NCBI RefSeq assembly: GCF_004010195.1 | Contig: NC_057740.1 | Location: 37,769,267-37,833,266, forward strand | From: Chiloscyllium plagiosum | Lineage: Eukaryota | DNA length: 64,000 nt | Direction of reading: 5' to 3' | In this document: in pieces, positions 1-64,000 of the stretch | Layout of the letters: the number at the start of each line of letters is the position of its first letter | Numbering within the stretch: the first letter of the stretch is position 1 | The notes under the pieces: model-generated | What the model was told of the DNA's origin: nothing | Seen by the model: only the letters and a program-made list of their open reading frames with translations | Database searches by the model: none | Program-made: the position numbers and the translations under genes

Positions 1-384
1 ATGCACAAAGTGTGCAACTCATTGGGGGCATCACTCCTTTTGAGTTAATGTGTCTTTATGTGAAGAATTTTGAGGAACTGAAAGAGACAAGTTGGCCATT
101 TAGTGTCCTAGCTCCCATTACAAGCTCTCCAATTGGAAGAAGAAAGTGGCTACTTGCACAGTACCTGTCCAGGTGTCACTGGAATACCAGTTGAAATCCA
201 TAAAACCTTGGGACTGAGGAATGGACAGCAATCTTCTAGTCTAGCAATTCTCCAAACTCCTTCCATTGAAGGGACCCCTTTTTCAAATGAACTCAGAATC
301 ACTGTTTCCTCCATCTAAGTTACAATACTGTTTAATGCTCATAAAGTGAAATGAGGCATTTGAAGGTTGTATTAATAATCCCTC

Positions 385-540
385 TCTGATGACATGGTGG
401 GCCTACCCTACAGTGCACAGACTGCAGCAGCAGTTCATGAAGGCGGCTTCTTGAGAACCATCACCTCCAGGGCAACTGGGAATGGGCAGTAAATTCTGTT
501 CCAGCCAACGATGCCCACGTTCCAAAGAGTGAATAAAAAA
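385..540 (+). mobile_element. 3' end of a CR1/L2-type LINE ('family B')
   Basis: Tail motif gcag..ttcatgaaggcggct..accatcacctccagggcaactgggaatgggcagtaaat..gatgcccac..gaataaaaaa recurs at ~13500, ~46560 and ~50240. Confidence 0.6.
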
Positions 541-794
541 TAATCTTTTATGTGAGTGGCTATTTACTGCCTGATATCAATGAGATGGGTGTGTCTGCTT
601 TTGGCTGCAGAACCTGTCTGTCCTTTTCAGGATTAGAAATTGCAGAGAATTTTGAGGAAAAGCAGACTGCAGCCCATGCACAAAGGGAGTAGGCAGGGGA
701 ACAGAAGGGAGGGAAGCAGAACAGGTGCATTCTCTTTTCATTCATGGGATGTGGGTTGTCCAAACCCCCAAATTGCCTTTAAGAGGGTGACAGT

Positions 795-1000
795 GACCTG
801 CCTTGAACGGTTGCAATTCATGGGGTGTAGATACACCTACAATGCTGTTAGGGAGGCTATCCCTGAATTTTGACTCTGTGACAGTGAAGAAATTGTCAAT
901 ATATTTCCAAATTGGGATGGAGTTTGACTTGCAGGTGGTGATAATCCCCTGGATCTGACACCCTTGGTTTCCAGGTGGTTGTAATTGTGCGTTTGGAAGA
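795..1000 (-). mobile_element. Family B LINE fragment
   Basis: Reverse complement matches the 50040-50240 segment (gaaatatattg..ttcactgtcac..gtcaaaat). Confidence 0.55.
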
Positions 1001-2105
1001 TATGTACGATTGCCCATCTCTGATTTACACTTTACCACAGTGCCCTAGGAGTCTGCCCAGTTCTAAGGCTGGATCCTTCCCTGTAAGGTTTCTGCTAACT
1101 CCAGTTTGATTGTTGTGGTCAGAGGTATAGCCGAGTGAGGAAGGTGAGAAGGGAGTGGATCTGACCGATGTGGCGTGACTGTTTACACCTCTTTGTCCCA
1201 GATAAGCACATGGGAGAGTTAAGGCAGTCCAAAATTGTTGATATTTCTAAAACAAAAAAATTAAGAGGCAAGTTTCGTCAGGGAAAAAAATCTTGAAAGT
1301 TAATTGATATTTAGCTGGATTACTTCATTTTTTATTTAAAGGTTTGCAGTTTTGGCTTCAGTCAGTCAAATCTCTTGATGAATAATTAGAATTTGTGCAA
1401 ACTCCCCTCCCTTAAATACAGCCATTGACTCAGTTCAGGCCAGTTAATTAAATCTGGTTGTGGTGAACCACAGTGTCTAAGTAGCATGTCGGATTACATT
1501 AAAACAAACACAGCGATTCAAGTTTCACTGTAGAAACAGTTTTCAGATACAGTGCCAGCACAATGCAAGAATGAAGTAGTTCTTTATAAAGAATTGCTTG
1601 TTATACCTTGTTTTGGGATGTGTGGCATAAGTTAGTTGTAACCACTGTGATGTTTTCCCCCAATTATTGGAGCATTTTTTTTACAAGGTACAAATTGTGA
1701 TCATTATTTTGCAGCATTTTAAAAAGTCTCAAGATATTGTATGGAAGGCCTGCATAATTAAATTTTGCCCAGCATCCTCTGCCAGTGTGTGGGGTGGAGG
1801 CAAGCTCATTTAAGGTATGAGAAAGAACATTAGATATTTAGTCAAAGGAATGTGCAAGGGTTGTGGGGAGGGGTGGGGGAATGCACTTGATGCACTGTTC
1901 ATATGGAGAGCAAGTCCAGAGACAATGGTTCAAATGGCCTCGTTTGATTGTATAATAACTATAATTTTGCTATACTAGGAATTCATAAACGTTAATGTTT
2001 TGTCGGAATAATTTAAGGTGATTTTAGATATTTTTCAAATGTTCCTTTTTTTTAGGAAAAAATGTCGAAATATTTGTTCAATCAGAATTTCTACAGTTTC
2101 ACTAT

Positions 2106-3277
2106 TTAGAGTCATAGAGGCGTCCAGCACAAAACAGACCCTTCAGTGCAACTCATCCATGCTGACCAGATATCCTAACCCAATCGAGTCACTTTTGCCG
2201 CACTTGGCCCATATCCCACTAAACCCTTTGTATTCATATACCCATCCAGATACCTTATAAATGTTGTAATTGTACCAGCCTCCACCACTTCCTCTGGCAG
2301 CTTATTCCATACATGCACCACCCATGCATGAAAAAGTTGCCCCTTACGTTACTTTTATATCTTTCCTCTCTCACCCTAAACTTGTGCGCTCTAATTCTGG
2401 ACTCCCCCACCCCAGGGAGTCTACTTATCCTATCCATGATTTTATAAACATGTATGAGGTCACCCCTTAGCCTCAGACGCTCCAGGGAAAACAGCCCCAG
2501 CCTATTCAGCCGCTTTCTATAGCTCAAATTCTCCAATTCTGGCAACATCCTTGCAAAGTTTCACAACAGCCTTCTGATAGGAAAGAGACCAGAATTGCAG
2601 CGCAATATTCCAAAAGTGACCTAACCAATGTCCTGTACAGCCACAACATGATCTCCCAACTCCTATATTCAATACTCTGACCAATAAGGGAAAGCATACC
2701 AAACGCCTCCTTCACTATCATAGCTACCTGCAACTCTACTTTCAAGGAGCTATGAACCTGCACTCCAAGGTCTCTTTGTTCAGCAACACTCCCTAGGACC
2801 TTACCATTAAGTGTATAAGTCCTGCTAAGATTTGCCTATCCAAAATGCAGCACCTCGCATTTACCTAAATTAAACTCCATCTGCCACTTCTCAATACATT
2901 GGCCCATCTGATCAAGATCATGTTGTACTCTCAGGTAACCTTCTTTGTTGTCACTACACCTCCGGGTTTTGGTGTCTTCTGCAAAATTACTAACTATACC
3001 TCTTATGTTCACACCTAAATAATTTATATAAAATGAAGAAAAGTAGTGGAAGCAGCACTGATCCTTGTGGCACTCCACTGGTCACAGGCCTCCAGTCTGA
3101 AAAGCAACCCTCCACCACCACCCTCTGTCTTCTACCTTTGAGCCAGTTCTTTATCCAAATAGCTAGTTCTCACTGTATTCCACGAGATTTAACCTTGCTA
3201 ACTAGTTTCCCATGGGGAACCTTGTTGAATGCCTTACTGAGGTCCATATAGAGATCACATCCACAACTCTGCCCTCA
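2106..3277 (-). mobile_element. HER1/CR1 LINE, 5'-truncated, with frameshifted RT
   Basis: Minus-strand ORFs MLPELENLSYRKRLNRLGLFSLE, KEAFGMLSLIGQSIEYRSW and QMEFNLGKCEVLHFG; the TSGVPQGS motif is at ~3060-3083; ctatgactcta tail at ~2106. Confidence 0.92.
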
Positions 3278-4249
3278 GAGTTTATTATTTTGTCAAAAAC
3301 TCAATCAACTTTTTGAAACATGATTTCCCATGCATAAAGCCAAGTATTTCTCCTGAATTACTCCTCTTTGCTTCAGTATGGTGTATTTCGCCAGTACGAA
3401 GAAGCTGACTTTAAGCTTAAAACCAGAAGCCAAATTCAGGGAGACTACAACTGTTCTTTTTATTTGACTTGTTATCCCCTGACATGCGTGGCCAAATATG
3501 CAATCAAACCACATAATGATGTTCTTATCAATTGTACAAATCAGCTGGGCCACAGTTCAGTTTGTATCTGCTCATGCATTGTAAAATGTGTCAGATTTGG
3601 AATTGAGGATTAGTTTAAATGAGAGGGTAATCTAAATTAGGGGGAGAAGGGGAGTAAATCTCAAGAATTGAAGTGAATAAGTGGTTATTTAGAATGAGTT
3701 TCATTGACTTGTGCCAGATTACGAGTGTGCAATTCCGAGTCAATTATTTTGACTAAAGCCTTATTTAAGTATAAAAATGACAAGTTTATTTTTGTTGCTT
3801 CAGCAAAAACAGCTGCTTACTCTTGTCCACAGAGATAGAAAGAAATCTGAATGCACAGCCTACAGCCGTATGTGGATGAGGGTGTGTCTGGGTCACGTTT
3901 GTAGTTCAAAATGATTTAAATGATGCTGCCTTTTAGTATGATCTCACCCAACCTTCTCTTTTTCTAAATATGTTCAGTATTTTTACTGGAATTAACTGGA
4001 TAAACAATGTTGTGATTACAGCAAGACAAATCGTTAAGCCTTTCGGGTTTTGACCTTTTGCAGTGGAGTTAGATGTGCAGGCGCTTAAATGTATGTTGAA
4101 CATTTCCTAAAACAGATTATAGCCTGTGTGGATGAACAATATTGGGTTCGGAGATGGCATCTGGTATCTAGGTAGTTCAGTCAGAGCGTATTTCCCCAGT
4201 CTGGATGTTGTCAATATTAACTTTTTGAAGATTTAAAAAAAATGTCAGG

Positions 4250-4920
4250 AATCGCAGGTAGATAGAATAGTGAAGAAGGCGTTTGGTATGCTTTCCTTTA
4301 TTGGTCAGAATATTGAGTACAGGAGTTGGGATGTCACATTGCGGCTGTACAGGACATTAGTTAGGCCACTGTTGGAATATTGCGTGCAATTCTGGTCTCC
4401 TTCCTATCGGAAAGATGTTGTGAAACTTGAAAGGGTCCAGAAAAGATTTACAAGGATGTTGCCAGGGTTGGAGGATTTGAGCTGTTGGAAGAGGCTGAAC
4501 AGGCTGGGGCTGTTTTCCCTGGAGTGTCGGAGGCTGTGAGGGTGACTTTATAGAGGTTTACAAAATGATGAGGGGCATGGATAGGATAAATAGACAAAGT
4601 CTTTTCCCTGGGGTGGGGTAGTCCAGAACTAGAGGGCATAGGTTTAGGGTGAGAGGAGAAAGATGTATAAGAGACCTAAGGGGCAACTTTTTCATGCAGA
4701 GGGTGGTACGTGTATGGAATGAGCTGCCAGAGGATGTAGTGGAGGCTGGTACAATGCAATATTTAAGAGGCATTTGGATGGGTATATGAATAGGAAGAGT
4801 TTGGAGGGACATTGGCCGGGTGCTGGCAGGTGGGACTAGATTGGGTTGGGACATCTGGTCGGCATGGACAGGTTGGACCAAAGGATCTGTTTCCATGCTG
4901 TACATCTCTATGATTCTATG
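4250..4920 (+). mobile_element. HER1/CR1 LINE 3' fragment
   Basis: ORF 4270-4539 (LYRTLVRPLLEYCVQFWSP...RLNRLGLFSLE); 3' UTR ends ctgtttccatgctgtacatctctatgattctatg. Confidence 0.93.
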
Positions 4921-6221
4921 TTGTAAAAATATATGGAAAAGTATTGAGATTGTGATGTTGTAAAGTAATTGACCGGTTCAGAAGAATTGCTTTGAATTTT
5001 TGTTGATCATGTCTTTCTGAAAGAAATTCTTCTAACTGTTGCTATGTTGTCTGTTGTAAATTGGGCTCTTGCGTTTATTTTCTGAAAGCTTATGTAGGAT
5101 CTTTAGTAAGAATGAAATCTCAAAGGGAATATTCATTTGAGAATATTTGCTGTGGGGCATTAACCTTACATGTGGTAAACCCCTTGTGACATGAAACCTC
5201 TTGATCTTCATTTTATCCAGTTTGACTTCTCCTTTCAATAATCTTTTATATTGTGTCCCAAATTTGACTTTAATCTTTAAAATTTCCTGTTATGCAAACT
5301 TCACATTATCAACGTTTTGTAAACTGGATTGAAAGTCTTTTGGAGCTTTTAGTTAATATTTCAATTTTTCAAAACTATTAATTTATTTTTTATGGCTACA
5401 TTTTTTGATTTCTTAAAATAATAGAGCGGTGTTACTGGCGTGGAGTGAAACTTAAGTAAAAATTATACTGGTGTAATTGGAAAAGGATTGCAAACCTGTC
5501 AACAGGATTGAGTCTTGATTGTTGTGATCAAGCGAGTACAGTCAATTTGAAACCAGCAGGGAGGGGAATTGCTGGAGTTTTGGAGAGTTAGCAGCACAGA
5601 ACTAGTTTGAATGCTGGTAAAATGTATGTTTGTAAGAAAAACAGATCCATTGGAAGGCAAGTAACGAGGGTGCACACCTCCACTCATCTGTCTTGTCTTA
5701 ATGTTATTACAATTAAGCAGCTCTTCCTGGTAGGCTTTTCCCTATTTTTGGTTGATGATTTGCAGCTGAAAACATATTGACTTTCATGAAGAGCATCCAT
5801 CTCATGGACCTAGGCCTGTCCAATTCCAACAGCCTCCCTGCAGTAAAAACACTGTTCTTAAAGAAATTCTAGCTTGGCAGCTGATAAAATCCATTTCTTT
5901 CGAAGTAAAAGTCAGTCCGCCTTATCTCCTGATGTTACAAATTCTGTAAAGAATCACAGGATCTGAATTCAGGATTGGCATCTTCAATAAAAGCTAACCA
6001 TTTCTTCATTGTGACAGATCCTATCCACGCACAAGAATCATTTACTCTACCCCTTTGTTTTTGAGAAGCATTGTTTATAGGAAAACAGACTAACAAAAAT
6101 GTTGCCACTGACAATGGATGGAGGGAACAATGGAATATTAAATAAAAAATAACCAGGGCTCTATGGAGTGGCAGTGCTTGTCAGTGCCAGTACAAATGGT
6201 TAAAATAAGAAGGTTATTTAT

Positions 6222-6929
6222 TTGGGAGTTGTCTCATCTTGAGTCAGAAGATTGTGGTTTCTATCTTATTTTAGGGATTGAAACACAAAACTTGAGGCGC
6301 TCATTTCAATGTCGTGTGTAGGGAATGCTGACCTTTGAGGTTTTGTCTTTCCAACAGTGTGTTATTACTTTGTTGTTATGAAGAGGAGCTGTAAAGGGCT
6401 CCCTAGTACCCTGGTGGTTACTTATCTCTCAATGAACATCACTAAAACAGATTATCTGGTCATGGTGGCATTGCTAATTGTAGGAGCTTCCTGTGTGCAA
6501 ATTATCTGACATTATATCAGTGAGTACGCTTCCAAAGTACATAATCGGCTGTAAGATGCCTTGAGATATCCTGAGTTCAGGTAAGATGCTGTCGAAATAC
6601 AATTTGAGAATTTCAATAGTACCTCAAGGTTTGAGCATGTAATCTAGATTGACCTACAGTGTAGTGCAGGGGAGGGACTTTCCAATGAGCTTTGTTGGGC
6701 ATGTGGATGTTGGATGAGGGTGAGATCTACTCATTGTCTCTGGTGTCGTTGAATAGATTGGGAGCACTTGGAGAGCACCCTGAAGTGTACCATATTTGAT
6801 TCCCTCTAGAGAGGAAATTTGGAAAGCATTTTTTAAAAAAAATGTAGTTATACATTTTCATACAAAGAAGTTATTGTACTCCAATCTTAGTATAGAACAG
6901 TGTTCCAGCTGTACTGCTGTGTCTTTATT
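6222..6929 (+). repeat. Copy 1 of a ~0.7 kb local direct duplication
   Basis: Colinear with 8681-8701 plus 9383-10061; both end in ctgtactgctgtgtctttatt. Confidence 0.9.
6235..6605 (+). mobile_element. SacSINE1-like DeuSINE, degraded
   Basis: aacatcactaaaacagattatctggtcat..ttgtaggagctt..tgtgcaaatt..aaagtac..ggctgtaag; same motif at ~9575, ~25560, ~26805 and ~41650. Confidence 0.65.
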
Positions 6930-7705
6930 TGTACAGTACTTATTATTTATAGCAAAAGGTTTAGAGGCAAGGTGGGTAAAAATATTTTCACTTCTTTACT
7001 GGAGTTTGGAAAAATCTACCTCAAAAGATGGTGGAGGCTAATTCCATGAATTTTAAAAAGAGAGTTGAACAGATGCTTGAGGCTGACCCTATAGAATTAC
7101 AGAAGGTGGGACTGTGCATGACTGCTGTTTCAAAGCATGGGGACAAAAGACTGATTTGTTTTCTCTTGTGCCGCAGGTTTCTATAACTTGATGAACTGCT
7201 ACACCATAGTATATGACCTTTTCCTTTCTGGCCCGTGTAGTGCCTGATGCAATGATTATAACAGTGAGGTGATCAGTGTGCAGACATCACTGCCACAGAC
7301 AAGGTTTAACAGTGGCTGACAAAAGGACATAGAATAAAAAAAAAGCAAAAGATAGACCCGGATTATGTATTAGTAGCTTTAAAATTTGCAACTCCTCTTC
7401 TGTCATGTGCCTGCGGGTTACTACACTCTGAGGTAGGCAATGAATATACAGATGTGTATGCAAATTAGGGTGTAGAATCAGGCAATTCAGCTCTACTAAT
7501 CCAGGTGGTCTTGTGCGTTACTCTTGAGCAGAGTTCTTATTTCTTTTGTTCATTGTTTATATACTTGTCCCCTTGTGCTTCATCTACGAAAACAATTTAA
7601 CTATGAATGTTGCCATAGTTTCTATTTGACTGTAGCCCCTTGATTTGTAAGTAAGCTATTCTTGCTCTCTGTTTAAAACCTCTTAGCTATATTCTTGTTC
7701 TTGAC

Positions 7706-7798
7706 CTTCCTGAAGAAGGGTTATACCCAAAACATTGACTTCTCTACCTCCTGATCCTGCCTGGCTTGCTGTGTTCTTCCAGCCTCCTGTTTGTCTAC
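7706..7798 (+). mobile_element. Penelope pLTR-derived short element with a decayed hammerhead motif
   Basis: CTGAAGA-a-gggt tat accc-AAAA-catt at 7710-7736, followed by ctcctgatcctgcctggcttgctgtgttcttccagc. Confidence 0.75.
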
Positions 7799-8701
7799 TA
7801 TTGACTGCAGGCAACAATTTGCACCTTATCTGCCTGCTTCACTTTATTTTCATGTTTTAAACATTTTTATCACATCGTTATTTAGTCTATATACTCTGAT
7901 GGAAAAAAAGACCTCAGTCTTAACACACAAAGCAGTTGGACTTCAAAATTGTACCTCCTGTAAAATGTCCATTGTCTTGCTGTTGTGTGGAGACCAATAC
8001 TGCACGCTGTACTCTAAGGTTTGTCTTACTATTTTATATAAGGAGCCAACATTTCCTCTTGGCTTTTGCATTGTACACTTCTCATGACAAAACCTAGAAT
8101 TCTTTTTATTCCCATTACATTTATTAAACTGAGGTGCAGATTTCAATGTCCTGTGAACTCTTACCCCATAATCTCTCTGCAGTCAATGACACCAAGCCCA
8201 CTTCCCTTTGGAGTATAATTATTGATGTTTTCTTAACAAAATATATTGTCTCCAATTGCTACTTAGCCCATTCATGAGAACAACAATAATGGTGCTTTGT
8301 ACAGTTTGGGGAACAACAGTGACATCAGCTGGAACTGTAGGAATAGCAAAGTTCTGAAATAAATAATGCAAATAAATCTAGCAGTTAAACAGAGGAATGA
8401 TTTGTGTTGTCACATGTTTTATTTACTGTTATAGATTTTTCACAATAGTACGTGAAATCTGTAAAGCTTCAGTCCTTTTTTGGAGGCCTAAGGAATTCAA
8501 AATCTGTTTATAAACTGCAACCTAAATCTCCCCTACTTCCTCAAAAAGGGGTCCTGTGACACTACTGTTACTCTACTAAACTGAATTTTAAAGATTCACT
8601 GAGCTTTTTCTTAAATGCTTGTCCACATATGCACGTTTCAGAAAGTCTTGCCCTATTCTTTACCATGTCAGACATGGACTTGGGAGCATTTTTGTCTCAT
8701 G

Positions 8702-9382
8702 TGTTACAAAGATGTGAGTGTACTGTACCTTTGAGAGTTAAAAGCTACCAGAACTATCTTTCACAGCACCAAGTGTTCTGAACAAGATATAATGTAACAT
8801 TTGGTCAAACAACTCGTTTAACTGGTAGCCTGGAAATGACAAAACAAATTCGAATTAGGCCAATCTATTTAAATTATACCCCAAAAACTACCAAACTCCA
8901 GTCAAGTTTGAATTTAGTATATTGACGATCTTAAAAGCCAGGGACGCAATTCAATGCTTTGGAGGTATAAGACCGAGGAAAATTGAACAGTTGGGAGGAG
9001 AACTGCCAAGCTACCAGCATCTGCAGACTGCCCGGGAAAATAGCTCTCTTAAAGCTACCTTTATCGATCAGTAACCTGTAAAACTGAAATCCCTAAGAAG
9101 GAGAGAAGAAGATTGAGGGAGATATGAAGTGAGGATTCGACATTTGGCTGAAAATTTTTGAATTTTTGTTAAATCTTAATCAGGGGCTTTATCAGACTAG
9201 TATTATAGAAGGGTAAGGTAGAGGAAGGAGTTGTAAATAGTTAATTATTCTTTTATACTTTAAGAAATTTGTTAATTGATATTTAAATAGTTCTTGGCCT
9301 CTCGAATTTTCAGTTTACTACACGTGATAAATCTTTTCTGTGTTGATACTTTAAGCAGGAGGATTTACCCCGTGTCGTAACA
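8702..9382 (+). mobile_element. Putative solo LTR (Gypsy/ERV-type), 681 bp
   Basis: Termini TGTTAC...GTAACA; internal TATA-like ggtataagac (~8965); interrupts copy 2 of the duplication where copy 1 is continuous; no clean TSD. Confidence 0.7.
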
Positions 9383-10061
9383 CTAGAGTCAGAAGATTGT
9401 GATTTCTACCTTATTCTAGAGATTAAACACAAAAAGTATACATATAACAGTGATCTGCATAGCGAGTGCTGAACTTTGAGGTGTTGTTTTTCAAGTCGCA
9501 TGTTAAACTGTCTGTCATTACTTTGTTATAAAGTCTCCCTAGTATCCTGGTGGTTATTTATCTCTGAATGAACATCACTAAAACAGATTATCTGGTTGTG
9601 GTGGCATTGCTATTTGTAGGAGCTTCCAGTGTGCAAATTGACTGACATGATATCAGTGAATACGCTTTCAAAGTACATAATCGGCTGTAAGATGCCTTGA
9701 GATATCCTGAGTTATTTGTAAGGTGCTGTCGAAATACAATTTGAGAATTTCAGTAGTACCTCAAGGTTTGAGCATGTAATCTAAGTCGAACTGCAGTGCA
9801 GGGGAGGGAGTTTGCAATGAGCTTTGTTGGGCACGTGGATATTGGCTGAGGGTGAGATCTACTCATTTTCTCTGGTGTAGCTGAATAGATCAGGAGTACT
9901 TGGAGAGCACCCTGAAGCTGTACTATATTTGACTCCTTCTAGAGAGGAAATTTGGAAAGCGTTTTTAAAAAAAGTGTAGTTATACATTTTCATACAAAGA
10001 AGTTATTGTACTCTAATCTTAGTATAGAACAGTGTTCCAGCTGTACTGCTGTGTCTTTATT
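9383..10061 (+). repeat. Copy 2 of the local duplication (includes a SacSINE1-like element, 9383-9742)
   Basis: High identity to 6238-6929 by direct reading. Confidence 0.9.
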
Positions 10062-11191
10062 GCCGTAAATATTGCATCAGCTAATGTGGAGTTCCAGACA
10101 GCTGTGTATTGGGCAAATATACTGACATTTACAGAATATTAACAGAGGAGTCTGTTTCGCTAAACATGCAGCAGAATTAATTTTCAATAATGAGACACTT
10201 TAATATTCCAATGTTGAGTGTGCTGAAGGATAGTATGATTGTTTATGTCACAATCATCATGCTGTTCAGGATGTAACGTGATTCTTTCTCATATCCTATT
10301 TATAGCATCAATCCAATCTGAACTGTTCTGAATCTCCTGGACAATTTATTTTCCAGTTGATTGTGAAGATAGTGCTTCATACATTTGTGAATGCTCTTCT
10401 GACACCTTGCAGACTTTGGACAGAGGATAGAAGAGAACATCATAATGAGGAGCAGCCATCGGCAGTTCAGCCCCTTGAACCTGTTCCATCATTCAGTATG
10501 ATCCTGGCTGATCTCCTCTCGACCTCAACTCCACTTTAGTGTGCTCTCCATAGCCCTTCAACCTACTACTAATTAAAAAGCTGTCTTTCTCTCCTCCTTA
10601 AATGTCTCAGCATCCACCGTACTTTGGGGTAGTGAATTTCCCAGATTCACCACCCTTTCAGAGAAGCAATTTCTCTTCATCTCTGCTTTAAAATCTGCTT
10701 CCCTTTATCTAGAATCTTTTGTTCTTGATCATCCCAAATAAGGAAACATTTTCTCAACGTCCACTTCAACAAACCCCTTTAGCTTCTAACATACCTCACT
10801 TAGAACTCCTCTCATTCTTCTAAACTCCAGAGAGTATCAACCTAAACTGCTCAATCTCTCCTTATGAGACAAACCCTTATCTCTGGAATCAATCAAGTGA
10901 ACCTCCTCTGAACTGCCTCCAATGCAACCACATTCACCCCCCACCTCAAGGGACAAAAATTTCTATGCAACTCCAGATGCTGACTCACTAATGCCTAGTA
11001 CAGAGGAACCTCAGTTATCTGAAGGACACGCGTGGGGTGTGTTACGTTTGGTTAATCTAATTCTGGATAATCGAATGCCGGATAACATAGTTTAGCCGAG
11101 CATTGGAACATTGCAAACTTGCTAAATAATCTGATATGGAAATGTGTTGCTGGAAAAGCGCAGCAGGTCAGGCAGCATCTAGGGAACAGGA

Positions 11192-11229
11192 GAATCGACG
11201 TTTCGGTCATTTGCCCTTCTTCAGGAATG
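11192..11229 (-). ncRNA. Minimal type I hammerhead ribozyme motif in a Penelope pLTR
   Basis: CATTC CTGAAGA A GGGC AAAT GACC GAAA CGTC GATTC; core intact, one stem II mismatch, weak stem I. Confidence 0.7.
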
Positions 11230-12030
11230 AGGAAGGTTGGTGCAGCAGGCTAAGATNNNNNNNNNNNNNNNNNNNNNNNNNNNNNNNNNNNNNNNNNNNN
11301 NNNNNNNNNNNNNNNNNNNNNNNNNNNNNNNNNNNNNNNNNNNNNNNNNNNNNNNNNNNNNNNNNNNNNNNNNNNNNNNNNNNNNNNNNNNNNNNNNNNN
11401 NNNNNNNNNNNNNNNNNNNNNNNNNNNNNNNNNNNNNNNNNNNNNNNNNNNNNNNNNNNNNNNNNNNNNNNNNNNNNNNNNNNNNNNNNNNNNNNNNNNN
11501 NNNNNNNNNNNNNNNNNNNNNNNNNNNNNNNNNNNNNNNNNNNNNNNNNNNNNNNNNNNNNNNNNNNNNNNNNNNNNNNNNNNNNNNNNNNNNNNNNNNN
11601 NNNNNNNNNNNNNNNNNNNNNNNNNNNNNNNNNNNNNNNNNNNNNNNNNNNNNNNNNNNNNNNNNNNNNNNNNNNNNNNNNNNNNNNNNNCCGAGGTGAT
11701 GAGGTTATGGACGGTCTGGGAGATGATGGTTTGGTGGTGGGGGGTGGGGTCATGGTCAAGGGGGCAGTAGGAGGAGGTATCTGCGAGCTGGCGTTTGGCC
11801 TCAGCGGTGTAGAGGTCCTCATTTCCCCTCCCGCCAGCCTGTCTCAGTCAAATCCATCAAATTCAGCACCGCCTTCCTAACCTGCAATCTTCTTCCCGAC
11901 ATGTCTGCCCCCACCCCAGTCTGACCTATCACCCTCACCTTGTCCTCTTTCCACCTATCACATTTCCGACGCCCCTCCCCCAAGTCCCTCCTCCCTATCT
12001 TTTATCTTAGCCTGCTGGACCAACTTTCCT

Positions 12031-12068
12031 CATTCCTGAAGTAGGGCTAATGCCCGAAACGTCGATTC
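12031..12068 (+). ncRNA. Minimal hammerhead ribozyme motif, A9>U variant
   Basis: CATTC CTGAAGT A GGGC TAAT GCCC GAAA CGTC GATTC. Confidence 0.7.
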
Positions 12069-12771
12069 TCCTGTTCCCTAGATGCTGCCTGACCTGCTGC
12101 GCTTTTCCAGCAACACATTTCCATCTCTGATCTCCAGCATCTGCAGACCTCACTTTCTCCCTAAATAATCTAATATTTGGGTAATCGAATGCCGTTTAAT
12201 CGAGGTTCCTCTGACAGTTGTAGCAATGCTTCCCTACTTTTAAAGTCTATTCCTTTAGCAATAAATGACAAAGTTCCATTTACCTTCCTTGTTACCTGCT
12301 GCATTTGCATAATAGTTTTCAGCAAGTCATGGAATGCGATTCAGTGAACTTGTTGTCTGGAAGGAAATTCTTCTCTTCTGTCTTGAGCTTCTTTTTGTTT
12401 CAATTTTGATCTTTTTTTATTCTTGGGCCAGTAGGATCAGTGGGTCAGCTGACCAGAATGTGGTGCAGAATAGAGCCTTTAGTGTGCATTCAATCTCCAC
12501 ACCGGCTGTGACAACATGGGAGATCTCTATTCACCTTTTCCACTCTTGTGCAGTGGTTACCCTCTGGTTACATATAAACAGTTGTCTGTGTCTAATGGAG
12601 AGGTATGTCAAATGTCCTCTGTAGATTATGGCTCCTTGCCATTTATTTATCCTATTCTCCCTTCCTTCTCCAGTTTGCTTTCTGTCACTTTATCCCCTTG
12701 TCATGTAATTAAGAGTTGTTCAGAAGTGTTTGGGAGTCTTTGCCCCCAGTGTTGCACTCAGTGCAGCAGAA

Positions 12772-13097
12772 TGGAGTGGCATTGTGGCTCAGTGGTTAGC
12801 ACTGCTGCCTCACAGCGCCAGGGACCCGGGTTTGATTACAGCCTCGGGCGACTGTCTGTGTGGAGTTTGCACATTCTCCCCGTGTCTGCATAGATTTCCT
12901 CCGGGTGCTCCGGTTTCCTCCCACAATCCAAAAATGTGTAGATTAGGTGAATTGGCCATGCTAAATTGCCCATAGTGTTAGGTGCATTAGTCAGGGGTTC
13001 ATATGGGGAATGGATCTGGGTGGGTTACTCTTCGGAGGGTCAATATGGACTTGTTGGGCCAAAGGACCTGTTTCCATACTGTAGGTAATTCTAATCT
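12772..13097 (+). mobile_element. HE1-type V-SINE
   Basis: tRNA-like head gtggctcagtggttagcactgctgcctcacagcgccaggg; V-domain tgtggagtttgcacattctccccgtgtctg; HER1-like tail. Confidence 0.9.
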
Positions 13098-13244
13098 CAT
13101 TGAACTAACTAGGATTCTCAGTGCAATTTTCAGAGGTCTTAACTGAAGTGGAACATAAAACATGACTATCCCTTAATCGTTTCACCCTTATTTGATTTGG
13201 CTTTTGTAAATCCTAGCCCTAGCATGTGTATATTCTATCATTGT

Positions 13245-13575
13245 CCTTATTAAAGTCGCACTGCCGGAAATCGCAAGCTTCTACTGAAAGCATCTACCAA
13301 ACCTGTGACCTCTACTGCCTAGGAAGGACAGGAGCAGCAAGTGCATGTATACACCACCAGTTACCCTTCCATTTCACTCACCATCCTCACTTGCAGCTAT
13401 ATCACTTGCAACTATTCCTTCACTGTTACTGAGTCAGAATCCTGAAACTGCTTCCCTGACAGCATTGTGGGTGTACCTACACCAAATGGATTACAGAGGT
13501 TCAAGAAGGCAGCTCACCAACAATGGTTGGAGGCCGATTAGGGATGAGGCCCTTGCATACCAAGAACAGAGAAAG
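13245..13575 (+). mobile_element. Family B LINE 3' fragment
   Basis: ggttcaagaaggcagctcaccaa tail; colinear with 49960-50290. Confidence 0.6.
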
Positions 13576-13802
13576 AAAAATGTATCACACAAGTAAACTT
13601 TGAAAGATTCCACTTGAAATTTGAATCCATCTCATAGATTAATATTAACTTATCTCAGATACTGACTACATTTTAAAGCTCCTGTTTGTTTCTACCTTTA
13701 TGAGTGTCAACCATTGGGATTTTACCTTGAAACTTTGTGTTTTGAGCTGGGGGTTGGCAGGCCAGGGGGTTACTCTGTAGCCAGCTGATTCGCCTTGTAA
13801 CA

Positions 13803-14169
13803 GTGGGCGGCACGGTGGCACAGTGGGTAGCACTGCTTTGTAACAGTGGGCGGCACGGTGGCACAGTGGGTAGCACTGCTGTCTCACAGCGCCAGAGACC
13901 CAGGTTCAATTCCCGCCTCAGGCGACTCTGTGTGGAGTTTGCACGTTCTCCCCGTGTCTGCGTGGGTTTCCTCCGGGTGCTCCAGTTTCCTCCCACAGTC
14001 GAAAAATGTGCAGGTTAGGTGAATTGGCCAAGTTAAATTGCCCATAGTGTTGGGTGAAGGGGTAAATGTAGAGGAATGGGTCTGGGTGGGTTGCGCTTCG
14101 GCGGGTCGGTGTGGACTTGTTGGGCCGAAGGGCCTGTTTCCACACTGTAAGTAATCTAATCTAATCTAA
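13803..14169 (+). mobile_element. Young HE1 SINE with a duplicated 5' junction and (TAATC)n tail
   Basis: CpG-rich; A box tggcacagtgg and B box ggttcaattcc; 43 bp perfect tandem at 13795-13880. Confidence 0.93.
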
Positions 14170-15339
14170 TAAAACCTCATTGTGGCCAGTGGGGCTAGTT
14201 GACCTGATGGTGTCGGTGTTTTGAGGCTAATTGTCAGCACCCAACTATTGCCGTCGCTTTAATCTGCTGGCTGTATATATTGGGATTTTTTTTTGGCTTG
14301 CTACATCAGGAATTGCCTTAATCCAAATGTCTAATGTTTTTCAAAAACAATTTTATTCCGTTTTGCTATGCAGGGCAAGTGACTGGTGAATATGACTGCA
14401 AAATAAAGACAGACTTCGAAATTAGAGCAAAGGTCACAGTACAAAAAGGGATGAAGATAACATCAATACACAAAAAAATCAGGATAAGTTATAGGAAGTT
14501 ATAAATATCTGATGAAAATAAACACGAGAACATAAGGAGCAGGAATAAGCCCTGCTTGGCCACTCAGTAACTTCACAGCTGATCTTTTAACTTTATTTCC
14601 CTCAACTATTTACCCCTATTTTGAGTATTGTTCAAACATTACACATTTTCCAATCACTATAGGTCCACTTGTCAACCAATCAACTCTTGTCATTTCTTAC
14701 AATATAAATGTTGCTTTTACTTTACATTGGTGTTTCTTGCAGATTGTCCTAATGAGTGCAAGGTGAAAAGCTTCAAAGTTTTTCTTTTCAGCAATGCTCA
14801 ATTTCTGTACTACCAAGCAAATATTCTATCCCCCAATCCTTTGAGGTGTGGAATATTTAAAGGTTCACAATCTTCTGAGTGAATAAATTTCTCCCCATCT
14901 TAGACCTAAATATCTAATCCCAGTTCTTGAGGTTCTGGCCTCTAATTCTAGACTATTTAGCTGCGAAAACAGTCTGTTCTTCCATCAAGCCCTCTTAGTG
15001 TTTTGCACATTTGGGACCACCTAAAGTAGGAGTAGTTTATCTTAATATACCCTTACAAAAACAGTTCAGAAAGCAATCTAGGCAAGATGTAGCCATCATT
15101 TGGAAGCAAAACTTCCCAATAAAGTATCGTGGATGTGCATGCATCAAATGTTTCTCAGAATCCTGTCTTAGATTAGTGACACTACTGGAAGGGTATATTA
15201 AATGGCAAATACAGTATTGCATGAGAAATCAGCACCAAAATGAGGCAATTGGAGGCAGTAATTGGAAGTTAGATGTAGCCAGGAAAGCAGACTGGATACG
15301 ATTGGACCTAACTATTATGCACTTTAATCTCAAAAACAG

Positions 15340-16050
15340 TTGTGAAGTAAAGAAAATGTGATGGGAGTAGCTGTGCTAGTCTCAGTGGCAGTAAGTAGCA
15401 AAGGGGTCAACACTGAATCACTGTGGATTGAGATGAACGATAGTAAGGAGTTGGACAACTAACCCTGAAGGCGACAAAATAATTGAAAGCAAATGGAGAA
15501 ATATGTTCAATAACATATGAAATTATATGATACAAAAACACAGTCCTAATATGTAGGTTTCACCTAATCACAAACAAGGTGGCAAGTAGAATGTGATGGA
15601 AGACATAAGGATAGGGTTTTTGTACTGTGTACAGGATTTATTTCTGATCCAATGTGTAAAGGGAGTGTTTCTTGACTTAGCGATGAGGAATCAAGTGGAA
15701 CAGATAAAAGAAATAAGCGTGGATGAATATTTTGGGAGCATTGACCACAATATAAGGTCTAAGATGATTGAGAATTATATGCAGTACAAAGATCAAATGG
15801 ATTGTAAAACAAGCTAACTATGGGGGAGGAGCTAAAGAAGGTAAACAAGAGAAAATTATTGACTGACAAAGAAATAGAGCAACAATTGGCAATATTAAAG
15901 GTTAGCTCGATGGAGTTCAAGAGAAGTAAATGTCATTAAGGAGAATACACTAGCCAAGAATAAGGTGGACAGACAAAAAAAGAATTAACCTAATTAGCTG
16001 AATAGTAAAGTTTATCATGGAAATGAGTATGATGAGATGAGGAATGATGT
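15340..16050 (+). mobile_element. Highly degraded CR1 ORF2 endonuclease region
   Basis: ESLWIEM at ~15415; ORF 15593-15817 FLYCVQDLFLIQCV..LDL..FGSIDHN resembles APE-endonuclease LDL/SDH motifs. Confidence 0.6.
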
Positions 16051-16587
16051 TCATATAAAAATTTAAGGAAATTGACGGGATAGTCAATGAAAGTGTCAAA
16101 ACATGTGTATGAAAGATCTCAGTCCAATTTTAGAAGGAGATCCCTGACTCTGTTAATGTTTTACCTTGCCTGGATTGCCCTCTGGTTCCAGTGACCAGGT
16201 TAGATGCCAGAACCGTAACCCTTTGTAAAAGATTTTTAACGATTCACCACAAGTAGAGTGAAAAAGTTCCTCCTCATCTCAACCAGTCAGTGTCAGTCAG
16301 ACCTGTTGGTTAAAATGAATTTGCTGTCATCTTCTTGAGTTCTTGAGTCCAAAGAGCAGTCCAACCCACAGTGCCACAGCTGGTACCTCAGCTGGGGAAA
16401 GGTAGCAAGTCATGAATCTACTGCAGCTGAGATGGGGATCACTCCTTTACACTGTTGTACCACTATATTCCACACTAGCTGATCAGCCAACTGAGTTAAC
16501 CAGCCCCTGGTCAGTGGGGAAAACAAAATAAAAATCGTAGGAATTCAGATGTGCAAAATGTCAAAAGTAACAGTGTAATGGTAGAGT

Positions 16588-16950
16588 GTTTTATTCAGTC
16601 ACAGAGTGTGGATGTCACTGGCAAAGGCAGCATTTATTGCCCATCCCTAATTGCCCAGAGGGCAGTTGAGAGTCAACCACATTGCTATGGGTCTGGAGTC
16701 ACATGTAGGCCAGACAAGGTAAGGACGGCAGATTTCCTTCCCTGAAGGGCATTAGTGAACCAGATGGGTTTTTACAACAATCAACAATGGCTTCATGGTC
16801 ATCAGTCAATTCTTGATGCCAGATATTTTAAAAATTTGAATTCAAATACCCGGCATCTGCCAGGATAGGATTCAAACTGTGATCCCCAGGACGTTAGCTG
16901 AGTTTCTGGATTAACAGTCTAGAGTTATACCACTAGGCCATTGCTTCCCC
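16588..16950 (-). mobile_element. MetaSINE/SlmI-like SINE
   Basis: Reverse complement has ggttcactaatgcccttcagggaaggaaatctgccgtccttacc..ggcctacatgtgactccagac and a 3' tail shared with the family B LINE. Confidence 0.7.
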
Positions 16951-17332
16951 TAAGTGAAAAAGAGGAGGGTAATACTATACAAAACTTGGTTAGACCACAC
17001 TTGAAGTATGATGTGCAGTTTTGGCCTCCCTGTACTATTAAAAGGATATTGTAGTATCAGGCAGTCATGAGTCTTATTTAAGCTTGGTTTGGAAGGAGAG
17101 TTTGCGGTTACAGAAGGAAATCTGTAGTAAAAGCCTGTGTTTCCAATGCTGCAAGTAGTCACAACAGTGAATCATGTAGTATTCTGATATGTGTGACAGA
17201 GCCTTCAAAACATTTTCTGGCAGGACTTCCCAAACTAGGGATTGACATGTAATATATGGCCAGTGATGACCACCGTAGCTCCGACTGTTCCCTGTTTCTG
17301 TTCTGGGCACGTGCTTCATATATATTACCCAC

Positions 17333-17972
17333 TGATTTGATTTGATTTATTATTGTCACATATACTTTACTAACAGATCGTACTATACAAGTGCATCAGA
17401 GTTTCCGAACAGACATCGCGATACAATGTTACAGCTGCCGAGAAGGTGCAGAGAGAGCTCAGAATTAACATTAAAGAGGTCCATTCAAAAGTCTGATAAC
17501 AGCGGAGAAGGAGCCATTCATGAATCTGTTCATATGTATATACAATCTTTTGCTTGATGGAAGAGTGGAAGAGCGTATAACTGGGTGGGAGGGGTCTTTG
17601 ATTATGTTGGTTGCTTTCCCGAGGCAGTGGGAAGTATCGATGAAGTCAGTGGATGGAAGGCTGCTTTGCATGATGGACTGGTAAGATAAGATGCTTTCTA
17701 TGGTGCATCTACAAACATTTGTCGGGGTCATGATAGACATGTCAAATTTCCTTAGCTTTCTGAAGAAGTAGAGATGTTGCTATGCTTTCTTGACCATAGC
17801 GTCAATGTGGGTGGACCCAGTTGGTGATCATCACTCCCAGGAACTTGATGCTTTCAACCATCTCCACCTCAGCACCATTTGATACAGACAGGGGTGTGCC
17901 CTTCAGTCTGCTTCCTGAAGTCAGTGACCAGCTCCTTTGTTTTGCTGATGTTGATAGGGAGATTGTTGACTT
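17333..17972 (-). mobile_element. Rex1/Babar LINE 3' fragment
   Basis: Minus-strand peptides GAEVEMVESIKFLGV and LYFFRKLRKF..CRCTIESIL..KDPSHP; (TCAAA)n tail at 17333-17348. Confidence 0.85.
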
Positions 17973-18570
17973 TAGGTGTAACTGTCATGTAACTTGTGCT
18001 GTGTATTTGGTCTTGGACACGTGGTTTTTAAAAAAAGTTTTTGAAGAAGATTAAACCTCATGTAGTTGGAGCAATAGAAAACTATTACAAATTGAGTAAG
18101 GGTAGAGAGTCCTGTACCCATTAAGGCTCGAGCATTTCAGACTTCAAGTTATCCAGTGATGGACGCAGTTTTTTGGAAAGTGCTTTCCTTCTGTTGAAGC
18201 AGCCAATTCCAAATGTGATATCAATAATAGGGATATTTAAATTAATTTTCAAAACACCATTTTGTTTGATTGTCCTTCCCAAACCCAATTTTCTTCTGTC
18301 CTGAAAACCAGATCCAAGCTGCTCACCCTTTGGCTGCTTATCTGGGCAGCCGCTCTCCCTATTGAAGTCCAAGAAGTGAGTGCTGTCAAACCATTGGCGG
18401 ACCAGTATTGTTCGCATCTTTCAAAGAAGGTTCATTGGCTAGTGCTTTGGGACAGGTGCTTTGGCAATTCCCAACCTTACTGGCCCCTCTCTGGGGAACT
18501 AAAATGAACAAGACCCTTTTTACTTCCAAGTAGATTAGCATTAGTATTTTCAGTTATTAATTGCACTCCT

Positions 18571-18932
18571 TAGGTTTACAAAGTTGAGGGGCATGGATAG
18601 GGTAAATAGGCAAAGTCTTTTCCCTAGGGTCGGGAAGTCCAGAACTAGAGGGCATAGGTTTAGGGTGAGAGGGGAAAGATGCAAAAGAGACTTAAGGGGC
18701 AACATTTTCACACAGAGGGTGGTACGTGTGTAGAATGAGCTGCCAGGGGAAGTGGTGGAGGCTGGTACAATTGCAACATCTAAAGGCATTTGGATGGGTA
18801 TATGAATAGGAAGGGTTTGGAGGGATATGGGCCGGGTGCTGGCAGGTGGGACTAAATTGGGTTGGGATATCTGGTCGGCATGGACAAGTTGGACCGAAGG
18901 GTCTGTTTCCATGCTGTACATCTCTACGACTC
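18571..18932 (+). mobile_element. HER1 LINE 3' end
   Basis: Near-identical to 4555-4915. Confidence 0.92.
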
Positions 18933-21011
18933 ACTCAGATTCTTATTTCCATATCTCGTTTGCATTCCATTGTGGGCTTTTGCACATTCATTTCTGGTGT
19001 CTGCTTTATTTATTCTGAACCTGTAGTGCATATTTAGCAGAAACCATTAGAAGACTATTATTACGCCTCGATTATCCAGAGAGGAACAGATGGAAGGGGT
19101 GTTGAAAGTGAGCCAAACATCAGACTTTACTTGGATCCTTTACATCAAATGCTATTGTGATTCCTAATCTAACATTGTGACTGGAAACTTGCTAAAATGG
19201 TTTTTTTTGGGTTCACCCATTGGGTAGTGGGTACATGTGGAGGTCATTGCCTGAAAGGGTACCAGAGGCAGAAATCCTCACTGTCTTTTAAAGGTAGTGT
19301 GAGTAGGCATCTCAGGCATAGTAGCTACGGACCAAATACTGGAAAGTGGGACTATTCTGCGTGGCTCATTTCTCACCAAGCACTGACACGATCAACCAAG
19401 CAGCCTCTTTATGCTGCAAACTTTCCATGATTCTATCTTGAATGCCTTTTTTTAATGGTGAGCACTTTATTTTTGTCTGTTGGACAAGCTCGGTTATCGA
19501 ATATTAAGATATCAAGGCTGAATTAACTTAATGATAGTTGGCTAGTCAATCTATGAAATTATTTACCGCAGAATGCTGTCAATGCTGGACATTAAATATA
19601 TTCAAAGCTGAGATTGACTTAATCAGTAATGAAGTTGATGGGGATAAGGTAGAAAGTGGAGTTGAGTATCAGATCAGCCTTAATCTTCTCGAATGATGGA
19701 GTATACTTGATGGGCTGAAAGACTGACTTCCACTCCTATGTCTTTTGGTCAGTTTCATAAAACAAATGAATTATTATTCAAGATTAAGAAATTAAAAGCA
19801 CTTTCCACTGAAATTTATATTTCAAGCCTGATGGTACATCCTTACAGTCCTGATTTCCCCTTGGATAATGTAATCCTCTATTTGGCATATTCACTGAATG
19901 GTTTACCTGAGTTTAAGAGTAATGGGGGATATCAAAGGAGGATCTTCTGATTAGTTTGTGCTTCATCATCAGAGAGAACACATTTCTTCTTCTCAATTTA
20001 ATCCCTTTCTCCTCATTGAGTGTTATTTATTTTCTAATGTTTATCCAACAAACTGAAGAGTTTTCCAGGTGATTTTGACCAACAATGTTTCTGCAGCCAA
20101 TACCGTTGAAGAAAGGTTTAACTGGTCATTTATCTCCCCACAGTTGGTGGGTTTCTGTTCTGTCCATTTCAGTCATTGCGTTTACAACAGTGACTGCGTG
20201 TCAGGAAGTAATTCAGTGCATGTAAAATGCTTTGGGGTGAACTGTGGGCATGAAAGGTGACGTATTAATGCAAGTCTCTTCCTCCTTCCTTCCCTCAGGA
20301 GGAGAGAGAATTACAAACCCCTTTCCTCAATCCTGAGTGTGTCATTGACCTTTTCAAAACAAAGGCTCCTCTTGCCGTTAGTTGTGTGCTCACTACCTGT
20401 GCAAGCTTTGTGTTTGTTAGTTTTGTGTACAAATTGTGGTTTCTTCAGCATATTACCATTGCAATTGATCCCAAGCTACTGGGATATTGACAACACATTT
20501 GCTTATGTTTGTTTCTCTCTCACTTTGAAGAATGCAGGCAGAGGATAACAATGGGCCACTTTCAAAATATTTGTGGCACCGAAAGCAGACATTTGGTTCA
20601 ACTGATCCATACTGCACATAGGCCTCTTCCCATCCTTCTTTGTCTAATCCATCAACAGGTTCTTCCCCTTCACGCACATTTATCTAGCTTTCTTTTGAGC
20701 ACTTCCATGCTATTTGCCTGAACTGCTCCCTTTGAAGGTGAGTTCCCGATTCTAACCTGCTCTGTGGCAAAGAAATATTCTCCTGAAATCCCCATTTTAA
20801 AAATAATTAATGACTGTCCCATTTTGATGGCTCTTTGGAGGGCCTAGAGCATGGGGATAAATCCGAGCTCAATAACCTGGACTCTGATCTTAGGGCACCC
20901 ACTGTGCTCGACCTAGGGCTAGGTGCTAAACCAGGACCGGTGCTGGGTTCATAATCTCTGCCAGCCCCTGACCTGTAGTTCTAGTCTTACCTGTGGGTGA
21001 ACGTGTCGTGG

Positions 21012-21039
21012 CTACATCTACATCTACATCTACATCTAC
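21012..21039 (+). repeat. (CTACAT)n microsatellite
   Basis: ctacatctacatctacatctacatctac. Confidence 0.9.
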
Positions 21040-23749
21040 CAAACGATTTCATCAGCTCCTTACGAAATCCGCATCCTAAGGTAAGCTTAAATTTTTCCGA
21101 ACAGCTATCTGGAAAATGATGACACAGTACAGTTCACATCCTATAATTTGGGGACAAAAAATTCAACTGCAGCATTAGAACCCTCTGTCTGTCTTATTTC
21201 TTAGGTAGTGATGCTGATTTAACAAATGACTGCAAGCATGATCAGCTGAATGGCTGTAGCACTTTTGTCCTGTCCTGATTCTGTGAATTCTGCTGAACCA
21301 GGAGATCAACTGAAAATTGTGCAAACTCAGATTGTTGTCTTCTCCTTAGGCAAGATTATTAAGGCTAATAAAGACAAGTGCAAGTAGACAGGAGTTAGGA
21401 TGAAGATCAGTCATTATCGCATTGAATGATGGAAAAGGCTTAAAGAGCTGAATAGTCTACTCTTATGCAATTGAGCAGCATCACTGTCCAGTCATGTTGC
21501 AGTCATGATCAATCTGGGGACAGGTTTATTGGGGAAGTGGTGGCCTTTGCCTGCTCATATTCATTTACACAGCTGCCTGGTGCATCAAAACAGCAGCTAC
21601 ACACAGTCAAGCTAGAGAACAGTGCAGCACAGAAAGACTCCACTCTGCTCATTGTACCAGTGCCAGCTAGTTCTTTCCCTATAGTCCTGTAATTTTCTTT
21701 CCCTTTGAACTAGTTTTTGAAGAATTACGATTGAATTTCCTTCCCACCAGCCTTTTAGGCAGCATGGTTCAGATCACGACTTGCTGTGCTTTTAAAATAC
21801 GTTTCATTATCTTCCTCAGTTCCTTTTGGAAATCAAGTTAAATATTGATCCTGGAAACGTAGATTAAATAATTTTACTTTAGAGATTTATGCTGTGCAGT
21901 GTAAAAATAAAGCTGGCTGACGCATTCTCGTTTTCTATACCTTGGTTTAGAACCTTGTAGGTTACAGTACCCTAAAGGCATTACCATGTAGTTCCTGAGT
22001 GCCATGGGGATTTCTGCAGCCTTCTCAAGCATTGGGTTACAGACCCTCACCACCCACTTGGTAAAAGGTTTGCTCCTCATCCATTCTAATCCTTCTAAGA
22101 ACTCCTTTAAGTCATTCCTACATTTATTGACTTTAGTACTTAGTCCTTTTCTATCTGAGTTTCCTATAATTTTCACTGTGTCATAAGTGCAGGTCGTGCA
22201 CTTTTCTCCCTGTAGCTGTTGTGGAGGTTTGCCATTGTCTCCTACTTTAAGGGACAAAGCATGACGGAAGGTCCCAAGTCTACTTCCCATGTGGTTAGCA
22301 TTATTCTGGGCACCCAGCCAGTTGAGTTAACCATCCCTCTCTGTAGTTTTATACACCTCAATTAAGTGTGTCCTTTAGTTACCAATCCTTCTGCCACTGA
22401 AGCCGGTTCTGCAGGAGCTCTGGAGGCTGATGGAGGGAGGGGGTGGGAGGAAGTGGCTTCTGCTGTGGTGGCTGAGCGGAGGCTGATAATTTTATATATG
22501 TCAGTGTTGTTGACTGTGTGGCAACGGCATGTCGGTAATCAAAGGCACTGGAGGAAATTTTTTTTAAAAACTTCATGCATTTTTCTGTTCAATCCGAAAC
22601 TAAATAGTTAGCTGTTCAAATCTCAGTCCACATAAAATTTCTAAAAATGCAAATGGAGCAATTTTGTTCCTCTATCATTGTACCCACTACTTTAGATGTT
22701 GAGTCCATTCTGGTGTTGAAGGCTGCAGCATTTAGGATTGGGATGCTTAATGCTAGGAACTGGGGAAGAAAAGCTAGTTTCTGCACCTTTTATATAAGTG
22801 AGGTTTTCCACTCCCAACTTCTGCTCATCCTGAAGTGAAGATACATTTCTGAGGGTAATCACCACTCTCTATATTGCTGCTTCCAAAGTACCAGTTTATC
22901 GTCTGGAAGCTCAATTAATAAGTACTTGTTGGCTGTTTGAGTATTAAGGCAGAGCTGGTTTCTCTTTTTAGTGTTCCTTGCAGTGTATTTCCAGGTACAA
23001 ATCTTTGGGTTGTGAAAAGAAAGAAGTACTGGCTTTGCAGAGATTTGGAAATTTTGCAAGAGGGAATTTGACTGCATCTGGGATCATAGTGTCTACTGCT
23101 TTCTGAATCTGGAGTGATCACTCTTGGCTTGTTGTGAACATGCTGGATTCATGGTTAAAATTGATGTATTTTGTAAGGGGTGCATTAACGGGTTGTACAA
23201 ATGCCGGAAATCTGAAGTAAAACGGAAAATGCTGGAAATGCAATATACGTGAACAGAGCAATATTTTCAGGTCATAACTTTCAATCCCAATAAAAGGTGG
23301 TTGTTGTCTCTGATGACCATTGTCTTCTCATTGTTCAACTGCGTTAAATCCAACTCAGATCCAATCTTCGTGATCTGTTGTATGTAACTCTTGGACTTGA
23401 CAGGAAATCTACTTGAGAGGACTGGAGAGAGTACTTGTCCCTGTCGGTAAAATCAATGATTTGGATTAGCTCTGCTTTTACATTAAATATGCAGTGCCAT
23501 ATTATTTTAACCTCTCTGTTATCAAAGTTATGCAGTGAACACTTGCTTTTCATCTGTATCTGAAATGTAATTGAACATAGAGCAATGTTTGTTAAAGGCG
23601 TATAGGTTCTAGGAAGTGTGAGAACAAGATAACTGTTTTGGAAAATTGGTGCAATTTCATGCCAGCTGCTCCATTTGGTCAGATGGCATGATGCAAGGAT
23701 TTACAATGACAGCAAATGCAAGCACCAAAATCCTTAAATATGGTCGACT

Positions 23750-24690
23750 TATAGATGTTTACGCTACAGAATGAGGCTACTTGGCCATCATGTTAAAGCT
23801 AGTCAACAAAGATCTGACTACACTAATCCCACTTTCCAGCTTTTGGCCCATAGCCCTGGAGGCAACAGCACACAAGTGGATATCTAAATTAAATGTTTAA
23901 ACATTTCTGATATAGCTACCCTTTCAGGCAGCAAATTCCAGATTCCACCACCCTTGGTTTGAAAATGTTTCTCCTCAATTCACCTCTTAAGCAGCATGGT
24001 TAACACTGCTGCCTCACAGCACCAGGGACCCAGGTTTGATTCTACCCTCAGGTGACTGTCTGCGGAGTATGCACTTTCTCCCGGTGTCTGTGTAGGTTTT
24101 CTCCAAGTGCCCTGCTTTCCTCCCATCATCCAAAGATATGCAGGTTAGGTAAATTGGCCATGCTGAATTGCCCATAGTGTCCAGGGAATGCAGGCTAGGT
24201 GGGTTAACCATGGGAAATGCAGGGTTACAGGGATAGGGTAGGGGAGTGGATCTGAGTAAGATGCTATTCGTAGGATCAGTGTGGACTTGGTGGGCCGAGC
24301 GGTCGTCTTGCACACTGTATAGATTCTATGATCCTAGCATTCTACCTCTTACCTTAAATCAGACCCTCACCACCCACTTGGTAAAAGGTTTGCTACTCAT
24401 CCATTCTAATTCTTCTAAGAACTGTTATTGATCCCAAAAAATGCCATTCTATCCACCCGAAGCCTGACCCTCATAACCTTCCTCTCTCAGGTCCCCCCAT
24501 CTCAACCTTTGCAGATCCAAGGAAAACAACCTCAGCCTATCCAATCTTTCCTTTAATTCTCAGATCCTATTGCTGAGGCAGCATTACTGGTGAATCCTTT
24601 TGCACCCTGTCAAGTACAATCACGTCGTTCCTATACTGTGGTGACCTGAACTGCATGCAGTACACCAGTTGTGACCTGATGAGCATTTTA
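23750..24690 (-). mobile_element. Old CR1 3' fragment containing an HE1 insertion and a templated insert
   Basis: Antisense motifs ttggcccatagccctg and ccaaggaaaacaacctcagcctatccaatct. Confidence 0.6.
23990..24335 (+). mobile_element. HE1 SINE, diverged
   Basis: ggttaacactgctgcctcacagcaccagggacccagg...cacactgtatagattctatga. Confidence 0.85.
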
Positions 24691-24879
24691 GGTATTTTTA
24701 ATGAATTTGTTCAGGTTCTGGAGCAGGTGAGGCTTGGACCTGGCCTAGAGGTAGGGAACCAGTGTTTTATACATGCAAGTAGAGTTTCAAATATTATAAA
24801 GTTATATCAAAGTTTTCACCTGGATTGATAAAATCCTGCCGTGTATTAGAAAAGTGCAAGTCATCTGTTTAGCAAACTT

Positions 24880-24968
24880 AGAATTATAGAACTCCTACAG
24901 TGTGGAAACAGGCCATTAGGCCCAACGAGTACTCAACGACCCTCCGAAGAGTATCTCACCCAGACCCA
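24880..24968 (-). mobile_element. HE1 3' fragment
   Basis: cctacagtgtggaaacaggcc..gaccctccgaagagt..cacccagaccc. Confidence 0.8.
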
Positions 24969-25311
24969 AAACAGAATCTGTCTTCACTAATTTTCTTGCT
25001 CCACATTTAACAACCTAACCATTAAACAAAGGACCATAAGATCAAAAACAGGTAGATCCAACATGCCTTGCGTCCACTTTCCTGCCCTTTCTCCAGAAGT
25101 GGATTGTAGAGAGCGTAAAGATAACATTTTGGGGTTTTGGGAAAGGACTGCTATGTCATTGCAAGAATAATGGAAAGCCTGTTCAGTGCCATTAATTGCT
25201 TTTGAAAATCAGAAGTCGTATCCCAAAAATGCTACATGGGCAGACTTTGTCCCTGATATTATTGGTGCTCTGCCTGTCTGTGGTATGAGTTGTGCTGCAT
25301 GCTACAATCAT

Positions 25312-25745
25312 CCGTGGCTCAGTTGGTTACACTCATGCCTCTAAATTGGAAAGTCGTTGTTCTAGGTTTTGTTTCAGAGACGTGAATGCATGATCCCCAG
25401 GTTGGCTTTCCTAGTGCAGCGTTTCCGGGGTTGGCAATGCTTACTTTCTGTGGAATAAGATTTTAAATTGAGGTTCCATCTGTCGTCTTGGGTGGTCATA
25501 CAAGATCCCATCCCATATATAGAAGAAAATTAATTCCAGCAGCATTTGCCAAACCAGTTGAAACAGATTATCTGGATATTGTCTTGTTGCTGGGTATCCG
25601 ATCTTGCGCTATACAAATTGGTTGATCTGTTTCTCTTAACTGTTAAAGTGACTATGAGACTACCATTCAAAAATATTTCATTGACTGACTATGGTATATC
25701 ACATGGTTGTGAAAAGAGCTATATAAATGCAAATTCTTTCTTTCA
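25312..25745 (+). mobile_element. SacSINE1-like DeuSINE, near full length
   Basis: A-box-like gtggctcagttgg; aagatcccat; aaacagattatctgg; tail gaaaagagctatataaatgcaaattctttcttt. Confidence 0.7.
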
Positions 25746-26437
25746 ATGTACGATTTAGGATGATTGATATAATAGTGAGCCGTATTTAAATGTTTGCACC
25801 AATTTTATTTTCTAGCGCTGTGCCAGGATTGATATGGCATGCAACCTATGCTGTGAACTCTGCTTCTGAATCACCACTTAACCTTTTCCCTTTGTATGCC
25901 TTAATTACTTTCACAGTGAAATAGGAAGTGATATTGGACGTGGGTTTTTAAGTTGCATTTATTTGGGAGCTTTCCAGCAACAGTTACAGGGATTTTTAAG
26001 GGTTTGAAAGCAATGAGAGAGAGAGAGAGAGTTTGATGCCAGATAGCTTTTAAGTCCTCACAAAGGCTGATTAAAAGTTCACTGAATGAGCTTCCTCTCT
26101 TTGTGTTGGAGTTCCTTTTGGAATGGGATGAATGAAGTTGTTGCGTTGTGTAACGGATTACTAATGGTGCAGTGCAAGCCAGGGACTGCTCAATGTGTCA
26201 GAGTAATTGAAGTTAGTGTCAGAGGAGAGTGAGAATTGTTGCAGGTTGGAGTTGTTGGGAACTGTTACTGATGCTGTTTTACAGTCAAATTGGGGTGTTT
26301 GAACCTTTTTTGTTATCAGTCTGCTACAACTAGAAAAGTAAAATAAAAAGGGAAAACATTCAATTTATTCTTCTCCTCCACAACTGCCAAATTTATCTTT
26401 GCCATTGTGAACATTCATGACTTGCTATGTTTTAACT

Positions 26438-26766
26438 TTGTGGTAGTGTCATTGGAACAGAACTTCAGAGAACTAGGCACTGGGTACATGGGTTCAAATC
26501 CCACCACATTTAAATTCACTTAAATTGAAATATCAAGCTAGTCTCAGTCATAATATTGTCGATTGTTGTAAAAACACATCGGATTCACTCATGGTCTTTA
26601 AGATAAGGTAATCTGCAGCCCTTACCTGATTTGGTTCACATTTGACCAGTTCAGTGTGGTTGACTTGCAACTGCTCTCTGCAATGGCTGAGAAACCACTC
26701 AGTTCAAGGGCATTTAGGGATGGACAGCAAATTCCCAGAGGCACCCACACCCCATGAATGAATAAA
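26438..26766 (+). mobile_element. MetaSINE-like SINE
   Basis: B box gggttcaaatccc; central domain; tail agggatggacagcaaat..catgaatgaataaa. Confidence 0.65.
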
Positions 26767-26802
26767 GGATCAAAGTATACCATCTCTAAACTGACACATG
26801 AG

Positions 26803-26975
26803 AGAGGATTATCTGGTCATTACTCTTGCCATTTGTGGGAGTTAATGTGTGCAAATTGATTATCACGTTTCCTGTATTATAATGTTAACTACACTTCTTC
26901 AAAAGTGCATCATTAACTGTAAAGCACGTTGGAATTTTGAGGCCATAAGAGGTGCTATACAAACAGAGAATTTTC
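26803..26975 (+). mobile_element. SacSINE1-like 3' fragment
   Basis: gattatctggtcatt..tgtgcaaattg..ctgtaaagcac. Confidence 0.6.
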
Positions 26976-27244
26976 TTTTTTTTCCTCAGGCATGTTAAGA
27001 GTGTACAGAGTTAATAAAGGGAGCGAAAGACTTAGGTGTATGACCTCCACTTGCTTCAGTGTTTTAGAACTAGTGAAGCACTTATTGAGAAGTATCAGTG
27101 TCAGAAGTGTCAATTTGCAAACAGTAAAGTTCCTTTCATTAACCACTGCAATGTATTTTCTTCGGAATGTTGGTTGCAGGGTGCACACTGACCAGGATGT
27201 AGCGAAAACACCCTTTTTTGGTCATCTTTAGTGTGAAGAATTTT

Positions 27245-27520
27245 CTTTTAATTCATTCATAAGACATAGATATCACTAGCTTGACCCTAATTGCCCAGAA
27301 AAAAGTTAAGAGTTAACCGCATTGCTGCAGTTCTGGCGTCACGTGTAGGCCACACCGGGTGAGGACGGCAGTTTCCTTCCTTAATGATGGCCATCACTGG
27401 ATTCTTAATTCCAGACTTCAATTGATTTTTCCATGGCAGGATTTGAATCTGGATCACCAGAACATTACCTAGCTTTCTGGACTAATAATCTCATGATAAT
27501 GCCACTAGGCAATTACCTTC
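27245..27520 (-). mobile_element. MetaSINE-like SINE
   Basis: Colinear with 16588-16950. Confidence 0.65.
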
Positions 27521-28787
27521 AGTAAATCTTTTACATTAACCTCAGAGGGTACATGAGTGGGGGTGGGGGTACATCTGATAAATGGCACCTTTGATAGCGC
27601 AGGGCAACCCCCTCACCCCCATCCCCACCCCTACCCCCATATCTCACTTTTCGTTGGAGTTTCTGGAGTGGGACTACAATTCATCACATTCTGACCCAAA
27701 GTGAATGTGCTACCACCTGAGTCATCCCAGATATCTGAAATCTTAATTGACTGTATAATGTAAGAGCACAAGCAGGCCATTTAGCCCATTGAGTTGGCTC
27801 TGATGTTCAATTAGATCTTGATTATGTGACCAGATGATGTACTTCCTGCAAGCAATGTAGATTTCTCTGAGACCTGTAATACAGAGAGGCAAGAAGCTGC
27901 GAAGGTGAAAAGATCAGCTTAATCATGAGGTTCAGGCATAAATCTACCTTCTGTATGAACGTAAAATGCTTTCAAAGTGTATCTATTAAATAATTTTCCA
28001 AGTTAAATCATAAGTCAAAGTGTGAAACCACCAAATCTACAGTCCCAGGTTACACACATGCATAAAGGGTAAGGTTACACAGATGCATAAAGGGTAAGAT
28101 AAAGCACAATGTATTGGGGTGAGGTGAAAAAAGGAAATTTAGGGAAGCAGAGAGGTTACTAAAAATTTGGTCTGTCAATTCAGGGAGAATCCAAAGGTAT
28201 TTTATAAGTGCATTAAGAGTTAAGAACATGAGTAAGGAAGAGGTTGGGCTTCTTTCCCTTAGGTCTTCGGTGTGGTGATCCTCAAGTTAAACTCATCACA
28301 GCATGTTCTTTCATCAGAAGATGATCACACTGTCGGATTATGGCGGTTTTCCCCTTTTTTTTAAACACAAAGGACATAATTGCTCTCTGGAGAGTACAGT
28401 GTGCAAGAATGCTCACAGGGCTTGAAAGTTGTCTCCTTCAAAACAGAGGAGGGAGAAGGGACATGAGGAAAACATTTTCACCAGAGGAGGTTTTGATGGT
28501 TGAGGTGGAAACCCTCAATTCATTTAAAAGGAATCTGGATCTGCACCTGAAGCTGTGTAACCTGCAAGGCTAGGGACCAAGTGCTGGAAGGTAGGATAGA
28601 TTGGATGGTGCAGGCACAATGGGCTGAATGGCCTCTTTCTGTGCCATAACTTTCCTGTGATTCCATTTGGAGGCAATATTTATGGCGAAAAGATGGAGAA
28701 GACTGGCACACATAAGAGAGAAATCCGTTGAAAGTAAAGCTTTCATCTCTTCCCAAATGTGTACTTTCTGAGTCAACTATTCCAGCG

Positions 28788-28989
28788 TTGAAATAAAAGC
28801 GAAGTGCTGACAAAACTCAGCAGGTCTGGTAGCTCCGTGGAGAGAGAAATCATGTGAGCATTTCAAATCTTGGCCATCAAGAAGAGTCATATTGGACTCA
28901 AAACTATGAAATCTGTTTCTCTCTCCACAGGTACTGCTAGACCTCTTCCAGCACCTTGCCTTTATTTCAGATTTCCATCGTCCGCAGTA
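28788..28989. mobile_element. Old Penelope-derived fold-back element with a decayed hammerhead motif
   Basis: Arms aactcagcaggtctgg..tggagagagaaa and tttctctctccacag..gctagacct; centre aagaa-gagtc atattg gactc-AAAAc. Confidence 0.6.
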
Positions 28990-30903
28990 GAATGTAAAAC
29001 AGTACAGCACAGGAACAGGCCCTTCGGCCCACATGGCTGTGCCGACTATGATGCCATTCTAAACTATTACAGCACTTTGGTTGCCTCTCAACTCTCACAA
29101 AGTCCCATCCCCTCACTTATATACATTCGTTCCTGATCTAGAAATCCTACGTTTTTCTTAAAAAAAACCACATCTTGGTTTCAGATCTCTATGTCCTTGC
29201 TGCTTCCTATTTCTTTACTCCCCCAACAGTGTTATAATCTTCATATCTCTGTGCTTTCTCAAATTCAAGCATCTTTTGAATCCCTGACTTCCTTTAACCC
29301 ATACCATTGGGTCACTGCCTTCACTTTCTAAACTGTAATTTCCAAAAATGCCTCTGAAACTTCTAATCCGCTGGTCTGCTCTCCATCCTTTTAAAGATGC
29401 ATTTTAAAATCCACTTCAATGACCTTGTCACCAATTTAGTTTTATGTAATTTTTTTTAATCCACTTGCACTGCTGTAAGGTGACTTGGGTTGTTACAGAA
29501 GGTTGTTACATAAGTACAACATGTACTTGTGTTTTGATGGTATAATAGTGTGACTGTGGAATTGTCTTTCTGTTAATCTCAGTATGATGGGGAAACAATT
29601 CTGAGTTAGTCCGAAAGGCCAAAGGTTGATAAATCATTGATCTCAGTCATTTGTATGTTTAAAAAAACCCACCAACCTGAACCGGGCTTTAAAAAATTGA
29701 AGCTTCCCTGAGGCCATTGGATAAATGCACAGCCTACTACTGAATTACACAGCTGGTGGAAGACCTCATTTTGGATCCAGTTTAAATTCGAATAGCCAGG
29801 GTGCTGTTGGTTCCCTATTTGTATCTCTGGGCTGGAAGGAAGTTCATTAACCAGTGACAGTTGTTAGAAAATGAATTCAACTGGTGGAAAGATGAGGCTT
29901 GATTGTGATTGAAAAAATTTGCTGATAATGTTTGATTAGTCTGAGAGTAACTGGATGATGATGTAGAACGGTGGAAACTAGTGGAAATAAACCCAAGGTT
30001 AGGACCTTAAGAGGAGGCAGAGAAATTAGGTAAAATAGCAGTGACCTATAGAATATTACCTGGAATATTCATAGTAATATGTGGGAAAAATGGCACAGAA
30101 ATGCCATTTCGCTCAACTAGTCCATGCTGGTGTTAATGTTGCACCATTCCTCCAAATTTTCCTTAAGTTGACTATCTATTCCCTTCCTCATTGTTGTGTA
30201 ATTCCCCTTAAATGCTTCAATACCAGTGGCTTGAAACACTCCCCACGCTAACAGGCTCCATTTTCTTATTGGTCTTTGAGCGAAAAAGATTCTTCTGAAT
30301 TTCTTACTCCTTTTAAAGTCTGTCTGTTTTTGGACTGTTGGACCAAACTTACAATGGTATGAGCCTCTGCATTTTGTTCCACCAGAATCCTAGATTTAAT
30401 TGAATTTATTACGAGGAAGCTGAGTAGTTATGAAATTTCTCTTTGAGATCACAATAAATAAAGCTAAATGTTTGTATATTAAAGGATCAAATGGAATTAA
30501 ATTGCTTCTACTTTACATTCTGCAGAATTTTAAGCCTTTTTTGTCTCTTTAGTAATTACTGACTGACACTGGTCTGAGACTCTACTGGTGATCAGACATT
30601 AAAAATAAATTTGTGCTGTAAGAAGTTTATTTTACCTTCACGAGCAAATCCTGCCTTTCTTGCTTTGTTCCAGTGCTCTCCCTTGTAACTTCACAGTCCT
30701 GTTACCTTCCTGGAAAAGTACTGTCAGACTTGTAACCTTTCCCATGGCTTCCTAATTTACATAAAAAAGTATCCCAAATATTTAGCTGCTTTTATGTACT
30801 GAAGCAGGAGTAATTCAATTCCTTTCCCTTTAGACTATATTGATAGTCCTATTGATACTGTTTAGTAGAAACTATAGAGTCATAGAATTCCTACAGAATG
30901 GAA

Positions 30904-31028
30904 TCACAATCACCTGATGAAGGAGTAGTGCTCTGAAAATCAGTGCTTCCAAATAAACCTGTTGGACTATAACCTGGTGTTGTGTGATTTTTAACCTTGT
31001 ACACCCCAGTCCAAAACTGACTACATGA
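30904..31028 (+). mobile_element. Short hammerhead-bearing Penelope-type element (second family)
   Basis: cac CTGATGA a ggagt agt gctct GAAA atca gtg at 30911-30945; TSD-like ctacagaatggaa (30891-30903) and ctacagtatgaaa (31029-31041). Confidence 0.75.
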
Positions 31029-31084
31029 CTACAGTATGAAAGCAGACTATTTAGCATATCGCGTTGACGCTGCCCCTCTGAAGA

Positions 31085-31112
31085 GCGCGCGCGCGCACAC
31101 ACACACACACAC
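31085..31112. repeat. (GC)n(AC)n alternating purine-pyrimidine tract
   Basis: gcgcgcgcgcgcacacacacacacacac. Confidence 0.9.
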
Positions 31113-32794
31113 CCTTGAAGGCCTTTAAAATCTAAAATTGTGTCCATCTCCTTCTGTGGTAGATAATTCCACAGGTTCACTACTGTTTGAGTGAAGAAAT
31201 GTTCCCTCATCTCAAATAGCCTACCCTGTATCGTGAAACTGTATCTCCTGGTTCGAGTCTCCTCAACTCGATAAAACATCCTCCCTGCATCTAGTCTCTC
31301 CAGCCCTGTTAGAACTGTATGCATTTCAGTCAGATCTCCTGTCATCCTTCTAAACTTTAGTGAATACAGACCATGTCATCTTATGACAGTCCTGTCATCC
31401 CTGGTATCATCCTAGTGAACCTCTGCTGCACTCCCTTGATGCCAAATATATCCTTTTTTAAATATAGTTTGCCTTCTTAATTGCTTGCTGATTGTACAAG
31501 GACACCCAGATCCATTTGTGCATTCACATTTCCCAATATATTACCATTTAATTAATACCTTTCCTTTTTGTTTTCATACCGCAGTATATAAATTCATGTT
31601 GAGCAATGGTGTACTATATCTGCCATGTGGCTGCCTACTCAATCAGTTTGCCTAAATCGCCATAAAGCTTCTTTTCATCTCTCAATCCCACTCAGTTTTG
31701 TGTTGTCACCAAGTTAGGAAGTGTGTTTGGTTTCCTCATTCAGGTCTTTAGTATATGTAATGAACAGCTTGGGTCCCGAGCATTGATCCTTGTGGTACCC
31801 CACTAGTCACTGCCTGTCACTTGGAAAAAGACCCATTTATTCCCACTCTTTGTTTCCTGTCTGTTAACCAGTGTTTGAACTGTGCCAATATATTATCCCT
31901 ATCTCATGTGCCTTAACATTTCCCACTAGCCTCTTATGAGGGTCCTTTATTAAAATCCTTCTGAAAATCCAACTAGTTAGTAATAATTAGTAGCTGTGTA
32001 TCTTTTAATTTCTTCATAAAAGAAACGTGATGGGAAGATATTTATTATTATTGTTGTCCATTGTCTATTAGTGCAGATAGCCAGAACATTTTCAAGTATT
32101 TGTGAAGACCTGTTTACCTAACTAAAAAGCTAATATAAATTTGCAAGCTTCTTGTTTCAAAATGACCATAAATGCCCTGATGTTTTGTTTTAGACTTTTA
32201 GAAAGAACTTTTAGAAAATCAAAGTACTATTTAAAAAAAAGCAACATGGGACATCAGGGTAGGGGAAAGAGCAAGAGACTACTACATTTTGATGGAAATT
32301 GAAATGCTTCTGATGTAAAGGAACATGAATAAGCTGCATCTGAACTGATTTAACACATTCAATGCATCACCAGTTATTGATTTGAAAGATTAATGTTTAT
32401 TTTATGAGGATATGCTACGTCAAGCACAGCTAGCAGAAAGTGGAATTATTCAGGACTCTGGTAGTTATTAACTACAGCACTGCTAAGATTTTGTGATTTT
32501 ATCTTGGTATTCTGACTGACTTATTTTGTCCTTATTTTGGTTAACATACTAAAATTTAGTCAGCTTACTGCTGGCCTTTTTTTCTTTTTAGTTTATTTAT
32601 CCTATAGTGCCTTTTCTGGTAGAGGGATATGATGGGACAAAAGCCTCACTTCAAACCAATGATGTGTTTTAACATTAATATTTCAATGTGAAGTCTACTC
32701 TTTTACACTGGTATTGCAATGTTAGGCTGCTTTATATTGTGCAGAGAGAAAGGGGGCAAATTTAGTCAAGTAATTCAGTTGCAGGCTCATTGTT

Positions 32795-33335
32795 GTGAGT
32801 GTTAAGAATAGGATTGGCCATTCAAGCCCTCGAGTCTGTTCTGCCTTTTAGCGAGATCATGGCTGGTCTGTAGTCTAACTCCACATACTTGCCCTTTGTC
32901 CTTATCCCTTAATATCTTAGCGTAACAAAAATTATCTATTTTGGATTTAAAGCTTAACAACCGGTCTAGCATTAACAGTAGTTTGTAGAAAAAAACTCCA
33001 AACCTCGAACACCCTTTGTATGTAGAAGTCCTTCTTACCTTCTCACTTTAATGGCCCTCATTCTCAGACTGTGCACCCCAGTTCTGGAATCTTCAACCAG
33101 TGAAATTAATCTAACTACCCTATCTTTTCATGTTAATATTTTGAAGACTTCGATCAGATCACTGCATAACCTTCTAAATTCCAGAGAAAACAGGCCTAGA
33201 TCGTATAACCTCTCTTCATAACTTAACCCTTGAGCTCAAGGTATCATTCTTGTAAACCTAGATTGTAATTCGTTCAAGACCAGTAAATCCTTCCTAAGGT
33301 GTGGTGCCCAAATCTGCTGTCAGTACTTCAAATGG
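32795..33335 (-). mobile_element. Old CR1 3' fragment
   Basis: ggccattcaagccctcgagtctgttctgcc..gagatcatggctg; ccttctaaattccagagaaaacagg; aggtgtggtgccc. Confidence 0.65.
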
Positions 33336-34499
33336 GCTCTGTTGCCAAAGGTCCATTAGCTAACTCAGAACAGCATTTGGAAGCATGTTCAAACCATGGT
33401 GTTGATGCCTTTAACTTCTTTACAGGGATTGACAGTAAGTGTTGGTTGTCTGAGCAGCATGATTCTGTTGTCTGAACTGTGCGGATTTTTCTCAGGCAAA
33501 TATAGCTTTGCATTCTATCTAAAATAGTATTTTTAGAATGAAGGGCACATTCTGACAACTTTTTGATATACATGTGTCCTCTTTCAATCACTTTAGGAAT
33601 TTTATATATTGATGGTTATTATTGGCTTATTAGAGTAATATTAAGTCATGCAATTTTGATATAGTTTTATTCCGTTGGAAAATAGTGTTCTTTTTGATTT
33701 CGAGGCAGAACTGAGACACTAGGTTGAGATTATAATACCTTTTGTTTAATTCTGAGCAAATAATGGAAATGAATTGGCTTTATTGTCACAAACTGTCATG
33801 AATGCAGTAAATGCTTACAAACTGCCACTTGCAGCACCAGCTTAGGTACAAAGGCACCTAGGTACAGACTCTTGAGTGCAGGTTCATAGGGGCGAAAAAT
33901 AAAAATATAAATAAAAAGACCTTCAAAAGTACAAAATCACAGTAATAAAATAGGTAATTAAAGAAAGGAAGTTCAAAATAACAGTCCTTCCACGATAGCT
34001 TAATAAAAAAAGAGAAAATTAAAGAAAAGGAGAAACTTGTCAGTTTTGCGGTTCTGGGCTTGAGGAAACCCTCCCTGGTTGGAATCCCAGGCTGGACCTC
34101 CATGATGCTGAAGAAAAGCTGCATGGAGTCACAGACTGATGCCGGAGCTGCCACACTTACTGAATTTTGTTGTAGAATCTGGAATTTCGAAGTTGTACTG
34201 ACAGAACATTTTTTTTTAATTTGGCTTCCTGCTGTTGTCAAATTTTTTGAGTAGGCCATCACAAAGGAATAATAGGGTAAAGTCTAAAAATACAAAAGAA
34301 TGAAAGCAATTTATTTGTTCTCCTGCACAACATAGCAATACCAGCTTCTAGTAAATTCCTATGGTGTATATTGTTTGTTTTTGAATATTTTGTTTCAAAG
34401 TTGAGTGTTCACAAGCAATTTGACATTTCTAACTCCGATTCAGATCTTCCCTAAAATGCAGAGCTTGTCTGGGGAGATATCTGGATAGCTAACAGTAAG

Positions 34500-34835
34500 A
34501 GTCCCGTACTGATCCTTGTCGTACATCACTGGGCACTGGCTTCCAGTCACTCAAACAGTCTCCTACCACTACTCTTTGTGTTCTATTATTAAGCAGTTTC
34601 TGATCAATTTCATCAAGTTTACCTGAATTTTACATGCTTTAACCTTCTTCATCAGTCTCCTATGTGGAACCTTGTCAAATGCTTTGCTAGGATCTTCGTA
34701 AACTACATTAACTGAACTTCCCTCATCCACACGCATGATTATATTTTTGAAATATTCTAACAAATTTGTTCTGCGTGATTTTCCTCCGACAAAGCCATGC
34801 TGTCTCTCTGTAATTAACCAATGCTTTTCTAAGTG
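34500..34835 (-). mobile_element. CR1 RT fragment
   Basis: ORF 34569-34763 VDEGSSVNVVYEDPSKAFDKVPHRRLMKKVK. Confidence 0.85.
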
Positions 34836-35065
34836 GATATTAATTCACTTGTGTAGGGGGTGGTTGGGGGTTGGGGTGAGGGAGGAGGTCTGGTCAATTA
34901 TCAGACTCTCCTAGTTCCTCCGATACATGTGAAAATAGACTTGTATAAGAAAGAAATGCCTTGGGTTTGTATGTTCTACAAAAATAAAAATTGCAGACAG
35001 CACCAAACTGCTCTAGTGTCTATCTACATATATAAAGATTTTTTATGAATAAAGATTAAAAAAAA

Positions 35066-35270
35066 AGGTTCGTGATGCAGAGTGATGCCAACTGCATGGG
35101 GTTCAATTCCCACACCAGCTGAGGTTACTGTGAAGGAGACCACTTTGTCAACCCCTTCCCTTGCCTGAGGCATGGTAACCCTCAGGTTAAACCACCACCA
35201 ATCGTTTCTCTCTCTAATGGGACAGCTACCCAATGTCTAGTAATACTGTGGTGACTTTGCCTTTACCTTA
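35066..35270 (+). mobile_element. Unassigned tRNA-derived SINE
   Basis: B box ggttcaattccc; related diverged copies at ~16300-16510 (-), ~22200-22340 (-) and ~28255-28350 (+). Confidence 0.5.
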
Positions 35271-36074
35271 CTGCTTAAATAGCTTAGAACCACTTCACTA
35301 TAAAGAGATAGAGAACTGGACATGGGGTATAGATGTATTCAACTGCAGAGCTTTTATCAAACTTGAATACACATAATGTAACAGACAGAAATCACACAAG
35401 ATTGACATTTCAAATGAAATGACGGTTTGGCTGGGGTGTTGAGTTGTCTTTCATTGTTTGTATTGCACTGAATTTTAACAAGTACATTTTTCTTATTGTA
35501 CAGGTACAATTTAGAATAGCAATAATGAGTCAGATGTCTTGGGAGAATGCTCTGGACTTTTCTAATACTTGGTTTCAGATTACAGTCTTTGCTGTGGTGT
35601 GGTTCACTGAGATCTGATCAACCTTTTGCTCATTGTTGTTCAATGCAACTGCTTTGTGTCAATGGCGTGATTGTTTTGCAGACTTCTTGACCACGAAGAG
35701 TTTTGCATATATTTTTGTTGGCCATTAGTGTTGCAGGCAAGAGTAGCATTTTGTGCTTATCTCTCTTGTTCTTGAGAAGGATGGTTCATCTTTTCTTGGA
35801 CTATTGTAGTTGGTATACCTGTAATGCTATTCTTTGGTGGTTTGATGGATTATAGGCAATTCCAAAGGGCCATTATGAATCGTCACATTACTGTGGATCT
35901 GGAGTTACAGACTGGGTATGGATGGCAAGCTTCCTTCCCTGAGGCACATTAGAGAATCAGAGGGACTTTGAAAAGCCCAGTATTTTCATGATTATACTCA
36001 ATGAAGCCAGCACTTTATTCAGATTTGTTAATTGAACAGAAATTCACCAAACTATCATAATTCTATTTAAACTC

Positions 36075-36402
36075 ATAGAATTCCTAAAATGTGGAAAGAG
36101 GCCCTTCGGTCCAACAAGTCCACACTGATCCTCCGAAGAGTAACCCACCCGGAACCATTCCCCTACCCTGTTATCCTATATTTACCTCACTAACCTACAC
36201 ATCCCTGAACAGTGTGGGCAATTGAGCATGGCCAATTCACCTAGCCTGCATATCTTTGGATTGTGGGAGAAAACCCACGCGGACATTGGGAGAATGTACG
36301 AACTCCACACAGACAGTAGTCTGAGGCTGGAATTGAACCTGGGTCCCTGGTGCTGTAAGGCAGCAGTGTTAACCACTGAGCCACCATGCTGTGTCATGTC
36401 AC
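36075..36402 (-). mobile_element. HE1 SINE
   Basis: Antisense HE1; 27 bp tandem duplication over its 5' junction (36376-36429). Confidence 0.88.
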
Positions 36403-36530
36403 CTGAGCCACCATGCTGTGTCATGTCACCTGCCTTTGAATGACTAATCCAGGGATATTACTGCTTTGCTGTGCAAAGACTATTCTCTCAATCAAGCCCA
36501 GCTTTATTCTTGTACAGGTTCTCTACTTGT

Positions 36531-36638
36531 GGGCGGCACGGTGGCACAGTGGTTAGCACTGCTGCCTCACAGCGCCAGAGACCCGGGTTCAATTCCCGCC
36601 TCAGGCGACTTAATCTAATCTAATCTAATCTAATCTAA
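36531..36638 (+). mobile_element. Mini HE1: tRNA-like head joined directly to a (TAATC)n tail
   Basis: 80 bp head then taatc x5; TSD tacttgt at 36524-36530 and 36639-36645. Confidence 0.88.
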
Positions 36639-36790
36639 TACTTGTAGCAGGACTCCCAATTTTTAAAATATTCTGTTGAGAAGTAGAAACCCTGACTTGA
36701 GTTTCTTGCTTGGGGCCTAAGGCTGTAATCCAACTTAGTTCTGTTAGAATATTGAATCTGATGGTCTGTGGCTCAACAGCTCTCAACCAA

Positions 36791-36982
36791 GTCAGAAGTC
36801 GCACGACACCAGGTTATAGACCAACAGGTTTATTTGAAATCACAAGCGTTTTGAGTGCAGCCCCTTCATCATGTGCAGTTCCGAAAGCTTGAGATTTTCA
36901 ATAAACCTGTTGGAATATAACCTGGTGTGTTGCAACGTCTGACTTTGTCCACCCCAGTCTAACACTGGCACCTCCACATCAT
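36791..36982. mobile_element. Fold-back hammerhead-type element (same family as 30904-31028)
   Basis: Inverted arms ~36789-36847 and ~36887-36945; TSD-like agctctcaaccaa (36778-36790) and agttctcaatcaa (36983-36995). Confidence 0.75.
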
Positions 36983-37172
36983 AGTTCTCAATCAAAACTG
37001 TTTAATCATTGTGAGAGCTTTGGAACTGCTCTGTTAGTAGAAACATGCAAAAAGATGAGAAATTGGAGAATGTACAATAGATTAAAAGTGTTGCCTTATT
37101 GGTTTAACAGTGTAATGCGAACCCTTTAGTGAAGTGCAGGTTGAGACTTTTTTTTGGTGGAAAGGTCAAGAA

Positions 37173-37518
37173 CCATAGAATGCCTACAGTATGGAAACAA
37201 GCCTTTTGGCCCAACAAGTCCACACCAACCCTCCAAAGAGTAACCCACCAAGGCCCATTCCCCTACTATCTTATATTTACCCTTGACTAATGCACCTAAC
37301 CAACACGTCCCTGGACACTATGGGCAATTTAGCATGTTCAATCCACCTAACCTTCACATCTTTGAACTGTGGGAAGAAACCAAAGCACCCGGAGGAAACC
37401 CATAGAGACACGGGGAAATGTGCAAACTCCACACAGACAGTCGCCCGAGGCTGGAATCGAACCCAGGTCCCTGGCGCTGTGAGGTAACAGTGCTAACCAC
37501 TGAGCCACCATGCCGCCC
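37173..37518 (-). mobile_element. HE1 SINE, full length
   Basis: Antisense gggcggcatggtggctcagtggttagcac..; tail at ~37175. Confidence 0.92.
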
Positions 37519-38740
37519 TTGGGAGAAGCTGATTGAAGTGATTGGCAACCAAAGGTGACATGAGCAAAAGCCTTTTTATGGAGCGAGTGGTTAGGAATTG
37601 GGAATGCAATGCTTAGGAGTTTAGTAGAAGCAGATTTGAATATAGTTATCAAAAGTGAATTGGATAATTATTTGAACAGAAATTTGATGCTGTGTAGAGC
37701 AGTCATGGAAGTGGGACGAGCTGGATAACTCGTAATTGAAGCCAACTCAGCTATGATGGGTTAAATGGCCGCCTCCTGTGCTGTAACTGTTCTATGAAGA
37801 AAGATGCTAAAAGAAATTATGTTGTAACATGAGTTACAAATTGCAAAATTGATTCCAGATCATGTACCAAGGCCCATGTTCACAAATTCATTTTTTTTTA
37901 AAAACTGAGCTATAAATAGAGAATTCCTAAGTTTAATGTTGTGTGATGATTGCGTGCACTGTGGTCTTAATGTTGCAATCAGCAGGGAGTGCCTTCCTGT
38001 TTTATTATCAAGAAATTACACTTTTGCCTCCAGTTTTGTCTATGTTGTACATTCTTTGCTCGCACCTTATTTATTCAAGATAGTGATTCCTGTGGCATTT
38101 GAATTCAAGTAGCCATCAACTCATTCTCACCTGCTGACCAGCAATTTCAATTCTGCATCACTGGGTTCAGATGGGAAAGCCCTGGTTGATATTCCCAATT
38201 CTTGAGGACATTAACACATATTAGCAAACCATTTGAACAGTGATGGGGATTTTAAAAAAAATTGTTTATGGCAATCAGGTCAATTATCAATTGAGACAGT
38301 AGGCATTAGGCATGAGCAAACTGGATACAAAAGATTTATTCCAGCTTTTGCAAAAGCGCATTAGTACAGTCAGTTCAACTTCAATAATCCTCGATTATGA
38401 TGATGATCTGACTGCAGAGGCAGTCACTTGGAGAGAGTTAAGTAAGATGACTTGTGGCTGGATTATGATTATAATATGTAAAAAATTCTGGTATTGTGCT
38501 GTCTTTTGATTTGTAGGATAATGTTTTCAGTTTGGCAGTTACATTTCTTGCTCCTTTTATATTTTCTGATCTTCTGTGGATATAGTAAATAATCACTATA
38601 GCAACCTAGGTTTGATGAAGATGAGAATAATTGCAATTGTGACTTTTTCCATGTTAAAGTGATAACAGGTGGCTGGTTTGCCTCACTGCTGCTGATTGCC
38701 TGTTGCAGTTTAATGAAGATTTGTTTAGACTCTTGGGTAA

Positions 38741-38940
38741 TGTCAGGTATAGACAGGATAGATCAAGTGAATCCTTAGAGTATAAAGGCAGTAGGAGTAT
38801 ACTTAAGAGGGAAATCAGGAGAGCAAAAATGGGATGTGAGATAGCTTTGGCAAATAGAATTAAGGAGAATCCAAAGAGTTTTTACAAAAACATTAAGGGC
38901 AAAAGGGTAACTAGGGAGAGAATAGGGCCCCTCAAAGATC
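38741..38940 (+). mobile_element. HER1 ORF2 segment between the endonuclease and RT domains
   Basis: LKREIRRAK..LANRIKENPKSFYKNIKGKRVTRERIGPLKD. Confidence 0.88.
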
Positions 38941-39371
38941 ACACCTCCCCCCTTACCTCCCTCCAAGGCCCTAAACGAAACTTCCATATCCGACACAGAT
39001 TCACCTGCACCTCCACACACATCATCTATTGTATCCCCTGCACCCGATGTGGCCTCCTCTATATTGGGGAGACAGGCCGGCTACTTGCAGAGCGTTTCAG
39101 AGAACACCTCTGGGACACCCGCACAAACCAACCCATCCACCCTGTGGCTCAACACTTCAACTCCCCCTCCCACTCCACCAAGGATATGCAGGTCTTTGGA
39201 CTCCTCCATCGCCAGACCACAACAACACGACGGTTGGAGGAAGAGCGCCTCATCTTCCGCCTAGGAACCCTCCAACCACAAGGGATGAACTCGGATTTCA
39301 CCAGTTTCCTCATTTCCCCTCCCCCCACCCTGTCTCAGTCAAATCCATCGAATTCAGCACCGCCTTCCTAA
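38940..39371 (+). pseudogene. Penelope GIY-YIG endonuclease domain (5'-truncated element, frame open)
   Basis: FTCTSTHIIYCIPCTRCGLLYIGETGRLLAERFREH..PVAQHFN..RRLEEERLIFRLGTLQPQGMN: IIY..YIG, CxxC, and conserved R, E and N. Confidence 0.92.
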
Positions 39372-39493
39372 CCTGCAATCTTCTTCCTGACCTCTCCGCC
39401 CCCACCCCAGTCTGACCTATCACCCTCACCTTGACCTCTTTCCACCTATCACATTTCCCAAGTCCCTCCTCCCTACCTTTTATCTTAGCCTGC
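39300..39493 (+). mobile_element. Penelope 3' pseudo-LTR running into the N-gap
   Basis: Nearly identical to 11818-12015. Confidence 0.88.
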
Positions 39494-40016
39494 NNNNNNN
39501 NNNNNNNNNNNNNNNNNNNNNNNNNNNNNNNNNNNNNNNNNNNNNNNNNNNNNNNNNNNNNNNNNNNNNNNNNNNNNNNNNNNNNNNNNNNNNNNNNNNN
39601 NNNNNNNNNNNNNNNNNNNNNNNNNNNNNNNNNNNNNNNNNNNNNNNNNNNNNNNNNNNNNNNNNNNNNNNNNNNNNNNNNNNNNNNNNNNNNNNNNNNN
39701 NNNNNNNNNNNNNNNNNNNNNNNNNNNNNNNNNNNNNNNNNNNNNNNNNNNNNNNNNNNNNNNNNNNNNNNNNNNNNNNNNNNNNNNNNNNNNNNNNNNN
39801 NNNNNNNNNNNNNNNNNNNNNNNNNNNNNNNNNNNNNNNNNNNNNNNNNNNNNNNNNNNNNNNNNNNNNNNNNNNNNNNNNNNNNNNNNNNNNNNNNNNN
39901 NNNNNNNNNNNNNNNNNNNNNNNNNNNNNNNNNNNNNNNNNNNNNNNNNNNNNNNNNNNNNNNNNNNNNNNNNNNNNNNNNNNNNNNNNNNNNNNNNNNN
40001 NNNNNNNNNNNNNNNN

Positions 40017-41081
40017 TGACCAGTGGAGTGCCACAAGGATCGGTGCTGGGTCCTCTACTTTTTGTCATTTACATAAATGATTTGGATGCGAGCATAAGAG
40101 GTACAGTTAGTAAGTTTGCAGATGACACCAAAATTGGAGGTGTAGTGGACAGCAAAGAGGGTTACCTCAGATTACAAAAGGATCTGTACCAGATGGGCCA
40201 ATGGGCTGAGAAGTGGCAGATGGAGTTTAATTCCGATCAATGCAAGGTGCTGCATTTTGAGAAAGCAAATCTTAGCAGGACTTATACACTTAATGGTAAG
40301 GTGATAAGGAGTGTTGCTGCATGAAGAGACCTTGGAGTGCAGGTTCATAGCTCCTTGAAAGTGGAGTCGCATGTAGATAGGATAGTGAAGAAGGCATTTG
40401 GAATGCTTTCTCTTATTGGTCAGAGTATTGAGTACAGGAGGTGGGAGGTCATGTTGCGGCTATACAGGACATTGGTTAGGCCACTGTTGGAATGTTGCAT
40501 GCAATTCTGGTCTCCTTCCTATCGGAAAGATTCAATTCGATTCGATTCCCTGCAGTGGAAACAGGCCTGTTGAGAAATTTGAAAGAGTTCAGAAAAGATT
40601 TACAAGGATGTTGCCAGGGTTGGAGGATTTGAGCTATAGGGAGAGGCTGAACAGATTGGGGCTGTTTTCCCTGGAGTGTTGGAAGCTGAGGGGTGCCCTT
40701 ATAGAGGTTTACAAAATGATGAGGGGCATGGATAGGATAAATAGACAAAATCTTTTCCCTGGGGTGGGGGAGTCCAGAACTAGAGGGCATAGGTTTAGGG
40801 TGAGAGGGGAAAGATATAAAAGAGACCTAAGGGACAACTATTTCACACAGAGGGTGGTACATGTATGGAATGATCTGCCAGAGGAAGTGGTGGAGGCTGG
40901 TGCAACATGTTTCAAATGCAACATTTAAAAGGCATTTGGATGGGTATATGAATAGGAAGTGTTTGGAGGGATATGGGTCCGGGCGCTGGCAGATGGGGCT
41001 AGATTGGGTTGGGATATCTGGTCGGCATGGACGGGTTAGACCGAAGGGTCTGTTTCCATGCTGTACATCTCTATGACTCTA
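40017..41081 (+). mobile_element. HER1 LINE RT and 3' end
   Basis: [30 protein letters not shown]; premature stop at ~40324; tail ctatgactcta. Confidence 0.95.
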
Positions 41082-41279
41082 ACTCCTTTCATACTTAAAG
41101 ATTTGTTCCCCTTTACATTTTCCCCTGAAGGATGGGGACTTTGCAGTTGATCGTGGCCTTTCAATGTGTCAACCTTAACAATGACTGCTGCAATGCAGAA
41201 AGCTATAACTTGCTCTTAGAAAGATTGAAACATGAGACATTCCCAACGCACTTCAGAAACTGGAATCTCTGGCTGACTC

Positions 41280-41815
41280 ACAGATTGGATGTTAAACTGA
41301 AGCCCCATCTGTAGCAATAAAATCATGTCCAATTATTTTGGAAGGAGCCTGGGTGTTCTCCACAGTCGTCTTGTCAATATTTATTCCTTGTCGAGAGTGT
41401 AGTGCTGGAAAAGCACAGCAGGTCAGGCAGCATCAGAGGAGCAGGAGAATTGACATTTCGGGCATAAGCCCTTCATCAGGAATGAGACTTGTGGGTCGGG
41501 GCTGAGAGATAAATGGGAGGGGGTGGGGTTTGGGAAAAGACCTTTCCCACCTATCTTCCTTCCAACCCCAGCACTACACTCTCGACTCTGAGCTTCAGCA
41601 TCTGCAGTCCTCACTTTCTCCTAATATTTATTCCTTGGCCAACATAACAAAAACAGATTATCTGGTCCTTAACATATTGCTGTTTGTTGCTGTGTGTAAA
41701 TTGGCTGCAGTGTTTTCTACTTCATAAAAGTATTTCCAAAAGTACTTCTTTGGCTGTGAAGCACTTTGAGATATCATGAAGTTGTGAAAGATGAAGTATA
41801 AATGTCTTTCTTTGA
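41280..41815 (+). mobile_element. SacSINE1-like element split by the 41391-41622 insertion
   Basis: aatatttattcc..aacataacaaaaacagattatctggtc..ggctgtgaagcactttgag. Confidence 0.65.
41391..41622 (-). mobile_element. Non-coding Penelope pLTR derivative with a hammerhead motif and inverted ends
   Basis: Perfect 15 bp TSD aatatttattccttg (41376-41390 and 41623-41637); minus-strand CTGATGA a gggc ttat gccc GAAA tgtc at ~41452-41479. Confidence 0.88.
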
Positions 41816-43694
41816 ACAAAATAACCAAACTTGTGGCTGAAATATTTGGGTACGAATCCTGCTTGCCCTCTGTTCTGGATTGAATTGTGTCCCAGTTCTT
41901 TGTTCCAAATTGTGTTGCATTGTATATTTAATGCTTTCAAGTACTAAGGGTGTGAGCTTAATCTGGAAGACTATGCCTGTCTGGAGGGAGGGCTGCATAG
42001 TTGCCAAGTGCTCGTACGGTGGCCTGACTGGGACTTGACTGGAACTTGTCCAGCGGAAGTCAACCAGGTCAAAAGCCTGGAATGTGACCTCTTGAGTTCC
42101 TTGGAAGGAAATTCAATTTTTTTCCAGTCAGTATTGTTGGACCAATGTGGGTGTTTATTTAATTAATAAAAGGTGAAATAACTTGTGTATCTAACTGGTA
42201 TGGAATTCGGTGAATGTCCCAAATTTTATTTTGCTAAATCTTTAAGAAATCCTGTTAGATGGAGTGTGGTGAAATAGATGACTGGTAATGTTTATGAAAC
42301 AGATAATTTCAAGAGGTGCTAAGTGACAACATTGAATTTAGTCCAGCATTAGGGGCAGGAATTATTTTAGGTTTTTGTTAGATTATTCAGGATAGATCGG
42401 AGGGTCTGTGAACAGGTGTTAAAAAGAAACCGGTAATGAGAGAGAGAAGGAAAAAGAAACAAAAAGAAGTAGACTGTTAGGAGCTGTACTGCCGGGAGAG
42501 CATCTGTCCTACAGATTGTCTATTAGAGGACTTTGTGAGGAATCAATACAGTTAGATGGTTCCGTGCTACAGACTTTAGGAAGAAGTTCTAGGAATTAGT
42601 TCTTGGATTAGTAGGAAACTAGCTGTTGGGAGTCAGGGCTCCGAAGTCTTGGAGAGTCGAGAAAGTGGGAAGGATGCTGGCTTTGTCTTGAGGGAAACTG
42701 TGGAGGGCTTGGAAGAATCATGCGAGCATTAATACTTCAGTGTAACTGGGAGAGTATGCATTGAAAAACTTACCAGCAATGTTTACTTGATGCCAACTGA
42801 GTAAGATTGGAGCTTGGTGAGTGGGGGAACTGCCTCAGTAAGTTGGCTGTAGGTGAAGAGCTTGTTGAACAGGTATGCTGGGGTCTTGGAGTGGGGGGCG
42901 GGAAATGGTTTGGGTGAATGGATGGATAATTTCTCACAGACACTAATTTTTAAATGGCTTGTTTCCCAAGTCTTCCCACCAAGGCGTGTGCACACACACA
43001 GTAATGGAATGCCAGGAGTGCCTCATGCTCTCCGCAGTAATGCAGTGAAGTAATGGGATATTTGGATGCAGCTCGCATTACTCTTAAATAACAGCAGGCA
43101 GCTGTGCAGGGGCTCCTTATACCTTTTTAGGATGGCCATTGCTTGTGCAACTACATTTCACACTAATTTTACAGTGTTTTTTATTTTGACAGATGGTTTG
43201 GAGCATAAAGCAGGGTTTGGTGAGTTTCCAGCAGCAGCCAGATGACCACATTCTTCTCAGCAGCTTTGTTTGGCTATATTTGCTCTTCACTTATGCCAAA
43301 ACAAAATGCTCAGTGATTGGCTTAGAAGTTAAGGTAGATGTCTGTGCTGACTCTTAAAACAAAAGTTAAATTGAAGAAAATAAATGCACCTTGACAGAGC
43401 CTCATACATTCAAGGGAAAACATTGGTTATTCATGAAGTTCTTTAGAACAGAACTGAAGGTCATTGTTGCTCTTAGATATGAAGGCAGTCAGAATGCAGA
43501 GCACAGCATTTCAGTGATGTTCCAGTAAAGCCACTACATAGTTCTGTTGTTTGTGCTCATAGAATAAAAAAAGCACAGAAGGATTCTATTTGGCTCACAA
43601 TATCCCTATTTTACTAGCAAAACTTTTCATACTTTGAACATCATTTAAATATCCATTAGCCTTCTAACTTTTCAAAAGAGCACAATCCAGTCAA

Positions 43695-43820
43695 GTAAAA
43701 ACAAAATACTGCAGTTGGGGAAATCTGAAAAAGCCGGCTGTGAAAGCTGGAGAAACTCCACATCTGTGGAGAGAGAAATACAAATTAATGCTTTGATCCA
43801 GAATGACTCTTCAGAACTGT
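43695..43820 (-). mobile_element. Old Penelope-derived fragment with a decayed hammerhead motif
   Basis: Minus strand cagtt CTGAAGA gtcattctggatc aaag catt aatttg. Confidence 0.5.
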
Positions 43821-44207
43821 AAGAGTCATTTGACTCTGTGCAAGCCTGTCTTAGCTGTGTTAGCATTTTTGGACTCCAAATAGCCGGTGCACTCCTAAAA
43901 TTGATGCCAAATAGTTCCAGGCAAAAAGTTAGTAATTTGGAACTGGTAACACATTTATACTGTGTGTAAATTTACTTGACTGATGTTGTTTAGCTCTGTG
44001 GTGTAACTGTGTTCTTAACTCTTGGGATGTTTGTAATTGTGTTCTTTTTAAGCAGGCAAAAGCTGCATATTTATCGTTCCTTGTGTGAGTATACATTTAC
44101 ATCATCTGTGTTGAAGCCAACAGGACATCATGTGCATTTATTTTCCTCCACCCTAAAGCACCTAGAAATGCTTTGGTTCCTTAATTAAAGTTGAAAAACG
44201 CATTGAT

Positions 44208-44712
44208 CACAGAATCATAGCTGTACACATGGAAACAGACCTTTCGGTCCAACTTGTCCATGCTGGCCAGATATCCGAAATTAATCTCTTCCTCTTTGCC
44301 AGCGTTTGGCCCATGTCCCTGTAAACCCTTCCTATTCATATACCTATCCAGATGCCTTTTAAATGTTGTAATTATACCAGCTCATTCTATACATGCACCA
44401 CCTCCTAAGATGCCTCTTCGGTCACTTTTTAAATCTTATCCCTCTCGCCTTAAACCTATGCCCTCTCGTTTTGGACTCCCCCAACTTGGGGATAAAGACC
44501 TTGGCTATTCACCCTATCCATGCCTGTCGTGATTTTATAAACCTCTGTAAGGTCAACCATGAGCCTCCAATGCTTCAGGGAAAATAGCTCCACCCTATTC
44601 AGCATCCCCTTACAGCTCAAAATCTCCAACCCTGGCAACATCCTTGTAGATCTTTCCTGAGCCCTTTCAAGTTTCACAAGATTCTTCCTATAGGAGGGAG
44701 ACCAGAATTTTG
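44208..44712 (-). mobile_element. HER1 3' fragment
   Basis: ORF KLERAQERSTRMLPGLE; antisense tail at ~44210. Confidence 0.85.
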
Positions 44713-44899
44713 CACACTATTCAGTGTTAATAATTTGGAGAAGCTGGCGTCATTCTCTTCAGAACCAAGTAGATTGAGAAGATATTTGATAGATATGCTC
44801 AAAGTCATGTGTGGTCTTGGCCGAAGGGTTGAAAATCAGAGAATGTAGATTTAAAGTGATTGGCAAAGATCAAAATGATCTTTTTTATGCAGTAGTCAA

Positions 44900-45250
44900 G
44901 GGGGAAATAGTAGCGTTGTGGAAATGACACGACTAATAAGCCAGAGTCCCAGATGATAACAGTTAAATTTTGTAAAGCTAATTAAATCTGCAGTGTAAAA
45001 ATAGTCTCAACAATGGTGACTGTGAAATTATAACTGCCATAAAATCCCCCCACCTGATTCATTGCTGTTCTTTGGTGAGGGAAATCCGTCTTTACCTACA
45101 CTGGCCTCCGTGTGATGTCATAAGCAACAATATGGTTGGTTCTTAAATGCTTCCTAAAATGACTTAGCAAGCCATTCAGTTCGAGGCCAACCAGATAAGG
45201 GCAGTGAGTTCTGTCTCTTGCCCATAACACCCACCCCAAGAAAGAATGAA
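44900..45250 (+). mobile_element. MetaSINE-like SINE, diverged
   Basis: gagggaaatccgtctttacc..tggcctccgtgtga..ctaaaatgacttagcaagccattcagttc. Confidence 0.55.
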
Positions 45251-46319
45251 AAAGATGAGGCAAGTGGTTAGCGTCTGGGATTCATTGCCTGAATATGTAG
45301 TGGAGGCAAATTTATTCTTGATTTTCAGAAAGGATTGGATAAAACGCCGGATGGATAAAATGACAGGCCCACGCGGAAAGTTGGGAAGAGAGTGGGAATA
45401 ACTAAATTGTTCTTGCAGAGAGCTGGCGTGGCCTGGCTGAGCTAAATAGATTTTTTTTTGTAATGTAACCATTCCATAAAATTGTATGATATGTACATTT
45501 CCTTCTACTGTCACTATTCTCCAAAAGCAGAGAGGAGGAACACATTGTGAAAGTCCGGTATAGTTTTAATAGTGATATTTGCTCCTAGTTTATGTTCAGT
45601 GGCGGGTTGTGGTGGATTACGCAGAGGTTAATTAATCACACTTGGAGTTCCTCGGTGAAATGGCCTCCTGTGATTCTGTCATTTCTATGCCAGAGCTCGG
45701 AGAGGTATTCATTTGGTCTCCCTCTTCTTTTCTCCATAGCCCCCCCATGTTTGTTTTCCTTCAGATGCTTATTCAAATCTCTTATGAAGACCATGGTTGA
45801 ATCTTACTCTGTGAATTCAGGTCCTTGCCACTCGCTTCATTGGGAAGGTTTTATCTCATGTTCCTCTTGATTCTTTTACAAGGGATTTTAAATCAATATC
45901 GACTCGTTCTCAACGTTACTGCCTATAGGGATGGTTTTCCGCATTAACTCTGTGCAGACCCCAAATGGTTTTTGAACAAGTTTGGCAAATCTTCCCTCAG
46001 CTTTCTCCTCTCTAAGGAGGTTTTCTTCTCCCGTCACTTCCAATCTGTCCTTGAAACTGTAATCTCTTATCACCAAAATCTTTCCTGGAGTAGGAAAGTT
46101 GTATACAAACCTATGAGCAATCCAAGACCTGGGAATTGAACTAAGCAAGCTCAGGAAACACAGTCTGATTTTGTTCTGACTTGATCTTCCTTTGATATTA
46201 GTGTCTGCAGGTTTGTAGAAAGTCTCTTTGTAGTGCAAATTGCCTTTATTGGTGGCTGCATGTCCAAATGCAGTGACCATTTTCAACAAGAGAGATTTAA
46301 CCCATTGCCCCATGACTGT

Positions 46320-46676
46320 CAATGACATTTCATTGCTGAATCCCTCACTCAACAGCGTGGGAATTACATTGACCTGAAACTGAACTGGACTAGCCATGTA
46401 AGAACTGGGGCTATAAGGACAAGGGTAATGGATACATGAGAAAATAACCATCCGCAGTTTTCTCTCTAAGCCACTTTATTCTGACTTATTACTGTTCCTG
46501 GGTCAAAATCCTGGAACTCCCTCCCTAATAGCATTGTGGAGCTACCTACGCCAAATGGACTGCAGCAGTGGTTCAAGAAGGTGGCTCACCACCACCACCT
46601 CGAGAGCAACTGGCGACGGGCAATAAATGTGGGCCGAGTCAATGAATCCCACATCTCCTGAATGAACTAATAAAAA
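46320..46676 (+). mobile_element. Family B LINE 3' fragment
   Basis: gggtcaaaatcctggaactccctccctaa..ggttcaagaaggtggctcaccaccacc..gggcaataaatg. Confidence 0.7.
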
Positions 46677-47755
46677 CGGACATCAAGATTGAATGGATAA
46701 ATACGATCATTCATTTCAACTTTCTACTTTGCAGTATGCACACACTGTTTCCATAAAAATGGATCCTTCCTATTAAAGACCAAAGACCTTGGGTGCAGGT
46801 TAATTGTGGTTCGTTGGGGAGTGCGGAGAAAGAAATCTGATTCAGCTGAATTTTCATGCTGTCATTATTAGAGTAGGAGAAATGCCAATTCATCGCTCGG
46901 TTATAAAAATGGCTGACTCCCGCATTGCTAACACTGGCAGAATCTTTAAAGACAAGTATTTGTTTCATTGCAAACTGTTCTTTATTTTGTTCTTGAAGAT
47001 TTGTGACACAATATTATAACACATTTTTTCTTTTCAAAGTGACCATTTTGACGTTAAATGCATGGTGTCCTGTGCCTAGGAAGTAGTAGTAATGCCACAA
47101 TTATTGGAAAATGTAACCCACTTTAAATATTCACCTACTTTTAATCGAATGAAAATTCAAGCAATTAAATGTAGCAATATATGCAAATTATTTCACTCTA
47201 TCTGTTCCACAGATCACAAGTGTTTTTTCTAAATTAAAACCTCTGAAATGATTTTGTGTGATTTATGTTTTTGTTTGTATCAATGCATCAGCACCCCTCT
47301 TTTTCCTGTATGTTTTGTATCTTAGCTCTGACCCTAGGGATAATCAATTGCCATTGACTGATAAGCCAAGGAACTTGGTACAGAGGGACAATGAAAGTAA
47401 AACCTGGTTTGTACACTTCAGCAACCACATTGACTTTAAACAGTTACTGTCAAACCATTTACTCTGTTGCTGCTGATTTTGGAATTTGTGTTTTGAATCC
47501 AATGGTAAAGTGTCAGCTTAATCTTTACCTGCCGTGCCAGAAAGTAGTGAAAGTAGTTTTCTCCAAAGAAAAGAATCCTTTTTCAAGGCTTCAAACCTCA
47601 TTAACGGAACACATTGATGTGATTGGTGTTCTCTCTAGATGGATTATTGGCTGGCTTTGTTACAGGTGCTCTGGAATTTGGGACTATTCTGGAGCGCATG
47701 ATGTTATCATGTGCGTGAGAATTAGCTCCATTTGCTTGCCACATCATCAATCCAG

Positions 47756-47992
47756 GAGAAAGTGAGGACTGTAGATGCTGCCGATCAGAGTCGAGAGTAT
47801 GATGCTGGAAAAGCACAGCAGGTCAGACAGCATCTGAGGAGCAGGAGAATCTACGTTTTGGGCATAAGCCCTTCATCAGGAATGAGCCTGGTTCATCTCA
47901 TTCCTGAGGAAGGGCTTATGCCCGAAATACCGACTCTCCTGCTCATCGGATGCTGCCTGACCTTTTCCAGCTTTTCCAGCACCACACTCTCG
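47756..47992. mobile_element. Fold-back Penelope pLTR derivative with two opposed hammerhead motifs
   Basis: Arms ~47790-47886 and ~47897-47994 around a 10 nt loop; TSD-like acatcatcaatccag and acatcaggaacccag (12/15). Confidence 0.85.
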
Positions 47993-49717
47993 ACATCAGG
48001 AACCCAGCAGATTTGATTTTCTTGGTCCAACCCACATTGTACAGTGGTGACTGTTGACACAGAAGAATCTCAAACCTTAACTTCCAGTTCCAACTTTGAA
48101 TGTCTCGATTGAATTTACCTCCACCAATTTCTGAGGCAATGCCTTCCAGATCCTAACCACGCGCTGCACAAGTTTTCCGCCTATCACTTTTGCTTCTTTT
48201 ATTAGAGACGTTAAACTTCTACCCTCGAGTTCTCAATCCTTTTATGAGTGGAAACATTTTCTCCCTGCGTACTATGTCCTAACTTTTAGATTTTGGATGA
48301 AACTTTTAGCTTTGTGCTTGTCCAAGAGCCCATGCTGACTTGGAAACCTTTGTGCATTGTCTACCAGTATTTGGCTTTGGTTGAAGTGCAGGTTGTTTGC
48401 TGTAGACCCACCTCGGCAGTGGAACAGCATGTAAAATGGGAGGACGAAATCACTTGAACAGAAGGAGAATTCTGAAGACTTGGTTCAACTTCTATTTATT
48501 GTTTGACAGTTCCAATCTACTCGGTTGATTTCAAGTGTCGATTGATTGTTCGTGCAAATATGGCTTAACGTTGACTTTCTGCTGCCGTTTAAACTAGATG
48601 GGACAAGTTGAAAATAGAACTTGGAATAGCAGCTGGTCATGTGGATTCTTGAATGCCTCTCCTCTACCTTTGAATAAGACCAGTACTGATTGTGTACCTG
48701 AATATTGCGTACCCTGATTCCATTCCCCTTTTTCTGGTAATGATGAGTTTGGTTTAATTATGTCATGCTTTTAGCTTAATGCCACTGGTTGTTCCTTACA
48801 GAAGTATACTTGTTTATTTGCCTTGTTTGGATCATGCAATGATGACTGTTCTTGTTGACTTCTCCTAGAGTCTAATCTTGACATTTTAAAAGCTTGAAAC
48901 CTCTTTGGGTTGGCTAAAAATGCCACAAACTTTTGTAAATTGAGACTGTGTCTCAATGCAGGTGGGTTTGCACTCTTTTGGCAGCATGGTGAGCCCAGTC
49001 ATTATGATGCCTTCTGAATATTTTCATCTCCTGTCCCTCCAAGATGGAGCAATAATAATGGCAATGTGCCCTTTCTGTTGAATGTTTCGAACTTTGCAGT
49101 TATGGGAATCTGAGTGGTTTACAGATACCACTTCAGATTGGTCTGATTTCTGAAGCGTTAGAAGTGGTGACCTTTCATTATTCTGTTTGTCTTTGTTTAT
49201 TACTTTATTCTGATTTGATTGCAGAGCGATCCAACATAATAAACCTCAAAACTCTTTACCTGTTCTTTTTGGGGCAAATCAGAAGCAGAGTTTTGTAGTT
49301 CAGAATTGTTGTAAGGCATCAGGAGGGTGTTTGGCCCACTGTGTCTGCACTAACTCTCCAAATGAACATCATGACTTGATAACAAGCTAAACTTTTACAC
49401 AACTTATTTAAAGGAAAAAGTCGCTTTGGTTACTCAACACGGCTGTTTTCGTACTTTCAGATTATCTTCAGATTTTGACAGCTGTGGAAATCAAATATTT
49501 GCTAATAGCAGAATCTACAGACGGGAGTGTTCGTAACTAAATTAATGTAAGGATGTGGAAATGCACTCCATTGTGCAGAGAGAAAAGGTTTTTAGGCAAA
49601 TCAATTTCTGTTAAGAATTGGTAGTCTTAAAGTAAAGAGAAAAATGTTGGAGTGTGTAGTGATAGCAACGGTTTGTTGACACTGATGTATTTGTATACAA
49701 AGCTCTATTTAGATCAC

Positions 49718-49849
49718 GAGGAGAAAGTGAGGTCTGCAGATGCTGGAGATCAAAGTTGAAACTTTATTGCTGGAACAGCACAGCAGGTCAGGCAGCATCC
49801 AGGGAACAGGAGATTCGACGTTTCGGGCACAGGCCCTTCTTCAGGAATC
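49718..49849 (-). mobile_element. Penelope pLTR 3' piece beginning at the hammerhead motif
   Basis: Similar to the reverse complement of 12031-12160; possible short TSD atcac. Confidence 0.85.
49812..49849 (-). ncRNA. Structurally intact minimal type I hammerhead ribozyme motif
   Basis: GATTC CTGAAGA A GGGC CTGT GCCC GAAA CGTC GAATC: 5 bp stem I, 4 bp stem II, palindromic ACGU, GUC cleavage triplet. Confidence 0.8.
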
Positions 49850-49899
49850 ACATCAATTACCTTTGAGAGTGCGGAATACTAACCAAAGATCAAGGTATG

Positions 49900-50342
49900 A
49901 AGAGCAAGATGTTTGACACTGTCCAGGACCCGCTCGATTGGCACCCCACCCATTCCCTCCAATACTGATGCTTAGTAGCAGCAATGTGTCCTATCTACAA
50001 AATGCCCTGCAGATTCACCAAAGATCAGTAGAAGCATCTTCCAAACCCAGACCATTTCCATCTAGAAGGGCAAGGGCAGCAGATATATGGGAATACCATC
50101 ACCAACTGTAAGTTCCTCTCCAAGCCACTCAACATCCTGACTTGGAAATATATTGTCATTCCTTCAGTGTCATTGGGTCAAAATCCTGGAATTCCCTTTG
50201 TAATGAAATTTTGAGTCTAGCTACTGCACATGGGCTGCAGCGGTTCAAGAAGGCAGCTCACCACCAACTTCCCAAGGACAATTAGGGATGGGCAATAAAT
50301 GCGGGCACAGCCAATGAATCCCAAGTCCCATGAGAGAATGAA
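49900..50342 (+). mobile_element. Family B LINE 3' fragment
   Basis: ctatctacaaaatgccctgcag..ccatctagaagggcaagggcagcag..cagcggttcaagaaggcagctcaccacc..gggcaataaatgc. Confidence 0.75.
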
Positions 50343-51639
50343 TTGCTGAACTTTAAGTGATGACTTGATATAAACTCAAGATATAGAGATGGTGACAAGG
50401 CAGATGGAGAGAAACTAATTTGCTGTTTGGGGACTCTTGACTAGGGCATATAGGTACTTTGAACTATGCCTTTCAGGAGAGAAATGAGGAAGCAGTTTTA
50501 TACAGAGGGATGTAGTAGTTTGGAACTCTTCCACGAACTCTGTTTAACCTCTGGTCAGTCTAAAATCTGAGATTGTTAAAAATGTTGTTGATCACCCATA
50601 AACCTTATTATTGGGAGAGTAAGCTTGAAATTCTAAATGGCCAATTTTCTGTTCGTATGGTAAGATTTCATTGCGATGATTTTACCGATCTCAGTAGTCT
50701 CTGTTCCTGCAGTGCTGTGGACTTGTGCACAGTTAGAACATTCTACAGAAATTTCTCTCCGTTGTAGTAAGACTTCCCTACTGTAATTTCTCCAACCTCC
50801 TTGAAATAAGGGCCAACATTCCATTAGCCTTTCTGATTATCTGCTGCACCAGTGTGCTTGCTTTCTGTGTATTGTATGCAGGTCCCCCGAAGTTTCTTTG
50901 TGTTGCACCTTTCTGCAGTTTTTCTTCATTCCATAGTGTCCAACCAATGCACTCCTCTTGTCTAGTGAGGATAAAAGTGAGGTCTTTGTGGAGACTCTGG
51001 ATTCATGCAGAGTTGCAGATTGATATCTATGGTAAACCAAAGATTATGGAATTTGACTGATAACCCAGCAATTGAGAACCCAAATCTCTCAGCAATTTGT
51101 GGAAACGAAGTTCAATAAAACTGTGCGCTCAGGGGCTGCCAACTGATTGCAAAATTTTCTTGTTCCTGTTCCTGTCCTAATTTGAGTGTCCAGTCCTGTG
51201 CTAAATGGCAAACCTTTAATGGCCCTCAGCATGTCTGGTATTGACAGTAAATTAAGTACTAACTGGCAGTGTCATTTGCATCCTAGGAAAGATTAATGAT
51301 TTTTTAAAAATCAGCATTATAAAATGATGGGATTCTATGGAATGTTTGCAAGCGATCCCTTGAATAATTTTAAAAATAAAATCAACAAAACAGGATAGTT
51401 TAATGATTTATCAATGACTTGTGGTTATCTCCCTTCTTCAAACCTTGCAGCAATTCAACCAGTTGTGGTTCCCCTTTCAAGTAACAGTAGGATTGCACAA
51501 CTTTGCGTGACAGTAGTTTGGAGAAGGATGGCTAGAGTTAATGCTCTCTCATTTTCTGTCTGTTCTCTCTTGCTTTCGCTCGTGCTCTCACTCTCCTCCT
51601 CTCGTGGTAGTGAGTTGTTGTCCTCAACCTCCGGAGTCC

Positions 51640-52085
51640 ATGGGATGTAGGTACATCCGCACTGTTGATAGCAAGGGAGTTCCAAGATTTTGTTCTGGCA
51701 TCAATGATAGAGCACTGACATGGTTCCAAAGAATGATGCTGTATGGCTTCAAGTGGATTTTGTGGGGAGTGGTATTCCCATGTATCCGTTGTGCTTGTCC
51801 TTCTCGTTACTAGAGGTTGTGGTTTGGGAGCTGTTGTCAGAGGAACCTTGTTGAATTACTGCAGTGTCTCTTGCCATTGTGAACCAATGGTGGAGGGGAC
51901 AAAGGTTTAAAGTGTTGAATGGGGTGACAGCCAAACAAGCTGCTTTACATTGGAAATTGTCAAGCTTGTAGTTGGAACTTTGCTTCGTGTTGCATCTTAC
52001 TCTTGGCTTACTTCTTGTAGATGGTAGACAATCTTTTTAGGGAATTACGAGGTCATTTACTCACTGCAGAATTTCTAGCCTCTGA
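51640..52085 (-). mobile_element. Family B LINE fragment
   Basis: Antisense match to 49960-50240 plus upstream sequence. Confidence 0.55.
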
Positions 52086-54634
52086 CATGAGCATTCAAAA
52101 CTCAGTTTGTGGGAGGAGAAGAAGGTGGCAAATATGTCTACAGACATGAGAGAATTTCGGGGTCTCTTTGGAAAGTAAGTTGGCATAGTTTTGCATCTGT
52201 GTCTGCTTTTACTTTTGTCTGTCGTGTAGATACACCAGCAGGAATGAGATTAATTATGTCCAAATGGTTGCCACTTCACTGCTTCAGGTCTGGATTTGAA
52301 GTGTTGGGATATTTTAAATCTTTGCACACTGACTCAGTTCTTGGAAGCAACATTCTCACAGCCCAATAAGACCAACATTTGAGTTCGCTGATATTGGCTG
52401 GAATAGTTGGATTTTGTATTGCTCTGTACAAAGGAGGGGAAGGTCATTCAAGGGTCTTGCTCTTCATTATCGACCCTAGCTAGGATATTTAGTCAAGGCA
52501 GGGTCAATTCCATTACGATGCCTCTCATTGTTGAATTGACTAGCCTGCAGAGCTCAGATCTAAAAAGCAGCCATTTTCAGGTGCACTCCTGAAGGATCTA
52601 GGGAATCACAACTAGTTTGGGAAATGAAGGAGGTGGGAAATTGGCCAGAAAACCCCTTACACTGGCTTAAAACTTGATTTAGATTGGCGCAAGAGGATCT
52701 CTAAATGACCTAAGCCTCTTTGTTCGTATGGCAATTTTATTTTTGGGTATAGTTGTGAGGGAATTCCATATCTGGGTGGTATGTGAGGGAAGTGCACAGT
52801 ATTAGGACAAAACTTGATTTATGATTTTGTTTACAGTAGAGAATATTTTTATTAGAACAAGTGCAGAATTTTCCCCTCTGCTTGCACTCACAGGCACACG
52901 TGTGATTCTCCACACGTAGTTACTAACCTCTGCAACTTCTTAATAATTGATCTGAATAGGAAAAACATAGTTTGACAGCAGGAAATGAGCATTCAGTGGC
53001 TTAGTGATCACGAGAAGGATTCCGTATTTTGGTATTCACACTTTAATATTTTGGAGAGAGTGAGGCTGTCTCAATGAAACAAAGAAAGAAGCCCTTTCAA
53101 AATCTCAGGACATCTCAAAACCAATCAGCTACATTGAAGTACAGTTACTCATGCAAAGTAGGAAATACAACAGCCAATTTACACAAAGCATGGTTCTACA
53201 GTCTGTACATCATACACCCAGATAATGTAATACCGTTTAAACAGGATTAATGACTGATTTGGGAGTTTCCACACTTGCCCAGAGGTGGGGCATGCTAAAA
53301 CTGTCAAAACATTTTAATGGAAAATCAGTTGATGAACTTATGAACTCTTCTTCCAATGTATTTGAGTGTATGTTTGTCAATCCCTCCCTCCCTACCATAG
53401 TCCTAAGTGAGAGTGGATCGGTCAGTGCTGCTGAGATCATCCCCCTACCTCTTGACATACGTGTGTGGTTACAGCTGTTGTGGATGCTGAATTTACCATT
53501 TGGAATCTTTTGAGTCGGTTAAATCCAACACACAGAGAGACCTCTGTATATGGATGAAGTGGGTAAATGAACCACAAAGCACAGAAATTTGGATCATGTC
53601 TCCATTAGTAGAAAGCTGCAATCTAACTGGGGTTTACCTGGAACACATGGTGAAACATCTTGTCTGAAAGACAATGCTCCAACATTGTTGTGTTCCTTTC
53701 AGGATTGCATTAAAGTATCGGTGTAGATTATATGCTGAATGAAGCTTGATTTCGAACATTTCTGGCATAGGTGTGACTGCTACTATTAAATGAATCTTAG
53801 TACAGATGAAAAACAACACAAGTGCTAAGATTTGAAAGTGTGGTATTGTCACATCACAGACCTAATGAAGATGAAAGTTTAACTTCATTCTCTCCACAGA
53901 TGTTGCCTCACCTATGGAGTCTACACTTGAAACAATAATCGAACTTTACAAATGCTGTCAGATGTGCTGCTTGCTTCCAGGGTAATCTGTTTTTATTAAA
54001 GCAGCAAATTAATTTTTCTTCTCCTCCCCAAATCACCCTCTGTCTGGGGGTTGCGTGCTGCTAACTGTTACGCTTTGGAGGTGGATTCAGACTGCTGAAG
54101 CTCCCTTTCACAGAGCAGTTGACTCGAGAGAGAAGTCTCGCACCATCATCAGTGCGGCTGTGTTTTAAGCTCTGGTGTCACATCATCCTGTGTCAAGCAG
54201 GCTCCTGTGATCTCATTTTAATTAAATCAGTGTGCGTTGGGCCACTTGCAGCAGCTCTTACACCACAGAATGAGACCATTCAGCCTATCGTGCCTTTGGT
54301 GACTGTGAAAGAGCTGTCGTACATCATTCCGTTCTGGTCTATCCAAGTCTATCCCATTGGGGTACAATTTAAATAGCTTTCACAGAAATAAACAGGAAAA
54401 ACTGTTGGTGTTTTAGTTGATTGCAGTCATTCTGAAAAGATTCAAACATTGGGACTTCATTTAGGTCTGTTTGGATGAGCCTGGTGACCAGCAGCCTCCA
54501 AGGTTCAGCCACCAGCAGATCAATTTCCCAAGTGTACTGCAGCTGCTGTTCTTTGGTGTTCCTGAGTTATTGGAGAAAATCAAACAGAGTTCCCATCCTA
54601 ATCATGGGAATGATCCCAGGGATCCTATTGTACT

Positions 54635-54838
54635 CTACGCTACTTTCTCCCCACCCCCACCCTCCTCTCATTTATCTCTCCACCCTTCAGGCACTCTGCC
54701 TGTATTCCTGATGAAGGGCTTTTGCCCGAAACTTTGATTTTCCTGCTTCTCGGATGCTGCCTGGACTGCTGTGCTTTTCCAGCACCATTCTACTCCAGAA
54801 TCTGGTTTCCAGCTGGTTTGCAGTCATTGTTTTTACCT
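54635..54838 (+). mobile_element. Penelope pLTR derivative with a hammerhead motif
   Basis: attc CTGATGA a gggc tttt gccc GAAA cttt gatt at 54704-54739; ggatgctgcctggactgctgtgcttttccagcac. Confidence 0.8.
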
Positions 54839-55816
54839 TTATTCAGTTGTGCAAAAAAGCCGGAGAAGTTGGGACTGTTTTCCTTTGAGAGATATCGGGG
54901 TTGTTTTCCTTGGAGAGAAGGTGGGACAAAGTGAGGACTGCAGATGCAGGAGATTAGACAGAGGGATTCAAAATCATGAGTCTGGACAGAGTAGGTAGGG
55001 AAAAAAACAGAGTTAATTTTAGCAGAATGGTGAAGAACCAGTGGTTTGAGGTAATTTGTCAGAAGGAGCAATGGTAACATGTGACAGACTGTTTTCACAT
55101 AGCAGGTGGTTGGGATCCAGAATACATTGTCTGAGTATGTGCTGGAGGCAGTTTCAGTTGAAGCATCATTGAGGGAGTTGGATCATTCTTATTGTCCATT
55201 GCAAAGGAAGAGTGGGCAGATCCCAGGAAGAAGGTAGTTGAGTGGCATTTGGTGAATTGCTCTTTCAGAGAGTCAGTATTGGTACAGTAGGCTGATTGGT
55301 TGCCTCCTCTCCTAGAATCATTCTGTGATTCCACATTATTTTCTGCTTAGTGCTGGCTGTGCAGAAGGCAAGACTGGGCTAAAATATGATGTCCCATACA
55401 TCTGGAATCCATACTATTGGAGAGGCACCAGGGTGTTGCAAGGACTCGACAGTTTTAGTTATGATATGAGATTGGATAAATTAGAGTTAAATTTGTTGGA
55501 GCAGTGGAGACCAAGGGAGGAGACGTAATTGAGATTTAGAAAATTATGGTGGGGGGGGGGGACATAGATATGGGAGCCAGGAAGAAACTTTTCCCCTTAT
55601 GAAGGGGTCAGTAATCAGGAGCATAGCTTAAGTTAAGGGGCAAGATGTTTAGAGAGGATGTAAGGACGGAAATGTATGACAAATAGTGGTGAGAAGAAGC
55701 CCTCAACTTTGAAAAAATATTTTGATGTTTACTTGCAATGCCAAGGCATACAAGGCTGGAAGTGCTGGAAAATGGGATTAGAATAATTTGATGTTTGTTT
55801 TGACCAGCACAGACTT

Positions 55817-56024
55817 TAGATAGATTAGGTAGATTCCACACAGAGTGGAAACAGGCCCTTCGGCCCAACAAGTCCACACTGACCCTCCGAAGTGTAACCC
55901 ACCCAGACCCATTTCCCTCTGACTAATGCACCTAACACTATAGGCAATTTAACGTGGCCAATTCACCTGGACTGCACATCTTTGGACTGTGGGAGGAAAC
56001 CGGAGCACCTAGAGGAAACCCACG
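55817..56024 (-). mobile_element. 5'-truncated HE1 inserted into an old CR1 tail
   Basis: TSD cagactt at 55810-55816 and 56025-56031, the latter overlapping a SINE microhomology. Confidence 0.88.
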
Positions 56025-57193
56025 CAGACTTGATGGGCTGATTAGCTTTTTTCTGTGCTGTAGACCCAGATGACTCTATGCAGTGAATGATCCTGCTTTG
56101 TGGGTGAAGTGCGTAATGTTGTGCTGTCATATCCCAACAAGGAGTCAATGCATCCTTCTGAGCAGTGGAGTGAGGTTTGGGAGAAACAGGAGTTTAAATT
56201 CTTTTAATTGGCAAGGGAACAGAATTATCAATGACCCTGATGCAGGGAGGCACACTCCAGTTACAAACACGTTCAGTGCAGCTTGGAAACGTGTGTGGAT
56301 CCGGCTGCTGATGACCTTGTGATTGCTAATAAAGACACATAAATGTATTTTTAGTCTCAATATTTATTAGTTGGAAAGTTAAAGTCTTCATTAAGTAGAA
56401 AATATCTGCTTGTACAGAGGTTCTTTGATTTTGTTTCATGCTAACTTTGCTCAGTTAATTGCCCAGCAATGGATGGCTGACATACTGGAAGATTGAACTG
56501 AAGCCCTGAATATATTCTGATTTTCAAAACAACATTATTTAGTCAAAGAAAACTGGTGCAGGTTTCAGTTGCACATGCGAATGAAGCTGATGAAAGTCTT
56601 GATTCCTGCTCAGTTTTCACTGCGTGCTGGTTTTCGGAAGTTGTAAGACTGGAAGAGGCCATAGCATTCCCAAAGCCAAGATCACCATTGTTTGTAAGTC
56701 TGAGAGAATTGTCAATGGGATGATCTGAACAGTAGACACAGCACAGCAGAGAATGGAAGTACTTTGGTTTGCAAATGAGAATGTGCAATAAAGCAGTAGA
56801 CTTGCACTTCGGGGTTGCTTGCTCAACAGGAGATGTGTGTGATACAGAGGAAAGAATTTTGAGTTCTGATATTTCCTTAGGAGGCTCAGTGTCAAATTTT
56901 GTGCAAGTTGCCATGTAAATTCAACTTGCTGTTGAGTTATTGCACTGCAACTTGCCGTTTTTAAATACTTAAAATAATTGCCCCACCCCTCTCTGATTCT
57001 TGCACCTCATTCAGGTGGTCATTCCTTACCTTAAACTAAGTCTTTTCCCAGCCTGTAAGAGGTCACCACGTGCTGAGAGGAGACAGAAGAGCAGAAGGAG
57101 TAATTTAGCTCCTCTAGCCTATCCTGTCATTGTAATGTCATGGCTGATCTGTGCCCTGACTCTGTATGATGTATTTGATCTTAATTATGATCT

Positions 57194-58617
57194 TGCTAAT
57201 GTGACACCCCTGTTTAAAAAGGGAGTAAGGCAAAAGATGGAAAATTACAGACTGATTAGCCTAACCTCAGTTGTAGGTAAGATCCTGGAATCCATTGTGA
57301 AGGATGAGATTCCTGAATACTTGGAAGTGTATGGTAAAATAGGGCAAAGTCAGCATGGTTTCATCAAGGGGAGGTCATGCCTGACAAATCTGCTCCAATT
57401 CTTTGAGGAATTAATGAGCAGGTTAGACCAAGGAGAACCAATGGATATTACCCACCTGGACTTCAAGAAGGCCTTTGACAAGGTGCTGCACAGGAGGCTA
57501 TTGAGTAAGAGAAGGGCCCATGGTGTTAGAGGCAAGATGCGAGCATGGAATGAAGCTTGGCTGTCTGGCAGAAAGCAGAGAGTGGGGGTAAAAGGATCCT
57601 TCTTGGGATGGCAGCTGGTGACAAGTGGTGTTCCACAAGGCTAGATGTTGGGGCCACAACTTTTCACTTTATACATTAATGACCTAGATGAAGGAACTGA
57701 GGGCATTCAAGCTAAGTTTGCAATCAATACAAAGATATGTAGAGTGACAGGTAGTATTGAGGCTGCAGGAGGATTTGGACAGGTTAGGAGAATGGGCAAG
57801 GAAGTGGCAGATGAAGTACAATGTGGCAAAGTGTGAGGTCATGCACTTTGGTATGGACCATTTTCTAAATGGGATAAAATTCAGAAGTCTGAAATGCAAA
57901 GAGACTTGGTAGTTCTAGTCCAAGATTCTCTCAAGATAAACTTGCAGGTTGAGTCAGTAGTTAGAAAGGCAAATGTGATTATGGCATTTATTTTGAATGG
58001 ACTTGAATATGAAAGCAGGGATGTACTTCTGAGGCTCTATAAGGCTCTGGTCAGACCATATTTGGAGTATTCTATATAGTGTTTGGCCCCATATCTCAGG
58101 AATGATGTACTGGCCCTGGAGCATGTTCAGAGGAGGTTCACGAGAATGGTCCCAGGAATGAAAAGTTTAACATATGAAGAATGTTTGAGGACTCTGGGTC
58201 TACACTTGATGGCGTTTAGAAGGATGAGGGGGGAATCTAATTGAAACTTAGAGAATACTGAATGGCCTGGACAGAGAGGATCTTGGGATGATATTTCCAT
58301 TGGTTGGAGAGACTAGGACCCCCAGTTGACAGCCTTAGAGTAAAGGGAAGACCTTTTAGAACAGAGATAAGGCGAAACTTCTTCAGCCAGAGAGTGGGGA
58401 ATCTTTGAATTCATTACCACAGAAGGATGTGGAGGCCAGGTCATTGAGTATGCTTAAGATTGAGGTAGAAAGGTTCTTGAGTATGAAGGGGATCAAGGGT
58501 TACAAGGAGGAAGCGGGAGACTGGGGTTGAGAAACTTATGAGCCATGGTTGAATGGCGGAGCAGACATGATGTGCTGAATGGCCTCATTTCTGCTCCTAT
58601 GTTTTATGGTCTTATGA
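57194..58617 (+). mobile_element. CR1 LINE (second subfamily): RT domain to 3' end, disrupted
   Basis: [57 protein letters not shown]; tail tatggtcttatg. Confidence 0.95.
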
Positions 58618-58747
58618 AGGTGGTGGGTATTGAATCTGATAACTACAAGGAGATTAATACTGATGGCCAATACCTCTGGAAACATTTAGTCTAGAGGGCA
58701 TTTGGATGTCAAAAAGAATCATCACGATGTACAGCAAGGCAGTGAAA

Positions 58748-59140
58748 CAGTTGCCTTTTAGGTCCCTTTTCCCCTCTCCCCTTAAACCTATGCCCTCTAG
58801 TTTTGGACTCCACTCCCCTGAGGCAAGAACCGTGACTGTTCACCCTATCTATGCCCCTCATGATTTTATAAACCTCTATAAGGTCACCCTTCCTCCTCCA
58901 GGGAAAATAGCCCCAGCCTATTTAACCTCTCCCTATAACTCAAACTCTCCAACCCTGACAATCCTTGTAAATCTTTTCTGAACCCTTTCAAATTCAATGA
59001 CATGTTTCCTGTAGCAGGGATACCAGAATTGAATGTGATATTTCAAAAATGCCCTAACCAATGTCCTGTACAGCTGCAACATGACATCTCAATTTCTATT
59101 GTCCATACACTGCCCAATAAAGGCAAGCGTACCAAATGTC
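58748..59140 (-). mobile_element. HER1 fragment
   Basis: Antisense match to 4290-4690. Confidence 0.85.
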
Positions 59141-60120
59141 TGTGGTGCAGAAAAAAAAGTCCGCTTAATTGCGCACTTTCTCAACTTTTTTTAAACTGAC
59201 AGGAAGGTTCCCTCGACACTATCCTCATTAAACACCTCTGGCAAACGCCTCCTCATCATAGTGTCATCTTCTATAGCAAATGTAGCAGAGATTGCCATGT
59301 CAGACTGAGTCACCAGGGCCACCATCATTGATCACCAAAGCACAGGCCCTTTCTCTCACAAGGCTGTCAAAGTGCACATGTAGATCTGCTAGCAGAAACT
59401 ATGGGCATGTGATTAGGAACTCTAGCTGACTTAGGTTACTTCACTGATCACTTATACAGTCATAGAGCACCCATACATGAGTGGCCTGTGCTTAGCAATG
59501 GCCAGTGCCCTGAAGTAATTTACATTGGCTTTTTGCCCAGGGCTATAAAACATTTACTGTTGGTGACTGTCAAGTGGTGACACCAAAATATTGTAGATTT
59601 GTTACTACAACAATGTCCAGAGAGAGCATATGACAGAGTGAACTATAATTTTTGCCTTTGCATCTTGGTCTAATTATGGCTCTGGGTCAAGTGTCTGATA
59701 GCCTAGTGTTTCTGGCGGGGGGTGTTCCCCAGTTCTGGAGTTACACACAGCTGCTGAGGTTTGATATGTTCTGTGGTCTTACTTGGAATTGCAGAAGTGT
59801 GTACCATGAGAGATGATGTTGGAGGTTAATTTAGCTTGTATGTTTTTGATGTAGAGCTTCCTTTGTTGACTAGTTGATTTTAAGTTTAATACCTTGTTTG
59901 TTTGTTGTGTGTGGCATGTTTGAAGTTCTACATCATAAAGGAAACCTTGTCTTCTAAAGTAAATAAAGCCATTTCTTCTGAAAAGTCTGTAATGTTTGTT
60001 GGCATATGGTATTAAGGAATCTGTAACAAAAATGCATAAATGGAGTTGAAACACAAATCAGCCATGATACAGTTGAATAGTGCAGCAGGCTCTAGTAGAC
60101 AAATAGCTTACTCCTAATCG

Positions 60121-60228
60121 TAAAATAAAGAACTGCAGATGCTGGAGATCCGAAACAGGCAAAACTGGAAATTGCTGGAGAAACTCAGCAGGTCTGTGGA
60201 GAGAGTACAGCGTTAATGTTTTGAGTCC
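60121..60228 (-). mobile_element. Old Penelope-derived 3' fragment with half a hammerhead motif
   Basis: ctgcagatgctggagatc..gctggagaaactcagcaggtctg; minus strand ggactc-AAAA-catt. Confidence 0.6.
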
Positions 60229-61379
60229 TTCTGCTCCTGTTCCTGTATACATAGTTATTGGGATGATTATGAGACTGAGATTGACTGACTGTGAAGCACC
60301 CTGCAGGCAAGTAGCCTGCTAACACTGAAAGTGTTCTTTTGTGGACACTTGAACATGGTACAAAAAACTCCAAATGGTTGCTCAATCTTAGCAAACTGCA
60401 TTAGGAGAGGATGGAAGTAAGGTAATAGAGGCATCAAAATTTAAATGATATTGCTTGACTTGTGTATGAAGTAGCAATCACTTCTTCTGTGACTCTGAGT
60501 TTACGCCAAATCAACTGCTGATCAGCCAGAATCCCCAATAAACCATGTCTTAGTAGATTGTGGCATCTGTTTTATTCTAAGTTTCGTGTTTATAGCTATG
60601 CAGAAGTCATTCAGGCTGTTGGTTTCACTTCGTAGCGCCTAGATAGAAGTCCTCTTGTTTTCAAAACAAAACTGTTTTCACACTTAGAGTACCAGAATGA
60701 GCCTGCTCTAATCAGAAATGTATAAACGCAGACCACTGTTCTGCTTTAGACATCTTAAACTGATCTTAATTGCTCCTGAAGTTTAATTTAAAAAGCAAAA
60801 TATTTTTCTGTAAATACTGCTAAAGCAGTTACGTGCGTCATTTGTACTCTTCCTTGTTTCCAGTTCACTGACTGAAGGAGGATTTTGTGCAGTGCTTGAG
60901 ATGTACCAGTTTTTGAGATTATGACGTTTTACATTGGTGTCAGGCTGAGTTTTGAGTTACTGGTTGCAGGATCAAGTGTTTTCAAGTGTTTAAACTTCAT
61001 CAGTTTTATTTAAGTGTAGGTGTATTTTAAAATGGATCATTTAATAATTTGGGTTAAACTCTAGGAGAAAGCAATTCGTTGATACCACCTCCCTCCCTCT
61101 TTCCCAGCTAGAAACTGCTGTTGTGGTGTTTGGTCACAATGCAACTTAGTTGGCCTTGGCTTTGAGGCTTTTGAGGTCCAACAACATCCTTGATCGGCGC
61201 TCCTGGAGTTGGGGATGACCTGAGAAAAGTATTTCCAAAATAACTTTTAGAAATCGCTGATATTTGCTTTGGGAGGAAAATGGGTCCCCTGTTTACTATC
61301 TCCAAGATGAAAGACTAACGCAGTCTCTCCAGCAATCTGCCACTACTGCACTGAAGTATCAACATACATTATGTTTCCA

Positions 61380-61742
61380 ATTTATTTTTTTCATGGGATA
61401 TGGGTATTGCTAGCCAGAACCAACATGTATTACCCAACTCTAATTGCCTTTGAATTGAGTGGCTTACTACGCCAGTTCAGAAGGCAACTAGAGTCAACCA
61501 CATTGTTATAAATGAGAAGTCACTTTTCGGCCAGATTGGGCAAGGATGTAAGATATCTTCCCTAAAGGGCATTAGTGAACCAGATGGGTATTACAGCAAG
61601 TGATGGCACATTACCAAGGCTAGTATAATGTTCCAGATTTATAAATTGAATTTCAATTCCACCAGGTGTTGCAGTGTGATTTGAGGCCCTGTCCCTTGAG
61701 CATTTGCCTGCACCATAGTTGAATGATATAACCACTTTGCCT
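61380..61742 (-). mobile_element. MetaSINE-like SINE
   Basis: cttccctaaagggcattagtgaaccagatggg shared with ~16736-16768. Confidence 0.65.
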
Positions 61743-63261
61743 TCACAGAGATTAAGTGTTCAAGTCTTTGGAAGTGGTGCTTGATCAAGCCACTTGAGTT
61801 CGAAAGGAGATTTTATTTGAACTTGATATCAACTTTGTTAATGGGAATAGGTGGGTTGACGCAAGTCTTTATCTCCTGCCCTTGTTCTTGCTGCTGGTCT
61901 ATGGTTTCATGCTTTTCAGACCTCTGCAAATCTGTCCTGGCTGAATTAGGATGGCCAGTATTTTGAGTGAGGATGAGCTGCTTTTATTGATGACTCTGTG
62001 CCGAAGTGGAACAGTGTGCGTGGTATGTAGTCATATGGACTGAAATGTCCCTGTATCGAGGCCATTAAGGTTTTCTTTTATTTCCCTTCACTATGCATGC
62101 CCCATTTGTTACACAATGTGATTCCTTTAAGATTGCTGAGTGCATCTTAAAGGGCCTTCACCTTGTGCATGGTTTCTCTGTCTATTGGTCAGAGCGTTCC
62201 TTTTTGCTATGTCACTGCACACCCTTACAACCTTGAGGGGAACAATGAATCTCTCTGTGTGCTACGTATGCCGATTGTGGCCCTGAAGTGTGAAGCATTG
62301 GCCTTCATGGGATATGTAATCAGTCAGGCACTTCCCCTGTGTGATTTGGCTCACCTATAATTCAGGGTCATTGGGAGCTCAGGGGATTGTGGAACCCACT
62401 GTTTGAATGTCAATGCTATCAACGTAAGATGGAGGATGAAAATGTGGGCACCTGAAGAACAAACCCGGTGCTAGTGCGGGTCAGAGTTGACACTTTCAGG
62501 AATTTAACTTTCGAGCTACCTTGAAATTGCAGGAATGAAACAAGCCATTCAGCCCAATAATCCAATGCTGGCATTTTGCTCCACTCGTTCTGTCCCACTC
62601 ATGCCACCTCTCCTGTTCAAACCCGACCAGCTATTCATTTCTTCCTTGTTATTATCAAGGCACTGTGCCTCACATATTCCCTGTGGAATTTTCAGAAGCT
62701 GAAAAATTCCAGAAAGAGTGAGCAAGTTTGGAAGGATTGGGAAAGTGAGTACATTTCAGATTGGCGTAATGTGAATGCTGTTATAAAACAAATCCCCTAA
62801 ATATTTAAGATTGTGGAGTTGAAGTGGGGATGGATGAAGGCTGTACTATTAAAATTTGCACCAGCGCATCTGGTGTAGCTGATGTGGAGTTTTTGAGGAA
62901 TTGGCTGATTAATGGTTTCTCTTTGCAAACGTCTCCTTTCCAAGAACTACAGCCCACTGTACAGTATCAAAATTAGCCTGGAAGCCCTACCTAGTTTTAG
63001 TGGTTAAAGGGGTTGGGCTGCATGTGAATTTTTTTTTAGAAAGTTGTTTACGAGTGAGCAGGTAGTTTGCACTGGTGTTAATATTTAACATTGAAATGTA
63101 GTACAACTGACTATTTATCTCCAGCTCCCCAATTATGAATATCCGTCTTTCTTCGGAAATGGCTTACCCAAATGGAGGTTACGCTTATATTGTGCTTACA
63201 AAGCAATTTGGCTGCTGAGAATTGGAGGGAGAGACTGGTGATAAGTTTGATACAAATGCAT

Positions 63262-63325
63262 GCCATTCTCCCCCTTCACCATAGGGAGCTGAAGCCATTC
63301 TCCCCCTTCACCACAGGGAGCTGAA
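63262..63325 (+). repeat. 32 bp tandem duplication
   Basis: gccattctcccccttcacca(t/c)agggagctgaa x2. Confidence 0.92.
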
Positions 63326-64000
63326 GCTAATATCCCAGTGGAGATTTAGCAACTTAAAGAAAAAGTGCAAGAGTAAGCCATTTTGGCCCATTGAAGACGA
63401 TCCTCTATCTCAACTCCATATCCCCACTCTTTGCTTTTCCATATCCTTTGATGTCCTTTGTGTTGGGAAATCTATCTGTTTAATTGAACCTGACTTGACC
63501 TTTATCGTCTTATGTGGTAGAAAATTCCACAGGCTCCCCACTCGGAGAAAAACCTCTCAGTCCCGCATGACCTACTCTAGATTCTATCATCGCCCTTTTG
63601 ATCTGTGTCACTGAACTGAACATTAGCTTTGCCCGCTAAACCTTCCATGGCACTTAAGACTGACATTTTAATCTGATGCTGACAATAATCTCTGAGTATA
63701 TTGGTTGAGTATATTGCCTTACATGGTTGAGTATATTGCCTTAAATTACCTTTGGATGTCTCAGTACTGAAGCAACAAATGAAAACCTAATTAACTCTTT
63801 TTTTTGAATATGCTTTCTCTCCATGGACGCTGCCTGACCTGTTGTGATCTCCAGCATTTTTGTTTTCAGATGGTGAACAGGCTTTGGGGAGATGAGGTGA
63901 GTTATTCACTGCATAACTCCCATCCCCTAACCTGCTCTTGTAGCCTCAGTATTTACATTTATATTAATTAGCAACTTTTCACATCATTTTTGCCTACATA

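What the first reader, a model, noticed from the sequence alone, without database searches (positions are those of the whole stretch)
49812..49849. Intact minimal hammerhead: best candidate for an active ribozyme
Seen: the minus strand reads GAUUC-CUGAAGA-A-GGGC(CUGU)GCCC-GAAA-C-GUC/GAAUC. All core nucleotides are present, stems I and II pair perfectly, and stem III is reduced to the palindrome ACGU. This copy has GAAUC after the cleavage site where 11192 and 12031 have GAUUC, which restores stem I. Established: HHRs with a loopless palindromic stem III are thought to cleave as dimers. The outermost stem I pair may come from flanking DNA.
Basis: partly seen in the sequence, partly recalled or inferred. 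Interest (0 to 1): 0.7.

Follow-up and report, generated by a model that had tools for sequence, protein, structure and literature searches.

The report
Hammerhead stub of young Penelope retroelement
The motif is a real, intact "minimal hammerhead" self-cutting-RNA motif at the front of a recent 134-base jumping-gene stub that has over a thousand letter-identical twins in this genome, and standing alone it likely does not cut itself, so it is an ordinary copy of a known kind rather than a special active ribozyme.

Summary
The 38-mer is exactly as described. It heads a 134-bp insertion (GTGAT duplicated on both sides; empty site seen in two public runs). The insertion is the pLTR plus 37-nt tail of a young Neptune-type Penelope-like element (RT, Cys linker, GIY-YIG).

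It is not a special copy. The identical 38-mer occurs 1,103 times and the 37-mer without the outer G 8,475 times. GAAUC marks the whole young subfamily, and the outer stem-I G belongs to the host target site. No intact same-strand partner lies near it, and published min-HHR monomers do not cleave. Tandem arrays elsewhere (L125) are better test subjects.

One family-level lead: 62 of 100 copies start 26-35 nt upstream of the cut site (mode: the A of an initiator-like TCATTCC) and only 3 of 100 start at it. A lone unexplained G often precedes that A. This fits copying of uncleaved, probably capped RNA. The scan already reported this family and the 5'-edge clustering on other DNA of this genome; the empty allele, initiator match and extra-G tally are added here. 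Known kind, low interest.

The parts
49847..49851 (-). Upstream copy of the 5-bp target-site duplication GTGAT. Its G (49849) supplies the outer stem-I pair; its AT overlaps the element's ATTC (microhomology).
   Evidence: empty-site joint 49712/49847 with 5 letters fitting both sides in X1 and X2
49717..49848 (-). Solo pLTR+tail insertion of a young Neptune-type Penelope-like element (129 bp strictly inserted, 49846-49718, plus junction microhomologies)
49812..49848 (-). Minimal type-I hammerhead: stem I AUUC/GAAU, CUGAAGA core 49844-49838, extra A 49837, stem II GGGC/GCCC 49836-49825, GAAA 49824-49821, palindromic ACGU 49821-49818, C17 49817, predicted cut 49817/49816
   Evidence: features listed in PMC4209133
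49845..49848 (-). ATTC: modal 5' end of family copies; in the parent it reads TCATTCC (initiator-like, inferred RNA start)
   Evidence: initiator consensus recalled
49754..49811 (-). Rest of the pLTR up to the inner 3' end-point (33 of 100 copies end 61-64 nt after the cut site)
49717..49753 (-). About 37-nt 'tail' between the two preferred 3' end-points (51 of 100 copies end 97-101 nt after the cut site); inferred outer reverse-transcription start
   Evidence: tail = stretch between two RT start sites in PMC11167929
49713..49717 (-). Downstream copy of the target-site duplication GTGAT

Best explanation
The motif is the minimal hammerhead at the 5' end of a 134-bp, target-duplication-flanked stub of a Penelope-like retroelement's end repeat, likely inserted recently by target-primed reverse transcription and likely not self-cleaving on its own. 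Shown: insertion anatomy, empty allele, thousands of identical copies, a parent with RT, Cys-rich linker and GIY-YIG, two fixed 3' end-points 37 nt apart, and 5' ends piled at the hammerhead's upstream edge. Inferred: the element's protein nicked the target, began cDNA synthesis internally at the tail end of the pLTR RNA, copied through the uncut hammerhead and ran off the RNA's 5' end at the A of TCATTCC. The hammerhead would cleave only as a cis dimer in tandem precursors or with the element's protein.
For: Empty site skipping 134 bases with a 5-letter overlap in contigs of X1 and X2. 40 best-scored genomic matches 99-100% identical over about 134 bp. Exact counts 17,460, 17,840, and 1,103 G / 725 A / 188 T / 6,459 C before ATTC. 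Parent ORF pieces: RT, linker CNRRRCNTC and GIY-YIG in L077 and L101 (Pfam GIY-YIG 22.7 bits against cut-off 22.6 in L101; RVT_1 E 9e-4, below cut-off). ORF start about 166 nt after the A of ATTC in read-through copies. 3' ends bimodal, 33 and 51 of 100. 5'-end rate per nucleotide 0.110 at 26-35 nt upstream of the cut site against 0.005 at 0-5 nt, 0.0075 at 6-25 nt and 0.014 at 36-60 nt. Literature: PMC4209133 (monomer inactive), PMC11167929 (uncleaved RNA is the dominant template; no reads ending at the cut site).
Against: No cleavage assay was possible, so inactivity of this copy is inferred from other species' motifs. Its 5-bp stem I is one pair longer than the parent's 4 bp. The 5-bp duplication is shorter than the 9-16 bp found in 34 of 166 tail-complete copies (that search required at least 9 bp). 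No full-length uninterrupted ORF was found in the loci fetched (gapped assembly). The 100-copy sample is the first 19.7 Mb of contig C1 and counts both arms of inverted pairs (46 of 100 are in inversions), so rows are not all independent. Four of about 107 copies (3, L280) do start within a few bases of the cut site.
Confidence: 0.88

Rival explanations
1. This copy is a working ribozyme that cuts a host or read-through minus-strand transcript, as a monomer, a trans dimer, or helped by the element's protein.
For: All core nucleotides and both stems are intact. The young subfamily has U-A where older window copies have a U-U mismatch in stem I. The PAc hammerhead cleaves when protein is present (PMC11167929). 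Family-derived reads exist on both strands in RNA run X19.
Against: No intact same-strand partner nearby. The ACGU/ACGU duplex is only -1.7 kcal/mol, and two 38-mers cofold preferentially into a stem-II-swapped, non-catalytic duplex at -24.1 kcal/mol. In X19, depth is 0 in the unique bins on both sides of the element and 98% of laid reads run on into unlike sequence, i.e. come from other copies (only about 2% of the run was read, so a weak test). The insertion is absent from some alleles, so it has no conserved host role.
Confidence: 0.07
2. The 5' pile-up at the hammerhead's upstream edge comes from something other than the RNA's start: RT release after unwinding a protein-bound hammerhead, self-priming, or endonuclease cutting at ATT in the pLTR. 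The insertion is otherwise as in the best explanation.
For: The peak is about 10 nt wide (26-35), not one base. PAc endonuclease prefers 5'-ATT-3' just downstream of its ORF-pLTR junction (PMC11167929). Self-priming was proposed for inverted junctions (PMC3846280). Many G's before ATTC are explained by microhomology (26 of 72 sampled) or stay unresolved (23 of 72).
Against: Single unexplained bases before ATTC were G in 7 of 72 sampled G-copies, A in 3 of 50 (after removing 11 recurrent palindrome-deletion centres) and T in 1 of 30. At the two neighbouring start positions none of 8 single extra bases was G. The 34 target sites tallied show no ATT requirement.
Confidence: 0.35
3. The motif is a chance match to the short hammerhead consensus inside an unrelated repeat.
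For: Fold z only -1.63; no Rfam hammerhead hit.
Against: It sits in a PLE pLTR, where min-HHRs are described (PMC4209133). It has the extra base at 9/10.1, G10.1-C11.1 and palindromic 15.2/16.2. A second family shows compensatory changes in all three stems.
Confidence: 0.02

Closest known systems
Minimal hammerheads (min-HHR) in pLTRs of metazoan Penelope-like elements (Cervera & De la Pena 2014, PMC4209133; parts 1-2 of 4 read: results and discussion)
   Same: Type-I core, no loop 3, palindromic 15.2/16.2, extra nucleotide between 9 and 10.1, G10.1-C11.1, short helix I, mostly solo copies from truncated PLEs
   Different: Helix II is only 4 bp (7-8 bp in Schistosoma). 8,475 letter-identical copies of one 37-mer, against about 4,000-9,000 heterogeneous motifs reported for coelacanth and Xenopus. 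Cartilaginous fishes are not named in the parts read.
Poseidon PAc of Anolis carolinensis (Frangieh et al. 2024, PMC11167929; parts 1-2 of 4 read)
   Same: Two 3' end-points bounding a 30-40 nt tail; both-strand priming fits the head-to-head pairs; uncleaved hammerhead RNA as template
   Different: This element has the Neptune-type Cys linker. Its ORF starts downstream of the tail (about +166), whereas the PAc ORF starts at stem II. A 5'-end hot spot at the hammerhead edge is not reported in the parts read.
Neptune clade of EN+ PLEs (defined in Craig et al. 2021, PMC8557442; passages read)
   Same: C-terminal GIY-YIG, CX2-5CxxC linker between RT and EN, pLTR, tail, inverted 5'-truncated partner
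   Different: The linker is shared with Nematis; no RT phylogeny was built here.
Non-LTR retrozymes as PLE derivatives (bioRxiv 10.64898/2026.07.22.740005; part 1 of 5 and passages read)
   Same: Short tandem units each holding a type-I hammerhead occur in this family (L125: intact motifs 194-224 bp apart; L115, L124); reported there in one chondrichthyan
   Different: The window copy is a solo monomer, which that study does not count as an active retrozyme.

Membership tests
min-HHR of metazoan PLEs | CUGANGA ... GAAA ... UH core complete | tested here: met
min-HHR of metazoan PLEs | Unpaired base between 9 and 10.1; G10.1-C11.1 pair | tested here: met
   A49837; G49836-C49825
min-HHR of metazoan PLEs | Palindromic 15.2/16.2, no loop 3 | tested here: met
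   ACGU 49821-49818; CG in 308 and GC in 15 of 354 motifs in fetched loci (loci were chosen for this family)
min-HHR of metazoan PLEs | Short helix I (4-5 bp) | tested here: met
   4 bp in the parent, 5 bp here with the host G
min-HHR of metazoan PLEs | Located in the pLTR of a PLE | tested here: met
   follows the EN and 3' UTR (L077) and precedes the ORF start (L149, L153) in genomic copies
min-HHR of metazoan PLEs | Self-cleavage as a dimer | not testable with these tools
   only folding energies: the double-hammerhead form of a natural tandem (L125) is -47.8 against MFE -53.0 kcal/mol
EN+ Penelope-like element | RT plus C-terminal GIY-YIG endonuclease | tested here: met
   fragments in L077 and L101; GIY-YIG just above its Pfam cut-off in one, RVT_1 below its cut-off; no single intact ORF recovered
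EN+ Penelope-like element | pLTR with optional 30-40 bp tail, inverted 5' partner, partial tandems | tested here: met
   37-nt tail; 46 of 100 copies in inversions; tandems in L096, L115, L124, L125
Neptune clade | CX2-5CxxC linker between RT and EN | tested here: met
   CNRRRCNTC in L077 and L101
Neptune clade | RT phylogeny (Neptune versus Nematis) | not tested
   no reference PLE set at hand; the preprint passage reports only Neptune and Poseidon in its vertebrates
Active non-LTR retrozyme | At least two consecutive tandem units with complete hammerheads | tested here: not met
   the window copy is solo; met by other loci such as L125

The most novel reading that the evidence does not exclude
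In this Neptune family the hammerhead is the very first structure of a capped Pol II transcript starting at the A of TCATTCC. Internal priming in the 5' pLTR of that uncleaved RNA, with run-off at the cap (copied as an extra G), mass-produces 95- and 132-bp hammerhead stubs. The genome's thousands of solo hammerheads would then be a fossil record of the PLE start site and of non-use of the cleavage product as template, pointing to a role of the motif as RNP handle or 5' gate rather than as maker of template ends.
Probability: 0.45. Interest if true: 0.5.

Novelty: new member of a known kind. Interest (0 to 1): 0.2.

Why it matters
As a single locus it matters little: it is one of more than a thousand identical stubs, and it is missing from some alleles. 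The family is more useful. It looks recently active, gives thousands of near-identical junctions, and bears on the open question of what PLE hammerheads do: templates appear to be uncleaved RNA starting right at the motif, in line with the in vitro result for PAc. It also offers natural tandem arrays for a cleavage test.

Tried and rejected
Rfam scan: no hammerhead model matched; not informative for a motif without helix III.

RNA evidence: no RNA holder listed. X20 laid 0 reads (no test). X19 laid 547 reads, nearly all from other copies, and no pile-up of starts or ends was listed; poly(A) single-cell reads are ill-suited to this. X1 is labelled 'RNA?' but covers the 20-kb stretch evenly at about 8x, so I treat it as DNA.

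Host-gene context was not established: no convincing long ORF near the locus; a Pfam scan of raw six-frame chunks failed on stop codons and was not repeated; no splice joints stood out.

A full-length ORF was sought in 43 read-through loci and not found.

'Extra A' before ATTC (14 of 50) was mostly a recurrent palindrome-centre deletion (11 of 14). I dropped those 11 after seeing them, so the extra-G comparison (7:4 against 0:8, Fisher p=0.013 on unweighted, stratified samples) is post hoc and only suggestive.

AATAAA near the inner end-point was considered as a poly(A) signal and set aside, because older copies lack it.

Literature searches: shark + penelope + hammerhead ribozyme (one review, where 'shark' only explains the name); penelope + pLTR + solo + shark; penelope + promoter terms. 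None described this family or a 5'-edge/cap-G signature in the listings or passages seen. Subscription papers, Repbase entries and supplements were not seen; the supplements of PMC4209133 and the preprint may list shark motifs.

Full report
Observation. Stems I and II are the predicted MFE structure (-10.0 kcal/mol, z -1.63; 13 of 200 shuffles fold as well), and Rfam has no hammerhead match in the window. The motif has every hallmark listed for metazoan PLE min-HHRs in PMC4209133: full core, an unpaired base between positions 9 and 10.1, G10.1-C11.1, palindromic 15.2/16.2 and a short helix I. A descriptor scan of the 400 fetched loci (1.41 Mb) found 354 motifs against 0 in a mononucleotide shuffle. 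The loci were chosen for this family, so that ratio is not an unbiased enrichment. The scan also picked up an unselected second family with paired changes in all three stems.

What it sits in. The motif begins a block that matches about a dozen other places in the window and, at 99-100% identity over about 134 bp, all 40 best-scored places in the 3.56-Gb genome. GTGAT flanks it on both sides (49851-49847, 49717-49713). Contigs of run X1 (1,610 nt, depth 8.95) and of run X2 (another organism label; 151 nt, depth 3) join 49712 to 49847 with five letters fitting both sides: the empty site. X15 contigs run into or stop at the element, as a filled allele would. So the insertion is recent and probably polymorphic, and the G of 'GAUUC' is in the host target site.

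Parent element. Upstream-extended copies lead through a pyrimidine-rich 3' UTR to an ORF end with RT, the linker CNRRRCNTC and a GIY-YIG domain (L077, L101). Read-through copies (153 exact) lead to an ORF starting about 166 nt after ATTC. By the linker criterion in PMC8557442 this is a Neptune-type element (Nematis not excluded by phylogeny). No intact ORF was recovered. Earlier notes of this scan call the genome shark-like; I did not test that.

Is this copy special? No. Exact genome counts of the 37-mer ATTC...GAATC are 6,459 after C (the parent base), 1,103 after G (the finding's exact 38-mer), 725 after A and 188 after T. In the sample of 100 copies, 40 carry the intact 37-mer. GAAUC therefore marks the young subfamily; older window copies have GAUUC, AAUUC, GACUC or GAUUU.

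Can it cleave? Dimer-type motifs need a second copy in the same RNA. The other minus-strand family copies at 47883, 41483 and 11228 are damaged (GAAA to AAAA; ACGU to AUGU with a stem-I mismatch; broken stem II). Two 38-mers cofold into a stem-II-swapped duplex rather than the active form, and even a natural tandem's double-hammerhead fold lies 5.2 kcal/mol above its MFE. Published monomers did not cleave; the PAc motif cleaved only with protein and was not needed for insertion. RNA run X19 shows family reads but none on the unique flanks; this is a shallow test. Tandem arrays (L125: intact motifs 194-224 bp apart; L115, L124) are the better candidates.

How such stubs arise. Among the first 100 exact matches on contig C1, 3' ends fall at two points, 61-64 nt (33 copies) and 97-101 nt (51 copies) after the cut site. 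They bound a 37-nt tail, like the two internal RT start sites of PAc. 5' ends fall 26-35 nt upstream of the cut site in 62 of 100 (mode 32 nt, 18 copies) and within 0-4 nt in 3 of 100, rates of 0.110 and 0.005 per nucleotide. An anchor further downstream added 7 copies in the same region, of which one starts at the cut site. So cleavage products were rarely, if ever, the templates. Both arms of inverted pairs are counted (46 of 100).

The start-site lead. The modal 5' base is the A of TCATTCC, which fits the Pol II initiator consensus (recalled). Internal Inr-type promoters are described for Drosophila Penelope and rotifer pLTRs (passages of PMC2377424 and PMC3846280). G makes up 55% of non-parental bases before ATTC. 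Classifying junctions, a single unexplained G was seen in 7 of 72 sampled G-copies, a single A in 14 of 50 (3 after removing 11 recurrent palindrome-deletion centres) and a single T in 1 of 30. At the neighbouring starts (29 and 30 sampled) none of 8 single extras was G. [quoted passage not shown] Against: 26 of 72 G's are explained by microhomology, 23 are unresolved, the peak is broad, and the filter was post hoc. In the window copy itself the G cannot be told from the target site.

Earlier findings. The scan has already filed this system on other DNA of this genome, including the 5'-edge clustering (e1-7858714, e1-9981659, e1-7789313, e1-7789469). I had reached the same reading before that look-up, and their agreement is not independent evidence. 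A word search for the cap and initiator idea returned nothing.

Verdict. A real, intact min-HHR at the head of a recent solo pLTR insertion of a Neptune-type PLE: a new member of a known kind, not a singular active ribozyme. Interest 0.2; the family-level start-site and cap reading has probability about 0.45 and interest 0.5 if true.

Noticed in passing
window 11147-12160: Head-to-head insertion of an older sister subfamily: minus-strand pLTR at 11228-11147, assembly gap, minus-strand RT fragment (11693-11847), plus-strand EN end, 3' UTR and pLTR with tail at 12032-12160.
   Followed up: partly
window 39024-39371: GIY-YIG end of the same PLE group (Pfam E 0.0023, below cut-off) joined to a LINE-like fragment, next to a gap.
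   Followed up: partly
window 47754-47981, 41400-41622, 54704-54954, 7707-7783: Further decayed pLTR copies, three of them in inverted pairs; 7707 belongs to a more distant family.
   Followed up: partly
L125 (G000:C8:24157500-24159000), L115, L124, L096: Short tandem arrays (units of about 194-224 bp) of pLTR plus ORF start, each with an intact hammerhead: retrozyme-like, natural dimer candidates.
   Followed up: partly
L193, L202-L204, L207, L215, L321, L324-L326, L328: The same palindrome-centre junction recurs in 11 unlinked loci, probably by a microhomology deletion in one arm of a GGAATTCC-centred inverted pair.
   Followed up: partly
L223, L225, L226, L231, L237, L238, L240: Seven loci share a double-hammerhead head: a diverged hammerhead copy directly followed by the standard one, suggesting a sub-lineage with two adjacent motifs in one RNA.
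   Followed up: no
fetched loci: A second min-HHR family with stem I AC/GT, stem II GGAG/CTCC and stem III AGCU, compensatory to this family in all stems.
   Followed up: partly
L099:4709-6587 (-); L051/L052:2111-3031 (+); L031:104-1120 (-): Neighbouring host or mobile ORFs seen in the ORF listing: a forkhead-type transcription factor exon, a glycosidase-like exon and a retroviral-type pol fragment (labels recalled, not tested).
   Followed up: no
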